Assembly (NCBI GenBank): GCA_035530315.1 | Contig: DATKVA010000160.1 | Span: 11,941 to 75,940 of the forward strand | Direction: 5' to 3' | Source: Rhodanobacter sp. | GTDB taxonomy: Bacteria; Pseudomonadota; Gammaproteobacteria; Xanthomonadales; Rhodanobacteraceae | DNA: 64,000 bases | Shown: piece after piece, positions 1-64,000 of the stretch | Layout: every line of letters starts with the position of its first letter | How positions within the stretch are numbered: position 1 is the stretch's first letter | Notes under the pieces: generated by a model | Told to the model about the DNA's origin: nothing | What the model saw: the letters and a program-made list of their open reading frames with translations, nothing else | Databases searched by the model: none | Program-made: the position numbers and the translations under genes

Positions 1-1
1 G

Positions 2-1279
2 GCGCTGTTCGCGCCCTCGGCACGCTGGGGCACACCGGAGGCTTTCCGCCGATTCGTCGATCGCTGCCACGGTGCCGGCCTGGGCGTGCTGCTGGACTGG
101 GTGCCGGCGCATTTCCCGCAAGACTCGCACGGACTGGTGCGCTTCGACGGTACCTGCCTGTACGAACATGAGGATCCGCGCATCGGTCGCCATCGTGAAT
201 GGGACACCCTGGTCTACAACTTCGGTCGCCGCGAGGTCGCGAATTTCCTGATCGCCAACGCGCTGTACTGGCTGCGCGAGTTCCACATTGACGGTCTGCG
301 GGTCGATGCGGTGGCCTCGATGCTCTATCTCGACTACAACCGCGAGCCCGGGCAATGGCTGCCCAACGCCTTTGGCGGTCGCGAGAACCTGGAAGCCGTG
401 GCGTTCCTGCGCCGCTTCAACGAGCTCGTGCACAGCGAAGCGCCGGCCGGCGTGGTGACCTTCGCCGAGGAATCCACCGCCTGGCCGATGGTCACGCGAC
501 CGGTGCATCTGGGCGGCCTCGGCTTCGACTACAAATGGAACATGGGGTGGATGAACGATACCCTGACCTACATGCGCCACGATCCGGTGCACCGGCGTTT
601 TCACCACGACCGGCTGACCTTCGGCCTGCTCTATGCCTTCAGCGAGAATTTCGTGCTGCCGCTGTCGCACGACGAAGTGGTGTACGGCAAGGGCTCGCTG
701 TTCGGCAAGATGCCCGGCGACCGCTGGCAGCGACTGGCCAACCTGCGCCTGTACCTGGCCTTTCAATACACCCAGCCCGGCAAGAAGCTGCTGTTCATGG
801 GCGGCGAGTTCGCACAGCAGCGCGAATGGAACCATGATCGCGAACTGGACTGGGGCCTGCTCGCCGATCCGGCGCACGCCGGGGTGCAGGCGCTGCTGCG
901 CGACCTCAACCGCCTGTACCGCACCCTCGATTGCCTGCATCGCCACGATTGCGACGGCCGCGGCTTCCGCTGGATCGACTGCAACGACAGCGAACAGAGC
1001 GTGCTGGCCTGGCGTCGCAGCGGCGAGGACCCACGCCACTTCACCGTGATCGTCTGCAACTTCACACCGGTGCCTCGGCATGGCTATCGCATCGGCGTGC
1101 CGTTGCCGGGGCCGTATCGCGAGGTATTCAACAGCGACGCGCACGATTACGGTGGCAGCGGCCTCGGCAACACCGGCTGTGTATACAGCGCGCCGGTTGC
1201 CTGGCACGGCGAGGCCCAGTCGCTGACGCTGACCCTGCCCCCGCTGGCCGCGCTGATCCTGTTGCCGCCTGCTGCCTGA
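2..1279 (+). CDS. glgB: 1,4-alpha-glucan branching enzyme (5' end outside window)
   Basis: Frame open from base 2 ([15 protein letters not shown]...[11 protein letters not shown]); GH13 motifs [26 protein letters not shown]. Confidence 0.97.
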
Positions 1280-1288
1280 GGCCTGTGG

Positions 1289-4200
1289 ATGTCTGTGCAC
1301 CCTACTCTTCTGCCTGGCTCGCCCGCCCCGTTGGGGGCGCACTGGAACGGCCATGGTGTCAATTTCGCGGTGTACTCGCGGCATGCCGACAACGTGCAAC
1401 TGTGCCTGTTCGATCCATCCGGGCGTCACGAGGTCGCTCGGCTGGACCTGCCGGCACGCGACGGCAACATCTGGCACGGCTACATCGAGGGGTCCGGACC
1501 CGGACTCGTCTACGGCTATCGCGTGCATGGACCCTACGCGCCGCGACAGGGCCATCGATTCAACCGGCACAAGCTGCTGCTCGATCCCTACGCGCGCGCG
1601 CTATGCGGCACGTTTGCCTGGAACGACGCGGTGCACGGTTACCGTGTCGGCGACGCACAAGGCGAGCTTTCCTTCGATGACCGCGACAGCGCGCCGTACG
1701 TGCCCAAATGCCGTGTCCTCGCCCCGTCGACTGCCATCGAGCGCCCGCCGCGGCCGCGCACGCCGTGGAGCGACACCGTGCTCTACGAACTGCACGTGCA
1801 CGGATTCAGCATGCTTCACCCTGAGGTACCGCCGCACCTGCGCGGTACCGCGCAGGCCTTGTCCGAACCGGCAGTGATCGCGCACCTGCACGCGCTCGGC
1901 GTCACCACGATCGAGTTGCTGCCGATCGCCGCCTTCCTGGACGAACTGCCTCTGGTGCGCCGGGGGTTGCGGAACTACTGGGGCTACAACCCGATTGCTC
2001 CACTGGCGATGCACGCCGGCTATCTGGCCGACGGCGGCGTGGAGGCCTTCGCCCGCACCGTGGACCGCCTGCACGAGGCAAGTATCGAGGTGGTGCTCGA
2101 CGTCGTCTTCAATCACACCGCGGAGGGTGACGAGCGCGGACCGACGCTCGCCTTCCGTGGCCTGGATAATGCCGTCTACTATCGGCTGCAAACCGACAAC
2201 CCCGAACGCTACCGCGACTACACCGGCTGCGGCAACACGCTGGACCTGACACAACCGGTCGTGGTCGAGCTGGTCCACGCGGCACTGCGCTACTGGGCCT
2301 GCGAGATCGGCGTGGACGGCTTCCGCTTCGACCTGGCTGCAGCGCTGGCACGCGACCGCGACGGTGTCTTCAACGCATACGCTCCACTCCTGAAAGCGAT
2401 CGCCGAGGACCCCGAACTATGCACATTGAAACTGATCGCCGAGCCCTGGGATCTGGGCGAGCCGGGACATTTCCTGGGGGGCTTTCCCGCCCCCTTCGTC
2501 GAATGGAACGACCGTTACCGCGACGGCATGCGCCGTTTCTGGCACGGTGACCAAGGCATGCTGGGCGAGCTGGCCACCCGCTTCGCCGGCTCCAGCGATG
2601 TATTCGCGCCAAGCGGGAGACGGCCCGCGGCCAGCCTCAACTTCATAACTTCGCATGACGGCTTCACCCTCGCCGACCTCACCGCCTATGCCCACAAGCG
2701 CAACGAAGCCAACGGCGAACACAACCGCGACGGTACGGATTCGAACTGGAGCAGCAACGGCGGAACCGAGGGCGAGACCGACGACGCCGCAGTGCTCGGT
2801 CGGCGGCGGCGCATTCGTCAATCGCTGCTGGGTACGCTGGTGCTTTCGCGCGGCACGCCCATGCTGCTGGCCGGCGACGAGCTTTCGCATACCCAGCGCG
2901 GCAACAACAATGCGTACTGTCAGGACAACCCACTCACCTGGCTGGACTGGTCAACGCGCGGTGACACCTGGCGCGATCTCACGGCATTCACGCGACAGGC
3001 AGCAGCGTTGCGGCGGCAGCTGACACTGCTGCGGCAGGACCGCTTCTTCGACGGGGACGCTATTCCCGACCATCCGGAATGCAAGGACATCGCCTGGCTG
3101 GGAACCGACGGCCACGAACTGGATACCGGCGACTGGCAGGACGCCACGCGACGGAGCCTCGGCATGCTGCTGACCGGCGTCGGCAAAACCGCGCACGAAC
3201 AGTTGTACCTGGCCTTGAACGCGGGCGAGGAGGCTATTCACTTTCGCCTGCCCATGTCGCTCGACGGAGATGACTGGATCGGCGTGCTCGACAGCGACGC
3301 CCCGACGCACGCTGGCGTTGCCTCGCTGTACGCCGGCGGTGCCAGTGTGCCAGTCGCCCCCGGCGCCCTGCTCGCCCTGGTGCCACGATGGACGCCCGGG
3401 TTCGGCGTACCGGCGGCGCTATCCGCGAAGGCCCTCAGAGCCGGCATCCTCGACGAATACACGGATATCGCCGGAACGCGACGCCAGGTACCAGCCGAGG
3501 CTCTCGAGCGGCTGATCGCCGCCGCCGGGGACGGTGTGTCCGGCGGCGTTCGGGACGAACCCTTGCGGATACCCACCGCACCATCGAAATGCTGGCTGCC
3601 TGCGGGTCTGGCCCGGCCGCCGGGTCGCTGGGCACTCTCCGTGCAGTTGTACAGCCTGCGTTCGGCGCAGAGCTGGGGCATCGGCGACTTCAACGATCTC
3701 GCGCGCCTGCTCGATACGGTCGCTGCCCTCGGCGCCGATGGGGTTCTGCTGAGCCCGGTGCACGCGCTGTCACTGACGCAGCCGCAGCGCGCCTCGCCCT
3801 ATTCGCCCAGCAGCCGGCTGATGCTCAATCCGTGGCTGATCTCGGTGCCGCAGGCGGCCGGCGCCGACATGCCACCGGACTATCGCGCCTATACCGAGCA
3901 AGCGGACATGCGCGCCGAACTGTCCCGCCTGAACGCCGCTGCGCTGATCGACTACGCAGCTGTCGCCACCGTCAAACTCCGTGCCCTGACACTGCTTCAT
4001 GAAGCGTTTCGCCGGCGCCATCTCGGCGCTTCGCCCACTGCGGCAGGAGAGGCTTTTCTGCGCTTCCGCCGCGACGAAGGGGCACCGTTGCGCGACTACG
4101 CCGTGTTCGAGGCACTGAGCGAATGGTTTGCTCGGCAGCACGGCGACCATCTGCCGTGGGTGCAGTGGCCGCTGGTCTTTCGTCATCCGGCATCGGACGA

Positions 4201-5278
4201 GGTCATGGCGTTTGAGCAAGCGCATGACGTGCGCATCGAGTTCTTCGCCTATCTGCAATGGCTGGCCAGACGACAGTGGCAGGATGCCGCTGTGCGCGCG
4301 CGCGCAGCGGGCATGCAGCTGGGATTGATCGCTGACCTGGCACTGGGCACCGACCTGGACAGTGCGGAGGCCTGGCAATGGCCGGGACTGATGGCGCACG
4401 ATGCCGAGCTCGGCGCACCGCCGGACGGTTTCGCACCGAGGGGGCAGCGTTGGGGGGCCCCTCCCTGGAGGCCGCAACGACTGGTCGAACTGGACTACGC
4501 GCCCTTCGATGCCCTGCTTCACGCGGTGATGCGCGATGCCGGCGCGATCCGCCTGGATCACGTGATGGGACTGATGCGGCAATTCTGGATTCCGCGCGGC
4601 GGCGACCCGGATCAGGGCGGCTACGTCACCTATCCGTTCGAGACGCTGTTGCAACATCTGGCGAAGGCCAGCGTACGGCATCGCTGCGCGGTAATCGGCG
4701 AGGACCTTGGCAACGTGCCTGACGGCTTGCGCGACCGGTTGGCATCGGCGCAGATACTCGGCTATCGCGTCGTGTATTTCGAACGTGACGCTGCCGGACG
4801 CTTCATCGCGCCCACGCAGTATTCGGCCCTTGCCGCCGCCGCCGTCTCCACCCATGACCTGCCCACCATCGACGGCTTTCGTGCCGGCACCGACATCGAC
4901 GAACGCAGCGCGCGAGGGCTGTACGTGTCCACCGCGCAAGTCCTGGCCGCCCGCGAAGAACGGCGGCGGGCCTTGGTGGCACTGGAGTCCGCTCTCGCGC
5001 CTTACGACTGCGGCGATGATCCGCAATCATTTGCCGACGCACTGCACCGCTTCCTTGCCGCCAGTGCCAGCCGGCTGGCGATCGTGCAGATCGAGGACGT
5101 GATCGGCGTGCGTCACCAGGCCAACCTGCCGGGCCTGGGAGACGAGGCGCCGAACTGGCGCCAGCGCCTTCCCATAGGCATTGAAGCGCTCGAACGTGAT
5201 CCGCGCCTGCAGGTACTTGCGTCGATCTTCAGCCGGCGTACGTGCCATCGCCGCACGGCGACTTCACCTTTAAAGTGA
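1289..5278 (+). CDS. glgX: Fused glycogen debranching enzyme GlgX + 4-alpha-glucanotransferase (MalQ)
   Basis: N-part: PLGAHWNG, NYWGYN, DVVFNHT, GVDGFRFDLA, FITSHDGFTL, QRGNNNAYCQD. C-part GH77: YSLRSAQSWGIGDF, SPYSPSSR, IRLDHVMG, IGEDLG, STHDLPT. One 1329-aa frame. Confidence 0.93.
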   Translation: MSVHPTLLPGSPAPLGAHWNGHGVNFAVYSRHADNVQLCLFDPSGRHEVARLDLPARDGNIWHGYIEGSGPGLVYGYRVHGPYAPRQGHRFNRHKLLLDPYARALCGTFAWNDAVHGYRVGDAQGELSFDDRDSAPYVPKCRVLAPSTAIERPPRPRTPWSDTVLYELHVHGFSMLHPEVPPHLRGTAQALSEPAVIAHLHALGVTTIELLPIAAFLDELPLVRRGLRNYWGYNPIAPLAMHAGYLADGGVEAFARTVDRLHEASIEVVLDVVFNHTAEGDERGPTLAFRGLDNAVYYRLQTDNPERYRDYTGCGNTLDLTQPVVVELVHAALRYWACEIGVDGFRFDLAAALARDRDGVFNAYAPLLKAIAEDPELCTLKLIAEPWDLGEPGHFLGGFPAPFVEWNDRYRDGMRRFWHGDQGMLGELATRFAGSSDVFAPSGRRPAASLNFITSHDGFTLADLTAYAHKRNEANGEHNRDGTDSNWSSNGGTEGETDDAAVLGRRRRIRQSLLGTLVLSRGTPMLLAGDELSHTQRGNNNAYCQDNPLTWLDWSTRGDTWRDLTAFTRQAAALRRQLTLLRQDRFFDGDAIPDHPECKDIAWLGTDGHELDTGDWQDATRRSLGMLLTGVGKTAHEQLYLALNAGEEAIHFRLPMSLDGDDWIGVLDSDAPTHAGVASLYAGGASVPVAPGALLALVPRWTPGFGVPAALSAKALRAGILDEYTDIAGTRRQVPAEALERLIAAAGDGVSGGVRDEPLRIPTAPSKCWLPAGLARPPGRWALSVQLYSLRSAQSWGIGDFNDLARLLDTVAALGADGVLLSPVHALSLTQPQRASPYSPSSRLMLNPWLISVPQAAGADMPPDYRAYTEQADMRAELSRLNAAALIDYAAVATVKLRALTLLHEAFRRRHLGASPTAAGEAFLRFRRDEGAPLRDYAVFEALSEWFARQHGDHLPWVQWPLVFRHPASDEVMAFEQAHDVRIEFFAYLQWLARRQWQDAAVRARAAGMQLGLIADLALGTDLDSAEAWQWPGLMAHDAELGAPPDGFAPRGQRWGAPPWRPQRLVELDYAPFDALLHAVMRDAGAIRLDHVMGLMRQFWIPRGGDPDQGGYVTYPFETLLQHLAKASVRHRCAVIGEDLGNVPDGLRDRLASAQILGYRVVYFERDAAGRFIAPTQYSALAAAAVSTHDLPTIDGFRAGTDIDERSARGLYVSTAQVLAAREERRRALVALESALAPYDCGDDPQSFADALHRFLAASASRLAIVQIEDVIGVRHQANLPGLGDEAPNWRQRLPIGIEALERDPRLQVLASIFSRRTCHRRTATSPLK

Positions 5279-5576
5279 CTGGCCCGGGCCAAGTCTCTCC
5301 CTAGGCTGGCCAAGGCAGACCGTGGGCCCCCTTCCTGCCAGCCCACATGCTGATTGCCAGCGGCTCTAATTGATGCCGGTCAAGAACACCTCACTCATCT
5401 GGGGGAACGATGGCGCCCGCCAGTCAGCGGTCCAGAACAAGGCAACGAGTACGCATCACCAGCTGTCGTGACCCCTTGCTGTGGCGACGTGAACCTCGGG
5501 CTAGAAGGACATTCGCTCGGGCGGTGCCTTCTCCAGTTGACGCACATCACGTGCCCTTTGCGATCCCGCGCCTAGC

Positions 5577-6001
5577 ATGCCCTGGTGCAGCATCTTTTCG
5601 TTTGTGATGCGCGTTCCCGTTTCCCGTCTCCCACTTCGGACAATGGAGATCTTGGACGTGACAGCGGTCCTCACCGCACAATCGCTGACCCGGCGGTTCA
5701 ACGACATCGTCGCCGTCGATCATGTGACGCTCGCGGTCGCTCAAGGCGAAATGTTCGGCCTGCTGGGAGGCAACGGTGCGGGCAAGAGCATGCTGATCAA
5801 GATGCTGAAGACGTTGCTGCCGCCAACCTCGGGCAGCGCGACGGTGGCCGGGTTCGACATCGTGCGAGAACTCGCACAGGTCCGGCGCGTCATCGGCTAC
5901 GTGACGAAGTATTCGTTCACTGCACCGGAGACAACCTGGAAACTGAGGAAGCGTACGGTGAAACCGCCGATGTCAGGCAAAGCGCCAAGCGCCTCGGCTG
6001 A
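5577..6001 (+). pseudogene. ABC transporter ATP-binding subunit (DrrA-like), internally deleted
   Basis: Walker A GGNGAGKS and ...RRVIGYV, then at ~5903 a jump into another frame reading DEVFVHCTGDNLE...SAKRLG*, which looks like the C-terminus; signature and Walker B absent. Confidence 0.75.
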
Positions 6002-6008
6002 CTCGCCC

Positions 6009-6416
6009 ATGCACGACGCCTCGCCCCGCTGGTCAGTGGCTCCCCTGCGGTACGTTGCCAAGGTATTTGCCATCGTCCACCTGGAAATACGCAAGCTGCG
6101 CCACGATCCGGTCGAGCTGCTGACGCGCGCCATCCAACCGATGTTATGGCTGGCGGTGTTCGGCCAGACGTTCGCGCACGCGCACGCCATGCCCACAGGA
6201 ACACTCGACTACGTGGACATTCCGGCGCCGGGAGTGCTCGCCCGAAGCGTACTGTTCGTCGCGATCTTCTACGGCATATCGATGATCTGGGAGCGCGGCC
6301 TTGGCATCGTGCATGAATTTCTGGTGTGCCTCGCACCGCGCGCCGCCCTGGTGCGGGGCAGTGCGCTTTCGGCAAGCATTGGACTCAGCTCTTTGTCCGA
6401 AAGGCGGTTGGCATGA
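6009..6416 (+). pseudogene. ABC-2 type permease, C-terminally truncated
   Basis: EIRKLRHDPVELLTRAIQPMLWLAVFG, APGVLARSVLFVAIFYGISMIWERGLG; only ~135 aa; stop overlaps next ATG. Confidence 0.7.
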
Positions 6417-9241
6417 CCGAGCCTTTATCAGGGAAAGACCAGGCATCCGTGGCATCGCTGCAGCAAGCGCTGCTGGATCAGATCGCACAGATGATGGTTG
6501 AGCTGCATCCGCACGCACAGCAGGTGCCAGCGGTTCGCCTCGGTTCCCGCCTGGATCGTGATCTGGGCCTCGACAGTCTGTCTCGCATCGAACTGCTGGC
6601 GCGGTTGGAACGTCATTTCCGTGTCGTCTTGCCAGACACCGACGCGCTGACCGCCACCACACCTGGCGAGCTGTTGCACGCGCTGGAACTTGCCGCACCC
6701 CGCGAAGCGATCGTCGTTACAGCGACCGTCGAGGCCGCCCGCGCGGAGACCGCTCGGTTCGAGTTACCTGAAACAGCGCGTACGTTGCCTGAGGTGCTGG
6801 ACTGGCATTGCGAACGCCATGCCGACCGCAACTACGTTCGCTTCGAAGGCGGCGCGGCTCACGGAACCTTGTTGAGCTACGGCGAACTCAGGGAGCGTGC
6901 CACGCGCATCGCTGCGGGATTGCAGCAGTTGGAACTTCGCCCGCTTGATCCCGTTGCGCTGATGCTTCCCACGCATCCGGATTTCCTGGTGGCGTTTTTC
7001 GGCGTACTGCTCGCCGGAGGTGTGCCGGTACCGCTCTATCCACCGATGCGGCCCGGCGAACTGGCCGATTACTGGCATCGGCAAGCGGGCATTCTGCGCA
7101 ACTGCGGTGCGCGGATCCTGCTGGTTGACGCATCGATCCAGTCGCACCAGCACCTCGTTCGCAGCGTGACCGGGCCGGTCGAGCACATCGTCACGGTCAC
7201 CGAACTCAGTGATTCGCCACCACTGCAATCCGTCGCCTTGAGTCCGGACGATCTGGCGATGTTGCAATACACGTCCGGCAGCACCGCCGATCCCAAGGGG
7301 GTGATGCTGACCCATCGCAACATGCTGGCCAATCTTCGCACGATGGGCAGTGCGATCAGGGTGAGTGCGGACGATGTGTTTGTCAGCTGGTTGCCGCTGT
7401 ATCACGACATGGGTCTGATCGGTGCGTGTCTCGGCACCTTGTATTACGGCATCCCGCTGGTACTTATGCCGCCGCAGACTTTCTTGTTGCGCCCGGAACG
7501 CTGGCTCTGGGCCATCCATCGCTACCACGCCACCTTGTCGGCCGCACCGAATTTCGCTCTGGAGCTATGCGTGTACCGTGTGCCCGACAGTGCCGTCCAG
7601 GGTCTGGATCTGAGCCGTTGGCGCCTGGCGTTCTGTGGTGCCGAACCGGTATTCGAGGAAACCCTCGCCCGCTTTTCGCAGCGCTTCGCATCATTCGGAT
7701 TTCGTCGTGAAGCGCTGTTCCCGGTCTACGGGCTGGCAGAGAACACCTTGGGCCTGACCTTCCCGCCCATCGGGCGGGTTCCCAAGATGCTGCGCGTTGC
7801 ACGGGACCCGTTTCTCCAGCGCGGCGTGGCCCAACCAGCGCAAGGCACCGACACGCTGGCGTTTGTGTCTTGCGGGCAACCACTGCCTGGCCATGAGATC
7901 CGCATCGTGGACGAGGGGGACCGCGAACTGCCCGATGGCACGCAGGGCAGTGTTCAATTCCGTGGCCCATCAGCGACGTCGGGCTATTTCCACGCAACGG
8001 AGATCACTCGGCACCTGTTCCATGGTTCGTGGCTCGATTCCGGCGATCTGGGATTCATATTCGAAGGCGAGTTGTATCTCACCGGACGGGTCAAGGATCT
8101 CATCATCCGCGCCGGCCGCCATATCCATCCGCAGGCGATTGAACAGATGATCGGCTCCGTGGCGGGTGTTCGCCGCGGGCGCGTGGCGGTCTTTGGCAGC
8201 TACGCCGGCAACGAGGGCACCGAGCGGCTCGTGGTAGTGGCCGAAACCCGTGTAACTGACGTCGCCGCCCTGGCCGCCTTGCGCGCGCAAGTGAACACCG
8301 TTGCCGAGGACTTCACCGGAGGTCCCGCTGATGAGGTGGTACTGACGCCGCCTGGCAGCGTCCTCAAGACCTCCAGCGGCAAGCTTCGCCGTTCGGCTTG
8401 TCGCGCTGCGTACGAGGCCGGCACGCTCGGCAAAGCCCACAACCGGGCACTGATCGCGGTGCTGCTGCGAGGTCTGATCGCGAATGTACGCGGCCGGCTC
8501 AGGCGTGTGGGCGCAATTGCTTTTGCCGTCTACGCATGGACGATTCTTGCGCTGCTCGTCATACCGGCGTTCTTCGCGCTTGCTGTGCTGCCTCAGCTCA
8601 CGCAACGCTGGCAGGCCATGCGCACGGTCATCGGGATCTTGCGCACAGCGCTATGCCTGCCGCTGACGCTGCATGTAGAGCAAACGCTGCCCGAGCAGCC
8701 GTGTATCTTCGTTGCAAATCACTCGAGTTACATCGATGCGCTGATCCTCCTCTGGACCCTGCCTCGGCCGGTCGCATTCGCGGCCAAGACCGAACTATCC
8801 AGGCAGCCCTTGTTGCGCTGGCTGCTAGCGCGACTTGGCGCGGTATTCGTCGAACGCTCCGACCAACAGCGAAGCACCGAGGTTGTCGGGCAGGCGCAAG
8901 AGGGACAGCGGGACTTTCTATTCTTTCCCGAAGGCACGTTCTATCGCATGCCAGGCCTTCTGCCGTTCCATCTGGGCGCCTTCCTCGCCGCCGCGCGTGC
9001 CAATCTTCCCGTTGTGCCTATTGCACTTCGCGGCACGCGCGCCGTGCTGCGTGACGTTGAATGGTTTCCGCGACGTGCGCCCGTGGAAGTCACTATCGGT
9101 GCACCGCTGACCCCGCAGTCAGCAACCGATCATTGGCACGAAGCGTTGCGCCTTTCCCAAGCTTCTCGACGCTTTCTTCTGGATCACTGTGGCGAGCCGG
9201 ATGCGGGTGACCGCACCCTGCCCGTCTCGCCTTCGCCGTGA
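6413..9241 (+). CDS. Tri-domain acyl carrier protein / fatty acyl-AMP ligase-like / PlsC-type acyltransferase
   Basis: ACP motif DLGLDSLSRIEL; adenylation motifs QYTSGST..PKGV, SWLPLYHDMGLIG, YGLAE, DSGDLG, KTSSGK; acyltransferase NHSSYID and FPEGT. Start at ATG 6413 (ATGA overlap). Confidence 0.88.
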   Translation: MTEPLSGKDQASVASLQQALLDQIAQMMVELHPHAQQVPAVRLGSRLDRDLGLDSLSRIELLARLERHFRVVLPDTDALTATTPGELLHALELAAPREAIVVTATVEAARAETARFELPETARTLPEVLDWHCERHADRNYVRFEGGAAHGTLLSYGELRERATRIAAGLQQLELRPLDPVALMLPTHPDFLVAFFGVLLAGGVPVPLYPPMRPGELADYWHRQAGILRNCGARILLVDASIQSHQHLVRSVTGPVEHIVTVTELSDSPPLQSVALSPDDLAMLQYTSGSTADPKGVMLTHRNMLANLRTMGSAIRVSADDVFVSWLPLYHDMGLIGACLGTLYYGIPLVLMPPQTFLLRPERWLWAIHRYHATLSAAPNFALELCVYRVPDSAVQGLDLSRWRLAFCGAEPVFEETLARFSQRFASFGFRREALFPVYGLAENTLGLTFPPIGRVPKMLRVARDPFLQRGVAQPAQGTDTLAFVSCGQPLPGHEIRIVDEGDRELPDGTQGSVQFRGPSATSGYFHATEITRHLFHGSWLDSGDLGFIFEGELYLTGRVKDLIIRAGRHIHPQAIEQMIGSVAGVRRGRVAVFGSYAGNEGTERLVVVAETRVTDVAALAALRAQVNTVAEDFTGGPADEVVLTPPGSVLKTSSGKLRRSACRAAYEAGTLGKAHNRALIAVLLRGLIANVRGRLRRVGAIAFAVYAWTILALLVIPAFFALAVLPQLTQRWQAMRTVIGILRTALCLPLTLHVEQTLPEQPCIFVANHSSYIDALILLWTLPRPVAFAAKTELSRQPLLRWLLARLGAVFVERSDQQRSTEVVGQAQEGQRDFLFFPEGTFYRMPGLLPFHLGAFLAAARANLPVVPIALRGTRAVLRDVEWFPRRAPVEVTIGAPLTPQSATDHWHEALRLSQASRRFLLDHCGEPDAGDRTLPVSPSP

Positions 9242-9824
9242 GATGTCATTGCGGCAATGCACATCCTCCCATCGCTCCGAACTGGCCGCCATCGAAAGCT
9301 ATGCCGATCATCAGTCCTTCACGCGTCCGCAATCTACTTGTGTGATTCATGCATCGTGGCAACGATTGGGTACTTCGCACCGTGGGCGCTAACTCACGCT
9401 CAGACTCGTTGCTCTCTTCGAATCGGCTTTCTTTACGTTATCGCTGCACTCCCAGTGCTGGCGCACCATGCCAATGTATCGCTGCATCCTCCTTTGCGCT
9501 CGCGAGCTTGATCATTCCGGATCGACGAGCGCCCCTCCATTGCCGTCGGCTTCGTCGGACCAAGTGCGGGGAGCTGGCGCGCAATCAGGCGCGCCGCTGC
9601 TAGCTGGTGGATCGTGTACTTCTCGCTGATAGGAATGGCTACAGCGTGGCGACAAGCGCGTCAGGAGCCACCATTCAACGCGAGGCCGCTACCTTTTCAG
9701 AGCTGGCAATTCATCCGCGGAACCCGAGCGTGTGAAGCGGCGTGCTGGTCGGGAGAAGACCGGGTACAAACTCGATCTAGCCGGAGATTTGGGCGTTTAG
9801 CCGCAGCCAAGTCGAAGTATACGG

Positions 9825-9858
9825 TTGACATGCTAAATAGGAATGGTTATCGTTTGCA
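9825..9858 (+). promoter_or_regulatory. Sigma70 promoter overlapped by a Fur-like box
   Basis: TTGACA (9825-9830), 17 nt, TATCGT; overlapping AATAGGAATGGTTATCGTT (9836-9854) resembles the Fur consensus; lies upstream of iron-uptake genes. Confidence 0.7.
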
Positions 9859-9880
9859 AAATCTCCATGGAACCCTTCCC

Positions 9881-10213
9881 ATGAAACATCGCCTTCTTGT
9901 CGCGTTACCGATGCTGCTGGCTCTCGCTGGCACGGCGCTAGCCAACGACCTGCCGGAATACACGCTGGTCGTCAAGAATCACGTCTATCAGCCCAGCGAG
10001 CTCAAGGTGCCGGCCGGTACCAAGTTCAGGCTCATCGTGCGCAACGAGGACGCCACGCCGGAAGAGTTCGAGAGTACGGATTTCAATCGCGAGAAGATCG
10101 TGTTGCCAAACAGCAGCATCACCGTCTATGTCGGGCCATTGCACACCGGCAGCTACGGATTTTTTGGCGACTTCCACCAAGCCACGGCCCAAGGCCGACT
10201 GATCGTGGAGTGA
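9881..10213 (+). CDS. Periplasmic cupredoxin-domain protein (FtrB/EfeO-N-like)
   Basis: Signal peptide, LKVPAGTKFRLIVRNED, PEEFES, YGFFGDFH; adjacent to FTR1. Confidence 0.88.
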   Translation: MKHRLLVALPMLLALAGTALANDLPEYTLVVKNHVYQPSELKVPAGTKFRLIVRNEDATPEEFESTDFNREKIVLPNSSITVYVGPLHTGSYGFFGDFHQATAQGRLIVE

Positions 10214-10214
10214 T

Positions 10215-11081
10215 GTGATGCTTGGTGTGGCTTTGCTGGTATTTCGTGAAGTGATGGAGGCGGCATTGATCGTCTCCATCGTGTGTGCTGCCACACGGGG
10301 TGTGGCGCGACGGGGATGGTTCGTGACCACCGGCATCGGGCTCGGCATTGCCGGCGCCCTGCTGGTGGCGATGGGCGCCTCGCTTATTGCCCGTCTGGCC
10401 AGCGGCTCAGGACAGGAGATCTTCAACGCCTGCGTGCTGCTGTCCGCGGTCCTGATGATCGGTTGGCACGTGGTGTGGATGTCCAAGCACGGTCGCGAAC
10501 TGGCACAGCACATGGGAGCCGTCGGCAGCGCCGTCAGAACAGGCGCAAGTTCGCTGACATTGCTGCTGGCGGTGGTGGCGATTGCGGTGCTGCGCGAGGG
10601 CTCCGAGATCGTGTTGTTCCTTTATGGCATGGCCATCGGCGGAATCGGCGCGGCCGGGCTGGCCGGCGGCATCGCGTTAGGCGTCGGCAGTGGTGCACTG
10701 CTCGGCTTTGCGCTGTATTTTGGTCTGCTGCGGATCCCGATGAAGTACTTCTTCAGCGTCACCAACTGGATGCTGGTGTTGTTGGCGTCGGGGCTGGCTT
10801 CCACGGCTGCGCGCTTCCTAGTGCAGGGGGACCTGTTGCCGGCCTGGGGCACCCAGATCTGGGATACCTCCTGGCTGCTGTCGAACGGTTCGCTGGCAGG
10901 CCAGACGTTGGGCATCCTCATCGGCTATGACGCCAGCCCGGCGGGCATCCAGCTGGTCTTCTACGTCACCACACTGCTGCTGTTGGTGGTCGGCATGCAA
11001 CGATTGAGCCGGATCCTGCCGTCACTCTCACCAAGGACGCGCTCGCTACGCACGGATCCGGTTTCCGAGTCGTTGCGCTAA
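10215..11081 (+). CDS. FTR1-family iron permease
   Basis: Two REXXE motifs (FREVMEA, LREGSEI); multi-TM. Confidence 0.93.
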   Translation: MMLGVALLVFREVMEAALIVSIVCAATRGVARRGWFVTTGIGLGIAGALLVAMGASLIARLASGSGQEIFNACVLLSAVLMIGWHVVWMSKHGRELAQHMGAVGSAVRTGASSLTLLLAVVAIAVLREGSEIVLFLYGMAIGGIGAAGLAGGIALGVGSGALLGFALYFGLLRIPMKYFFSVTNWMLVLLASGLASTAARFLVQGDLLPAWGTQIWDTSWLLSNGSLAGQTLGILIGYDASPAGIQLVFYVTTLLLLVVGMQRLSRILPSLSPRTRSLRTDPVSESLR

Positions 11082-11169
11082 CCCATCCTCTTTTTCACTC
11101 GCGCGCATCCCCGGCAATTGCCGCCGGACGGGAGCGTGCGTCCTGAATCATCAGCCAAGGAGCCATCCC

Positions 11170-11943
11170 GTGTATCCATTCTCCTCTCAAAAATCTCCAG
11201 TTCTGCGATCCCACGGTCGCGTTCGGAATTCACGCACCCTGGGCGTAGGAGTGATCCTCCTGCTCGCCACCGGAGCGGTTCAGGCGGACGACTACATCGT
11301 TTACTCGCCGCACGTTCTCGCCACCCAGTCGGAGATCGAGCTGCGTGGTTATGGCTATGGCGATCCACGCGCCGACTTCACCGGTGGTCACGCTGCCGAA
11401 CTCTCGATTTCCCACGCGTTCACGGATTGGTGGAAGCCGGAAATTTATCTCTCACGGTATGAGAAGGAACCGGGAGGCCCTGGGCGCCTGCTGGGCTACG
11501 AGTTCGAGAACACGTTTCAGTTCACGCAACCGGGTGAATATTGGGCCGACTTCGGCTTTCTGGCCTCATACGAGCACCAGATCGTCGCCGACAAACCCGA
11601 TGCTGTCGAGTTCGGACCGTTGATCGAGAAAACGGCAGGGAGGTTCACCCACCGGTTCAATGCCATCTGGGAGAAGCAGGTCGGCGCGGGCGCGGACGGC
11701 AAGTATGAGTTTCGCTACAGCTATTCGGGCACTTATGCGGTTTCCGCCGCTTTTCGTCCCGGCATTGAGGCCTATGCACGGCCTGCGGATCGCGCGTATC
11801 AGGCAGGCCCCATCGTCGCCGGTGAATGGCATGTCCCCGGCACGACCAGCAGCCTCGAATACCGCGTCGGAGTGGTGCTCGGCATCAATGCCGCAGCCCC
11901 ACGGCGGACATGGTTGGCCCAAGTGGAATACGAGTTCTTTTGA
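11170..11943 (+). CDS. Putative outer-membrane beta-barrel protein
   Basis: AAGGAG RBS, GTG start, signal peptide ending AVQA, alternating aromatic/polar strands, C-terminal YEFF. Confidence 0.7.
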   Translation: MYPFSSQKSPVLRSHGRVRNSRTLGVGVILLLATGAVQADDYIVYSPHVLATQSEIELRGYGYGDPRADFTGGHAAELSISHAFTDWWKPEIYLSRYEKEPGGPGRLLGYEFENTFQFTQPGEYWADFGFLASYEHQIVADKPDAVEFGPLIEKTAGRFTHRFNAIWEKQVGAGADGKYEFRYSYSGTYAVSAAFRPGIEAYARPADRAYQAGPIVAGEWHVPGTTSSLEYRVGVVLGINAAAPRRTWLAQVEYEFF

Positions 11944-12012
11944 TCGACGTAGACGACGACGCCGATACGTGTCGTACTCGCGCAGATGGTCATTTCTCCG
12001 CGCTCGAAAGAC

Positions 12013-14957
<2,945 letters not shown>

Positions 14958-14961
14958 GACT

Positions 14962-16569
14962 TCATTCCCACTCGATCGTCGCAGGCGGCTTGCCACTTAT
15001 GTCATAAACAACGCGAGATATTCCTCGTAACTCATTGATAATTCTATTTGACACCGCACCAAGGAACTCGTATGGCAGGTGTGCCCAGTGCGCCGTCATG
15101 AAGTCGATGGTTTCCACCGCGCGCAGTGCGATCACCCACTCGTAAGCACGTGCATCGCCGACCACGCCGACCGATTTCACCGGCAGGAACACGGCGAACG
15201 CCTGGCTGGTCTTGTCGTACAGATCGGCTTTGCGCAACTCGTCGATGAAGATCGCGTCGGCCTGCGCCAGCAGTTCGGCGTACTCGCGTTTCACTTCGCC
15301 AAGGATGCGCACGCCAAGCCCCGGGCCCGGGAACGGATGGCGATAGACCATGGCACGCGGCAGCCCGAGTTCCACGCCGATCCGGCGCACTTCATCCTTG
15401 AACAGTTCGCGCAACGGCTCGACCAGCTTGAGTTTCATGTGCGCCGGCAGGCCACCGACGTTGTGATGGCTCTTGATGACGTGGGCCTTGCCGGTCCTGC
15501 TGCCGGCTGACTCGATCACGTCGGGATAGATGGTGCCCTGTGCCAGCCACTTCACATTGCCGCCGGCCGCGATGAGTTTCTCCGACTCTTCGTCGAAGAT
15601 CTCCACGAACAGGCCGCCGATGATCTTGCGCTTGGCCTCCGGATCGGCGACGCCGGCCAACGCGCTGAAATAGCGCTCGGCCGCGTCGACGCGAATGACC
15701 TTGACGCCCATGTGCCTGGCCATGGTCGCCATCACCTGGTCGCCCTCCTCCCAGCGCAACAGCCCGGTATCGACAAACACGCAGGTCAGGCGATCACCGA
15801 TCGCCCGATGCAGCAATGCCGCGACCACCGAGGAATCCACGCCGCCGGACAGCCCCAGCAGCACGTGATCGTCACCGACCTGAGCCTGCACGCGGGCAAT
15901 CTGGTCCCCGATGATGTTGGCGGCGGTCCACAGCGTGGCGCAGCCGCAGATCTCGGTGATGAAGCGCTTGAGTAGCGCCGCGCCCTGCTTCGTGTGCGTC
16001 ACTTCCGGGTGGAACTGCACGCCGTACCAGTGTCGGGTCTCGTTCTCCATCACGGCGACCGGGATACGCTCGGTGCGACCGGTAACGGTGAACCCCGGCG
16101 GCGCCGTGGCAACGTGGTCGCCGTGGCTCATCCAGACATCCAGCCGGTGGCTGCCGGCATGATCGGTCAGGCCCTCGAACAGGCGACCGGGTGCGACGAT
16201 GTCCACTTGGGCATGACCGAACTCGCGCGCATCGGCTGCTTCGGTGGCACCTCCGAGCTGCGCGGCCATGGTCTGCATGCCATAGCAGATGCCAAGGATC
16301 GGCAGGCCCGAATCGAAGACCTCCTGTGCGGCTTTCGGCGCATCTTGCAGCGTGGTCGATTCCGGGCCGCCCGACAGGATGATGCCCTTGGCGCCGAACG
16401 CGGCAATCTCGGCCGGGTCGTGATCCCACGCCCATATTTCGCAATACACGCCAAGCTCGCGGATGCGACGTGCAATCAGCTGCGTGTACTGCGCGCCGAA
16501 ATCGAGTATGAGGATCTTGTCGCCGTGGATGTTTTGCGTGGGGACCGGCGAAGCAGGCAGCGAAGACAT
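14962..16569 (-). CDS. guaA: GMP synthase (glutamine-hydrolysing)
   Basis: [50 protein letters not shown]. Confidence 0.98.
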
Positions 16570-16652
16570 GGAGGGTCCTTCAGAGATGCGGCAATCGATG
16601 ACAAAGCGAGGTTTTCCGGTTCCTGGTCCCTGGCCCCCCGGTCCCTGGCTCG

Positions 16653-18137
<1,485 letters not shown>

Positions 18138-18339
18138 TTATACGCGCCGTCCCGTCAAGCCCGCCAGATCTGCGACTGAATATCAGGCCAACACGGCAGC
18201 TGCGGGGCATTGTTTCCGGCGTGGGGCCAAGCGGATCTGGCGGCAACTCGTTGCGAGAATCCGCCCGCACAGCCATCCCGGTGATACACGACGTGCCCTG
18301 CCGCGCAAAAGTCCCGGGTGGGAACGTGCGTCCTGCTGC

Positions 18340-19743
18340 TCAGCGCGTACGCTTGATCAGCTCGGTCACCATGCGACGACGTTTCTGCTGCTGCTCTTTG
18401 GTGAAAACCTTCTTGCGCCCGGCGTAGGGATTCTCGCCCTCGCGGAAGCTGATGCGCACCGGCGTACCTTCCAGCTTGTAGCGTTTGCGGAAGAAGTTTT
18501 CCAGGTAACGCTGATAGGACGGCGCGATGTGTTTGGTGCGGGTACCGTGGATCACGATGGTCGGCGGGTTGTTGCCGCCCGGATGCGCGAAGCGGAGCTT
18601 TGGCGAGTGGCCGTTCACCAGTGGCGGCTGGTAGCCCTCGTAGGCCTTCTCCAGCGTCTTGGTGAGATCGGACGACACCAGCACCTTGGTCGCCGAGGCA
18701 TGCGCGCGCACCACGGCACGCATCAGCTCGCGCAGGCCCGAGCCATGCAGTGCCGAGATATAGACCTGCTTGGCCCACTCGACGAACACCAGCCGTCGAT
18801 CCAGCGCACGTTTGCACTCGTCACGCTGGTACTGGTCCATGCCGTCCCACTTGTTGACGGCAATCACCAGTGCCCTGCCCTCGTCGATCGCGTAACCGAT
18901 CAAGGTAAGATCCTGATCGGCCAGGTTCTCGTGGGCATCGACAAGCACCACCACCACTTGCGCCGCGGCAATCGACTGCAGCGTCTTGATGATGCTGAAT
19001 TTCTCCACGGCCTCTTCGACGCGCGCCTTGCGGCGGATACCTGCCGTGTCGATCAGCGTGTATCGCTTGCCGTCACGTTCCAGCGGCACCCGGATGGGAT
19101 CGCGCGTGGTGCCGGCGACATCGGAGACGATCAGCCGGTCCTCACCCAGCAGGCGGTTGATCAGTGTCGACTTGCCGGCATTCGGACGGCCGACAATGGC
19201 CACGCGAATGCTGCCATCCTCGCCGTTCGCCTCGACCGTGCTTTCTTCGTCGAGCGGCAGCAGCCGCAGGACGGCCCCGATCAGGTCATCGGTGCCGCGA
19301 TTGTGCGCGGCGGACAATGGCAAGGTCGTGCCGATGCCGAAAGCAGCAAACTCGGCCAGCACATTCTGCTCATCCAGACCATCGGTCTTGTTGACCGCGG
19401 CGATGATCGGCTTGCCGCTGCGGCGCAACTCGTTGAGGATGGCATAGTCCTGCGGCAGCAGGCCCTCACGGGCATCGACCACGAACACCAGCACATGCGC
19501 CTCTTCGATCGCCAGACGCACCTGCCTGGCAGTCAGGACATCCATCGCCTGCTCGATACCCGACAGGCCGCCGGTATCGACCACCACGAATGGCCGTTCG
19601 CCGCTGCGGCAGACACCGTAGTGGCGATCGCGGGTAACGCCTGGCATGTCGGCCACCAGGGCATCACGGCTGCGCGTCAGCACATTGAACAGGGTCGATT
19701 TACCGACATTGGGGCGACCCACGAGTGCGACGACAGGCAACAT
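18340..19743 (-). CDS. der: Ribosome biogenesis GTPase Der
   Basis: Tandem G domains GRPNVGKS / GRPNAGKS, DTGG/DTAG, KH-like C-terminus. Confidence 0.98.
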   Translation of the reverse strand: MLPVVALVGRPNVGKSTLFNVLTRSRDALVADMPGVTRDRHYGVCRSGERPFVVVDTGGLSGIEQAMDVLTARQVRLAIEEAHVLVFVVDAREGLLPQDYAILNELRRSGKPIIAAVNKTDGLDEQNVLAEFAAFGIGTTLPLSAAHNRGTDDLIGAVLRLLPLDEESTVEANGEDGSIRVAIVGRPNAGKSTLINRLLGEDRLIVSDVAGTTRDPIRVPLERDGKRYTLIDTAGIRRKARVEEAVEKFSIIKTLQSIAAAQVVVVLVDAHENLADQDLTLIGYAIDEGRALVIAVNKWDGMDQYQRDECKRALDRRLVFVEWAKQVYISALHGSGLRELMRAVVRAHASATKVLVSSDLTKTLEKAYEGYQPPLVNGHSPKLRFAHPGGNNPPTIVIHGTRTKHIAPSYQRYLENFFRKRYKLEGTPVRISFREGENPYAGRKKVFTKEQQQKRRRMVTELIKRTR

Positions 19744-19765
19744 GATGGAAACGCAGTCCCTGCAG

Positions 19766-20983
19766 TCAGTGCGCCGAGAGACGGTAAGCGCCGATATGGC
19801 CCTTCACGTCCTCGACATAGACGATGTCGCCCACCACCAGCGGCTGGGCTCGAATCGGTGTCGCAGATTTCAGCGGTAATTTCATCGACAGGCGCTCGCG
19901 TGCCGCAAGGGCACCGTCACCGGTCTGCAGCCAATGCACGTAGCCTTCCATGTCGCCGACGACCACGTAGTCGCCCTGCACCGCCGGGGCGGTCAGCCAG
20001 CGGTATTTGAGCGAGTCATTCTTCCAGATATCGGTACCGCCGACCTTGTCGAAAGCCCACACCGTTGAATCATCACTGACACCATAAATCGCATTGCCAC
20101 TGATCGCGAGCGAGTCATAGGTGGAAAACGGGTGCGACCACAATGGGCGTCCGCTGGGACCGTCCACGGCCACCAGGTTGCCGTGATAGGCGGCGCCGTA
20201 GAGCGTGCTTCCATCCAGCAGGATCGCCCCGTCAACGTCATCGAGCCGCTCGATCTCGGTGCGGCCTTCGCCGCTGCCCAATTGCTGCTCCCACAGCTTC
20301 GAACCTGTGTCCAGGCGCAGAGCCACCAGCTTGCCGTCGTCATTGCCGAAGAACACCACGCCTTTGGCGACCAGCAGCGAACCGTTGCCGCGCAGACTCA
20401 GCAGCGGCACGTTGTCCATGCCATACACCCAGCGTCGCTTGCCGGTTGCTGCATCCAGCCCGTAGACGCGGCCATCTTCGGTGCGAACCACCACCAGATC
20501 ATTGGCGATCACCGGTGAGGCAAGCACCTCGGAGTCCAGCTCGGCCTGCCAGCGTGGACTGCCGTCCTTGGCATTCACACCGTAGACATGACCATCGAGT
20601 GTGCCCACGGCGAGCAGGTCGCCACTGACCGCCGGACCGCCGGCATACGTTGCATCCTTGCGCTTCTTGTCACCCCAGCCGAACCAGCCGTGGATACGCG
20701 AACTCTTCGACCACAAGGTCTTGCCAGTCGTGGCATCGAAGGCGGCCAGCTTGCCGTCGGTACTGTCCGCATAAAGCACGCCAGCCACGACCGTAGGGCG
20801 CAAACGCACGCCACTCTCGCCCGCACCGTCACCAACGCTGACACGCCACAGTCTGGTTACCTGCACCGTGGGCTTGAAATGCTTGGCCAGAGGGGTCGGC
20901 GGCTGGACGTTTTCTTTCTTGAACGAATGGCAGCCGGCAAGAGCTACCAGCGAAGTCAGTGTGATCAGCAAAATTCGTTTCAT
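19766..20983 (-). CDS. bamB: Outer membrane protein assembly lipoprotein BamB
   Basis: Lipobox LAGC, PQQ-type propeller repeats, conserved position before der. Confidence 0.93.
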   Translation of the reverse strand: MKRILLITLTSLVALAGCHSFKKENVQPPTPLAKHFKPTVQVTRLWRVSVGDGAGESGVRLRPTVVAGVLYADSTDGKLAAFDATTGKTLWSKSSRIHGWFGWGDKKRKDATYAGGPAVSGDLLAVGTLDGHVYGVNAKDGSPRWQAELDSEVLASPVIANDLVVVRTEDGRVYGLDAATGKRRWVYGMDNVPLLSLRGNGSLLVAKGVVFFGNDDGKLVALRLDTGSKLWEQQLGSGEGRTEIERLDDVDGAILLDGSTLYGAAYHGNLVAVDGPSGRPLWSHPFSTYDSLAISGNAIYGVSDDSTVWAFDKVGGTDIWKNDSLKYRWLTAPAVQGDYVVVGDMEGYVHWLQTGDGALAARERLSMKLPLKSATPIRAQPLVVGDIVYVEDVKGHIGAYRLSAH

Positions 20984-21630
20984 GCACCCTGCTTCCCGGC
21001 TACAGCCAAATCATCGAGTTTCATCTGCAAAACGCCACGCTGCGGCGCATCCTCGCTCAGTGACGACAAGGCCGCCTGGTACGCCTTGCGTGCATCGTCG
21101 GAACGTCCAAGCTTGACCAGCACATCACCGCGGAGTTCCTGGACCAGCCCTGCATAGATACCGGCCGGAATGCTGTCGAGCGTCGACAGCGCTGCCGTGG
21201 CGTTGCCGCGCGCCAACTCAACCTGTGCGATGCGCAATTCGGTCAGCGATTTCAGTGCCGGATTGCCGGCATGGCTTCTGGCCCATTCCAGCGATGCCTC
21301 GGCCTTGTCCAGCTGACTGGACTGCACTTGCTGCTTGGCGCGGTCGCTGACGGCGAAAACCGCGTATGGCGACCCGGCATGGTCCTTCATCAACTGTTCG
21401 GTGAACTGCGCAGCAGAGTCCGGCTTGCCGGACGCCAGCGCGATCTGCACCTGCTGGTAGAGCTGTGCCGCCTCACTTTCGTTGCGGGCCTGATGGTTGC
21501 GCCATTGTTGCCAGCCAAAAATGCCCACCAGGCCAATGGCGATCCCGACGACGATGGACAATCCATTTTCGTGCAGCCATTTTTGTACGCGTTCGCTTTG
21601 TTCGTAGTCGTCGTATTCGTCAAATGCCAT
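20980..21630 (-). CDS. yfgM: YfgM-family TPR membrane protein
   Basis: YDDYEQSERVQKWLHENG, single TM, ELRGDVL; start at ATG 21630. Confidence 0.88.
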   Translation of the reverse strand: MAFDEYDDYEQSERVQKWLHENGLSIVVGIAIGLVGIFGWQQWRNHQARNESEAAQLYQQVQIALASGKPDSAAQFTEQLMKDHAGSPYAVFAVSDRAKQQVQSSQLDKAEASLEWARSHAGNPALKSLTELRIAQVELARGNATAALSTLDSIPAGIYAGLVQELRGDVLVKLGRSDDARKAYQAALSSLSEDAPQRGVLQMKLDDLAVAGKQGA

Positions 21631-21782
21631 ACCATCACCATTCAGATGGCCGCGTACTCGCAGAAGCGAGGGGCGGCCGGAGCGGCAAGTAAAAGGGAAA
21701 AACCATCCAGTCCGCTCGGTGCCGAGCGGACAATGGACAAGCATAACCGAAATGACCTGCCCGGAGCGGTCGGGAACTGCGG

Positions 21783-22766
21783 TCAAAGGCTGGCAGTGGA
21801 GACCTTGCCGTCCTGCATCTGCACGCGGAAATGGGCCACGTTGGCATGTCGGAAGCCATCGAGCGCCAACGGTTGACCGTCGACCTTGAGCTGTGCGCCG
21901 TCAACATTGCCGATGCGGACATCCAGCGGCTGATCGCTTTGGTAAGTCTTGTTGCTGCTGGCAGGCAGTAGGCCATACTCCAGCCTCGTGCCATCGCGTT
22001 CGACCACTTCGACCCAACTGGCCGCACTCAGCGATAAACTGAGGCTCAAGCCCGCCGCTCCGTGATCGGCCGCATTCACGGCTGGTGGCGCGGGCGATGC
22101 GGTGGTCGTTCCCTCCATCTCGGGAAACGGCGCCATCGACGCCATCAGAGGCTGTTCGCTGGACGGCGACTTCCGTTGCTGTGCCTTGGCCACGGACACG
22201 GCGGGCAGACTGCGGTGGCTCTGTGCAACCTGCTTTGCCGGTTGCGCGACCGGCGAGGCATCCAGCGGTGCAAGATGACTGATGTCGCGATCCAGCGTGC
22301 CGCGCACACCCAACCAGATCATCGGGACCACGATCACGGCCGTCAGCACGGTGTAGGTTATCGCGGTGACGTAGCGATCCAGCAGGAATCGCGAGTGCGA
22401 GATACCACCGGTGGTCACCAGAGGCGGCTCAATCTGGTTGATGCGATCGAGTTCAACCTGGATCAATGCCTGGTCGATACCCAGGTAACGCCCATACTTG
22501 CCGATGTAACTGCCGAGATAAATCTTCGAATCGATACCGTCGTATTCGTCCCGTTCGAGCTGGCGCAGAATACGTGCCGGCAGCTTCAAGGTCTGCGCAC
22601 ACGCCTCGAGGCTCAGTCCCTGTGCTTCACGTGCCGCATGCAGTCGATTACCGAAACTCACCGAGTGAGGGTCTGTCTGCGACATATCGACATTGACCAA
22701 ATTGATCCCGAACAGATCGGGATTGTTCTTGTCCTGTTCGATCGAAAGTGGCTGCATGGCGGTCAT
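21783..22766 (-). CDS. rodZ: RodZ-family HTH / DUF4115 protein
   Basis: GNRLHAAREAQGLS HTH, central TM, WVEV..DG..L and RIGN C-domain; alternative start 22685. Confidence 0.85.
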   Translation of the reverse strand: MTAMQPLSIEQDKNNPDLFGINLVNVDMSQTDPHSVSFGNRLHAAREAQGLSLEACAQTLKLPARILRQLERDEYDGIDSKIYLGSYIGKYGRYLGIDQALIQVELDRINQIEPPLVTTGGISHSRFLLDRYVTAITYTVLTAVIVVPMIWLGVRGTLDRDISHLAPLDASPVAQPAKQVAQSHRSLPAVSVAKAQQRKSPSSEQPLMASMAPFPEMEGTTTASPAPPAVNAADHGAAGLSLSLSLSAASWVEVVERDGTRLEYGLLPASSNKTYQSDQPLDVRIGNVDGAQLKVDGQPLALDGFRHANVAHFRVQMQDGKVSTASL

Positions 22767-23557
22767 GGGCTGGTCTTGACATCAAGGGCGTGCGCCTGCT
22801 CGGAATCCGGGAACAGGGTTTGCAATCGCTTGCTGTAAGTCAGGGCGCCTTCCAGGTTCCCCAGGCGGTTTTCGATATCGTGACCGAGCTTCAGCGAGGC
22901 GGGGCTGGGTTTGCTCAGCGCTTCAAAGCGTTGCAGGAAAGCCCGGGCACCGAATGCATTGTTGCGCAGATAAAGCGTATTGGCCAGTTGAAAGAGTGCC
23001 TCTGCGTTGTTCGGGTTATGCGCGATGGCGTCACGAAAACTCGCTTCCGCAGCAGATGGGTGGTGGGCCATCTGCTGGCAGACGCCTTCATTTGTCAGAG
23101 CCACATCGGGCGTCTTGTAGAACGGGTCGGCGATTGCTTTTTTGAAGTATCCGATCGATTCGTCGATTTTCCCGGTATGGCACAGGAAAACACCAAGATT
23201 GTTGTTCGGCGCACCTTTGGCCGGCTCAAGCTCGACCGCTTTGCGGTAATGCAGCTCGGCTTCGGGAAGGTTGTTGATTTTTTCGTAGAGTACGGCAATG
23301 ACGGTATGGGCAGGCGCATAGTCGGGATCGAATTGCAGTGCCATCTCCAGCTTTTGAAGCGCTGTCTGCAGATCGCCGCTGGCCATGTAACGCTGGCCCA
23401 GTTCGGTATGGATGCGTGCCGCGTCCACGGCCTGCGATTTCTTGCTGGTTTGGGGCAGGCTCCTGCCCAGCGAACTGCTGTCCGTGCGCGTCGTGACGCA
23501 ACCGGCCAGAGGCAACGACAACAACAGGCTGAGTATCAGTATCCGGTCAAATCGCAT
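22763..23557 (-). CDS. pilW: Type IV pilus biogenesis/stability lipoprotein PilW (PilF)
   Basis: Lipobox LAGC, TPRs, [14 protein letters not shown]; start ATG 23557. Confidence 0.92.
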
Positions 23558-24677
23558 GCACTGCCCCCTCATCGATCCGTTTGCGAATATCTGCGCTGCG
23601 CCGGGTGCGATCTGTGACCTGTCCCGCAAGTTGACCGCAGGCGGCGTCGATATCGTCCCCGCGTGTACGCCGCAACATGGTCAGCACCCCGGCGTTCAGC
23701 AGCTGCGTCTGGAAATCGTGGATCGCATCTGCGCCGGAACGTTCGAAGCGAGTCCCCGGAAATGGGTTGAACGGAATCAGGTTGACCTTGCAGGTCGGCA
23801 GCTTGCGCATCAGCTTGATCAACTGGCGGGCATGGGCAGGCTGGTCGTTGACACCTTTCATCAAGGTGTACTCGAAGGTGATCGAGGTGCGTGGCTTGCG
23901 TGCGATCCAGCGCTGGCACGCCGCCAGCAGGTCGGCGATCGGGTAGCGTTTGTTGAGCGGCACCAGTTCAGTGCGCAACTCGTCGTTGGCCGCATGCAGC
24001 GACACCGCCAGCGATACATCGATCTCGGCCGAGAGCAGGTCGATCATCGGCACCATGCCTGCGGTCGACAGGGTGACGCGCTTGGCGGCTAGGCCGAAAC
24101 CAAGGTCGTCGCGCATCAACTTCATCGCCCTGACCACGGGCTCGAAATTGGCCAGCGGCTCGCCCATGCCCATCATCACCACATTGGTGATGCGGCGATT
24201 CTGATGGGTGACGTTCCCCAGGTATTTTGCCGCCACCCACACCTGACCGATGATTTCGGCGGTGGAAAGATTGCGGTTGAAACCCTGCGCCCCGGTCGAA
24301 CAGAACTGGCAGTTCAGCGCGCAACCGATCTGCGAGGAAACGCACAGCGTGCCGCGCGTCGGCTCCGGGATGTATACCGTCTCCACGGCGTTGCCCTTGT
24401 CCATCCCCAGCAGCCACTTGTGCGTACCGTCGGTAGCCGCCTTGTCCACCATGGTTTTCGGCGCGCCGATGTAACAGACATCGGTGAGCTTGGCACGCAG
24501 TGCCTTGCCCACGTCGGTCATGTTCTCGAAGTTGTCTTCCAGGTCATGGTAGATCCACTTCATCACCTGCTCGGCCCGATACGGCTTCTCGCCGATCTGC
24601 GTGAAGAAGTCGCGCAAACCCTGACGATCGAAGTCGAGCAAGTTGACCTTGGAGGAACTGGCGACAACCTGGTTCAA
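23547..24677 (-). CDS. rlmN: Dual-specificity rRNA/tRNA methyltransferase RlmN
   Basis: [28 protein letters not shown]; start placed at TTG 24677 because the longer ORF runs into the repeat array. Confidence 0.96.
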
Positions 24678-24697
24678 TGGGTAGCTCTTATTGAAGA

Positions 24698-24876
24698 GTG
24701 CGGCCACGGATGGCCGCGTTTTGATCTTCGCGTTCACGGATGAACGCACTGGTTTTGAAACGTGCGGCCACGGATGGTCGCGTTTTGATCTTCGCGCTCA
24801 TGCATGAACGCACTGGTTTTTGAAACGTGCGGCCCTGGATGGCCGCTTCTTGATTTCCGCGTTCAAGGGCGAATGC
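24698..24876. repeat. Tandem array of ~64-bp units (2 full + 1 partial), six hairpins, REP-like
   Basis: Units start at 24698, 24762, 24827; each has GCGGC-loop-GCCGC and GCGTT-loop-AACGC hairpins. Confidence 0.9.
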
Positions 24877-24882
24877 AAAAAA

Positions 24883-25308
24883 TTACCTGGAAAGCACGTC
24901 GGTCGCAGCAAAGAAGTAGGCAATCTCGCCCTTTGCGGTCTCGACCGCATCGGAGCCATGCACGGCATTGGCGTCGATCGAGTCGGCAAAGTCGGCGCGG
25001 ATCGTGCCCGGTGCGGCTTCCTTCGGATTGGTGGCCCCCATCAGATCGCGATGCGCCAGCACGGCGTTCTCGCCTTCCAGCGCCTGGATCATCACCGGGC
25101 CGGAAATCATGAAATCGACCAGTGCCTTGAAGAACGGGCGCTCGCGATGTACGGCATAGAAGCCCTCGGCCTCCTGCCGCGACAACTGCTTCATCCTGGC
25201 GGCAACGATCTTGAGACCGGCCTTTTCAAAACGTGCGTAAATTTCACCGATGACATTCTTGGCAACGGCGTCGGGTTTGATGATCGAAAGGGTGCGCTCA
25301 AGCGCCAT
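24883..25308 (-). CDS. ndk: Nucleoside diphosphate kinase
   Basis: [26 protein letters not shown]; start ATG 25308. Confidence 0.98.
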
Positions 25309-25454
25309 ACGGGTCAGCTCCGGAAAGACGGATTCATGAAAGATAGTACGAACGGCCTGGCCGCCAGATGGACCAAACTTCACAAGAATTGCGGGTTTAG
25401 CCCACCAAAGTCTGACAGATCCTAGCTCATTCGCAAAGATCCTGTTGCCTGCAA

Positions 25455-25511
25455 CAAACGATTGTTTGACGGCCGAGGAGTTGTCCGCGTATGCTCAAAC
25501 GATCGTTTGAA
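25455..25511. promoter_or_regulatory. Two PsrA-type operator palindromes
   Basis: CAAACGATTGTTTG (25455-25468) and perfect TCAAACGATCGTTTGA (25495-25510), matching CAAAC-N4-GTTTG. Confidence 0.8.
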
Positions 25512-25532
25512 CACGTTCGGCAACCCATCAAG

Positions 25533-26159
25533 ATGACCCCTCACCCGAACAACGTCGGCACAACCAAGGAACGCATACTCAGTGCGGCCGAAGTGCTGTT
25601 TGCCCGCCGCGGTTTCGACGGCGCCTCGCTGCGCCAGCTGACCGCCGCCGCAGGGGTCAACCTGGCCGCGGTGAATTACCACTTCGGCTCCAAGGACAAA
25701 TTGATCGAACAGGTGTTTCGTCGTCGGCTGGACGCTTTGAACGCCCGCCGGCTGGATGCGCTGTCCAGGGTGATCGGTACCGACAACACCACGCTTGAAG
25801 ATGTGCTGGATGCCTATATCCGCCCTGCGCTGGAACTTTCGCATGACGACAATGGTGCACTGTTCATGCGCGTGCTGGCCCGGGCGTTCGCCGAACACGA
25901 CGACACCCTGCGCCACTTCCTGTCCGAGAACTACGGTCATGTGATGCGTCAGTTCACCGCCGAGTTCGCGCGCTTGCTGCCGCAGTTGAGCAAGCCGGAG
26001 CTCTACTGGCGCATCGATCTGGTCACCGGCGCGCTGACCCACGCAATGTCCGGCTTCGGCATGATCCAGCGCAAGAGTGGCGTCAGCGAGAGCGTGCATC
26101 TCGAGCAGACTGCCCAGCACCTGATCCGTTTTGCCGTCGCCGGCCTCAGTCATCCCTAG
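25533..26159 (+). CDS. psrA: TetR-family regulator of fatty acid degradation (PsrA-like)
   Basis: TKERILSAAEVLFA..GF, VNLAAVNYHFGSK; PsrA boxes upstream; heads beta-oxidation genes. Confidence 0.8.
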   Translation: MTPHPNNVGTTKERILSAAEVLFARRGFDGASLRQLTAAAGVNLAAVNYHFGSKDKLIEQVFRRRLDALNARRLDALSRVIGTDNTTLEDVLDAYIRPALELSHDDNGALFMRVLARAFAEHDDTLRHFLSENYGHVMRQFTAEFARLLPQLSKPELYWRIDLVTGALTHAMSGFGMIQRKSGVSESVHLEQTAQHLIRFAVAGLSHP

Positions 26160-26237
26160 ATCAGCCATTACGGGTCGGCAACGACCGTATTGCCCCATTC
26201 GTTCATCCCATTCGTCATCGCACCATCGGAGAAGCCA

Positions 26238-28625
26238 ATGACCGCTGCATCATTACCCCAATCAGCGTTACGTATCCGCAAAGCCGCCGTACTGGGCGCT
26301 GGTGTCATGGGCGCGCAGATCGCTGCGCACCTGACCAACGCCGGCGTCGAAACCGTGCTGTTCGACCTGCCCGCGAAAGAGGGTCCGAAAAGCGGCATCG
26401 CGCTGAAGGCGATCGCCCACCTGACCAAGCTGTCGCCTGCCCCGCTGGCAGACAAGAACCTCGCCAGCGCAATCATCCCGGCCAACTACGATGAACATCT
26501 GGACCATCTAAAGGACGTCGATCTGGTGATCGAGGCGATCGCCGAGCGGATGGACTGGAAGCTCGACCTGTACAAGAAGATCGCCCCGCATCTGTCGAGG
26601 ACCGCGATCATCGCGTCCAACACCTCCGGCTTGTCGATCAACGGTCTGGCCGAGGCGCTGCCCGAAGAGATGCGCCATCGCTTCACCGGCGTGCACTTCT
26701 TCAACCCGCCGCGCTACATGCACCTGGTGGAAGTGATCCCGACCCGGCTCACCGATGCAGCTGTCGTCGATGGTCTGGAAGCGTTCCTCACCACCACCGT
26801 GGGCAAGGGCGTTGTAATCGCCAAGGACACTCCGAACTTCATCGGCAACCGCATCGGCGTGTTCTCGATGCTGGCCGCGATGCACCACACCGACCAGTTC
26901 AAGCTCGGCTTCGACACCGTCGACGCGCTGACCGGCCCGGCCCTGGGCCGTCCCAAGAGTGCGACCTACCGCACCGCCGACGTGGTCGGCCTGGACACCA
27001 TGGCGCACGTCATCAAGACCATGGCCGACACCCTGCCCGACGACCCGTGGCACCAGTACTTCAAGGCGCCAGTATGGCTGGCCGGGCTGATCGATAAAGG
27101 CGCGCTGGGCCAGAAGACCGGCGGTGGCTTCTACAAGAAGGTCGGCAAGGATATCGTGGTGCTCGACGTGGCAAAGGGCGATTTCCGCCCGTCCGAGCAG
27201 AAGCCGTCGGACGAGGTCGCCGCGATCCTGGCGATCCGCGACCCATCCGAGAAGTTCGCCAAGCTGCGCGCATCGAGCGACCCGCAGGCGCAGTTCCTGT
27301 GGGCCACGTTCCGCGACCTGTTCCACTACACCGCCTACCATCTGGCCGACATCGCCGACACCGCGCGCGACGTCGACTTCGCGATCCGCTGGGGCTACGG
27401 CTGGAAGCTCGGCCCATTCGAGACCTGGCAGGCCGCCGGCTGGCAGCAGGTCGCCGGCTGGATCAACGAGGACATCAAGGCCGGCAAGGCGATGAGCGAC
27501 GCGCCCTTGCCCGCTTGGGTCACCGACGGCCGCACCGGCGTGCACGGCAAGGCCGGCTCGTACTCGGCCAGTGCCGAGACCGACAAACCACGTTCGCAGC
27601 ATCCGGTCTACCGGCGTCAGCTGTTTCCCGATCCGCTGCTGGGCGAGAAGTTCGACCAGGGCACCACGGTGTGGGAAAACGAGGGCGTGCGGCTGTGGAC
27701 GCTGGGCGACGATGGTGTCGGCATCCTCTCGTTCAAGACCAAGATGAACACGGTCAACGATCATGTCCTCAACGGCGTGCAGGAGGCCATCAAGATCGCC
27801 GAACAGCAGCTCAAGGCGGTAGTGATCTGGCAGACCGGCGAGCCGTTCTCCGCCGGCGCCGATCTCAAGGGCGCGCTGGGCCTGCTGCAGGCCGGCAGGA
27901 TCGCCGACTTCGAGAAGATGGTGGAGAACTTCCAGCGCACCAGCATGGCGATCAAGTTCTCGCTGATACCGGTGGTCGCTGCCGTGCGCGGCATGGCCTT
28001 CGGCGGCGGCTGCGAGTTCCAGATGCATTCGGCGCGCACCGTGGCGGCGCTGGAAAGCTACATCGGCCTGGTCGAGGCCGGCGTGGGTCTGCTGCCGGCC
28101 GGCGGCGGCCTGCATGAACTGGCCGTGCGCGCGGCCAAGGCCAACCCGGGCGATCCGTTCGAGGAGCTGAAAAAGGTATTCGAGACCATCGCGATGGCCA
28201 AGGTCTCCACCAGCGCCTTCGAGGCGAAGAACCTCGGCCTGTTGCGCGACAGCGACGTGGTCGTGTTCAACAGCTTCGAGCTGCTGTACGTCGCCAAGCA
28301 GGTCGCCCGTGCGCTGGCCGAGAGCGGTTATCGCCCGCCCCTGCCCGGCCGCAACATCCCGGTCGCCGGCGATGTGGGCACCGCCACCTTCAAGGCCTCG
28401 CTGGCCAACCTGCAAGCCGGTTACTTCGCCTCGCCGCACGACATCGACATCGCCACGCGCATCGCCGACTGCCTCTGCGGTGGCGTGATCGAGCGCGGCT
28501 CGACCGTCGACGAGGAATGGCTGCTGGCGCTGGAGCGCAAGCACTTCGTGGCGCTGGCGCAGACCGAGAAGACCCAGGCACGCATCGCCCACACCATGAC
28601 CACCGGCAAGCCTTTGAGGAATTGA
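26238..28625 (+). CDS. 3-hydroxyacyl-CoA dehydrogenase / enoyl-CoA hydratase (FadN-type order)
   Basis: GAGVMG, SNTSG, HFFNPP, FIGNRIG, then crotonase motifs GGGCE and GLVEAGVGLLPAGGG. Confidence 0.93.
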   Translation: MTAASLPQSALRIRKAAVLGAGVMGAQIAAHLTNAGVETVLFDLPAKEGPKSGIALKAIAHLTKLSPAPLADKNLASAIIPANYDEHLDHLKDVDLVIEAIAERMDWKLDLYKKIAPHLSRTAIIASNTSGLSINGLAEALPEEMRHRFTGVHFFNPPRYMHLVEVIPTRLTDAAVVDGLEAFLTTTVGKGVVIAKDTPNFIGNRIGVFSMLAAMHHTDQFKLGFDTVDALTGPALGRPKSATYRTADVVGLDTMAHVIKTMADTLPDDPWHQYFKAPVWLAGLIDKGALGQKTGGGFYKKVGKDIVVLDVAKGDFRPSEQKPSDEVAAILAIRDPSEKFAKLRASSDPQAQFLWATFRDLFHYTAYHLADIADTARDVDFAIRWGYGWKLGPFETWQAAGWQQVAGWINEDIKAGKAMSDAPLPAWVTDGRTGVHGKAGSYSASAETDKPRSQHPVYRRQLFPDPLLGEKFDQGTTVWENEGVRLWTLGDDGVGILSFKTKMNTVNDHVLNGVQEAIKIAEQQLKAVVIWQTGEPFSAGADLKGALGLLQAGRIADFEKMVENFQRTSMAIKFSLIPVVAAVRGMAFGGGCEFQMHSARTVAALESYIGLVEAGVGLLPAGGGLHELAVRAAKANPGDPFEELKKVFETIAMAKVSTSAFEAKNLGLLRDSDVVVFNSFELLYVAKQVARALAESGYRPPLPGRNIPVAGDVGTATFKASLANLQAGYFASPHDIDIATRIADCLCGGVIERGSTVDEEWLLALERKHFVALAQTEKTQARIAHTMTTGKPLRN

Positions 28626-28657
28626 CGAGGTCTCATGCGATCCGCTTCTCCCACAGC

Positions 28658-28738
28658 CGGCATCCCAGCGAAAGCTGGGACCCAGTCACATCAAGCCAAA
28701 CCCAATGACACTGGATGCCAGCGTTCGCTGGCATGACG
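28658..28738. repeat. Paired CGTC/dRS3-like palindromic REP
   Basis: CATCCCAGCGAAAGCTGGGACCCAG ... CTGGATGCCAGCGTTCGCTGGCATGACG, inverted arms between the fad genes. Confidence 0.75.
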
Positions 28739-28790
28739 ATCAATAACCAAGCCCGTCGCAGCTGAAAGCGCGACGCCACGGAGCAGAAAA

Positions 28791-29996
28791 ATGACCAAGC
28801 AAGTGCAAGACGCCTACATTGTCGCCACCACCCGCACCCCGGTCGGCAAGGCGCCGCGCGGCGTGTTCCGCAACACCCGCCCGGACGACATGCTCGCCCA
28901 CGTGATCCGCGCCGTGATGGCGCAGTGCCCGGGCATCGATCCGCACCGCATCGGCGACGCCATCATCGGCTGCGCGATGCCGGAGGCCGAGCAAGGCATG
29001 AACGTGGCGCGCATCGGCGTGCTGCTGGCCGGCCTGCCCGACACCGTGCCCGGCGTCACCATCAACCGCTTCTGCTCGTCCGGCCTGCAGGCGGTGGCGA
29101 TGGCGGCCGACCGGATCCGCCTGGGCGAGGACGACCTGATGCTCGCCGGCGGTACCGAAAGCATGAGCATGGTGCCGATGATGGGCCACAAGATCGCGAT
29201 GAATCCGGCGATCTTCACCGACGAGAACATCGGCATCGCCTACGGCATGGGCATCACCGCCGAGAACGTGGCCAAGCAGTGGAAGGTCTCCCGCGAACAG
29301 CAGGACGCGTTCTCGGTGGAAAGCCACCGTCGCGCACTGGCCGCGATCGCCGCCGGCGAATTCAAGGAGGAGATCAGCCCGTTCGCGCTGGATGACCATT
29401 ATCCCGACCTCGCCACCCGCGGCATTGTCACCGACAGCCGCCGCATCGACACCGACGAAGGCCCGCGCGCCGGCACCACGCTGGACGTGCTGGCCAAGCT
29501 GAAGACCGTGTTCCGCAACGGCCAGTTCGGCGGCACCGTCACCGCGGGCAACTCCTCGCAGATGTCCGACGGCGCCGGCGCCGTGATGCTGGCCAGCGAG
29601 AAGGCCATCAAGGAATACAACCTTACCCCGCTGGCGCGCTTCGTCGGTTTCTCCGTCGCCGGCGTGCGGCCGGAAGTGATGGGCATCGGTCCCAAGGAAG
29701 CGATCCCGAAAGCGCTCAAGCAGTGTGGACTCAACCAGGATCAACTGGACTGGATCGAACTCAACGAGGCCTTCGCAGCGCAGGCACTGGCCGTGATGGG
29801 GGACCTGAAGCTCGACCCGGCCAAGGTCAATCCGCTCGGTGGTGCGATCGCGCTCGGCCATCCGCTTGGTGCCACCGGCGCCGTCCGCATCGCCACCCTC
29901 GTGCACGGCCTGCGTCGCCGCAAGCAGAAGTACGGCATGGTCACCATGTGCATCGGCACCGGCATGGGCGCAGCGGGGATTTTCGAAGCGCTTTGA
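28791..29996 (+). CDS. fadA: Acetyl-CoA C-acyltransferase (thiolase)
   Basis: NRFCSSG, NEAFA, GHPLGATG, MCIGTGMG. Confidence 0.95.
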   Translation: MTKQVQDAYIVATTRTPVGKAPRGVFRNTRPDDMLAHVIRAVMAQCPGIDPHRIGDAIIGCAMPEAEQGMNVARIGVLLAGLPDTVPGVTINRFCSSGLQAVAMAADRIRLGEDDLMLAGGTESMSMVPMMGHKIAMNPAIFTDENIGIAYGMGITAENVAKQWKVSREQQDAFSVESHRRALAAIAAGEFKEEISPFALDDHYPDLATRGIVTDSRRIDTDEGPRAGTTLDVLAKLKTVFRNGQFGGTVTAGNSSQMSDGAGAVMLASEKAIKEYNLTPLARFVGFSVAGVRPEVMGIGPKEAIPKALKQCGLNQDQLDWIELNEAFAAQALAVMGDLKLDPAKVNPLGGAIALGHPLGATGAVRIATLVHGLRRRKQKYGMVTMCIGTGMGAAGIFEAL

Positions 29997-30023
29997 CCGT
30001 TTCGAGCAGCACGGGAAACCGCC

Positions 30024-30056
30024 ACGGCGCCGCAGCGATGCGGCGCCGTTGTTCGT
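30024..30056 (+). terminator. Intrinsic terminator-like hairpin after the fad operon
   Basis: ACGGCGCCGCA-GCGA-TGCGGCGCCGT followed by TGTTCGT. Confidence 0.6.
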
Positions 30057-30125
30057 GATTGCGGCCAGCCATCACCGGGAAACGGTTCGCCGTGCCCAGC
30101 CCGCGACACTGAACGTACCGACGGC

Positions 30126-30437
30126 TCAGCGAAACAGCTGCAGCAAGGCCCAACTCACCAGCAGCGCGAAGTAACCGGAAATTCGCCAGAAACCCGCTCC
30201 CAGCACCGGCTCGCCGGTCATGGGAGAAGATGGGCTGAAACGGCGCGCGAAGTACTCGGGGAAAATCAGCTGCGCCGCTGCCAGCAGTGGCATGAACTCG
30301 ACATAGAAGGCACCCCTGCCGGCCCTCCAGATACTGGAAGATGCGGCAAGATCCAGTCCTGGCAACCAGCGCCTGAGGTGGACCAGCATCCCGAGCCACA
30401 GCAGCACCACAACGCCACCGATCGTCCGATGAACCAT
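30126..30437 (-). CDS. Small hypothetical membrane protein
   Basis: Three hydrophobic segments from MVHRTIGG; no family recognised. Confidence 0.4.
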   Translation of the reverse strand: MVHRTIGGVVVLLWLGMLVHLRRWLPGLDLAASSSIWRAGRGAFYVEFMPLLAAAQLIFPEYFARRFSPSSPMTGEPVLGAGFWRISGYFALLVSWALLQLFR

Positions 30438-30665
30438 GATTCCCGAGCTCCGCTGCCGGACCATGAGTCCGGATTCCGTTGAGACATCCCTGCGCCCGTG
30501 GATGGTCGAAATTTCCTCGGCACAGGCCGCCAGCGCCATTTTCATGAATGCATGATACCGGCCGGCGGCGGCGGCTCGCCAACAATCAAGATACCGGATG
30601 CCATTCAGTCCGGATGTGCGCAACCCGCGTCATCCCGCGGCCGATGTCCCGGTTGCGCCGCGGGC

Positions 30666-31241
30666 CTAGCGTTCGAACGCACCCTCGATGCGCCGATCGG
30701 GGATCAGCCACAGCAACGCCACCAGCACGTAAAGCAGTTGCCCGGCCCACGGCCGCCAGAACGTCAGCGCGATCCCGCTCAGATACAGCAGCGGCGAAAG
30801 CTTGCCTTTCCAGTCCGCACCGATCGCGCGCAGGAGCAGCGAGCCGGCTCCCTCCGTCGCGACCAGGGCTTGCTGCAGTATCCAGTAGGCAACGGCAGCC
30901 ATCAGCAGCACCGTGCCGTACACCATCGTCGGCGTGGCGGCGAAGTGATTTTCGCCCATCCACGCGGTGGTGAAGGGGAACAGCGACAGCCAGAACAGCA
31001 GGTGCAGATTGGCCCAGAGCACCGATCCCGAAATCCGGCGAATGGTAGCCAGCAGGTGATGGTGGTTGTTCCAGTAGATACCCACGTACACGAAGCTCAG
31101 CACATAGCTGAGCAATACGGGTGCCAGCGGCACCAGCGATGCCAGTGAATGCCCGGCCGGCACCTTCAGCTCCAGCACCATGATGGTAATGATGATCGCG
31201 ATGACTCCATCGCTGAATGCCTCCAGCCTGCCCTTCCCCAT
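30666..31241 (-). CDS. TMEM175-family (DUF1211) channel protein
   Basis: RLEAFSDGVIAIIITIMVLEL, IYWNNHHH. Confidence 0.92.
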   Translation of the reverse strand: MGKGRLEAFSDGVIAIIITIMVLELKVPAGHSLASLVPLAPVLLSYVLSFVYVGIYWNNHHHLLATIRRISGSVLWANLHLLFWLSLFPFTTAWMGENHFAATPTMVYGTVLLMAAVAYWILQQALVATEGAGSLLLRAIGADWKGKLSPLLYLSGIALTFWRPWAGQLLYVLVALLWLIPDRRIEGAFER

Positions 31242-31450
31242 GTGACGTCTCCAGGTTGACGCACGCCCGTCGTCGATCGGCTGCCAGCTTGCCTGATGGC
31301 TGGCCTGCTTGCACCGTGGTAGCACGCCCGGGACTGAGATGGGCACCAGTGCGGCCAAGCGGGCGTGCCCACCGTTTCATCCAGCCACGGATTACCGCGG
31401 TTACTATCCGTCCTTGACCGAGATATCACCAACACCGAGGGAGAAACGAC

Positions 31451-31879
31451 ATGACAGACAAACATGCAGGCACCTGCTTCTGCGGCGCTGTAGAGATCGA
31501 AGTCACCGGTACCCCCGAGGCAATGGGCTACTGCCATTGCAGTTCCTGCCGCTCCTGGTCGGCCGGACCGGTGAATGCCTTCACCCTGTGGAAGCCCGAG
31601 AACGTCAAAATCACCAAGGGTGCGCAATTCATCGGCCATTTCCAGAAGACGGAAAATAGCGACCGGCAGTTCTGCAGGCAATGCGGTGGACATCTGATGA
31701 GCGGTCACCCGACGCTCGGCCTGACCGACGTCTACGCAGCGACGATACCGAGCCTCCCCTTCATACCCGGTGTCCACGTGAACTATGCCGAAACCGTACT
31801 GCGAATGAAGGACGGGTTGACCAAACTGCGAGACTTCCCGGCTGAACTGGGCGGATCCGGACTGACCGTGCCCGAGTGA
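31451..31879 (+). CDS. GFA/CENP-V family protein
   Basis: GTCFCGAV, CHCSSCR, FCRQCG. Confidence 0.92.
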   Translation: MTDKHAGTCFCGAVEIEVTGTPEAMGYCHCSSCRSWSAGPVNAFTLWKPENVKITKGAQFIGHFQKTENSDRQFCRQCGGHLMSGHPTLGLTDVYAATIPSLPFIPGVHVNYAETVLRMKDGLTKLRDFPAELGGSGLTVPE

Positions 31880-31997
31880 CCGCTCCGAAACCGGGAAGCG
31901 GACGGTCAATCGCCGACAAGGCGACAGAGGGTTCAACGACCGTCCCCTTGTCGGCAACAAAAGGTAATCTGACGCCGGTTTCGGCAGGGCACACCTC

Positions 31998-32924
31998 ATG
32001 AGCAAAGGCACTCACGATTACCAGAGCGATCCGCGCAACGAGACGATCCGGATCAGCGTCAACGGCGAGCTGCGGCCGCGCAATGAGGCGCAGGTGTCGG
32101 TGTTCGACAGCGGCTTCGTGCTGGGCGACGGCATATGGGAAGGCTTGCGCCTGCACGACGGCGGGCTGCCGTTCCTGGATCAACACCTGGATCGTCTGTA
32201 CGAAGGCGCGCGTGCGATCGACCTCGACATCGGCCTCGATCGCGAGCAGCTGACCCGGCGCATCGTCGACACGCTGCGCGCCAACGGCATGCAGTCCGAC
32301 GTGCACATCCGGCTGATGGTGACCCGCGGCATCAAGGCCACGCCGCATCAGGATCCGCGCTTCGTGATCGGCGCCGCGACCATCGTCATCATCCCGGAAT
32401 ACAAGCAGCCGCTGCCGGCCACGGTCGAGCAAGGCATCCGCCTTTTCACCGTGCATGTGCGGCGCGGCGCGGCCGACGTGCAGGACCCGAAACTCAACAG
32501 CCACTCCAAGCTCAACTGCATCCTCGCCTGCATCCAGGCGCAGAAAGCCGGCTATGACGAAGCACTGATGCTCGACCCGCATGGCTTCGTGGCAACCTGC
32601 AACTCCACCCATTTCTTCATTGTGCGACGCGGTGAGGTGTGGACCTCGACGGGCGACTACTGCCTGGGCGGCATCACCCGCGCCAACGTGATCCGGCTGT
32701 GCCGCGCGCATGGCATTCCGGTGTTCGAGAAGAACTTCAGCCTCACCGAGGTCCATGGCGCGCAAGAAGCCTTCGTCACCGGCACCTTCGCTGGCGTGGT
32801 GCCGGTATCCGAGATCGATGGCCGCACGATGGGCGACGGCAAACGCGGCCCCATGGTCGAGCGGCTGCAACAGCACTACATGGATCTGGTGAAAACCGAA
32901 AGCCGGTCGGAACCCCGGGTATGA
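31998..32924 (+). CDS. Class IV (fold IV) PLP aminotransferase
   Basis: FDSGFVLGDGIWEG, HLDRL, KLNSHSKLN, GITR, EAFVTGT. Confidence 0.9.
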   Translation: MSKGTHDYQSDPRNETIRISVNGELRPRNEAQVSVFDSGFVLGDGIWEGLRLHDGGLPFLDQHLDRLYEGARAIDLDIGLDREQLTRRIVDTLRANGMQSDVHIRLMVTRGIKATPHQDPRFVIGAATIVIIPEYKQPLPATVEQGIRLFTVHVRRGAADVQDPKLNSHSKLNCILACIQAQKAGYDEALMLDPHGFVATCNSTHFFIVRRGEVWTSTGDYCLGGITRANVIRLCRAHGIPVFEKNFSLTEVHGAQEAFVTGTFAGVVPVSEIDGRTMGDGKRGPMVERLQQHYMDLVKTESRSEPRV

Positions 32925-33685
32925 GCTCGCCGCGCGATGGCCTGCGCATCGCCATGTGGTCGGGGCCACGCAACATCTCCACCGCGATGATGCGCGCCTG
33001 GGAAAACCGCGAGGACACGGCCGTCATCGACGAGCCGCTGTACGCGCACTATCTGCTCGAAACCGGCGTGCAGCATCCCGGACGCGACGCGGTGATCGCC
33101 GCGCAATGCAGCCACGCGGCGGAAGTCGCGGCGATGCTGACCGGCCCGATTCCGGACGGCAAGCCGATCTGGTACCAGAAGCACATGACCCAGCACATGC
33201 TGCCGGGCATGCCGCTGGACTGGCTCGACGATGTCTGCAACTGCTTCCTGATCCGCGAACCGGAAGCGGTGGTTGCCTCGTTCACCATCCAGCGCCCCGA
33301 CGCCGCCCCGTGGGAACTCGGCTTCGAACAGCAGACGCGACTGTTCGATCATGTTTGCGACCGGCTGGGCGCCGCGCCACCGGTCATCGACGCGACCGAC
33401 GTGTTGAAAGATCCCGCGGGCATCCTGCAGGCACTGTGCACGCGCCTGCGCATTCCGTTCAGCCCACGCATGCTGCACTGGCCACGCGGCCCGCGCGCCA
33501 GCGACGGCGTGTGGGCACCGCACTGGTACGCCGCGGTCGAGCGCTCCACCGGTTTCGCTCCCTGGCGCGAGCACGAACTCAGGCTGACCGCCTTCCAGCG
33601 CGGGCTGGCCGAACAATGCCGGGGGCATTACGAAAGGCTTGCTCCGCACCGACTGACCGCTGTGTGCGCGCCAGCGCCGCGCTGA
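32921..33685 (+). CDS. P-loop sulfotransferase-like protein
   Basis: MWSGPRNISTAMMRAW, DEPLY, YQKHM, LIREP, W..HWY; ATGA overlap with the aminotransferase. Confidence 0.85.
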   Translation: MSSPRDGLRIAMWSGPRNISTAMMRAWENREDTAVIDEPLYAHYLLETGVQHPGRDAVIAAQCSHAAEVAAMLTGPIPDGKPIWYQKHMTQHMLPGMPLDWLDDVCNCFLIREPEAVVASFTIQRPDAAPWELGFEQQTRLFDHVCDRLGAAPPVIDATDVLKDPAGILQALCTRLRIPFSPRMLHWPRGPRASDGVWAPHWYAAVERSTGFAPWREHELRLTAFQRGLAEQCRGHYERLAPHRLTAVCAPAPR

Positions 33686-33833
33686 CGGCATGGACCGCCG
33701 ATCCTGTTCCGGAATTTCCCGCGCGCCGTCGCCCTCGATGGAGGTATCGCCAGCATGCCAGGCGACATCCGGCAGGAAGATGCACGCCATCCCCTGATCC
33801 GGCCTCTGCCGACTTGTTGCCGGACGGGAAACC

Positions 33834-35162
33834 TCAGCCCACACCCTTCTTGTAGATCCGGCCGTTCTTGATCACGAACGCGATCTTGCGGGTGTTGTGG
33901 ATATCGTGGGTCGGGTCGGCGTTCAGCACCACCAGGTCGGCGCGCTTGCCGGGGGCGATCGTGCCGCGTTGCGCCGACTGCCCCATCGCGGCCGCACTGA
34001 TTTGCGTGGCGGCACGGATCGCCTCGATCGGCGTGAAGCCGCAATGCTCCACCAGCAGGGCCATTTCCGTGTGCACCAGAGGCAAGGCATTCAGATCCGG
34101 TCCGTGCGCATCGGCGGCGAGTCCCGAACTGTCGGTGCCAACATCGATCAATACCCCGTGCTGGTGCGCCAGCCGGGTCACGGCATAGCTCCACGGCATG
34201 ATGCCGGCACCCACCTTCCCGGGATCGTGTTCCGCCTCCTGCTTGAACGGCAGCAGCGTCGCATCGAGTATCGTGCCGCGCTGCTTCATCGCCTTGAACA
34301 ACGCGAGGATCGGCGGCGCATCCGGCCGGATGTGTGCGAAATCGCCCATCGCGCGCACCCGGTAGTCGTCCGGCACCTTCGGCGCCGCAGCCCAGACCAG
34401 ATACGGGCTGTGCGACAAGGTATCGGCGCCGGCGGCCACCGCATCGGCCGGCGACGCCGGGAAAATCGTCGCATGCGTCCACACCCGCAGGCCCTGGCGA
34501 TGCGCCTCGGCGGTGATCCTCGTCACCAGGTTCGCGGGCAGGTTCGCGTACAGCTTGAGCGCGGTCGCCCCGGTGCCCTTCGCTTCGGCGACGGCGAGCG
34601 GGATGTCGGTGGCTGCGCCGATCGCCTGCATCCATGGCGCAAAGCCCAGCCGCTCGCCGGCGGAAGCTTGCTGCGCGCGTGCGTCTTCGGCAAAGAACGT
34701 GGGTCCGGCCATCAGCGCCACATGGTAGATGTCCGGCGACGCCAGAGCATCCGAGTTCGCCTCGTACGCGAGATAGCCGATCAGGCGGTCGTCGCCCGCC
34801 ATGTCGCGCACGGCGGTGACGCCGCCCTGCAGCAGCGCCCGCAAATGCGGCACGTAGTGTGCGAAATCCGGTTCGGCACCAGTGAGGTGCACGTGCGCGT
34901 CGATCAGACCGGGGATGACAAAACGCCCGCGGAGGTCTTCCACGTGCGCGCCTTTCGGTGCCGCCCGGCTGCCGTCCGGATAGATCGCTGCGATGTGCCT
35001 GCCGTCGATCGCGATCGTCATGCCCGGCTTCGCTGGCGCTCCGGTGCCATCGATCACCGCGACATGTGTCAGCAGCAAGGCCGGCGCGGTGGCGAACGCC
35101 GGCGCGGCCAGTGCGGACAACATCAGCAGCGCCAGGCGCTTCATCAACGTGCTTGCAGACAT
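33834..35162 (-). CDS. Exported amidohydrolase-family protein
   Basis: Signal peptide, PGLIDAHVH, GTD, GTIAPGKRADLVVL; start ATG 35162. Confidence 0.9.
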   Translation of the reverse strand: MSASTLMKRLALLMLSALAAPAFATAPALLLTHVAVIDGTGAPAKPGMTIAIDGRHIAAIYPDGSRAAPKGAHVEDLRGRFVIPGLIDAHVHLTGAEPDFAHYVPHLRALLQGGVTAVRDMAGDDRLIGYLAYEANSDALASPDIYHVALMAGPTFFAEDARAQQASAGERLGFAPWMQAIGAATDIPLAVAEAKGTGATALKLYANLPANLVTRITAEAHRQGLRVWTHATIFPASPADAVAAGADTLSHSPYLVWAAAPKVPDDYRVRAMGDFAHIRPDAPPILALFKAMKQRGTILDATLLPFKQEAEHDPGKVGAGIMPWSYAVTRLAHQHGVLIDVGTDSSGLAADAHGPDLNALPLVHTEMALLVEHCGFTPIEAIRAATQISAAAMGQSAQRGTIAPGKRADLVVLNADPTHDIHNTRKIAFVIKNGRIYKKGVG

Positions 35163-35620
35163 GTGCGCTTTCCCCTGGTGCGTGTGGTGCATGGCTGATG
35201 CACCTTGAAGTACGGCATCAGAATGCTGTTTCACGGAAAGTGCAAGCGCCCCCTGCCGGTCCCCCGGCGGCAAGCATGTTCACCTGACGAGAAAAGGCCG
35301 GGCGGCTTCGCCCCCTTCGCACCGTCCCGCTCGTCCGATGGCGCCATGGCATTCAGCACGGCCCGCTGGCCTGCGCTCGAACAACAGCGTCAGCAGCCCG
35401 GACGCCACCCCTCATTATCGTTCGCATGCCCCCTTCCCGCGCGCCCGCGCCAGGATCCCGGCGTGAACGCCATGCGGATAGAACCCCTTCAATCCGCCCC
35501 GCCAGCTGGGGTCAACCTGCCTGGAGATAGTGAACCCGACACCGGTTTCTCCCATCGCGCGAGGTGTCGCCAGCAGACGGTAACCGTGTATCAGACGCGC
35601 AGTATCAGACGCGCACGGGC

Positions 35621-35647
35621 AAAGGCCGGGGCCTGCATGGTCCCGGC
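35621..35647 (-). terminator. Terminator-like hairpin downstream of the small lipoprotein
   Basis: Minus strand GCCGGGACC-ATGCA-GGCCCCGGC-CTTT. Confidence 0.5.
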
Positions 35648-35683
35648 GCTTCTTCGCGGCTACCGCATTCGTTCGCGCTGACT

Positions 35684-35902
35684 TTACTGGTAACTCGACC
35701 CGCTGGTTGCGGGGGCGGCACCACCAGAGGTTGTTGCAGGTGCCGGGGTGGGCGGTGGCGGAGTCATGGGTGTGGGAGCTTGTGCACTCGCCGCACTGCC
35801 GGGTGTCTCGCCCGAAGACGCTGGCGCCTCATCGTGCTTGCCGCACGCCGCCAGCATCAGCATGGACGCGATCAAAAATCCCACTGTCACTACTTTTTTC
35901 AT
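35684..35902 (-). CDS. 72-aa Pro/Ala/Thr-rich lipoprotein
   Basis: AAGGA RBS, MKK + hydrophobic core + LAAC lipobox, low-complexity tail. Confidence 0.75.
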   Translation of the reverse strand: MKKVVTVGFLIASMLMLAACGKHDEAPASSGETPGSAASAQAPTPMTPPPPTPAPATTSGGAAPATSGSSYQ

Positions 35903-36340
35903 GAGGGTATTCCTTGCGTGATTTGGGTGCGAGCGCGGCGATGCTGCATCTTCACGGCTTACGTTCCACGGCAAAGCCATACATGACACCGCGCTCGCCC
36001 ATGCGACCCTAGCGAACCAAATGTGAGTTTTCCGGAGTGAATGCATGAAGACGCCTTCACGTTCCCGAATGGCCCGTCCGGGCCAGACGGCGCCAGCCGA
36101 CTGACCACGTCTACTTGCCTGCAGTGTGCCCCGCTTTCGGCCGTCACATCGCGGATTCCGGCAGCATGGAAGACGGCGACGTGGGCTTTCAGCGACGACT
36201 GCTCATGAGCCGAGGCGTCGACGAAATGCACGCTGGAGACCCTGCGTGGCGTTTCATTGATCTTGGTCAAATACGCCTCGCGGGGGCGGTCGAGAATTCG
36301 TGTGCCAAAACGGCGTCTCACCACCTTTCGGAGATTTCCC

Positions 36341-38089
36341 ATGGACAAACCAAACGCTCTCATGCGAGGCACAACGCTGGCACATCGACTTGTGCGACGT
36401 GCATTGCCGCTCGCGCTCCTGACGCCACTGCTTGCCTGGGGCGCCGTTCCCGCCGATACGCAATGGCGCACCGTGGCAAACAACGGGAACTTCATGCCCT
36501 CGACGTCATGCGTGCCCAGTGCGCCCGCACCGACGTCGCCGCCATGCCGGTTCTTCAACAGCTTCAACCAGCCGTCGGTGAATACCGAAGGCCTGGTGGT
36601 GTTCCGCGCGCGCAGCAAGGGTGGCGAGAGCCAGGGCGAACCGCTGCAGGGCGTCTACACCCGCGACATGTCCAAGAACGGCCCCAAGAACGGTCCGATC
36701 GTCCGCATCATCGATCGCGACACGCCAGTGCCGCAGCCGAACAACCGCGGCACCACGTTCCGGGAAACACCGTCGTTTCCGCGCATCGACATGAACTCGC
36801 CCACCGTGGTCACGCGCGGCAATCACCCGCCGGTGTGGCAGGTGGTGAACGAGGCCGGCGAGGTGGTGGAGCAAGCGGGCACCAACGGCGTGTACGCCAA
36901 CCCGTTCGACGACGTGGTGACCGCCGAAAGCCGCCTCGGCAGCGTACCGGTCTTCTCCTATTTCCAGGTGCCGGAAAGTCCGGGCACAGCCTTCGATATC
37001 ATCCCCGGCTCGCCGGCGATCACCCATCACGACATCATCGTGTTCAAGGGCAACTACACCGTCGGTACCACCAGCAAGACCGGGGTGTACTACCGCCAGC
37101 TGATGAACGCACCGTTCCCCATGACCGGCCAGCCATCGCTGTACCCGGCCAGCGGCACCCTGCCGACCGTGCTGATCGCCAACACCGACAGCTACATCCC
37201 CGGCACGAGCACGCATTTCGGCTCCACCGCGCCACCCAGCGCCGCGGATGACCAGGCCGTTTTCGTCGGCCTGGACAACGAGGACCATCCCACGGCGGGC
37301 GGTATCTACCTGGTCACACTCGACCAGTCGCAGCCACCGCTGCAGCCGCTGGTCCGGATCGGCGACACCGTTCCCGGCGAGGCGCCCTCGGAACATTTCA
37401 GCCAGCTCGGCGAGGGGCTGTCCTTCGACGGCCGCTTCGTGGCGTTCTGGGGTGCGTGGGGGCAGGAAACCCAGTCGCTGCTGCTGCGATGCCCGCAGGA
37501 CGGCAATGCGGACATCATCGCCTACTGCAACCGGCAATACCCCGACGGGCACACCGTGCAGACCCTGGTGCACCAGGGCATGTTCGTGCATGACGTCGTG
37601 CTCGGGCAGACCTGGGCTCTCGCCAAGTCGCCGACCGACTTCACCACCTTCGTGTACTGGAATTTCTCCGGCCACGTGCCGGGCTCCACCACCGAAGAGG
37701 ACGGCGAGCCGGCACGCTGGCGCTCCACGGCGTTCGTGGCCGTCTCGCGGCCGGCCAACAAGGGCCAGTCGGCCAAGGGGATGTTCCACGTCGCCTTCAA
37801 GGCCGGCACCGGCACGCTGGACAACGGGGCGTACTTGAACCCGGTCGACGGCATCTATGGAGAGAGCGGACCCGCTCTGTCACCGATTCGCACTCTGGTC
37901 GCCACGGGCACGGACGGGACGCTGCTCGATCCGCAGGCAGTGGACCCGGACACCGGTGCGGCCCTGCCTGTCACCAGCGTCGGCATCGAACGCGACGGCT
38001 TCCGCGGCGACGAACTGGTCATCAATGCCTCGATGGCTACCGATGAAGCGGGATGGGCGGGTATTTACCTGACCAACGTGCGCTGGTGA
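36341..38089 (+). CDS. Secreted repeat protein, probable beta-propeller
   Basis: GGAG RBS, signal peptide, repeated motif (PSVNTEGLVVF, PAITHHDIIVF, LSFDGRFVAF); strong coding bias. Confidence 0.75.
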   Translation: MDKPNALMRGTTLAHRLVRRALPLALLTPLLAWGAVPADTQWRTVANNGNFMPSTSCVPSAPAPTSPPCRFFNSFNQPSVNTEGLVVFRARSKGGESQGEPLQGVYTRDMSKNGPKNGPIVRIIDRDTPVPQPNNRGTTFRETPSFPRIDMNSPTVVTRGNHPPVWQVVNEAGEVVEQAGTNGVYANPFDDVVTAESRLGSVPVFSYFQVPESPGTAFDIIPGSPAITHHDIIVFKGNYTVGTTSKTGVYYRQLMNAPFPMTGQPSLYPASGTLPTVLIANTDSYIPGTSTHFGSTAPPSAADDQAVFVGLDNEDHPTAGGIYLVTLDQSQPPLQPLVRIGDTVPGEAPSEHFSQLGEGLSFDGRFVAFWGAWGQETQSLLLRCPQDGNADIIAYCNRQYPDGHTVQTLVHQGMFVHDVVLGQTWALAKSPTDFTTFVYWNFSGHVPGSTTEEDGEPARWRSTAFVAVSRPANKGQSAKGMFHVAFKAGTGTLDNGAYLNPVDGIYGESGPALSPIRTLVATGTDGTLLDPQAVDPDTGAALPVTSVGIERDGFRGDELVINASMATDEAGWAGIYLTNVRW

Positions 38090-38092
38090 AAG

Positions 38093-38126
38093 GCGGATGG
38101 AAGCCCAGCGATGGGCTTCCATCCGC
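38093..38126. repeat. Perfect 15-bp-stem hairpin (terminator/REP-like)
   Basis: GCGGATGGAAGCCCA-GCGA-TGGGCTTCCATCCGC, 4 nt after the stop codon. Confidence 0.75.
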
Positions 38127-38437
38127 AGGGTGAGCGGGCGCCCGCCGCCGCGGCTGGCCAGTGTTCGAAGAAGCATGCAGGAAACCCTTCGGGCAACACG
38201 GCAAGCACCCAGCCAGCCGCGCACGCCTTGCCCGTGACCATGGTTCCACGGGCAACGCACCGGATTTTTTTTGACCAGGCGGCAAAGGTGAAGTGGTCAG
38301 GCTTACTTGACTATGGAAAGTGAACCTGATCCCGGTTTGGCGCGGCTGACCGCCAACAGCGCACAACCCCTCAACCGGGCCCTGTCCGCTCAGTTGACCT
38401 GCCGCGAGAAAGCAACCCTGTCCCTGACGTTTCCTGC

Positions 38438-38860
38438 CTATTGGTCAACGCCTTCGGCCAGCAGCGAAGCCACCTCGTGCGGCAGCAGCTCCTTGCTGTA
38501 GTCGGACTTTGGGTTCAGCACAAGCGCAGCTCCTGCCGTGAGCTCGAACAGCGTACGCGCCGGCAACAGCAGGTAGCTCATTTGCCGCGTAATCGACCGC
38601 TGCAGGACCGACAGCGAGCTGAACAAGGGCGTGACGGGCGAACCGTCGCTGCGCAACCAGCTCTGGATGGAGACGCGCACCTCCGGTTGCAGGGGGACCG
38701 CGCCGTCCTCATCCTGCACGCTGTCGCCTTCTTCAACGACGGAGCTGCCGATGACATAGACCTCGGACTCGAGCAGCTCGCGGTAGAAGTCCGCGAGGCT
38801 GGACGGATCGGTCACCGCGACCCGCAACGCATGCTCAAGCGAATTCTCTTCAACAGTCAT
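38438..38860 (-). CDS. SseB-family N-terminal domain protein, possibly truncated
   Basis: LEHAL...DP...FYRELLES, P.FSSL, LVLNP.SDY.KEL.P.EV..LL. Confidence 0.7.
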   Translation of the reverse strand: MTVEENSLEHALRVAVTDPSSLADFYRELLESEVYVIGSSVVEEGDSVQDEDGAVPLQPEVRVSIQSWLRSDGSPVTPLFSSLSVLQRSITRQMSYLLLPARTLFELTAGAALVLNPKSDYSKELLPHEVASLLAEGVDQ

Positions 38861-39106
38861 GGATAACCCTTTTCGTGATCGGAACCTTGCGAAACCCCGG
38901 AGAATCCCCCCCGTGATTTCTCCCCGTCCAAAAGTACCTCATCATGAGAGAAAAAGGCCCAGTTCGAGCCATCCTCCTCGCCATTCGTCACGCCGTCGGC
39001 AACTCGTTCTTTCACTCTACGGACTGATCCCCGCAAGAACGATCAAACGCTGCAGTTGAGGCTGCGGTTACCCTGTACCGGTCGATTCCACCGCCGGGTT
39101 TCAGGC

Positions 39107-39937
39107 ATGGCCGCTGCCGAGAAAGCGCTCTGGTTCATCGAGAGCCATTACAGCGAGGAGCTGTCGCTCGGCCGCATCGCCGAGGTGGCCGGGGTGTCGC
39201 CGTTTCACCTGGCGCGGCTGTTCCAGGTGATGACCGGCTGTTCGGTGGTGCGCTACCTGCGCGCACGCCGGATGACCGAGGCCGCGCGTCGGCTGGCCGC
39301 TGGCGCGCCGGACATCCTGGAGGTGGCGCTGGCCAGCGGCTACGGCTCGCACGAGGCCTTCACGCGGGCCTTCGGCGAGCAGTTCGGCCTGAGCCCGGCG
39401 AGCGTGCGCGAGCGTGGTTCCGTGGCCGGCCTGGCCCTGGTCGAACCCTGGCGCACCGCCGACGGCGCACGCGTGACGCTGGACGAGCCGCGCCTGGCAC
39501 GCGACGGCACGCGCTTCATCGCCGGGCTCGGCTGTCGTTACACGCCGGACACCACGCAGGGTATTCCGGCGCAGTGGCAGCGCCTGCTGCTGCACCACGC
39601 GGCCTCGCTGCCGAAGCAGCGCACCGTTTTCGGCGTGTTCTGCAACAGCGATGACGAAGGCAGCTTCGAGTACATCACCGGTGTCGACATGCCTGGTTTC
39701 GCTGGCCTCGACCCCGCACTCAGCACCTTGCGGCTGCCGGCACGCGAATACGTGGTGGCCACCCATCACGGCCACATCTCGGCCATCCGCCGCACCTGGC
39801 ATGCCTTCGTCGGCGACTGGCTGCCGCGCTCAGGCCTGCAGCTGGCCGACGCCCCCGAGTTCGAGAAATACAGCGCGGACTTCGACGACACCAGCGGCAT
39901 CGGTGATGTCGAGATCTGGCTGCCCTTGCAGAGCTGA
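39107..39937 (+). CDS. AraC-family regulator with GyrI-like effector domain
   Basis: KALWFIESH, AGVSPFHLARLF, GYGSHEAFTRAF, C-terminal VEIWLP. Confidence 0.92.
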   Translation: MAAAEKALWFIESHYSEELSLGRIAEVAGVSPFHLARLFQVMTGCSVVRYLRARRMTEAARRLAAGAPDILEVALASGYGSHEAFTRAFGEQFGLSPASVRERGSVAGLALVEPWRTADGARVTLDEPRLARDGTRFIAGLGCRYTPDTTQGIPAQWQRLLLHHAASLPKQRTVFGVFCNSDDEGSFEYITGVDMPGFAGLDPALSTLRLPAREYVVATHHGHISAIRRTWHAFVGDWLPRSGLQLADAPEFEKYSADFDDTSGIGDVEIWLPLQS

Positions 39938-39973
39938 CCCACCCACTTCGACATCAACACCGACGGGGACCGA

Positions 39974-41047
39974 ATGACCGCACGTACCCTTCTCACCGCC
40001 CTGGCCGCCGCGTCGCTGGGTGTCTGCACGATGGCCCGCGCCGGCGCGGTGGGCGAGATCCACCGGGTGGCGCACACGCCCAGCGCGGCGATCCGCGATG
40101 CGCAGCACCGCGACGCGCTGCGCATCACCGTGTGGTATCCCGCCGCCGACGGCGTCGCCGAAACGCCGTTGCAGATCGGGCCGCCGGGCCATCCGCTGTT
40201 CGAGGCGGGCCGTGCCGCTGCCGATGCGCCGTTCGCGCCGGGGCGGCATCCGGTGATCCTGTTCTCGCACGGCTTCGGCGGCAGCGCCCGGATGATGGCC
40301 TGGTTCGGCACCGCGCTGGCCCGCGCCGGCGATGTGGTGATCGCGGTGGATCACCCCGGCACCAACGCTCGCGACCCGATCACCATGGCCGGCAGCCTGC
40401 TGGTGTGGGACCGCGCGGTGGACCTGCGCGTGGCGCTCGATACCGCGCAGGCCGACCGGCGGATCGGCCCGCACCTGGACCTGCAGCGCCTGGGCGTGGC
40501 GGGCTTTTCGATGGGCGGTATCACGGCCCTGCTGAGCGCCGGCGCGCGGGTCGATGTCGACCACTACATCCAGTTCTGCCACTCGCACGCCGCCGACCCG
40601 ACCTGCGCGGCGCAGGCCGAGGCGCCCGATCTGACCCTGGCCGCCCGCGAGCAAGCCATGAAGACGCCGCAGATGGCGCCGCTGGCGAAACACGCCGGTG
40701 ACGACTACGCGATCCCCGGCGTCCGCGCGGTGTTCGTGATGGCGCCGGGCGGCATCGAGGCGCTCGCCCCGGCCAGCCTGCGCACGCTGAACACGCCGAC
40801 GAGCATCCTGCTCGGCGACGCCGACCCGGTGGCGCCACCGGCCAGCAACGGTCGCCTCGCCACGACCTTGCTGCCGCATGCCACCCTGAAAGTCCTGCAC
40901 GACGTCGGCCACTACGATTTCCTCGCCGACTGCACCGCGCTCGGCCGGCAGCGGGAATCGCTCTGCCAGCACTTTCGCGTGCCGCAGCAGCGTACCCACG
41001 CCACCGCGATCGCCACCGCCGAGGCGTTCTTCGCGAGCCATCTCTGA
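39974..41047 (+). CDS. Exported alpha/beta hydrolase
   Basis: Signal peptide, LFSHGFGG, GFSMGG nucleophile elbow, D..A and GHY. Confidence 0.87.
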   Translation: MTARTLLTALAAASLGVCTMARAGAVGEIHRVAHTPSAAIRDAQHRDALRITVWYPAADGVAETPLQIGPPGHPLFEAGRAAADAPFAPGRHPVILFSHGFGGSARMMAWFGTALARAGDVVIAVDHPGTNARDPITMAGSLLVWDRAVDLRVALDTAQADRRIGPHLDLQRLGVAGFSMGGITALLSAGARVDVDHYIQFCHSHAADPTCAAQAEAPDLTLAAREQAMKTPQMAPLAKHAGDDYAIPGVRAVFVMAPGGIEALAPASLRTLNTPTSILLGDADPVAPPASNGRLATTLLPHATLKVLHDVGHYDFLADCTALGRQRESLCQHFRVPQQRTHATAIATAEAFFASHL

Positions 41048-41085
41048 AAGGTCGCGGCGGGCGGGCGTCATCCACGCCGGAAACT

Positions 41086-41112
41086 GGACATGGCGGACAT
41101 GGCGGACATGGC
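41086..41112. repeat. (GGACATGGC)x3 tandem repeat
   Basis: Read directly from the sequence. Confidence 0.85.
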
Positions 41113-41475
41113 GTCAGGGACAATTTCGGTGTGGCCCGTTGGACGAGGCGTTCGACTTGCCACTGACACCATCGGTTGCGTCTCGGTCAGCGCAGACCCG
41201 GGTCGAACGCCAGCCCGATGCCAGGCATTCGCCGGCATCGAGCTGGCTGACCGCCTCATGCCTGAACTGCGCGACGAATCGCCGACGCTTGAGCATCTGG
41301 CGCCCCCCCGGCGGATCGTCCCCATTCCAGGATGTCTGCCGACCCCGGGCCAGCTCAATCCGAACCCGTTTTCCACACCGTTCTTTCAGGCATTCGCCAG
41401 CGCCGGCGCGTGCTTCCCAGTCGCCCCGGCTGGCCACGGATCGGCCCAGCCGGGAATGTCGATCAGACGCACGCC

Positions 41476-41790
41476 ATGCCCTACCATCCCGATCATGCCG
41501 TCCGGACACGCGCCCGCATCGTCGAATCCGCGCGCCGCCTGTTCAATCGCCACGGCTTCGAACAGGTCACCATCGGCCAGATCATGGCCGCCGCCGGATT
41601 GACGCGCGGCGCGTTCTATCATCACTTTCGCAGCAAGGACGAGCTGTATGCGTCCGCTGTCGCGAGCTTCGTCGCGTGCAACCCGTTCGCGATCCAGACG
41701 GCCGATGCGGCGCAGAAGCTCCGCGACCCCGCGAACTCGCCCGGTGCATCGGCCAGGCGCCAGGCGCTGGCCCTGCCGAAGGCGGAGTAG
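41476..41790 (+). pseudogene. TetR-family regulator, truncated or internally deleted
   Basis: Intact HTH (RARIVESARRLF, GLTRGAFYHHFRSK) but only 104 aa; most of the ligand domain is missing. Confidence 0.7.
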
Positions 41791-41844
41791 AAGTTGCCAT
41801 TCCCGCAACCTTCACAGCTCACATCCAGCCTTCGTTTTCCGCAT

Positions 41845-42360
41845 TCAGAGCTTCATGGCTCCCTTGCGCAGCCAGAGATCGATCAGGGATTTCTCGTAAC
41901 GCAACGAGTCCCGATCGGTTGCAGAGGCGCGGCTGAGAAAGGCTGCGTCTCGCAGTTTGCGGTGACCCTCGCGCAGCACCTTGCCGTCGGCGCCGTACAA
42001 GGTGAAGTCCAGGTCGATGCGCGGCGGATAGAGGTCCGTGATGATGCGCACGTCGTCGAAGCGGGGGCCGCGCCAGGGCTCGTATTCGCCGGCACGGTCC
42101 ACATCAGTCACCTCGATGTCCAGCCGCTGGCCTGGCGCCAGGATGCGCGAAGCACGCTCGGCGATGTACGCCTTGAGCGGTTTCAGATAATCGTCGGCAC
42201 CGATCCGGTGCATCCCGAAACTGCGCTTCGCCTCGGTGAACTGCTGCGGATCCTTGTAGCGGACGTTGACGTTGTCCGGCAGTGTCGCCGCCCGCGCCAC
42301 GACAGAAGCGAGGGCCACGCAGACGATGCACAGCAGGCGGGGCAGCGGGGAAGGTTTCAT
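41845..42360 (-). CDS. DUF3016-family exported protein
   Basis: Signal peptide, VTDVDRAGEYEP, DVRI..DLYPPRI, RYEK. Confidence 0.85.
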   Translation of the reverse strand: MKPSPLPRLLCIVCVALASVVARAATLPDNVNVRYKDPQQFTEAKRSFGMHRIGADDYLKPLKAYIAERASRILAPGQRLDIEVTDVDRAGEYEPWRGPRFDDVRIITDLYPPRIDLDFTLYGADGKVLREGHRKLRDAAFLSRASATDRDSLRYEKSLIDLWLRKGAMKL

Positions 42361-42483
42361 GGCAGTTCTCCCGGAGAGGAACAGGGTCCAAGTATACGTC
42401 CAGGCCAGAAAAGCAGGGCAGAAACCGCCCCATCAATCGACTTCCCCCGTCCCCATCAGGCTTCGGCCTTCCGACCCACCAGC

Positions 42484-43377
42484 CTAAAGACTTCGTGGGG
42501 AAACCACTGGCTCTGACGCCGGCTCCGCCAACTCGGCCAGCGTACGCTTGTCGAGCGGGATCGTCGCGGCCGCCAGGTTCTCGCGGAAATGCGCCAGTGA
42601 CGATGTGCCCGGGATCAGCAGGATGTTGGGTGCGCGCGCCAGCAACCATGCCAGCGCCACCTGCATCGGCGTGGCACCGAGCCGGCGGGCCACGTTGGAC
42701 AAGGCGTCCGACTGCAGCGGGGTGAAGCCACCCAGCGGAAAAAACGGTACGTAGGCGATGCCCTGGCGGCCGAGTTCGTCGATCAAGGCGTCATCCGCGC
42801 GGTGGGCGAGGTTGTAATGGTTCTGCACGCAGACCACGTCGGCGATGCCCCGCGCCTCGGCCACCTGTGTCGCGGTGACATTGCTCAGGCCCAGGTGCCG
42901 GATCAGGCCGCGCTGCTGCAGTTCCGCCAGCGCGGTGAACTGCGCCTCGATCGAGGCTTCGCTCGGCGCATGCACGCTGCCCATGATGCGCAGGTTCACC
43001 ACATCCAGCGCGTCCACGCCGAGGTGGCGCAGGTTGTCGTACACCGCGGACGTCAGCTCGGCCGGGCTCTGCGCCGGGTTCCATGAGGCGTCGGCGCCGC
43101 GCACCGCGCCTACCTTGGTGACGATAACCAGGTGATCCGGATACGGATGCAGCGCCTCGCGGATCAACTGGTTGGTCACGTGCGGGCCGTAGAAATCGCT
43201 GGTGTCGATGTGATTCACGCCGCTCGCCACCGCCTCGCGCAGCACAGCCAGCGCGGCATCGCGGTCCCTCGGCGGGCCGAACACGCCGGGTCCGGCCAGT
43301 TGCATGGCGCCGTAGCCCATGCGGTTCACGGCGCGACCGCCCAGGGCGAACGTACCTGCATTCGTGAGGTTGCTCAT
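42484..43377 (-). CDS. Aldo/keto reductase (YdbC-like)
   Basis: GYGAMQL, IDTSDFYG, TKVG, GLSN, VQNHYN, IPGT. Confidence 0.93.
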   Translation of the reverse strand: MSNLTNAGTFALGGRAVNRMGYGAMQLAGPGVFGPPRDRDAALAVLREAVASGVNHIDTSDFYGPHVTNQLIREALHPYPDHLVIVTKVGAVRGADASWNPAQSPAELTSAVYDNLRHLGVDALDVVNLRIMGSVHAPSEASIEAQFTALAELQQRGLIRHLGLSNVTATQVAEARGIADVVCVQNHYNLAHRADDALIDELGRQGIAYVPFFPLGGFTPLQSDALSNVARRLGATPMQVALAWLLARAPNILLIPGTSSLAHFRENLAAATIPLDKRTLAELAEPASEPVVSPRSL

Positions 43378-43663
43378 GTCATTCTCCAGACCAGAGACGG
43401 CTGGTTTGCCGCCCTGCATACACTGTACGGATAAATCGGCTGCCTGATAATCCGGTGGAAGCGGCGGAGGGTATGGGGGCTGAGGTGGCTTGACGGCCTC
43501 TGGGGCGGACCGGATTCGACCGACACCAGACTCCGGCCTTTCACTGCACGGCTGACCGGGGCACCGGGCGGCTGCAAGCGGTTCCGATCCGATCGGTTTT
43601 TTCTAGCGGGCCGCCTGGTTCGGTGCTATTGCTGTCGTACCCGCCTTGCTGTCGAGGAAAGAG

Positions 43664-44128
43664 ATGCCGGACCTTCCCCTGCGCTGCTCCATGGTTTCGG
43701 TGGTGGTCGTCCGGGGCGCCGGCGCGGACGCCCGTACCCTGCTCGTGCATCGCGCCGGGGCGCACCTGCACGGGCTGTGGACCAACGTGGCCGGACACCT
43801 GGAGCCGGGCGAAAAAGCCTGGCAGGCCGCCTTGCGCGAACTGCACGAGGAAACCGGCCTGCGCGCCGCGGCCTTGTATTCGGCCGACCGCTGCGAAACC
43901 TTCTACGACGTGCGCGACGAGTGCCTCGCCCTCGTGCCGGCCTTCGTCGCTTTCGTCGATGCAGGCGCCGAGGTCCGCCTGAACCACGAACACGACGACC
44001 ACGCGTGGGTACCGTTCGCCGAGGCGATCGCGCGGATCCCCTTCGGCGGGCAACGCGATATATACGCCGACGTCCACCGCGAGTTCGTACTGCGGCCACC
44101 GCCGGACGCACTGCGCATGCCGTGCTGA
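43664..44128 (+). CDS. NUDIX hydrolase
   Basis: Nudix box GHLEPGEKAWQAALRELHEETG; NHEH. Confidence 0.9.
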   Translation: MPDLPLRCSMVSVVVVRGAGADARTLLVHRAGAHLHGLWTNVAGHLEPGEKAWQAALRELHEETGLRAAALYSADRCETFYDVRDECLALVPAFVAFVDAGAEVRLNHEHDDHAWVPFAEAIARIPFGGQRDIYADVHREFVLRPPPDALRMPC

Positions 44129-44235
44129 CCAAGCGTGGCTCGCCTCGATGGAACCCGGCATCTTTGTTTCCGTCAAAACCAGGTCAATATTCGACGCGAT
44201 TCAACCGTAAAGACATTCGGAAACACGCGCCATAT

Positions 44236-44871
44236 TCAGCGCGGCTTCTTGCCTGCAAGATGCTGTGCCAGACCATCGAGAACAATTTCCAGGCCCCCAA
44301 AAAACTCCTTGGCGGGGTCGACTTGCAGTGCGCTGCGCGCCGTTGCAGCCAGCAGCGGATAGTCATCGGGTGACAGGCTGGCCAGCACCACGGTGCCTTG
44401 GCCGTCAAGGGCTCCCAGATGCTGTGCCTGGAGTGCGCCGCTCACGTAGCTGACCAGCATGCGCAATGCGATCACCCGGGGCTTCCCTTGGAAGCCGGCC
44501 CTGGTCAAAGCGCGCAGCAGCTCCTCGGAGCAGCGCCTGACCGAGGGCGAAATATGACGATGGGCCATAAACAGCGGCACCGTCGCAGGATGAGCAATCA
44601 CGGCTTTGCGGAAGCGTTCGACAATGCGGGTGATCTGTTCGCGCCACGATTTTTCCGCAGGCACGACCGGATCCACTGCGCCCAACACCAATTCCACGAC
44701 ATGACGTTCGAGCTCCTCGCGGTCCTTGACGTAACGGTAAAGCGACATCGTGCCGACACCCAGTTGGGTCGCAACCGTTCGCATCGAAAGCGCGGGCAAG
44801 CCGTCACGGTCCATGACGGCGAGTGCGGCACCGGCGATGTCCGAATGGCTGAGGGATTTGGGGCGAGGCAT
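44236..44871 (-). CDS. TetR-family regulator (TetR_C type)
   Basis: MPRPKSLS, LSMRTVATQLGVGTMSLYRYV, FFGGLEIVLDG. Confidence 0.9.
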   Translation of the reverse strand: MPRPKSLSHSDIAGAALAVMDRDGLPALSMRTVATQLGVGTMSLYRYVKDREELERHVVELVLGAVDPVVPAEKSWREQITRIVERFRKAVIAHPATVPLFMAHRHISPSVRRCSEELLRALTRAGFQGKPRVIALRMLVSYVSGALQAQHLGALDGQGTVVLASLSPDDYPLLAATARSALQVDPAKEFFGGLEIVLDGLAQHLAGKKPR

Positions 44872-44874
44872 GGC

Positions 44875-44923
44875 TTGACAGAGTACACGATACGCCCATA
44901 AACTTTAGGCGTACATCGTACTC
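44875..44923. promoter_or_regulatory. Divergent promoter with two candidate TetR operators
   Basis: TTGACA 44875-44880, TAAACT 44899-44904; operators GAGTAC-ACG-ATACGC and GCGTAC-ATC-GTACTC. Confidence 0.65.
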
Positions 44924-44940
44924 TATTGACGGAGAAACGT

Positions 44941-45345
44941 ATGGAGAAACCAGCAATCGCGGACACCCCTGCGGGGATCGTGACCGAGTTCCTGCATGCC
45001 TTCATGTCCGGTGACATCGAACATGCCCGGCTTCTGGCCAGCGACGATTTTTCATTCCAGGCGCCACTGCAGCAGGGCCATGGAAACAGGCAGTCCTATT
45101 TTTCCGGCGCTGCGGCCAAGACCAAGTACGTCAAGGCAATTCGTATCCTGCAGCAGTGGGAAGACGGCATGGATGTGTCGACCTTGTACGAACTCGTCAT
45201 CCACACTCCGAGTGGCATTGCCGCGATGCCGGTGACCGAATGGCACACCGTCGAAAACGGGAAAGTCACATCATCGTTCATGGTGTTCGACACGGGTGCG
45301 GCCGCCGCGGAATTGATGCGGGATGCGCTTGCTTCCGGGCACTGA
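44941..45345 (+). CDS. SnoaL/NTF2-like protein
   Basis: IVTEFLHAF..GD...A..L.SDDF.F..P, EWHTVENGKV; GGAG RBS. Confidence 0.8.
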   Translation: MEKPAIADTPAGIVTEFLHAFMSGDIEHARLLASDDFSFQAPLQQGHGNRQSYFSGAAAKTKYVKAIRILQQWEDGMDVSTLYELVIHTPSGIAAMPVTEWHTVENGKVTSSFMVFDTGAAAAELMRDALASGH

Positions 45346-45452
45346 GCTCGCCGAAGCTCGGTCGGATAAAATCTTAAGAAGTTGTCTCTCCCGTTGCGGG
45401 CGAACAGCGACCTGCTGCCCTGCGTTGAATGCGCCGATAAAGGACATCGTAG

Positions 45453-46157
45453 ATGCCACCGCCCTCTTTGAACAAAAAACTCCTTCTCGTCGGCGCCTCC
45501 CGCGGCCTTGGCTTCGCCTTGGCGGAGGAGTACCTCAAACGCGGTTGGGACGTTGTCGCCACCGAGCGTGGTGCAAGCCCATCCAAACTGCACCAGCTGG
45601 CGGAGGCTAGCAACGGGCGGCTTGAGATCGAGACCGTCGACATCGTCCATCCGGATCAGGTGACCGCGCTGCGCGCACGTCTGGCATCGAGAAAGTTCGA
45701 CATGCTGTTCGTCAATGCCGGCGTCAAGAATGACGATCGTGAGACGATCGCGGATGTTTCGACCGACGAGTTCGTGCGCGTGATGGTCACCAACGCCTTG
45801 AGTCCGATGCGCGTCATCGAAGTCCTGCAGGATGCCGTACTTCCCGGTGGCACGATCGGCATCATGTCATCCGGCCAGGGAAGTGTTGCCAACAACGAGA
45901 ACGGACACTACGAGGTGTATCGCGGCAGCAAGGCGGCGCTCAACACGTTCATGCGCAGCTTCGCTGCCCGCCACGCCGATGATTCGAGAACACTGCTACT
46001 CATGGCTCCGGGCTGGGTGCGCACCGACATGGGTGGCCCCGAGGCGCGTTTGAGTATCGAGGAGAGCATCCCCAACCTCGCAAACACCATCGACGCGCAG
46101 GCGGGAAAAGCGGGCCTTCAGTATCTGGATTACCTGGGCCGACGAGTTCCGTGGTAA
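45453..46157 (+). CDS. Short-chain dehydrogenase/reductase (CsgA-like)
   Basis: GASRGLG, NAG, YRGSK, PGWVRTDMGG. Confidence 0.92.
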   Translation: MPPPSLNKKLLLVGASRGLGFALAEEYLKRGWDVVATERGASPSKLHQLAEASNGRLEIETVDIVHPDQVTALRARLASRKFDMLFVNAGVKNDDRETIADVSTDEFVRVMVTNALSPMRVIEVLQDAVLPGGTIGIMSSGQGSVANNENGHYEVYRGSKAALNTFMRSFAARHADDSRTLLLMAPGWVRTDMGGPEARLSIEESIPNLANTIDAQAGKAGLQYLDYLGRRVPW

Positions 46158-46331
46158 GTGGGAATCGTCGATGGCCCGGGAATACGATGACAGCCAGGCT
46201 CGACTGATCTTGACTGCGCGCGAGCGCTGCGCTCGCGCATCTGTCGATGACGAACGGAAGCTTGTGGGGGTCAGATTCACTTTCAAGCGGTACGTCGGTA
46301 CCTGAGCCCTACCCCGTGTTTTCGCTTTCCC

Positions 46332-47186
46332 TCATCGGTCTCTGCCCAACGCAACGAGCTCGGCCACGACCGGAAAATGATCGGAAGGATAGCGCGCACC
46401 TTCGTGCGTGGTGATCGTCCGTGCGGCGCGCGTCCTGAAGCCGCGAGTCAGTATCCAGTCGATCCGCCGGTCGGGGTTGCCGGTGAAGTTGTGAAACGTC
46501 TTCGCCGGCCCGGATCGCGAGGTCGCCACGGCCCAGGCATCATGCAGCGTTCGGGTCAGTTTCGCGTACACGGGGGAGTCGGGGCCGGTATTGAAATCCC
46601 CGGCCAGGATCACCCGCGCCGTCGATGGCAGTTTGCCGATCCGCCGCACGATCTCGTCCGCGCTGAGCATGCGCGCGCGGACATCCTGGTCCCGGTAGGG
46701 GAAGTGCGTATTGAAATAATCGAACGTGCCGCCCCCATGGCGCAGGCGAAACCGCGCCCAGGTCACCATGCGCGGATACGGCTGGCCCCACGTCCTGCTT
46801 CCGGGCACATCCGGCGTGTCGGAGAGCCAGAAATCGCCGGAGCGCAGCACCTGCAACCGGTCGGTGCGATAGAACACGCCCATGTGCTCGCCCTTCGCAC
46901 CGCCTTCCCTGCCCTGTCCAAACCAGGCATAGCCGGGAAGATGGGCGGCGATGTACTCGCCCTGCTCCTCGGTCAGCTCCTGGGTGCCAAGCACATCCGG
47001 ATGCTGCGCCTCGATCACCCGCACCAGCAGGTCACGCCGATGCACCCACGCGTTCATGTCGGTGTCCACCGGCACGCGCACATTGAACGTCATCACGCGA
47101 AGCGCCACGCCGGCCCCGGCACTCGGCCCGGCCACGCCCAGCATCAGCAGGCAGAACAGCGTCAAACACCATTGGCGGAAAGTCAT
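46332..47186 (-). CDS. Exported endonuclease/exonuclease/phosphatase-family protein
   Basis: MTFNVR, GTQE, NTH, GDFN, RIDWI, SDH. Confidence 0.9.
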   Translation of the reverse strand: MTFRQWCLTLFCLLMLGVAGPSAGAGVALRVMTFNVRVPVDTDMNAWVHRRDLLVRVIEAQHPDVLGTQELTEEQGEYIAAHLPGYAWFGQGREGGAKGEHMGVFYRTDRLQVLRSGDFWLSDTPDVPGSRTWGQPYPRMVTWARFRLRHGGGTFDYFNTHFPYRDQDVRARMLSADEIVRRIGKLPSTARVILAGDFNTGPDSPVYAKLTRTLHDAWAVATSRSGPAKTFHNFTGNPDRRIDWILTRGFRTRAARTITTHEGARYPSDHFPVVAELVALGRDR

Positions 47187-47211
47187 CACACACCTCGGGC
47201 AGGAAGCGACG

Positions 47212-47928
47212 TCAGGAAACAGCACCTGGGAGTCCGTGCGGCAACATCTGCACCGAACGCAACAAGGTGGCCAGGCCACCCCAGGCGATCTGCGCACCGA
47301 TGCACAGCAGGATGAACGAGATCAGTCGCTGCACACCGCTGATCGCGTGCCCCGGCAGCATCCGGCTAAGCCGGGGCGCGTACGCGTAGCTGAAGAACAC
47401 CAGTACCGCCAGCAGGATCGCCGCGACGAAAATTGCCGCATGCGTCAGCAGGCTGGCCTGCCAATCGTGGCCGGCGGCATGCGCGCTGAGCGTGAGCACC
47501 ACCACGATCACGCCCGGGCCCACGGTAAGCGGAAAGGTCAGCGGGTAGAACGCCTGGCTCATCACGCTGTCGACATCGGGCCGGGCGGCCGGCGCATCGC
47601 GGGGCGACGGGTCGTGCGCATTGAGCATGCTCCAACCCATCGCGGCCAGGGTCAGGCCACCGGCGACCTGCAGCACTGGCAGGCTGATGCCGAAGAACTT
47701 CAGGATCAAGGCACCCAGCAGCTCGATCGCCATGATGAACCCGAGCATGCCCAACGCAATGCGCCAGGCCAGTTGGCGATAGACCGCGGGCGGCTCGTCG
47801 CCAACGACACCCATCAGGATCAGGGCCGAGCCCAGCGGGTTGAGTACGGGCAGCAGCGCAGCGAAGGCCAACGGCATGAAGCGGAGGGCAGCATCGAACA
47901 CGGGCGGATTCTCCAGGGCATCATCCAC
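47212..47928 (-). CDS. MarC-family membrane protein
   Basis: LLPVLNPLG, VAGGL, YPLTFPLTVGPG; start uncertain (alternative 47877). Confidence 0.88.
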   Translation of the reverse strand: MDDALENPPVFDAALRFMPLAFAALLPVLNPLGSALILMGVVGDEPPAVYRQLAWRIALGMLGFIMAIELLGALILKFFGISLPVLQVAGGLTLAAMGWSMLNAHDPSPRDAPAARPDVDSVMSQAFYPLTFPLTVGPGVIVVVLTLSAHAAGHDWQASLLTHAAIFVAAILLAVLVFFSYAYAPRLSRMLPGHAISGVQRLISFILLCIGAQIAWGGLATLLRSVQMLPHGLPGAVS

Positions 47929-48185
47929 GGTGTCGAGCGCACCGGCGACATGACGTTAGCACCACCGGACCCGATGGTTGGAGTCGACCGTTCGAGAAAG
48001 CGCGTCCGACAGGCTCCCAGCCTCCACGCAATGGTCGGCGCAAGCCGCGATTCACCGCCATCCCGGGAGCCAACCGGACGCCGGACCTTGTCCCTGCTAC
48101 CTTTTCCCCGGCCTTTTGCGGCACGATCGACCGCTAGAATCGCGCTCATCCGGGCAACTCGCCGAATACGGGAGACCATCCGTCC

Positions 48186-49202
48186 ATGGCATCGCTATCC
48201 ACACCACCGCCGATCCCTGTCTCGACTTGCGGCAATTGCGGTGCACCGCTGTACGGAAAGTATTGCCACGCGTGCGGCCAGCCGGTCGAAGGGCTGGTGC
48301 GGCATTTCGGCAGCGTGCTGGGCGACGTGCTGGACAGCGTGCTCAACATCGACGCACGCATCGTGCACACGCTGCTGCCGTTGTACTTCCGGCCCGGCAA
48401 ACTCACGCTGGACTACTTCGCCGGCAAACGCGCCCGCTACGTGACGCCGTTCCGGCTGGTTTTCTTCCTGGCGATCATCGCGTTCCTGGCGATCCAGCTC
48501 GCGCTCCGCGCAAGCTCCATCCTGCCCGTGCAATTCCATACGCCGCCCATTCACGGTGTCGCGATCAGTTCGACCCCCGTGGCAGCGACGCAGGACACCC
48601 ATTTCGCGAACGGCGACATCAAGTTCAACGATCGGGTCGTGTGGAACCGCCAGACCAAGCCGTTGCGCGCCGGCTGGTTGCCCGGGTTCGCCAACGACTG
48701 GCTCAACGACGCGATCGAGCACGCCCGCAACAACCTGCATGACATGAATTCGGGCAACGCGGCCGAGGCGAAGGCCGCAGCCTGGCGTCTCATGACCGGG
48801 ATGTTTGCGGTCGCGCCGCAGGTGCTGTTCGTGCTGCTCCCGGTGTTTGCGCTGCTGCTGAAGATCTTCTACGTCTTCAAGCGACGGATGTACATGGAAC
48901 ACCTGATCGTGGCCATGCACAGCCACGCCTTCATCATGCTGTCGCTGCTGGTGCTGGTCGCGCTGGATCTGCTGCGCAGCGGGGTCGCGCCCCATGCCGC
49001 CTGGCTCGGCAGCCTGCTGGGGTTGCTGCATGCCGCTGCGTGGCTCTGGATGCTCGCCTACCTGCTCCTCATGCAGAAGCGGGTGTATCGGCAAGGGTGG
49101 TTCATGACCTCGCTGAAATATGGCGCCGTCGGCATTTGCTACAGCGTGCTGATCGGATTCGGCATGGCGTTCGCACTGCTGATCAGCCTCGGCAGTACGT
49201 GA
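48186..49202 (+). CDS. DUF3667-domain membrane protein
   Basis: CGNCG...GKYCHACGQ, PGKLT.DY..GKR.RY..PFRL. Confidence 0.88.
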   Translation: MASLSTPPPIPVSTCGNCGAPLYGKYCHACGQPVEGLVRHFGSVLGDVLDSVLNIDARIVHTLLPLYFRPGKLTLDYFAGKRARYVTPFRLVFFLAIIAFLAIQLALRASSILPVQFHTPPIHGVAISSTPVAATQDTHFANGDIKFNDRVVWNRQTKPLRAGWLPGFANDWLNDAIEHARNNLHDMNSGNAAEAKAAAWRLMTGMFAVAPQVLFVLLPVFALLLKIFYVFKRRMYMEHLIVAMHSHAFIMLSLLVLVALDLLRSGVAPHAAWLGSLLGLLHAAAWLWMLAYLLLMQKRVYRQGWFMTSLKYGAVGICYSVLIGFGMAFALLISLGST

Positions 49203-49254
49203 GCCGCCCCCTCCTTTACCCCTTTACTCCCCCCTTCGCGGCTCGGCAACGAAC

Positions 49255-49572
49255 ATGCACCGCTGGCGCCGGCGCGTGCGGCGTCAGCGGCTTCGGTTCC
49301 ATGCCGTGCGCCGTGCCTGCACGCGACAGACACATCTGATCGCGCGACTTGCAATAAAACACACGACCGTTGCCAGGCTGAAGCAGCTAGCCGACCGGCT
49401 CGGCTCGCGCCAGGACTTGGAGGTCATGCGCAGCCTGCGCCACGACCTGCCCGATGCCTCGCTGCCTCGTGCTGAGTTGCACAAGCAAGTTGCCGCCGGT
49501 CGGTGTCGGCGGCCAGTCACTAGCGTCCCCGTTCACCGATCGAAGCAGCGGTGTCGACTTGCAGCGGCGTGA
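49255..49572 (+). pseudogene. C-terminal fragment of a CHAD-domain protein
   Basis: HRWRRRVRRQR and LKQLADRLGSRQDLEV resemble CHAD motifs; no N-terminal half. Confidence 0.55.
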
Positions 49573-49639
49573 ATTGCGCCGGGCTGGCGCCACGGCGAAT
49601 GCCGCAATTCAAGCCATTTCCGCGGCATCCGCCGGTTGC

Positions 49640-50542
49640 CTACGCCAGCGGCTGGAAGGTGAATCGCGCGGGCCGGGCCACCAGCACGTCGCAATGGGCG
49701 GCCTCCAGAATCCATTCGGCAACGCTGCCCAGCAATGCGCTGGAAAGCCCGGACCGTGCGTGCGTACCGAGCGCGACGATGTCCGCCTGATGAGAGTGCG
49801 CCCGGGTCAGGACAACCCGCCTCGCGTCTCCGTAGGCGAAGACCGTGCGCCACGAGACTCCCCAGGGAGGCAGTGCGGCCATCACCTGGCCCGCATTCGC
49901 CACGGCCTGTTCCCGTGCCGCCTTGCGAAAAATACTCTCGCTGGCACGCGAAGATGGCCTCGATACCGCGCCTTCGAGTGGGACAAGGTAGGCATGCACC
50001 AGCATGATCTCGGTCACCGAGGGGCTGCTGACGCGAAGCAGGGTTTCGAGAGTGCTGCGCGTGGTTTCATCGAAGTCGATCGCGGCGATCGGACGCGAAT
50101 AGGGACGACGGGCGGGGCGATTGACCACCAGCACCGGTAGGTCTCCGTACCGGATCACGCGATCCGCGGTGGAGCCGATGAACATGTCGCGCACGGGCCG
50201 GCGACCATGCCGCCCCAGCACGATCAGGTCCGCGCCGAGCAGGCGCGATTGGCGCACGATCTGCTCGAATGGCCGGCCGGCGACCACCGTGCCCTTCATC
50301 GACACCGTGAGGCCCAGGGCATTGGCCTGCGCCCTGGCACGCCTCACCCCGTCCGCCATGGCTTTTGCCGTGGTCACCCGGGCCCTGCGCAACGGCGCGT
50401 CAAACAACGGTTCGCTCATCACGTGCAGCAGATGCACGGTTGCACCGCGCGCGAGCGGCAGTCGCAGGGCCCGTCCCAGCGCCTGATCGGCACCCCTTGA
50501 GAAGTCGGTGGGCACCAGAATCGTCGAGATCGCGGGGATCAT
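49640..50542 (-). CDS. Tandem-domain universal stress protein
   Basis: ILVPTDFS, DLIVLGRHG...GS.A..V, second DIVALGTHA...GSVA. Confidence 0.9.
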   Translation of the reverse strand: MIPAISTILVPTDFSRGADQALGRALRLPLARGATVHLLHVMSEPLFDAPLRRARVTTAKAMADGVRRARAQANALGLTVSMKGTVVAGRPFEQIVRQSRLLGADLIVLGRHGRRPVRDMFIGSTADRVIRYGDLPVLVVNRPARRPYSRPIAAIDFDETTRSTLETLLRVSSPSVTEIMLVHAYLVPLEGAVSRPSSRASESIFRKAAREQAVANAGQVMAALPPWGVSWRTVFAYGDARRVVLTRAHSHQADIVALGTHARSGLSSALLGSVAEWILEAAHCDVLVARPARFTFQPLA

Positions 50543-50612
50543 GGTCGTTTTGCGTTGCCTGACTGACATCAGATGACTCCCATGTGTATGGATCGCCAAT
50601 GAAGAACATCCC

Positions 50613-51626
50613 TCATCCAGTGCTGCTCGTGTGAAGCAGCACAGTGGTCATGATCGCGACGTACACCGCGATCATGCTCAGTCCACCTGGTTCGAGCAGG
50701 GCCAGTCGCGATGACGGCGGCCGCAGCACGGCAACCAAGCCTAACCCCATCAGCAGAGTTACGCCCAGCGCACTGAGGACATGAGTCGGGTCCAGCGCGG
50801 CAAAGATGGATCCGCGGTCGGCGCAATCCATGGCGAAAAAAGCCAGCATGTTGAAGGCGTTCGAGCCAAACAGATTGCCTACTGCCAGACTCGACGCACC
50901 CATCCGCAACGCAGCCAGCGACACTGTCAGTTCCGGCAACGAGGTGGAGACCCCGACCATGATCGTGCCGACCGTGGTATCACCCAGCCCGGACAACACG
51001 GCGAGTCGATGGGCCGCAGCGGCAAACAGCGGAGCACTCGAAAAAATGGCCAGCGCAGCCAGACCGAAACGACCAACCGGCCTTCGCCACGATCCGCGCG
51101 GGGGCGATGTGCGCTCAGTGGGCGCGTCGCCGATATCGGCGGCATCCTGCTGAAATGCGCTTCGAGTCCACATCAGATAGATCCCCACCAGCAGCAGTGA
51201 TACCGGCGAAAGCCCGAACCAGACAGTCTGCGGGCGCAGCAGCACGGCCATGGCCGCCAGTGCCGTCATCACCAGGGCGAGGCCGACGGTCCGGGAAAGC
51301 TCGTGGCCGAAACGCCAGTCCGTCGCCGCCGGCCACCGGAATAAGAGCAGCAGGGCCAGAATCAGCATGTTGGCCATGCCCGATCCAAACAGGTCGCCGG
51401 CCGCCAGATTGCTGGCGCCCAGTCGCACCGCAGTGACGTCGACAGCCAGTTCCGGCAGCGACGTTGCGGCCGCCAGCAACATGGCGCCCACCCAGTACTG
51501 TCCGATTCCGGTGCTGGTGGCGATCTGTTCGGCGGCTTGCGTCAAGTGGGTCGCCGCCCAGATCATGACCAGACCACTGGCGACGAGCCAGGCCAGTGTT
51601 GTCCATGCCGTGGTTTCAGCGAGCAT
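50613..51626 (-). CDS. CaCA-family Na+/Ca2+ antiporter
   Basis: Two alpha repeats ATSLPEL / STSLPEL, GNLFGSN. Confidence 0.9.
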   Translation of the reverse strand: MLAETTAWTTLAWLVASGLVMIWAATHLTQAAEQIATSTGIGQYWVGAMLLAAATSLPELAVDVTAVRLGASNLAAGDLFGSGMANMLILALLLLFRWPAATDWRFGHELSRTVGLALVMTALAAMAVLLRPQTVWFGLSPVSLLLVGIYLMWTRSAFQQDAADIGDAPTERTSPPRGSWRRPVGRFGLAALAIFSSAPLFAAAAHRLAVLSGLGDTTVGTIMVGVSTSLPELTVSLAALRMGASSLAVGNLFGSNAFNMLAFFAMDCADRGSIFAALDPTHVLSALGVTLLMGLGLVAVLRPPSSRLALLEPGGLSMIAVYVAIMTTVLLHTSSTG

Positions 51627-54183
51627 CGGTATCGGCCGCGCTTTGGTTGCGCACGTGCACCTTCGGCGGTTGAGCACGCCCCGACCAGAGCATGATCGCT
51701 CCGGCCAGCATGCCGCTGAGGGCGACACCGACGATGACAAGGGCCAGTGCTGCAGCGTCCAGTTTCTCCAGACCCAGCGCCAGGCGCATTGACGGCAGCA
51801 TGATGGTTGCCAGTTGCAGGGCGACGGTCGCCAGTATCACCAGATGCAAGATCCAGTTGCGCCGCGGCGGATGTCCAAAGTGCCGGGAAGGATAGGCGAA
51901 GACCAACTGGGCCAGTGACTCAAACAGGAACACCGCGGTGCGGGTCAGGCCCAGTCCATAGCCAGCCAGCGGCAAGCCGATCAGCAGCCCGCCACCGATG
52001 GCCGCCTTGACCACGCCACTGCCGAGCACGAAGCGCAGCGAGGACCGATCCAGCAACGGCGACTGCGGCGGGCGTGGTGGTTGCGTCATCACGCCCGGGT
52101 TGCGGTCGAGGGTCAACGCCAGCGCCGGCGGGCCATCGGCGATCAGATTGATCCACAGCAACTGGATGGCCGTGAGCGGGAGCAACAGCATGCCGTGCGC
52201 ATCGCGCAGGTCCAGGCCGTACGCGATCACCGCGCCGAGCACCACCAGCAGGACCAGGGCGAGATTGGTGGAAAAGAGGAAGCGGATGAACTTCTGGATG
52301 TTGGCATAGATACTGCGGCCTTCTTCGATGGCGCCGACGATGGTGGCGAAGTTGTCATCGAGCAGCACCAGATCGGCGACCTCGCGCGAGACATCGCTGC
52401 CGCGCTGGCCCATGGCCACGCCGACATTGGCCCGTTTGAGTGCCGGCGCGTCATTGACCCCATCGCCGGTCATGGCGACGAACTCGCCAGCAGACTGCAA
52501 GGCCTGGACCAGTCGCAGCTTGTGTTCGGGGCTGACGCGCGCGAAGACGCTGATACGTTTGACCGCAAGCTGAAGCGCAGCGTCGTCGAGCTGCTCGAGT
52601 TCGGCACCGGTCATGGCCTCCGTGCTTGCCATGCCGATGTGACGCGCAATCGCCTGCGCGGTACCGGAATGGTCGCCGGTGATCATGATGACGCGCACGC
52701 CCGCTTGTTGCACTTGCGCGATTGCCTCAGGTACTTCGGCGCGAGGCGGATCCCACAGCAGCACGAGGCCCAGCAGATCGAGTCCGCTGTCGCATTCGCC
52801 GTCGCCCGCCGCCAGCGCCAGCACCCGATGACCATCGCGCGCCGCACGCTCGGCGTGCTCGGCCCACAGCACCCGACCTGCCGCGTCCAGGTTCGTGCGC
52901 GCCAGGATGACCTCAGGCGCGCCCTTGAGATAGCTGCGCGGGCCCTCGGGCGTGCTTACCGTTACCCGGCTGAATTTCCAGGCGCTGTCGAACGGTTGCG
53001 CCGACAGGCGAGGATGTGCCTGGTGCATGGCGACGGCATCGAGGCTATTGGCCGCGGCGTGTGCCAGCAGACCTCGATCCAGGGGGTCGCCGGCGCCGGA
53101 CGCGGGGTCGGCCTCGTTCGCAAGGACCATCGCGAGCAGGGCTTGGGCTGGTTCGAGCGCGTCGACGCTACTGACCTGCATGCGGTTCTCGGTCAGCGTG
53201 CCGGTCTTGTCGGTGGCAATGACCGTGACCGAGCCCAACGCCTCGACCGCGCTCAGGCGCCGCACCACGGCCTTGCGTCGCGCCATGCGCTGCACGCCCA
53301 GGGCCAACGTCAAGGTCACCACGGCCGGCATGCCCTCGGGCACGGCGGCGACCGCCAGGGCGACCGCGAACACGACAATTTCGGGAGCGCGGTCAACGCC
53401 CTCGGCGAACACGCCCAGGATCGCCAGCACCACCGCCAGGCTGCCGACCCACAGTGCAATCCGCTGCCCGAGCTGCCGCAGACGCTGCTCCAGCGGGGTG
53501 GCTTCGGTACGGATGCTGCCCAGCATCGTGGCCAGCCGACCCATCGAGCTGCTCGGACCCGTGCTCAGCACACTCAACTGACCGCGCGCCCGGACCATCA
53601 AGGTGCCGCTGAACAAGTCGTCGCCAGGCTCCTTTTCCACCGGCAGCGACTCGCCGGTGAGTACGGATTCATCCACCATGACGCCACTGCCATCCAGCAA
53701 TTTTCCGTCGGCTGGAATGCGTTCGCCTGCGCCCACCCGCACGACGTCGCCGGGAACGATCCGGCTGCCCTGAATGCGCTCGAAGCGGCCGTCGCGGCGG
53801 ACCCAGGCCATCGGTGTCGCCAGTTCCCTCAGCTTGGCCAGCGCCTGCTCGGAACGATATTCCTGCAGCGTGCTCAGACCTGCGTTCAAAATCAGGATGA
53901 CAAAAATCGCGATGGCCTCGATTGGCCAGGTGGCTGCGCCTTCAAAGATCCAGATGCCGAGATCGAACGCCAGTGCGATCAGCAGCAGGTAGATCAGTGG
54001 ACTCCGGAATTGACGAGCGGCACGCTGCCACAGTGGCATCGCGGGTGCTTCGGGCATGATATTGAGGCCAAACTCGCGCAGTCGCCGCTGCGCTTCCCTG
54101 GAGCTGAGACCATTGATGGCATCCGGCATGTGTGCCGTCTCTGGGCCGGCGTCTTCTCTCGCGGGTTTCGACTCCAGGTGCAT
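51616..54183 (-). CDS. P-type cation ATPase (type II, Ca2+-like)
   Basis: TGES, VPEGMP, DKTGTLT, TGD, GDGVNDAP, LWINL..DG; alternative start 54129. Confidence 0.93.
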   Translation of the reverse strand: MHLESKPAREDAGPETAHMPDAINGLSSREAQRRLREFGLNIMPEAPAMPLWQRAARQFRSPLIYLLLIALAFDLGIWIFEGAATWPIEAIAIFVILILNAGLSTLQEYRSEQALAKLRELATPMAWVRRDGRFERIQGSRIVPGDVVRVGAGERIPADGKLLDGSGVMVDESVLTGESLPVEKEPGDDLFSGTLMVRARGQLSVLSTGPSSSMGRLATMLGSIRTEATPLEQRLRQLGQRIALWVGSLAVVLAILGVFAEGVDRAPEIVVFAVALAVAAVPEGMPAVVTLTLALGVQRMARRKAVVRRLSAVEALGSVTVIATDKTGTLTENRMQVSSVDALEPAQALLAMVLANEADPASGAGDPLDRGLLAHAAANSLDAVAMHQAHPRLSAQPFDSAWKFSRVTVSTPEGPRSYLKGAPEVILARTNLDAAGRVLWAEHAERAARDGHRVLALAAGDGECDSGLDLLGLVLLWDPPRAEVPEAIAQVQQAGVRVIMITGDHSGTAQAIARHIGMASTEAMTGAELEQLDDAALQLAVKRISVFARVSPEHKLRLVQALQSAGEFVAMTGDGVNDAPALKRANVGVAMGQRGSDVSREVADLVLLDDNFATIVGAIEEGRSIYANIQKFIRFLFSTNLALVLLVVLGAVIAYGLDLRDAHGMLLLPLTAIQLLWINLIADGPPALALTLDRNPGVMTQPPRPPQSPLLDRSSLRFVLGSGVVKAAIGGGLLIGLPLAGYGLGLTRTAVFLFESLAQLVFAYPSRHFGHPPRRNWILHLVILATVALQLATIMLPSMRLALGLEKLDAAALALVIVGVALSGMLAGAIMLWSGRAQPPKVHVRNQSAADTDAR

Positions 54184-54627
54184 CCGGTGAGAGTCCGTTT
54201 CCCTGATTGATCAAAACGGCCTGACCGTCAACGCCAGCTCTCGATGGGTGGATGGCAGCGGAGCCGCGCGACGTTGCCTTGGTTCCTTCCTTTCTCCACA
54301 GATGCAGCATAGTGCGGCCGTCGTGGAGGTCGCGTGCACGCCCCTTGCCGGGCGACGACCGACTGGCGGCCAGCGTTCGTGCAATCGGGCTACCAGCGCG
54401 CCGGGATTGGCGGAATCGACCTACAACTGGTACTGGCTGGTCGATGGGCTGATGGATCTCCGATGCAGATCGGAGACGGGGTTTTGCGTGCCTATTGACG
54501 TAGGGCGGCGAAATGGCAACACCATTCCTGATTCCCGCTATCCGAACCGGGCATGAAATACCCGCAATTTGCGAGGAATCGCTTGCGTTCGGAGCATTGG
54601 GTTCCGCCCGCCCTGTACTTGCGCCGA

Positions 54628-55605
54628 TCAGAGTCGGGCCGCTTCGATCCGGTTTCTGCCGTTATGCTTTGCCGCATAGAGCATGCGGTCCACTTCCTCG
54701 ACAAGATCGCGCGGAGTCGTCTCACCGTCAGGAACCGTGGTTTCAACGCCGATGCTGGCGGTGACGAACGGGCTGATGCTGGATTTCTCGTGAGGGATTC
54801 GCAGCCTGGTAATACCTTCGGCGCACTCTCTTGCAAGTTTGCGCGCCATGGTCTCGTCCGTTTCCGGCAGCAGCAGCGTGAACTCCTCGCCGCCAAAACG
54901 GGCGACCACATCGCGAGGCCGCCGGGCAACGGTTTTCAGGACGCCCGCAAGGCTCCTCAGGCACTCATCACCGCCGACATGACCATAGCAATCGTTGTAC
55001 TGCTTGAAGTAATCGATATCGAGAATAATCAGCGACAAGGGCTTCCGACTGCGCTTTGCGTCGTGCCACTCGGTTTCCAGCCGCTGATCGAACATGCGGC
55101 GGTTGCTGATGCCGGTCAGGCCGTCCGTCAGGGAAAGCCGCTCCAACTCCACCTGCAATCTGATCAGCTCCTCCTCGGTCTTTTTCCGCTCGCTGATGTC
55201 GAACATGAAGCCGATGAGAGAGTCGACCTCTCCGTTTTCCTTGCGCACGACATGAACGACGTCGCGGATCCATACATAGCCGCCATCCTTGGTCAGCGCG
55301 CGATAGTCGGCTTCGTGGTCCATTCCGGCCTTCGATTGGGAAACGCAGAAGTTCACCACATAATCCCGGTCATCCGGATGCATGCGCGTGGCCCAGTCTT
55401 CGACCGTCAACCAGCTGCCCTGTTCCCAGCCGAGCAACTCCTCGATCTGCGGGCCGACATAGGCGAACTGCATGGTCGACCAGTCGATCTTCCAGGGAAT
55501 GGCTTTCGTCGATTCAAGCAGAGTCTTGTAGACGGCCGCGTCGTTCTCGAACCTGTCCTGGCCATGGGCAGCACTGACACCGACTGGAGGGGGAGGCATG
55601 TTCAT
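54628..55605 (-). CDS. PAS-GGDEF diguanylate cyclase
   Basis: PAS (MHPDD), TDGLTG..NRR, DIDYFK.YND.YGH, I-site RPRD, active-site GGEEF. Confidence 0.93.
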   Translation of the reverse strand: MNMPPPPVGVSAAHGQDRFENDAAVYKTLLESTKAIPWKIDWSTMQFAYVGPQIEELLGWEQGSWLTVEDWATRMHPDDRDYVVNFCVSQSKAGMDHEADYRALTKDGGYVWIRDVVHVVRKENGEVDSLIGFMFDISERKKTEEELIRLQVELERLSLTDGLTGISNRRMFDQRLETEWHDAKRSRKPLSLIILDIDYFKQYNDCYGHVGGDECLRSLAGVLKTVARRPRDVVARFGGEEFTLLLPETDETMARKLARECAEGITRLRIPHEKSSISPFVTASIGVETTVPDGETTPRDLVEEVDRMLYAAKHNGRNRIEAARL

Positions 55606-55616
55606 GGTCCGGCTTT

Positions 55617-56414
55617 TCAGAAGGGGCGGCTGTGTGCCGTGTCCTGCGCGTTCCAGTACCAGTAGAAGAAACCACCGGTGGTCTGCAGCAGCGTGTGGGT
55701 GAGAATGGTGTCGTGCACGATATCGCCCCAGCAGGCACGCGCCGAATTGCGGTTGTTGTGAAGGTCGATACATTCCTGCTCGGGCAGTGCCGGCTTGGGC
55801 GGAATGTAAAGTGCCGAGCCCTGCGGAACCCACAAGTCGGCAAGACGGATCTTGTTGAGTTTCGGCCAGTACCGGCCGACCGAAATGACCAGCGGAAAGC
55901 GTGGGTCGGTCGAGGCGAACACGTGCGGAAAGTCGTGATGTTCCAGATCCGTGCACACCACGGAAAGAAGTCGATTGCCCGTGTTCTGGTAGGGCGACCA
56001 GTGCCCGGCAAAGACGCCGTACTCGTACTCGACCTGAGACAGCTGCTCGACAGGGCTGCTCAGGCGGATACCCTGTTCTTTCTCGACCAGCGTGATGCCG
56101 AAAGCAGCCGCAACAGCGCGGGTTGCCCAAAGTGGCTCGAAAGCCACCTTGTCGGCGATAAAACCGAGCTGGGTTTCCACGCCATAGGGAGGCGTCTGCT
56201 TGACGCCGATCACCTCGGATACGACGTATTCGCGACCGATGGCGAGCAACGGATTGGTCGGTGCTGGAACCAGCGGCGTGACGCCTTCGGGCAGTTCGGC
56301 CAGATAGGCGGGATTGCCGTTGTCGTTATAGAAGTATGGCGTTTTCGCCAGGGATACATCTTGTGAGAACTTGCTGATTTCAAAGACCGGCGGGTTCAAG
56401 TGGCCTTCGGGCAT
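55617..56414 (-). CDS. Hypothetical 265-aa protein, possibly ureidoglycolate-lyase-like cupin
   Basis: Open frame from ATG 56414, stop 11 nt before the DGC start; weak resemblance in EPL...A.AAFG, EHH.FPH.F, LVISVG. Confidence 0.6.
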   Translation of the reverse strand: MPEGHLNPPVFEISKFSQDVSLAKTPYFYNDNGNPAYLAELPEGVTPLVPAPTNPLLAIGREYVVSEVIGVKQTPPYGVETQLGFIADKVAFEPLWATRAVAAAFGITLVEKEQGIRLSSPVEQLSQVEYEYGVFAGHWSPYQNTGNRLLSVVCTDLEHHDFPHVFASTDPRFPLVISVGRYWPKLNKIRLADLWVPQGSALYIPPKPALPEQECIDLHNNRNSARACWGDIVHDTILTHTLLQTTGGFFYWYWNAQDTAHSRPF

Positions 56415-56597
56415 GCGGCAACTCCGTGGAAATGAGCGCATGCAAGATCCTGCGCGATCAGGGTCTGGTTTTCGGCTGAGGGATACGCCCCGCGATCTGG
56501 ATGGTAAAGCGATTTGGCGCAAAGAAGCAAAGAATATGGGGATGGCACGCGATGGCGGCCAACCGATCGAATGACTGCTGCTGGCGGGCGCACTCGC

Positions 56598-56611
56598 TTG
56601 ATTTGAATCAG
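56598..56611. promoter_or_regulatory. FNR/Anr-like box
   Basis: TTGAT-TTGA-ATCAG, 9/10 match to TTGAT-N4-ATCAA. Confidence 0.5.
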
Positions 56612-56709
56612 CATGCCGGCAAGCCGATCGCGGGTGGTTCGCACGGTCAAATTGATCGGTGCCCCCACGCAACCGGCGGGGACCGATCAAAATCCGCTGG
56701 CCGCTGCTC

Positions 56710-57108
56710 TCAACTCGGCGCGAGCGCCTTGGAAAGCAACTGATCGGTTTCCTTGATGTGGACGGTAAGCCAGTCCTTGAGGAATTTTGCCACCTTGATC
56801 GTGAGCATGGTTTTTCCGGCCGCAAGGCTCGCATGGAGGTCCTGAACCTCCTGGATGAGCTTGTCGTGCTCACGCTTGTGTTCGGCGAACAGGGGATAAC
56901 CAATCTTCTCCATTGCGACTTCTTCGCGATGGAAGTGCTCGCGTGTATACACAATCAAGTTGTCCAGCACGATACCCACCACGGCGCCGCCCTTGCCCTG
57001 AGACATGGCGTCGTGGAACTTGTTGACCATGTCGACCAGCTTCTTGTGGTCAGCGTCGATGAAAGCATTGCCGACGCTCAGTTCGTCGGACCATGTAAAG
57101 AACGCCAC
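56710..57108 (-). CDS. Bacteriohemerythrin
   Basis: W...LSVG...ID.DH, HF..EE, H...H, WL..HI...D: all di-iron ligands present. Confidence 0.94.
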   Translation of the reverse strand: MAFFTWSDELSVGNAFIDADHKKLVDMVNKFHDAMSQGKGGAVVGIVLDNLIVYTREHFHREEVAMEKIGYPLFAEHKREHDKLIQEVQDLHASLAAGKTMLTIKVAKFLKDWLTVHIKETDQLLSKALAPS

Positions 57109-57163
57109 GCTGTTCGCCTTCTATTCCGTGATCGGTGCCGGAACTCTAGATGGTCGAAGCGGC

Positions 57164-57360
57164 ATGTGCCCTGACCGAAGTCAAGCCGTTTACGCCAGTC
57201 GCGTTCCCGCCGGATTCCCAAGCCCTGACGAAGACCGGCGGAAGGAGCGGTTGGACACAACCTCCGCCTCGCTCAGCGTCCGGCCGCGACATTCTTCGTG
57301 CGCGTGGAAGGCGACAGCATGGCCGACACGCCACGGGACGGAGGCATTATTCTCGCTTAA
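57164..57360 (+). pseudogene. umuD: umuD-like (S24) remnant, frameshifted and truncated
   Basis: YASRVPAGFPSP..D...RLD, frameshift near 57260, then PAATFFVRVEGDSM and a stop at 57358-57360. Confidence 0.85.
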
Positions 57361-57406
57361 TTGACCCCGTCCCCTTTTCCGGCCGCGTGGCCGGGAGGAA
57401 CCGGCG

Positions 57407-58045
57407 CTACACCTGCGCCTTGAAGGTCTTCCCCAACGCGGCGCCACGGCCGATGTAGTGCCGAAACAGGTAGAACAAGGGCGCGTAGCGGATCGGATCG
57501 ACGTGGTCCGTGCCGGTCACGACCACATCCACATGCGCATGCACGCGCACGACTTCCAGCTCGAGGATGGCGAAGCCGCCGGCACTGTCACGCCAGGCCT
57601 GCAGCGGGCGGTGCACCCGGTGCGTCAGGTGCGCTTCCAGTTGCAGGGGGCATTCGGCGATGCGCGGTGCCGCGACGTCCATTGAAGGCAGGGCATGCAG
57701 GCCGGCGAGCGCGAACTTGTCCCCCTCGTGCCGATAGCCCGCCACGCGCTTCCATGCGGGCACGGGACGGCGTCCGGTGGTCGGGGCAAGGCGTTCGACG
57801 GCCGCCTGCATGGAGTCGCTGGCCAGGTTGAGCACGCAACTGCGCTCGCGCAGGAGGTTGGCGAGCCCCTGGCCGCCGCCGCTGAGGCCGATCACCACGC
57901 GATCGGCCAGGGCCCAGGCCGATGACATCGGCGTGATGTTGGCCGAGCCGTCGCGGTTGAGGGTGGTGATCAGTACCACGGGGGTGCCGAAGTACAGCAC
58001 CGGCGGGCGGATCGTGAGCATGTCGGGGATGGAGTCGTGCGTCAT
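57407..58045 (-). CDS. Flavin reductase-like protein
   Basis: LYFGTPVVLITT.N.DG..N..PMSS, PRIAECPLQLE, LFY.FRHY. Confidence 0.88.
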   Translation of the reverse strand: MTHDSIPDMLTIRPPVLYFGTPVVLITTLNRDGSANITPMSSAWALADRVVIGLSGGGQGLANLLRERSCVLNLASDSMQAAVERLAPTTGRRPVPAWKRVAGYRHEGDKFALAGLHALPSMDVAAPRIAECPLQLEAHLTHRVHRPLQAWRDSAGGFAILELEVVRVHAHVDVVVTGTDHVDPIRYAPLFYLFRHYIGRGAALGKTFKAQV

Positions 58046-58129
58046 CGCCGCAGTGTGGCTGCATGCACCGGGCACACGTTTCGCCCATCGACGAAACGCA
58101 GGTGCACAGCCGTTGGCTACACTGCGCGC

Positions 58130-58837
58130 ATGAGCGACGCCAGCCCTCTCACCCGTTATCAGCTCGCCGAGCTGGGCGCGCTGCTGGCCGAGCCGGCGCG
58201 CGCGGCGATCCTGCTTGCGCTGATGGACGGCACCATGCGCCCTGCCGGCGAGTTGGCGCGAATCGCCGGGGTGAGCGCCGCGACCGCCAGTGCTCACTTG
58301 AAGCGCCTGCTCGACGGCGGCCTGCTCGGGCTGCACGAACAGGGTCGTTACCGCTACTTCCGGCTTGCCAGCGACGACGTGGCCGCATGGCTGGAGGCCC
58401 TCGCCCTGCCGCATGCGTCACGCAAGGCTCCGCACCCCGTCGTCGGCGACCCTGCGCTGCGTCGGGCACGAACCTGCTACCGCCATCTGGCCGGCCAGCT
58501 CGGCGTGGCGCTCTGCAACGCATGGCTGGAGCGCGGCTGGCTGCAGGCGGGAAGCCAGGGCATCCAGTTGCTTCCGGTGGCCGGCGAGGCGCTGGCCGAA
58601 GCTGGCTGGCAGACGGCGATCGTGCAAAACCTGCTGCGCCTGCATGGACGCAGTTGCCTGGACTGGACCGAGCGACGCCTGCACCTGGGCGGGCCGCTTG
58701 GCGTCGCGCTCACCCACGCGATGATCGACGCGGGCTGGCTGCGCCGCGCGCGGCGCCACCGTGCCCTGCTGCCCTCGCCGATCGGCCTGCGTCGCCTCGC
58801 CGAGCTGGGCGTGCCGGTGGATGCCCCAGAGGAATAA
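58130..58837 (+). CDS. ArsR-family winged-helix regulator
   Basis: LAEPARAAILLALMDG, TASAHL..L, ARTCY.HLAG.LG, CLDWTERR.HLGG. Confidence 0.9.
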   Translation: MSDASPLTRYQLAELGALLAEPARAAILLALMDGTMRPAGELARIAGVSAATASAHLKRLLDGGLLGLHEQGRYRYFRLASDDVAAWLEALALPHASRKAPHPVVGDPALRRARTCYRHLAGQLGVALCNAWLERGWLQAGSQGIQLLPVAGEALAEAGWQTAIVQNLLRLHGRSCLDWTERRLHLGGPLGVALTHAMIDAGWLRRARRHRALLPSPIGLRRLAELGVPVDAPEE

Positions 58838-58892
58838 GTGGAACCGGGCCGCCCGTCAGCGCAAGGCAGGATGAACTCGCCCCGCCCGGACA

Positions 58893-59632
58893 CGAGGGGG
58901 ACCGAGGCAATTTTTCTCGCTCAGTTGCCCCCGTCCCTGGGGTTTGCCTCCCGCTTTTGCGGGAATGACGAGCATCAAGCAAGTGCCATTCGCTCCTGAC
59001 ACCAATCGTGCGGCCGGCGTCAGTCACTCGCGTCGGGAATCAGCACCGACAGGTCGGTGGCGCCCACGTCCACGCCAAGCTGGCTGAACAACGTGGTGGC
59101 CTGTCCACGGTGATGGGTCTGGTGATTGAAGAAGTGCCGCAAGACCAACCCGAACGGCTTGGCGTGATGCTCGCCGGCGGTGTTCGTGTAGTTGAGGGTG
59201 CGCGCGTAGATTGCGTCGTCCGCCTCCTCGGTGAACGCCACGATCACCGCGTCCAGCGCCTCCCGCTCTACCCGAAGTTTGGCGAAATCGGGAGAGGTGA
59301 TCCCGCGCACGAGCTCGGGCAGCACCATCGTGCGCACCCCATCCAGCGAGACGAGCTCCGGTGCACCAGTGGCAAAGCGGCGCATCCAGTGCGCATCGGC
59401 GGCATGGATGTGATGCAGGGTGGCGAGGATCGAACCGAAGAATGCCCCGCGATCCGCGCGCAGTTCGGCCGGGTCCAGCGCCGCAGCTGCGGCGTACAGC
59501 CGCGCGTTCATCCATTGGTTGTAGCGGCCCATCAAGGCGAAGTCCTGCTTGAGCAACATGGGAGTTCCAGCGGGAGGCAGAGGTGGGATGCAGTTATAGC
59601 CCATGGGTACAGCCTGCGAGGGGGACCGAGGC
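58893..59632. repeat. 16-bp direct repeat flanking the DinB-family gene
   Basis: CGAGGGGGACCGAGGC at 58893-58908 and 59617-59632. Confidence 0.8.
59020..59559 (-). CDS. DinB/YfiT-family protein
   Basis: YNQWMN.RLY, SI..TL.HI..AD..W, HFFNHQTHHRGQ. Confidence 0.9.
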   Translation of the reverse strand: MLLKQDFALMGRYNQWMNARLYAAAAALDPAELRADRGAFFGSILATLHHIHAADAHWMRRFATGAPELVSLDGVRTMVLPELVRGITSPDFAKLRVEREALDAVIVAFTEEADDAIYARTLNYTNTAGEHHAKPFGLVLRHFFNHQTHHRGQATTLFSQLGVDVGATDLSVLIPDASD

Positions 59633-59715
59633 CGGGATCGTGGCAGCGTCGACTATTCCTGTCATCGGGTTCGCCAAAGGTGTGGCTTGCGGTGGTGCGG
59701 CCCCTGCTTCCGCCG

Positions 59716-60630
59716 CTATGCCGATGGATCGCGTGACCGGCGCCCGGCCATCGCTTTTCTCAGCTGCGCCAGCAGCAGCGCAACGGGCGCCTCGAGTCGC
59801 GGCGGCAGCGGGCGATGGACGAGCCATGCCACCACGCTCACCTTGAAATCGCTCACCGAAAGCACTTTGAGCTGGTTGCGACAGTGGCTGTCCGCCAACA
59901 GGTCGGACGGCACCAGACCGATCCCCGCACCCCGCGCCACCAGCGACAGCTGCAGGTCGGCGCCGGACGCCTCGACCCCGACATTGAACGGCAACCCCTG
60001 CGATTCCAGCGCGCGACGCAGGGTGGCACGCATGCCGCAACCGTCCTGGCTGAGCACCCACGGAACGGCGGCAAGATCCTTCAAACTCACCCGCGTGCGC
60101 AGATTCATCGAGCGCGACGCCACGACCTTGATCGCCTGGCGTCCCAGCTCATGCGCCAGCATGCCCGCGGGCGGGGGCATGTTTTCCGGAAAGACGACGA
60201 CGACCACATCGAGGTCGCCCTGCTCCATGCGCTGCGCCAGACTGGGCGACCACCCGGCGAGGATGCGCAGGCGCAGCAACGGATAGCTCTCGCGCAGACA
60301 GTCGATCGGCGTGGTCAGCGCCCGCTCGGCGACGAATGGCGGCATGCCCAGCCGCAGCTCGCCCGAGGGCTCCGCATCCGGGCGGGTGAGCGCCATCAAC
60401 TCCTCTTCCGCATGCAGCAGCTGGCGACCCTTCAGATATACCTCGCGGCCGGCGGCGGTGGGCCGCAACGGCTTGGATTGTCGATCCAGCAGCTGCAGGC
60501 CCAGCATGGTTTCCAGGCTCTGCACGCGCCGCGTCACCCCGGGCTGGGTGAGATGCAGGGTGGCGGCGGCCTGCACGATCGACCCACTGTCGACGACAGC
60601 GACAAAGGCGTGGAGATCCCGCGTGTTCAT
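59716..60630 (-). CDS. LysR-family regulator
   Basis: DLHAFVAV...GS...AA..LHLTQPGVTRRVQSLE; substrate domain. Confidence 0.93.
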   Translation of the reverse strand: MNTRDLHAFVAVVDSGSIVQAAATLHLTQPGVTRRVQSLETMLGLQLLDRQSKPLRPTAAGREVYLKGRQLLHAEEELMALTRPDAEPSGELRLGMPPFVAERALTTPIDCLRESYPLLRLRILAGWSPSLAQRMEQGDLDVVVVVFPENMPPPAGMLAHELGRQAIKVVASRSMNLRTRVSLKDLAAVPWVLSQDGCGMRATLRRALESQGLPFNVGVEASGADLQLSLVARGAGIGLVPSDLLADSHCRNQLKVLSVSDFKVSVVAWLVHRPLPPRLEAPVALLLAQLRKAMAGRRSRDPSA

Positions 60631-60671
60631 GGGCATGACCCGATCCTCTTGATTCACTTTACGCATTTTGA

Positions 60672-60699
60672 CTATGCGCAATATTCAATTGCCGCATAG
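60672..60699. promoter_or_regulatory. Inverted repeat in the LysR/MFS divergent region (candidate LysR site)
   Basis: CTATGCGCAAT...ATTGCCGCATAG. Confidence 0.5.
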
Positions 60700-60780
60700 A
60701 CAGCGGCACTTTAGCATCGCCCCTCCCTCCCCGTGCAAGAGCCTCCGACCATGGAATGTCTCTCCCGCAGCTGTACCGGC

Positions 60781-62022
60781 ATGATGAAGACGGACGACGC
60801 CATCGCCACGTTGACCGGGCCGTTGACCGCGCTGTTCGCATTCGCCGTAGGCGTGATCATCATCAACCTGACGGCGGCACAGCCGCTGGCCGGCCCGGTC
60901 CAGCGAGCCCTGCACCTGCCCGCCTCCCTGGCAGGGCTGGTCGCCATGCTGCCGCAGCTCGGCTACGCGCTGGGCATGATCTTCCTGGTGCCGCTGGCCG
61001 ACCTGCTGGAAAACCGCCGCCTCACCGTGGCCACGCTGGCCTGTTGCGCGGTGACGCTCGCGCTGGCTGCAGGCGCATCTTCCGCCCCCTGGTTCCTGCT
61101 GGCGGTGTGCCTCGCCGGGGCCACCTCCTGCGCCATCCAGGTCCTGGTGCCGCTGGCGGCGGCGATGGCGCACCCGCAGCAGCGCGGCAGCGCGGTGGGC
61201 AACGTCATGAGCGGCGTGATGCTGGGCATTCTGCTGTCCAGGCCGCTGGCGAGTTTCTTCGCCGGCGCATTCGGCTGGCGTGCCTTCTATGGCCTGCTGG
61301 CCCTGCTCGACGGATCGCTCGCGCTGCTGCTCTGGCGCTGGTTGCCGCGGCGCAGGCCGGCGGGCGAAGAGTCGTATCCCGCCCTGATCGGCTCCTTGTG
61401 GACGTTGTGGCGCCGCGAGCCCGAGCTGCGTCGCTACAGCCTGTCGGCGGCGATCAACATGGCTGCGTTCAGCGCCTTCTGGACGGGTATCGCGCTGCGT
61501 CTCGTGCAGCCGCCATTCGCACTCGACAGCAGCGGCGTCGCGCTGTTCGCCCTGGCCGGCGTCACCGGAGCCATCGTGGCGCCGCTGGCGGGCAAGGCGG
61601 GCGACGCCGGTCACGCCGTCGTCGGCATGCCGGTGACCCACCTGCTGATGCTGGCCGGCAGCGTGCTGGCGGGCTGCGCCGGGGCGGGCTGGTGCGGCAT
61701 CGACATCGACGCCCATCCCCATCTGGCGCTGGGCCTGCTCGTGCTTGCCGCGATCCTGCTCGACGCCGGCGCCATCGGCGACCAGACGCTCGGGCGACGT
61801 GCCGTGAACATGCTCGATCCGGACAAGCGCAGCCGCCTCAATGGCCTGTTCGTCGGCGTGTTCTTCATCGGCGGAAGCCTGGGTGCGGTGGCGGTCGGCG
61901 TTGCCTGGACCTTCGCCGGATGGTCCGGCGTCAGCCTGCTCTGCCTCGGCTGTTGCGTGCTGGCGTTCGTCGGGGATCTGCTGGCGCGAGGCGGATACTG
62001 GAGCGGCGGAAAGGTCCGCTGA
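60781..62022 (+). CDS. MFS transporter (YnfM/YdeR-like)
   Basis: PLADLLENRRL, GNVMSG...GILLSRP, RSRLNGLF; alternative start 60733. Confidence 0.9.
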   Translation: MMKTDDAIATLTGPLTALFAFAVGVIIINLTAAQPLAGPVQRALHLPASLAGLVAMLPQLGYALGMIFLVPLADLLENRRLTVATLACCAVTLALAAGASSAPWFLLAVCLAGATSCAIQVLVPLAAAMAHPQQRGSAVGNVMSGVMLGILLSRPLASFFAGAFGWRAFYGLLALLDGSLALLLWRWLPRRRPAGEESYPALIGSLWTLWRREPELRRYSLSAAINMAAFSAFWTGIALRLVQPPFALDSSGVALFALAGVTGAIVAPLAGKAGDAGHAVVGMPVTHLLMLAGSVLAGCAGAGWCGIDIDAHPHLALGLLVLAAILLDAGAIGDQTLGRRAVNMLDPDKRSRLNGLFVGVFFIGGSLGAVAVGVAWTFAGWSGVSLLCLGCCVLAFVGDLLARGGYWSGGKVR

Positions 62023-62171
62023 ACCGACCAGGCGGGCTTGCTTGGCGCAAAGCCCCTCATGCCCCGCAGACCGCGACTCGACTGCCCCGGCGCTCCCCGG
62101 CACCTGGTCCAGCGTGGCGACGACGTCCCCCATCTTCACCGATGCCGATCGCCAGCGTTGGCGTGGTGTCG

Positions 62172-62198
62172 TGTCGATCGGGACGTCCGTCGTTCGTC
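62172..62198 (+). promoter_or_regulatory. ECF42-like promoter
   Basis: TGTCGA, 17 nt, CGTC upstream of the VOC gene. Confidence 0.5.
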
Positions 62199-62244
62199 GA
62201 AGGGAATGAGGGGCACCCTCGCCGCCCCGAACCAGGAGAACCCC

Positions 62245-62724
62245 ATGGTCAGCAAGAACACGATTTGCCTTTGGTATGACGGCACCGCCCTGGACGCCGC
62301 GACGTTCTACGCCAAGACGTTCCCGGACAGCGCCGTGGGCGCCGTCCATCGTGCGCCGGGCGACTATCCCGCCGGCAAGCAGGGCGATGTCCTGACGGTC
62401 GAATTCACAGTGATGGGCATCCCGTGCCTGGGCTTGAACGGCGGGTCCGAGTTCCAGCACAACGAGGCGTTCTCGTTCCAGGTGGCGACCGACGACCAGG
62501 CCGAAACCGACCGCCTGTGGAACGCGATCATCGGCCACGGCGGCCAGGCCAGCGCCTGCGGCTGGTGCAAGGATCGATGGGGCCTGTCGTGGCAGATCAC
62601 CCCACGCGCCCTGACCGCCGCGGTCAGCGACCCGGATCGCGCCGCAGCCAAGCGCGCGTTCGACGCCATGATGGAGATGACGAAAATCGACATCGCCGCG
62701 ATCGAGGCTGCCCGGCGTGGCTGA
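62245..62724 (+). CDS. VOC/PhnB-like protein (3-dmu-9 methyltransferase-like family)
   Basis: TICLWYD, LNGG..F..NEAFSF, CGWCKDRWGLSWQI, KIDIA.IE. Confidence 0.92.
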   Translation: MVSKNTICLWYDGTALDAATFYAKTFPDSAVGAVHRAPGDYPAGKQGDVLTVEFTVMGIPCLGLNGGSEFQHNEAFSFQVATDDQAETDRLWNAIIGHGGQASACGWCKDRWGLSWQITPRALTAAVSDPDRAAAKRAFDAMMEMTKIDIAAIEAARRG

Positions 62725-62827
62725 AGAGCGCAACGCCAGCCGCGGTAGCGAAGCAAGGGACAGAGTCGACTATTCGGAAAGTGCACGCTGACTCCTGCTT
62801 TTCCCTGCAATCACCTGAAGCCTTCCC

Positions 62828-63481
62828 ATGACCCCCACCATCACCGCCTTCGAACGGTCGCCCGATCGCGGCAAGGGACTCGCGCGCGACATGCGCGTGC
62901 GCTGGGCGCTTGAAGAAGTGGGCCAGCCTTACGAAGTTCGCCTCGTTTCGTTCGCTGCGATGAAGGAGCCCGCGCATCGGGCGCTACATCCGTTCGGGCA
63001 GATTCCCACCTACGAAGAAGGCGATCTCGCCCTGTTCGAGTCGGGGGCCATCGTGTTCCATATCGCGCAGCGCCATGCGGGCCTGCTGCCGGGCGACGCC
63101 AATGCCCGGGCGCGCGCGATCGCCTGGATGTTTGCCGCGCTCAACACGGTGGAGCCGCCGATCCTTGAGCTCGTCACTGCCAAGTTTCTGGAGGGCGACA
63201 AGCCCTGGTCCGCGCAGCGCCTGCCTCTGGTCAAGGGTCGCATCCGTGACCGGCTGGGCCAACTTTCCGATCGCCTTGGCGCTGCCGACTGGCTCGATGG
63301 CGCGTTCAGCGCAGGCGACCTGATGATGGTGCACGCGCTGCTCCGGCTGAAGCCATCGGGCCTGCTGGACGAGTATCCGAACCTCGCCGCCTATGTCGCC
63401 CGCGGTGAAGCGCGGCCCGCCTGCCAGCGTGCGTTCGACGCACAATGGGCGGTGTTCGCGGGCACGCCGCCGGCCGGCTGA
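62828..63481 (+). CDS. Glutathione S-transferase
   Basis: RVRWALEE, PFGQIP, LFESGAI, FSAGD. Confidence 0.93.
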   Translation: MTPTITAFERSPDRGKGLARDMRVRWALEEVGQPYEVRLVSFAAMKEPAHRALHPFGQIPTYEEGDLALFESGAIVFHIAQRHAGLLPGDANARARAIAWMFAALNTVEPPILELVTAKFLEGDKPWSAQRLPLVKGRIRDRLGQLSDRLGAADWLDGAFSAGDLMMVHALLRLKPSGLLDEYPNLAAYVARGEARPACQRAFDAQWAVFAGTPPAG

Positions 63482-63705
63482 TAAAGGTCCGCTGGGGGTC
63501 GTGAAACCGGGGGCAGAGTCGGCCTTCCAACGATCAGTCCGGAAGAACGTGCACCCTGAGATGGCCCGCGAATTCTGTTTGCCTGCTCGTTTTGGTGCTG
63601 CGTTGGCCTAATATCCGCAAACCATTGCCGAACTGCCGACGGTCGCTCGACGCCCCAGCGCCCGGGCGGCATGCCGGTCACCGCCAACCGTCAGGAGAAC
63701 GCCTC

Positions 63706-64000
63706 ATGCAGACCCGCATCCAGGGCACGGTGATGCCCGTGCTGGAAGTGCAGCTTGAACCCAACGACAGCGTCTTCGCCGAGAGCGGCGAGCTCTCGTG
63801 GATGACCGCATCGATCCGGATGACCACGCACACCCAGATGGGTGGCGGAGGCGGCCTGATGGGCATGTTCAAGCGCGCCGTCGGCGGCGGCAGTTTCTTC
63901 ATGACCGAGTACCGTGCCGTGCAGGCGCCCGGGGAAGTCGCGTTTGCGACCAAGGTGCCCGGCCACATCGTGCCGGTGCCGGTGAGCCCCGGCAGCGAAT
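63706..64000 (+). CDS. AIM24-family (TIGR00266-like) protein, 3' end outside window
   Basis: AGGAG RBS; MQTRIQGTVMPVLEV.L...D.V.AESG.L.WM, KRAVGGGSFF; not in the supplied ORF track. Confidence 0.88.
   Translation, partial: MQTRIQGTVMPVLEVQLEPNDSVFAESGELSWMTASIRMTTHTQMGGGGGLMGMFKRAVGGGSFFMTEYRAVQAPGEVAFATKVPGHIVPVPVSPGSE

Follow-up and report, generated by a model that had tools for sequence, protein, structure and literature searches.

The REP, BIME and REPIN sequences of the Gammaproteobacteria, which owe their mobility to RAYT Y1 transposases, are short, GC-rich palindromes that occur in tens to hundreds of copies, often in tandem in the spacers of operons, where they are transcribed within mRNAs, and their copy number differs between strains. 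REP and REPIN sequences bear a 5' GTAG or GT[AG]G tag next to the palindrome; REPs are strictly extragenic, and a REPIN is an inverted doublet. The Rickettsia palindromic elements (RPEs, 100-150 nt) are likewise small palindromic repeats, found in frame in essential genes as well as between genes, and no transposase is known for them. The ERIC/IRU, YPAL and Correia-type repeats (100-170 nt), which possess terminal inverted repeats, are intergenic, are co-transcribed with their neighbours and affect the neighbouring mRNA in an orientation-dependent manner. A further type of hairpin array is found in the sponge RNAs of CsrA/RsmA (CsrB, CsrC and RsmX, RsmY and RsmZ), which have their own promoters at one or a few loci and display, on one strand, several hairpins whose CA-N-GGA-N-G loops present GGA. 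The in vivo binding motif of CsrA, as determined by CLIP-seq, is AUGGA in an apical loop (PMC5207318). The Xanthomonadales are not known to have the classical sponge families; the sole RsmA sponge reported in this order, RsmU of Xanthomonas campestris, originates from the 3'UTR of an mRNA and demonstrates that RsmA can be bound by an mRNA-derived RNA in the Xanthomonadales (PMC7694677).

The sequence studied here belongs to a 64,000-nucleotide stretch of Rhodanobacter sp. DNA (the window), in which positions 24691-24883 consist, according to a repeat search, of three tandem direct repeat units of 64-65 bp (spacing, 64 and 65 bp). The second and third units are 91% and 73% identical to the first. 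Each unit contains two hairpins of 18 nt, giving six in the array. The original prediction of tandem ~64-bp units with two stems each was thus borne out, and the six loop positions that it gave are all exact: on the plus strand, henceforth the GGA strand, CACGGATG starts at 24705, 24735 and 24769, CCTGGATG starts at 24834, and the degenerate loops CATGCATG and CAAGGGCG start at 24799 and 24864, respectively. Four of the six loops conform to CA-N-GGA-UG in an apical position, and GGA has been lost from the other two.

Unit 1 (24691-24754; 62 bits with nhmmer and 81.8 bits with the covariance model described below) is composed of hairpin 1 (24700-24717), a T-rich linker and hairpin 2 (24730-24747). 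Both hairpins have a 7-bp stem and a CGGA loop, which reads UCCG on the operon mRNA, with folding energies of -12.4 kcal/mol (on either strand) and -7.9 kcal/mol, respectively. In unit 2 (24755-24819), hairpin 1 (24764-24781) includes a G.U pair on the plus strand, where the mRNA strand has a C.A mismatch, and hairpin 2 (24794-24811) has a degenerate TGCA loop, in which GCA stands in the place of GGA, and pairs better on the mRNA strand. Unit 3 (24820-24883), which like unit 2 was recovered both by the repeat search and by nhmmer, is the most diverged. Its hairpin 1 (24829-24846) consists of a 6-bp stem and a CTGGAT loop, its hairpin 2 (24859-24876) of a weak stem and the degenerate loop AAGGGC, with GGG instead of GGA, and its A-rich end adjoins the stop codon of ndk. 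Since CACGGATG occurs 76 + 84 times in the whole 3.59-Mb genome, its presence three times within 70 nt is not due to chance; the three copies are a consequence of the tandem repeat alone. The array region folds better than shuffled sequences on both strands (z = -3.2 for the plus and -4.9 for the minus strand), and the individual hairpins have energies between about -2 and -12 kcal/mol.

The two flanking genes are located on the minus strand, by gene calls that Pfam confirmed: ndk (24883-25308; Pfam NDK) is the upstream gene of the operon, and rlmN (23547-24677; Pfam RlmN_N and Radical_SAM), which begins with a TTG codon, is the downstream gene. The GGA strand is therefore antisense to both, and the operon mRNA carries its complement, as the original prediction also held. 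The array occupies the entire spacer from the ndk stop codon to the ribosome-binding site of rlmN. In relatives that are free of the element, only about 11-40 nt separate the stop codon of ndk from the start of rlmN, indicating that the two genes form one operon. We infer that ndk and rlmN are co-transcribed without a plus-strand RNA; the array would then most likely be transcribed only within the ndk-rlmN mRNA, as the complement, with UCC or UCCG rather than GGA in its loops. In our assessment, the array most probably represents three copies of a small, non-autonomous palindromic repeat of the Rhodanobacteraceae that has lodged in the ndk-rlmN spacer and travels as a passenger on the mRNA, with no working decoy. 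A dedicated decoy-RNA gene at this position is unlikely, since the CsrA-like loops are on the strand opposite to ndk and rlmN.

The assignment to a repeat family was based on searches of the 3.59-Mb draft genome (65% GC), which RlmN similarity places with Rhodanobacter in the Rhodanobacteraceae. BLAST and iterated nhmmer yielded 48 unit copies, distributed over 32 loci, and a covariance model based on 30 aligned full copies yielded 50. The copies are distributed on both strands, and several of the loci are tandem arrays of two to four units. Five other genomes contain 43, 67, 95, 68 and 68 copies. By the covariance model, the element is present in 74 of 101 Rhodanobacteraceae genomes, covering 27 of 30 genera, and it is conserved across genera at 80+ bits. 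In an order-level sample, 11 of the 13 Rhodanobacteraceae genomes gave a match, and in the other families 16 of 107 genomes gave weak matches, numbering one to four per genome; the family is specific to the Rhodanobacteraceae and hardly occurs outside it. Collections of plasmids and phages contained no match to the element. A cmscan search of Rfam over positions 24000-25600 (both strands, E up to 10) found nothing in the array, and a literature search on Rhodanobacter repeats or a link between CsrA and REP elements returned nothing relevant and no paper describing the family, which thus appears to be undescribed.

The consensus unit is about 57-61 nt in length. Read on the GGA strand, it comprises a lead, TGAAGAGT, with an invariant AGT before the stem; hairpin 1, with a GCGGCC or CCGGCC stem and the loop A-Y-GGA-T; a T-rich linker, T-TTTTGATCTTC; hairpin 2, with a variable stem and the loop A-N-GGA-N; and a final A-run. 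Covariation among the 30 full copies supports both helices: 92% of the cells are paired and there are 36 double changes, values reached by none of 500 shuffles, and slid controls pair in 22-36% of the cells. Within the loop CA-N-GGA-N-G, the columns C, A, G, G, A and G are each conserved in at least 95% of the copies, and both N columns vary. This loop consensus on covarying stems, in a genome that encodes csrA, supports a second possibility raised in the original prediction, namely a REP-like family that mimics CsrA sites; the CsrA-like GGA loops between ndk and rlmN are a property of the element family. At a GC content of 65%, a genome-wide scan for further GGA-hairpin clusters lacked specificity.

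Comparison of 80 related rlmN loci showed that the contents of the ndk-rlmN spacer vary among relatives. There are no copies in four of the loci (L005, L007, L008 and L012), one copy in three (L006, L081 and L009), two to three in L004 and three in the present genome. The nearest relative, with 97% RlmN identity, has two to three copies in this spacer; two Rhodanobacter genomes and Dyella sedimenti have a single copy each, the orientation of which is invariably that seen here, and spacers without the element occur in other Rhodanobacter, Dyella and Luteibacter genomes. Judging from this distribution, the array arose by insertion and has since expanded in this genome. Alignment of filled and empty ndk-rlmN sites revealed no target duplication.

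These data bear directly on the main proposal of the original prediction, an Rsm-sequestering RNA on the plus strand. Independent transcription of positions 24691-24883, giving a CsrA/RsmA sponge like CsrB, RsmY or RsmZ, would be consistent with the four apical CA-N-GGA-UG loops, the spacing of ~30 nt between the GGA triplets of a unit and the presence of csrA. The T-run after hairpin 1 could end such an RNA, and RsmU is the only sponge so far reported in the order (PMC7694677). However, a sigma-70-type consensus scan of the plus strand upstream of the array found no promoter-like site, and the Rfam search for a sponge RNA gave no match in the array. The ~50 copies of the unit, at 32 loci, lie in both orientations and also within genes, a distribution that the original prediction had itself regarded as speaking against a sponge. 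Moreover, close relatives lack the array in this spacer, and GGA has decayed in two of the six loops here and in about 15% of the antisense copies family-wide. Like the Csr/Rsm sponges, the array bears several GGA hairpins on one strand; unlike them, it has no gene or promoter of its own and is antisense to its transcription unit. We therefore consider the sponge proposal extremely unlikely. CsrA binding by the ndk-rlmN array is also unlikely, because it is antisense, has lost two of its six GGA triplets and is not preceded by a promoter-like site on the plus strand. For this locus the result is deflationary: a new regulatory RNA gene in the ndk-rlmN spacer is not supported, and the stretch should be annotated as a repeat.

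Another function for the plus strand, an antisense terminator array in which hairpin 1 and its T-run stop plus-strand transcription from entering ndk, would seem very improbable. A consensus scan identified three terminator-like plus-strand sites in the array, compared to 1.6 expected for the whole 1.3-kb region, but the T-run is short and interrupted, and the open reading frames assigned as genes just upstream are all on the minus strand, with no plus-strand gene identified. In addition, the element is found in the same orientation on the sense strand of rpsC-rplP, nuoM-nuoN, sdhA-sdhB and coxB-coxA; its occurrence in this orientation inside obligate operons suggests that the hairpin and T-run are unlikely to terminate efficiently.

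As a passenger repeat on the ndk-rlmN mRNA, the array would form up to six local hairpins, comparable to the intercistronic structures of REP and BIME sequences, which may slow the 3'-to-5' decay of the ndk part. Folding also predicts a small 5-bp hairpin (24685-24698, minus strand), in which CUCUU at the end of the element pairs with AAGAG, a Shine-Dalgarno-like sequence located 7 nt before the TTG start of rlmN, and this pairing could partly mask the ribosome-binding site. Protection of the upstream mRNA, together with some masking of the rlmN ribosome-binding site, would be the most plausible effects of the array. The same arrangement recurs elsewhere: of 16 antisense intergenic loci in the present genome (G000), 8 have AAGAG 1-5 nt after the element end (CTCTTCA when read on the mRNA), with the next start codon 7-10 nt further on. 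The two sequences either belong to the element as an additional small hairpin, its third, or reflect a preference for insertion just upstream of ribosome-binding sites.

Such effects might also be adaptive, the stable UCCG-loop hairpins serving as selected punctuation that sets the relative stability or translation of ndk and rlmN. The three UCCG loops and stable hairpins on the mRNA, the exact fit between stop codon and ribosome-binding site, the AAGAG pairing at half of the antisense loci (8/16) and the frequency of copies in ribosomal-protein spacers and, apparently, ATP-synthase spacers are all in accord with this proposal. On the other hand, the element is absent from ndk-rlmN in close relatives, its copy number there ranges from 0 to 3, and in-frame insertions in genes and the use of both orientations fit a spreading element better. 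The base preceding GGA in the loop is T in 46-61% of the copies family-wide and C in only 11-28%. We regard selected punctuation as fairly unlikely and prefer the passenger repeat, although the element could be selected, given its conservation across genera, its frequency in highly expressed operons and its recurrence in the same spacer and orientation in Rhodanobacter and Dyella. A reading of the mRNA loops as UNCG tetraloops was rejected: it holds for three loops of this array and not for the family, and since the loop base on the GGA strand is mostly T (U), UNCG is not a conserved feature.

The majority of the copies, in both orientations, are located in spacers of housekeeping operons, and many of these spacers are short. 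The genes for ribosomal proteins S7 and S11 were confirmed by Pfam as flanking genes, and from the termini of the encoded proteins we take further contexts to be rpsM-rpsK-rpsD-rpoA-rplQ, rpsL-rpsG-fusA-tuf, atpH-atpA and atpG-atpD. Genes outside the window were called on codon usage by a caller trained on this genome; the context classes in other genomes are approximate. A repeat conserved across a whole bacterial family is found inside ribosomal-protein operons and inside apparent ATP-synthase and respiratory operons. Among five genomes, about 87 loci place UCC on the mRNA, compared to about 45 with GGA on the mRNA (p about 3e-4, with approximate binning); in all such counts, copies of one array, and orthologous loci, are not independent of one another. 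In a separate sample, restricted to the one best locus per genome, 20 were antisense and 6 sense. The sense copies lie within operons that have to be read through, i.e., rimP-nusA (in three genomes), sdhA-sdhB, rpsC-rplP, tuf-secE, nuoM-nuoN, coxB-coxA, trmD-rplS and yajC-secD. Avoidance of terminators was rejected as an explanation for the 2:1 excess of antisense copies, since sense copies are present inside obligate operons. A replication-strand cause was sought from the coordinates of the copies in complete genomes, which gave no clean two-replichore pattern. In two complete genomes (G092 C1 and G058 C1), the listed copies in the first 1-1.5 Mb are all on the minus strand and the remainder are mixed; part of the orientation bias may be linked to replication.

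At seven of the 32 loci, the element is inserted in frame within a gene (mutS, dnaG, valS, pheT, recJ, ppsA or dapE). In mutS, two units (L134:3763-3882; G000 C116:27762-27881) are translated in frame as an insertion of ~40 residues, which aligns with a gap relative to residues 376-399 of E. coli MutS. One unit each is also present in a seemingly equivalent long open frame of three further genera (L135:7726-7782, L136:2593-2648 and L137:7833-7886); these frames adjoin recA-recX-alaS-csrA and are candidate mutS genes. The other copies within genes are located in six further essential or housekeeping genes, recJ (L236), ppsA (PEP synthase; L237), pheT (two units; L238), dnaG (L239), dapE (L240) and valS (L241); five are read in frames of the UCC strand and two on the GGA strand. 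With their insertions, RecJ, PpsA, PheT, DnaG, DapE and ValS match the NCBIfam equivalog models from end to end.

In this respect the element resembles the RPEs, which insert in frame into conserved genes in the same manner as observed here for MutS, DnaG, ValS, PheT, RecJ, PpsA and DapE. The likeness drawn here is one of behaviour. The hosts of the present element are unrelated, free-living Gammaproteobacteria, its unit is ~60 nt long rather than 100-150 nt, and most of its copies are intergenic. In-frame insertion into essential genes is best known from Rickettsia, and here it occurs in free-living bacteria. With the REP, BIME and REPIN sequences the element shares the short GC-rich palindromes, the copy number, the tandem arrangement in operon spacers, the location within mRNAs and the variation between strains. 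It differs from them in lacking the GTAG-type tag, the place of which is taken by TGAAGAGT, in the direct order of two different hairpins as opposed to an inverted doublet, and in its seven loci within genes. Like the ERIC/IRU, YPAL and Correia-type repeats, the element is largely intergenic and would be co-transcribed with its neighbours, but it is shorter and lacks their terminal inverted repeats. Nor does it have the features of a MITE: TGAAGAGT... at one end and ...CGCAAAA at the other do not form an inverted repeat, and no target-site duplication is visible at ndk-rlmN. Searches of these kinds having revealed neither a transposase nor terminal inverted repeats nor a target duplication, the mobility of the element is deduced from its distribution alone.

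The genome contains two RAYT-like Y1 transposase genes. Both are flanked not by the element but by other, long inverted doublets tagged with GTAG or GTGG (L002:1241-1316 and 1974-2049; L003:493-582 and 1141-1221). These doublets are classical REPINs, i.e., a second, unrelated repeat system in the genome. Among the 101 genomes, there was no co-occurrence of Y1 transposases with the element. Y1_Tnp is absent from genomes that contain 14 to 68 copies of the element (G030, G037, G008 and G041), and in one genus (g12) Y1_Tnp is present in all five genomes and the element in none of the five. Near-identical IS200-type Y1 transposases of 152-153 aa are present in 12-18 copies in G090 C1 (e.g., 189180-189536) and G021 C1; their number does not track that of the repeat.

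The relationship of the family as a whole to CsrA can be considered separately from the array between ndk and rlmN. The loop consensus of hairpin 1, AUGGA closed by C-G and A-U pairs, matches the CsrA motif obtained by CLIP-seq (PMC5207318), and each unit offers two GGA hairpins ~30 nt apart. The csrA gene is present in this genome and in all 101 genomes of the family; since these include genomes with and without the element, its presence is uninformative in this regard. The match of the loops to the CsrA consensus, together with the presence of csrA, means that the GGA strand may have a role at the RNA level. The sense third of the family could accordingly comprise CsrA sites that control the downstream cistron, as a portable response module, or that titrate CsrA as a distributed sponge, the antisense copies being silent.

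Sense copies are indeed located just before start codons in obligate operons, and in three genomes (G000, G090 and G092) GGA is intact in 68 of 69 sense loops compared to 131 of 153 antisense loops (p = 0.0018), despite the many compensated stem variants among the sense copies. When counted by locus in the same genomes, defective GGA triplets occur at 1 of 26 sense and 17 of 64 antisense loci (p = 0.018). In a held-out set of two further genera, however, GGA is intact in 26 of 31 sense and 32 of 39 antisense loops (p = 1.0), and in the three genomes the sense copies preserve further conserved columns better as well. Conservation of GGA that depends on orientation was thus rejected, being neither replicated nor specific to the GGA columns. 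The comparison of G.U with A.C pairs as a test of the functional strand was not significant in this genome (11 to 6), nor when divided by orientation (sense, 9:5; antisense, 21:23). Furthermore, two thirds of the copies are the wrong way round for such a module. Binding of CsrA by the sense copies would be possible but is unsupported, and we judge a CsrA-responsive module at the level of the family to be unlikely. If it were real, the sites concerned would include the spacers before nusA, rplP, sdhB, coxA, nuoN, secE, secD and rplS, and the element would provide a CsrA module or sponge to bacteria whose order has no known classical Csr/Rsm sRNAs. More broadly, it may be asked whether small mobile repeats can give rise to CsrA regulation or take advantage of it.

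Two further arrays occur in other operon spacers. The rimP-nusA spacer of G000 contains a sense array of four units with eight intact GGA loops (L104:1313-1559; G000 C1:49854-50100). In genus g13, the same spacer has two units in G037 (L126:1503-1625) and at least one in G092 (L218). The four-unit array is the largest found with GGA on the mRNA and would be the best candidate for a test of CsrA binding. In the opposite orientation, three antisense units fill the spacer before a 704-aa gene (L085:135-322; G000 C1:43186-43369), which from its N-terminus we take to encode polynucleotide phosphorylase; the preceding gene is presumably rpsO. In E. coli, the spacer between rpsO and the polynucleotide phosphorylase gene is a known site of control by RNase III.
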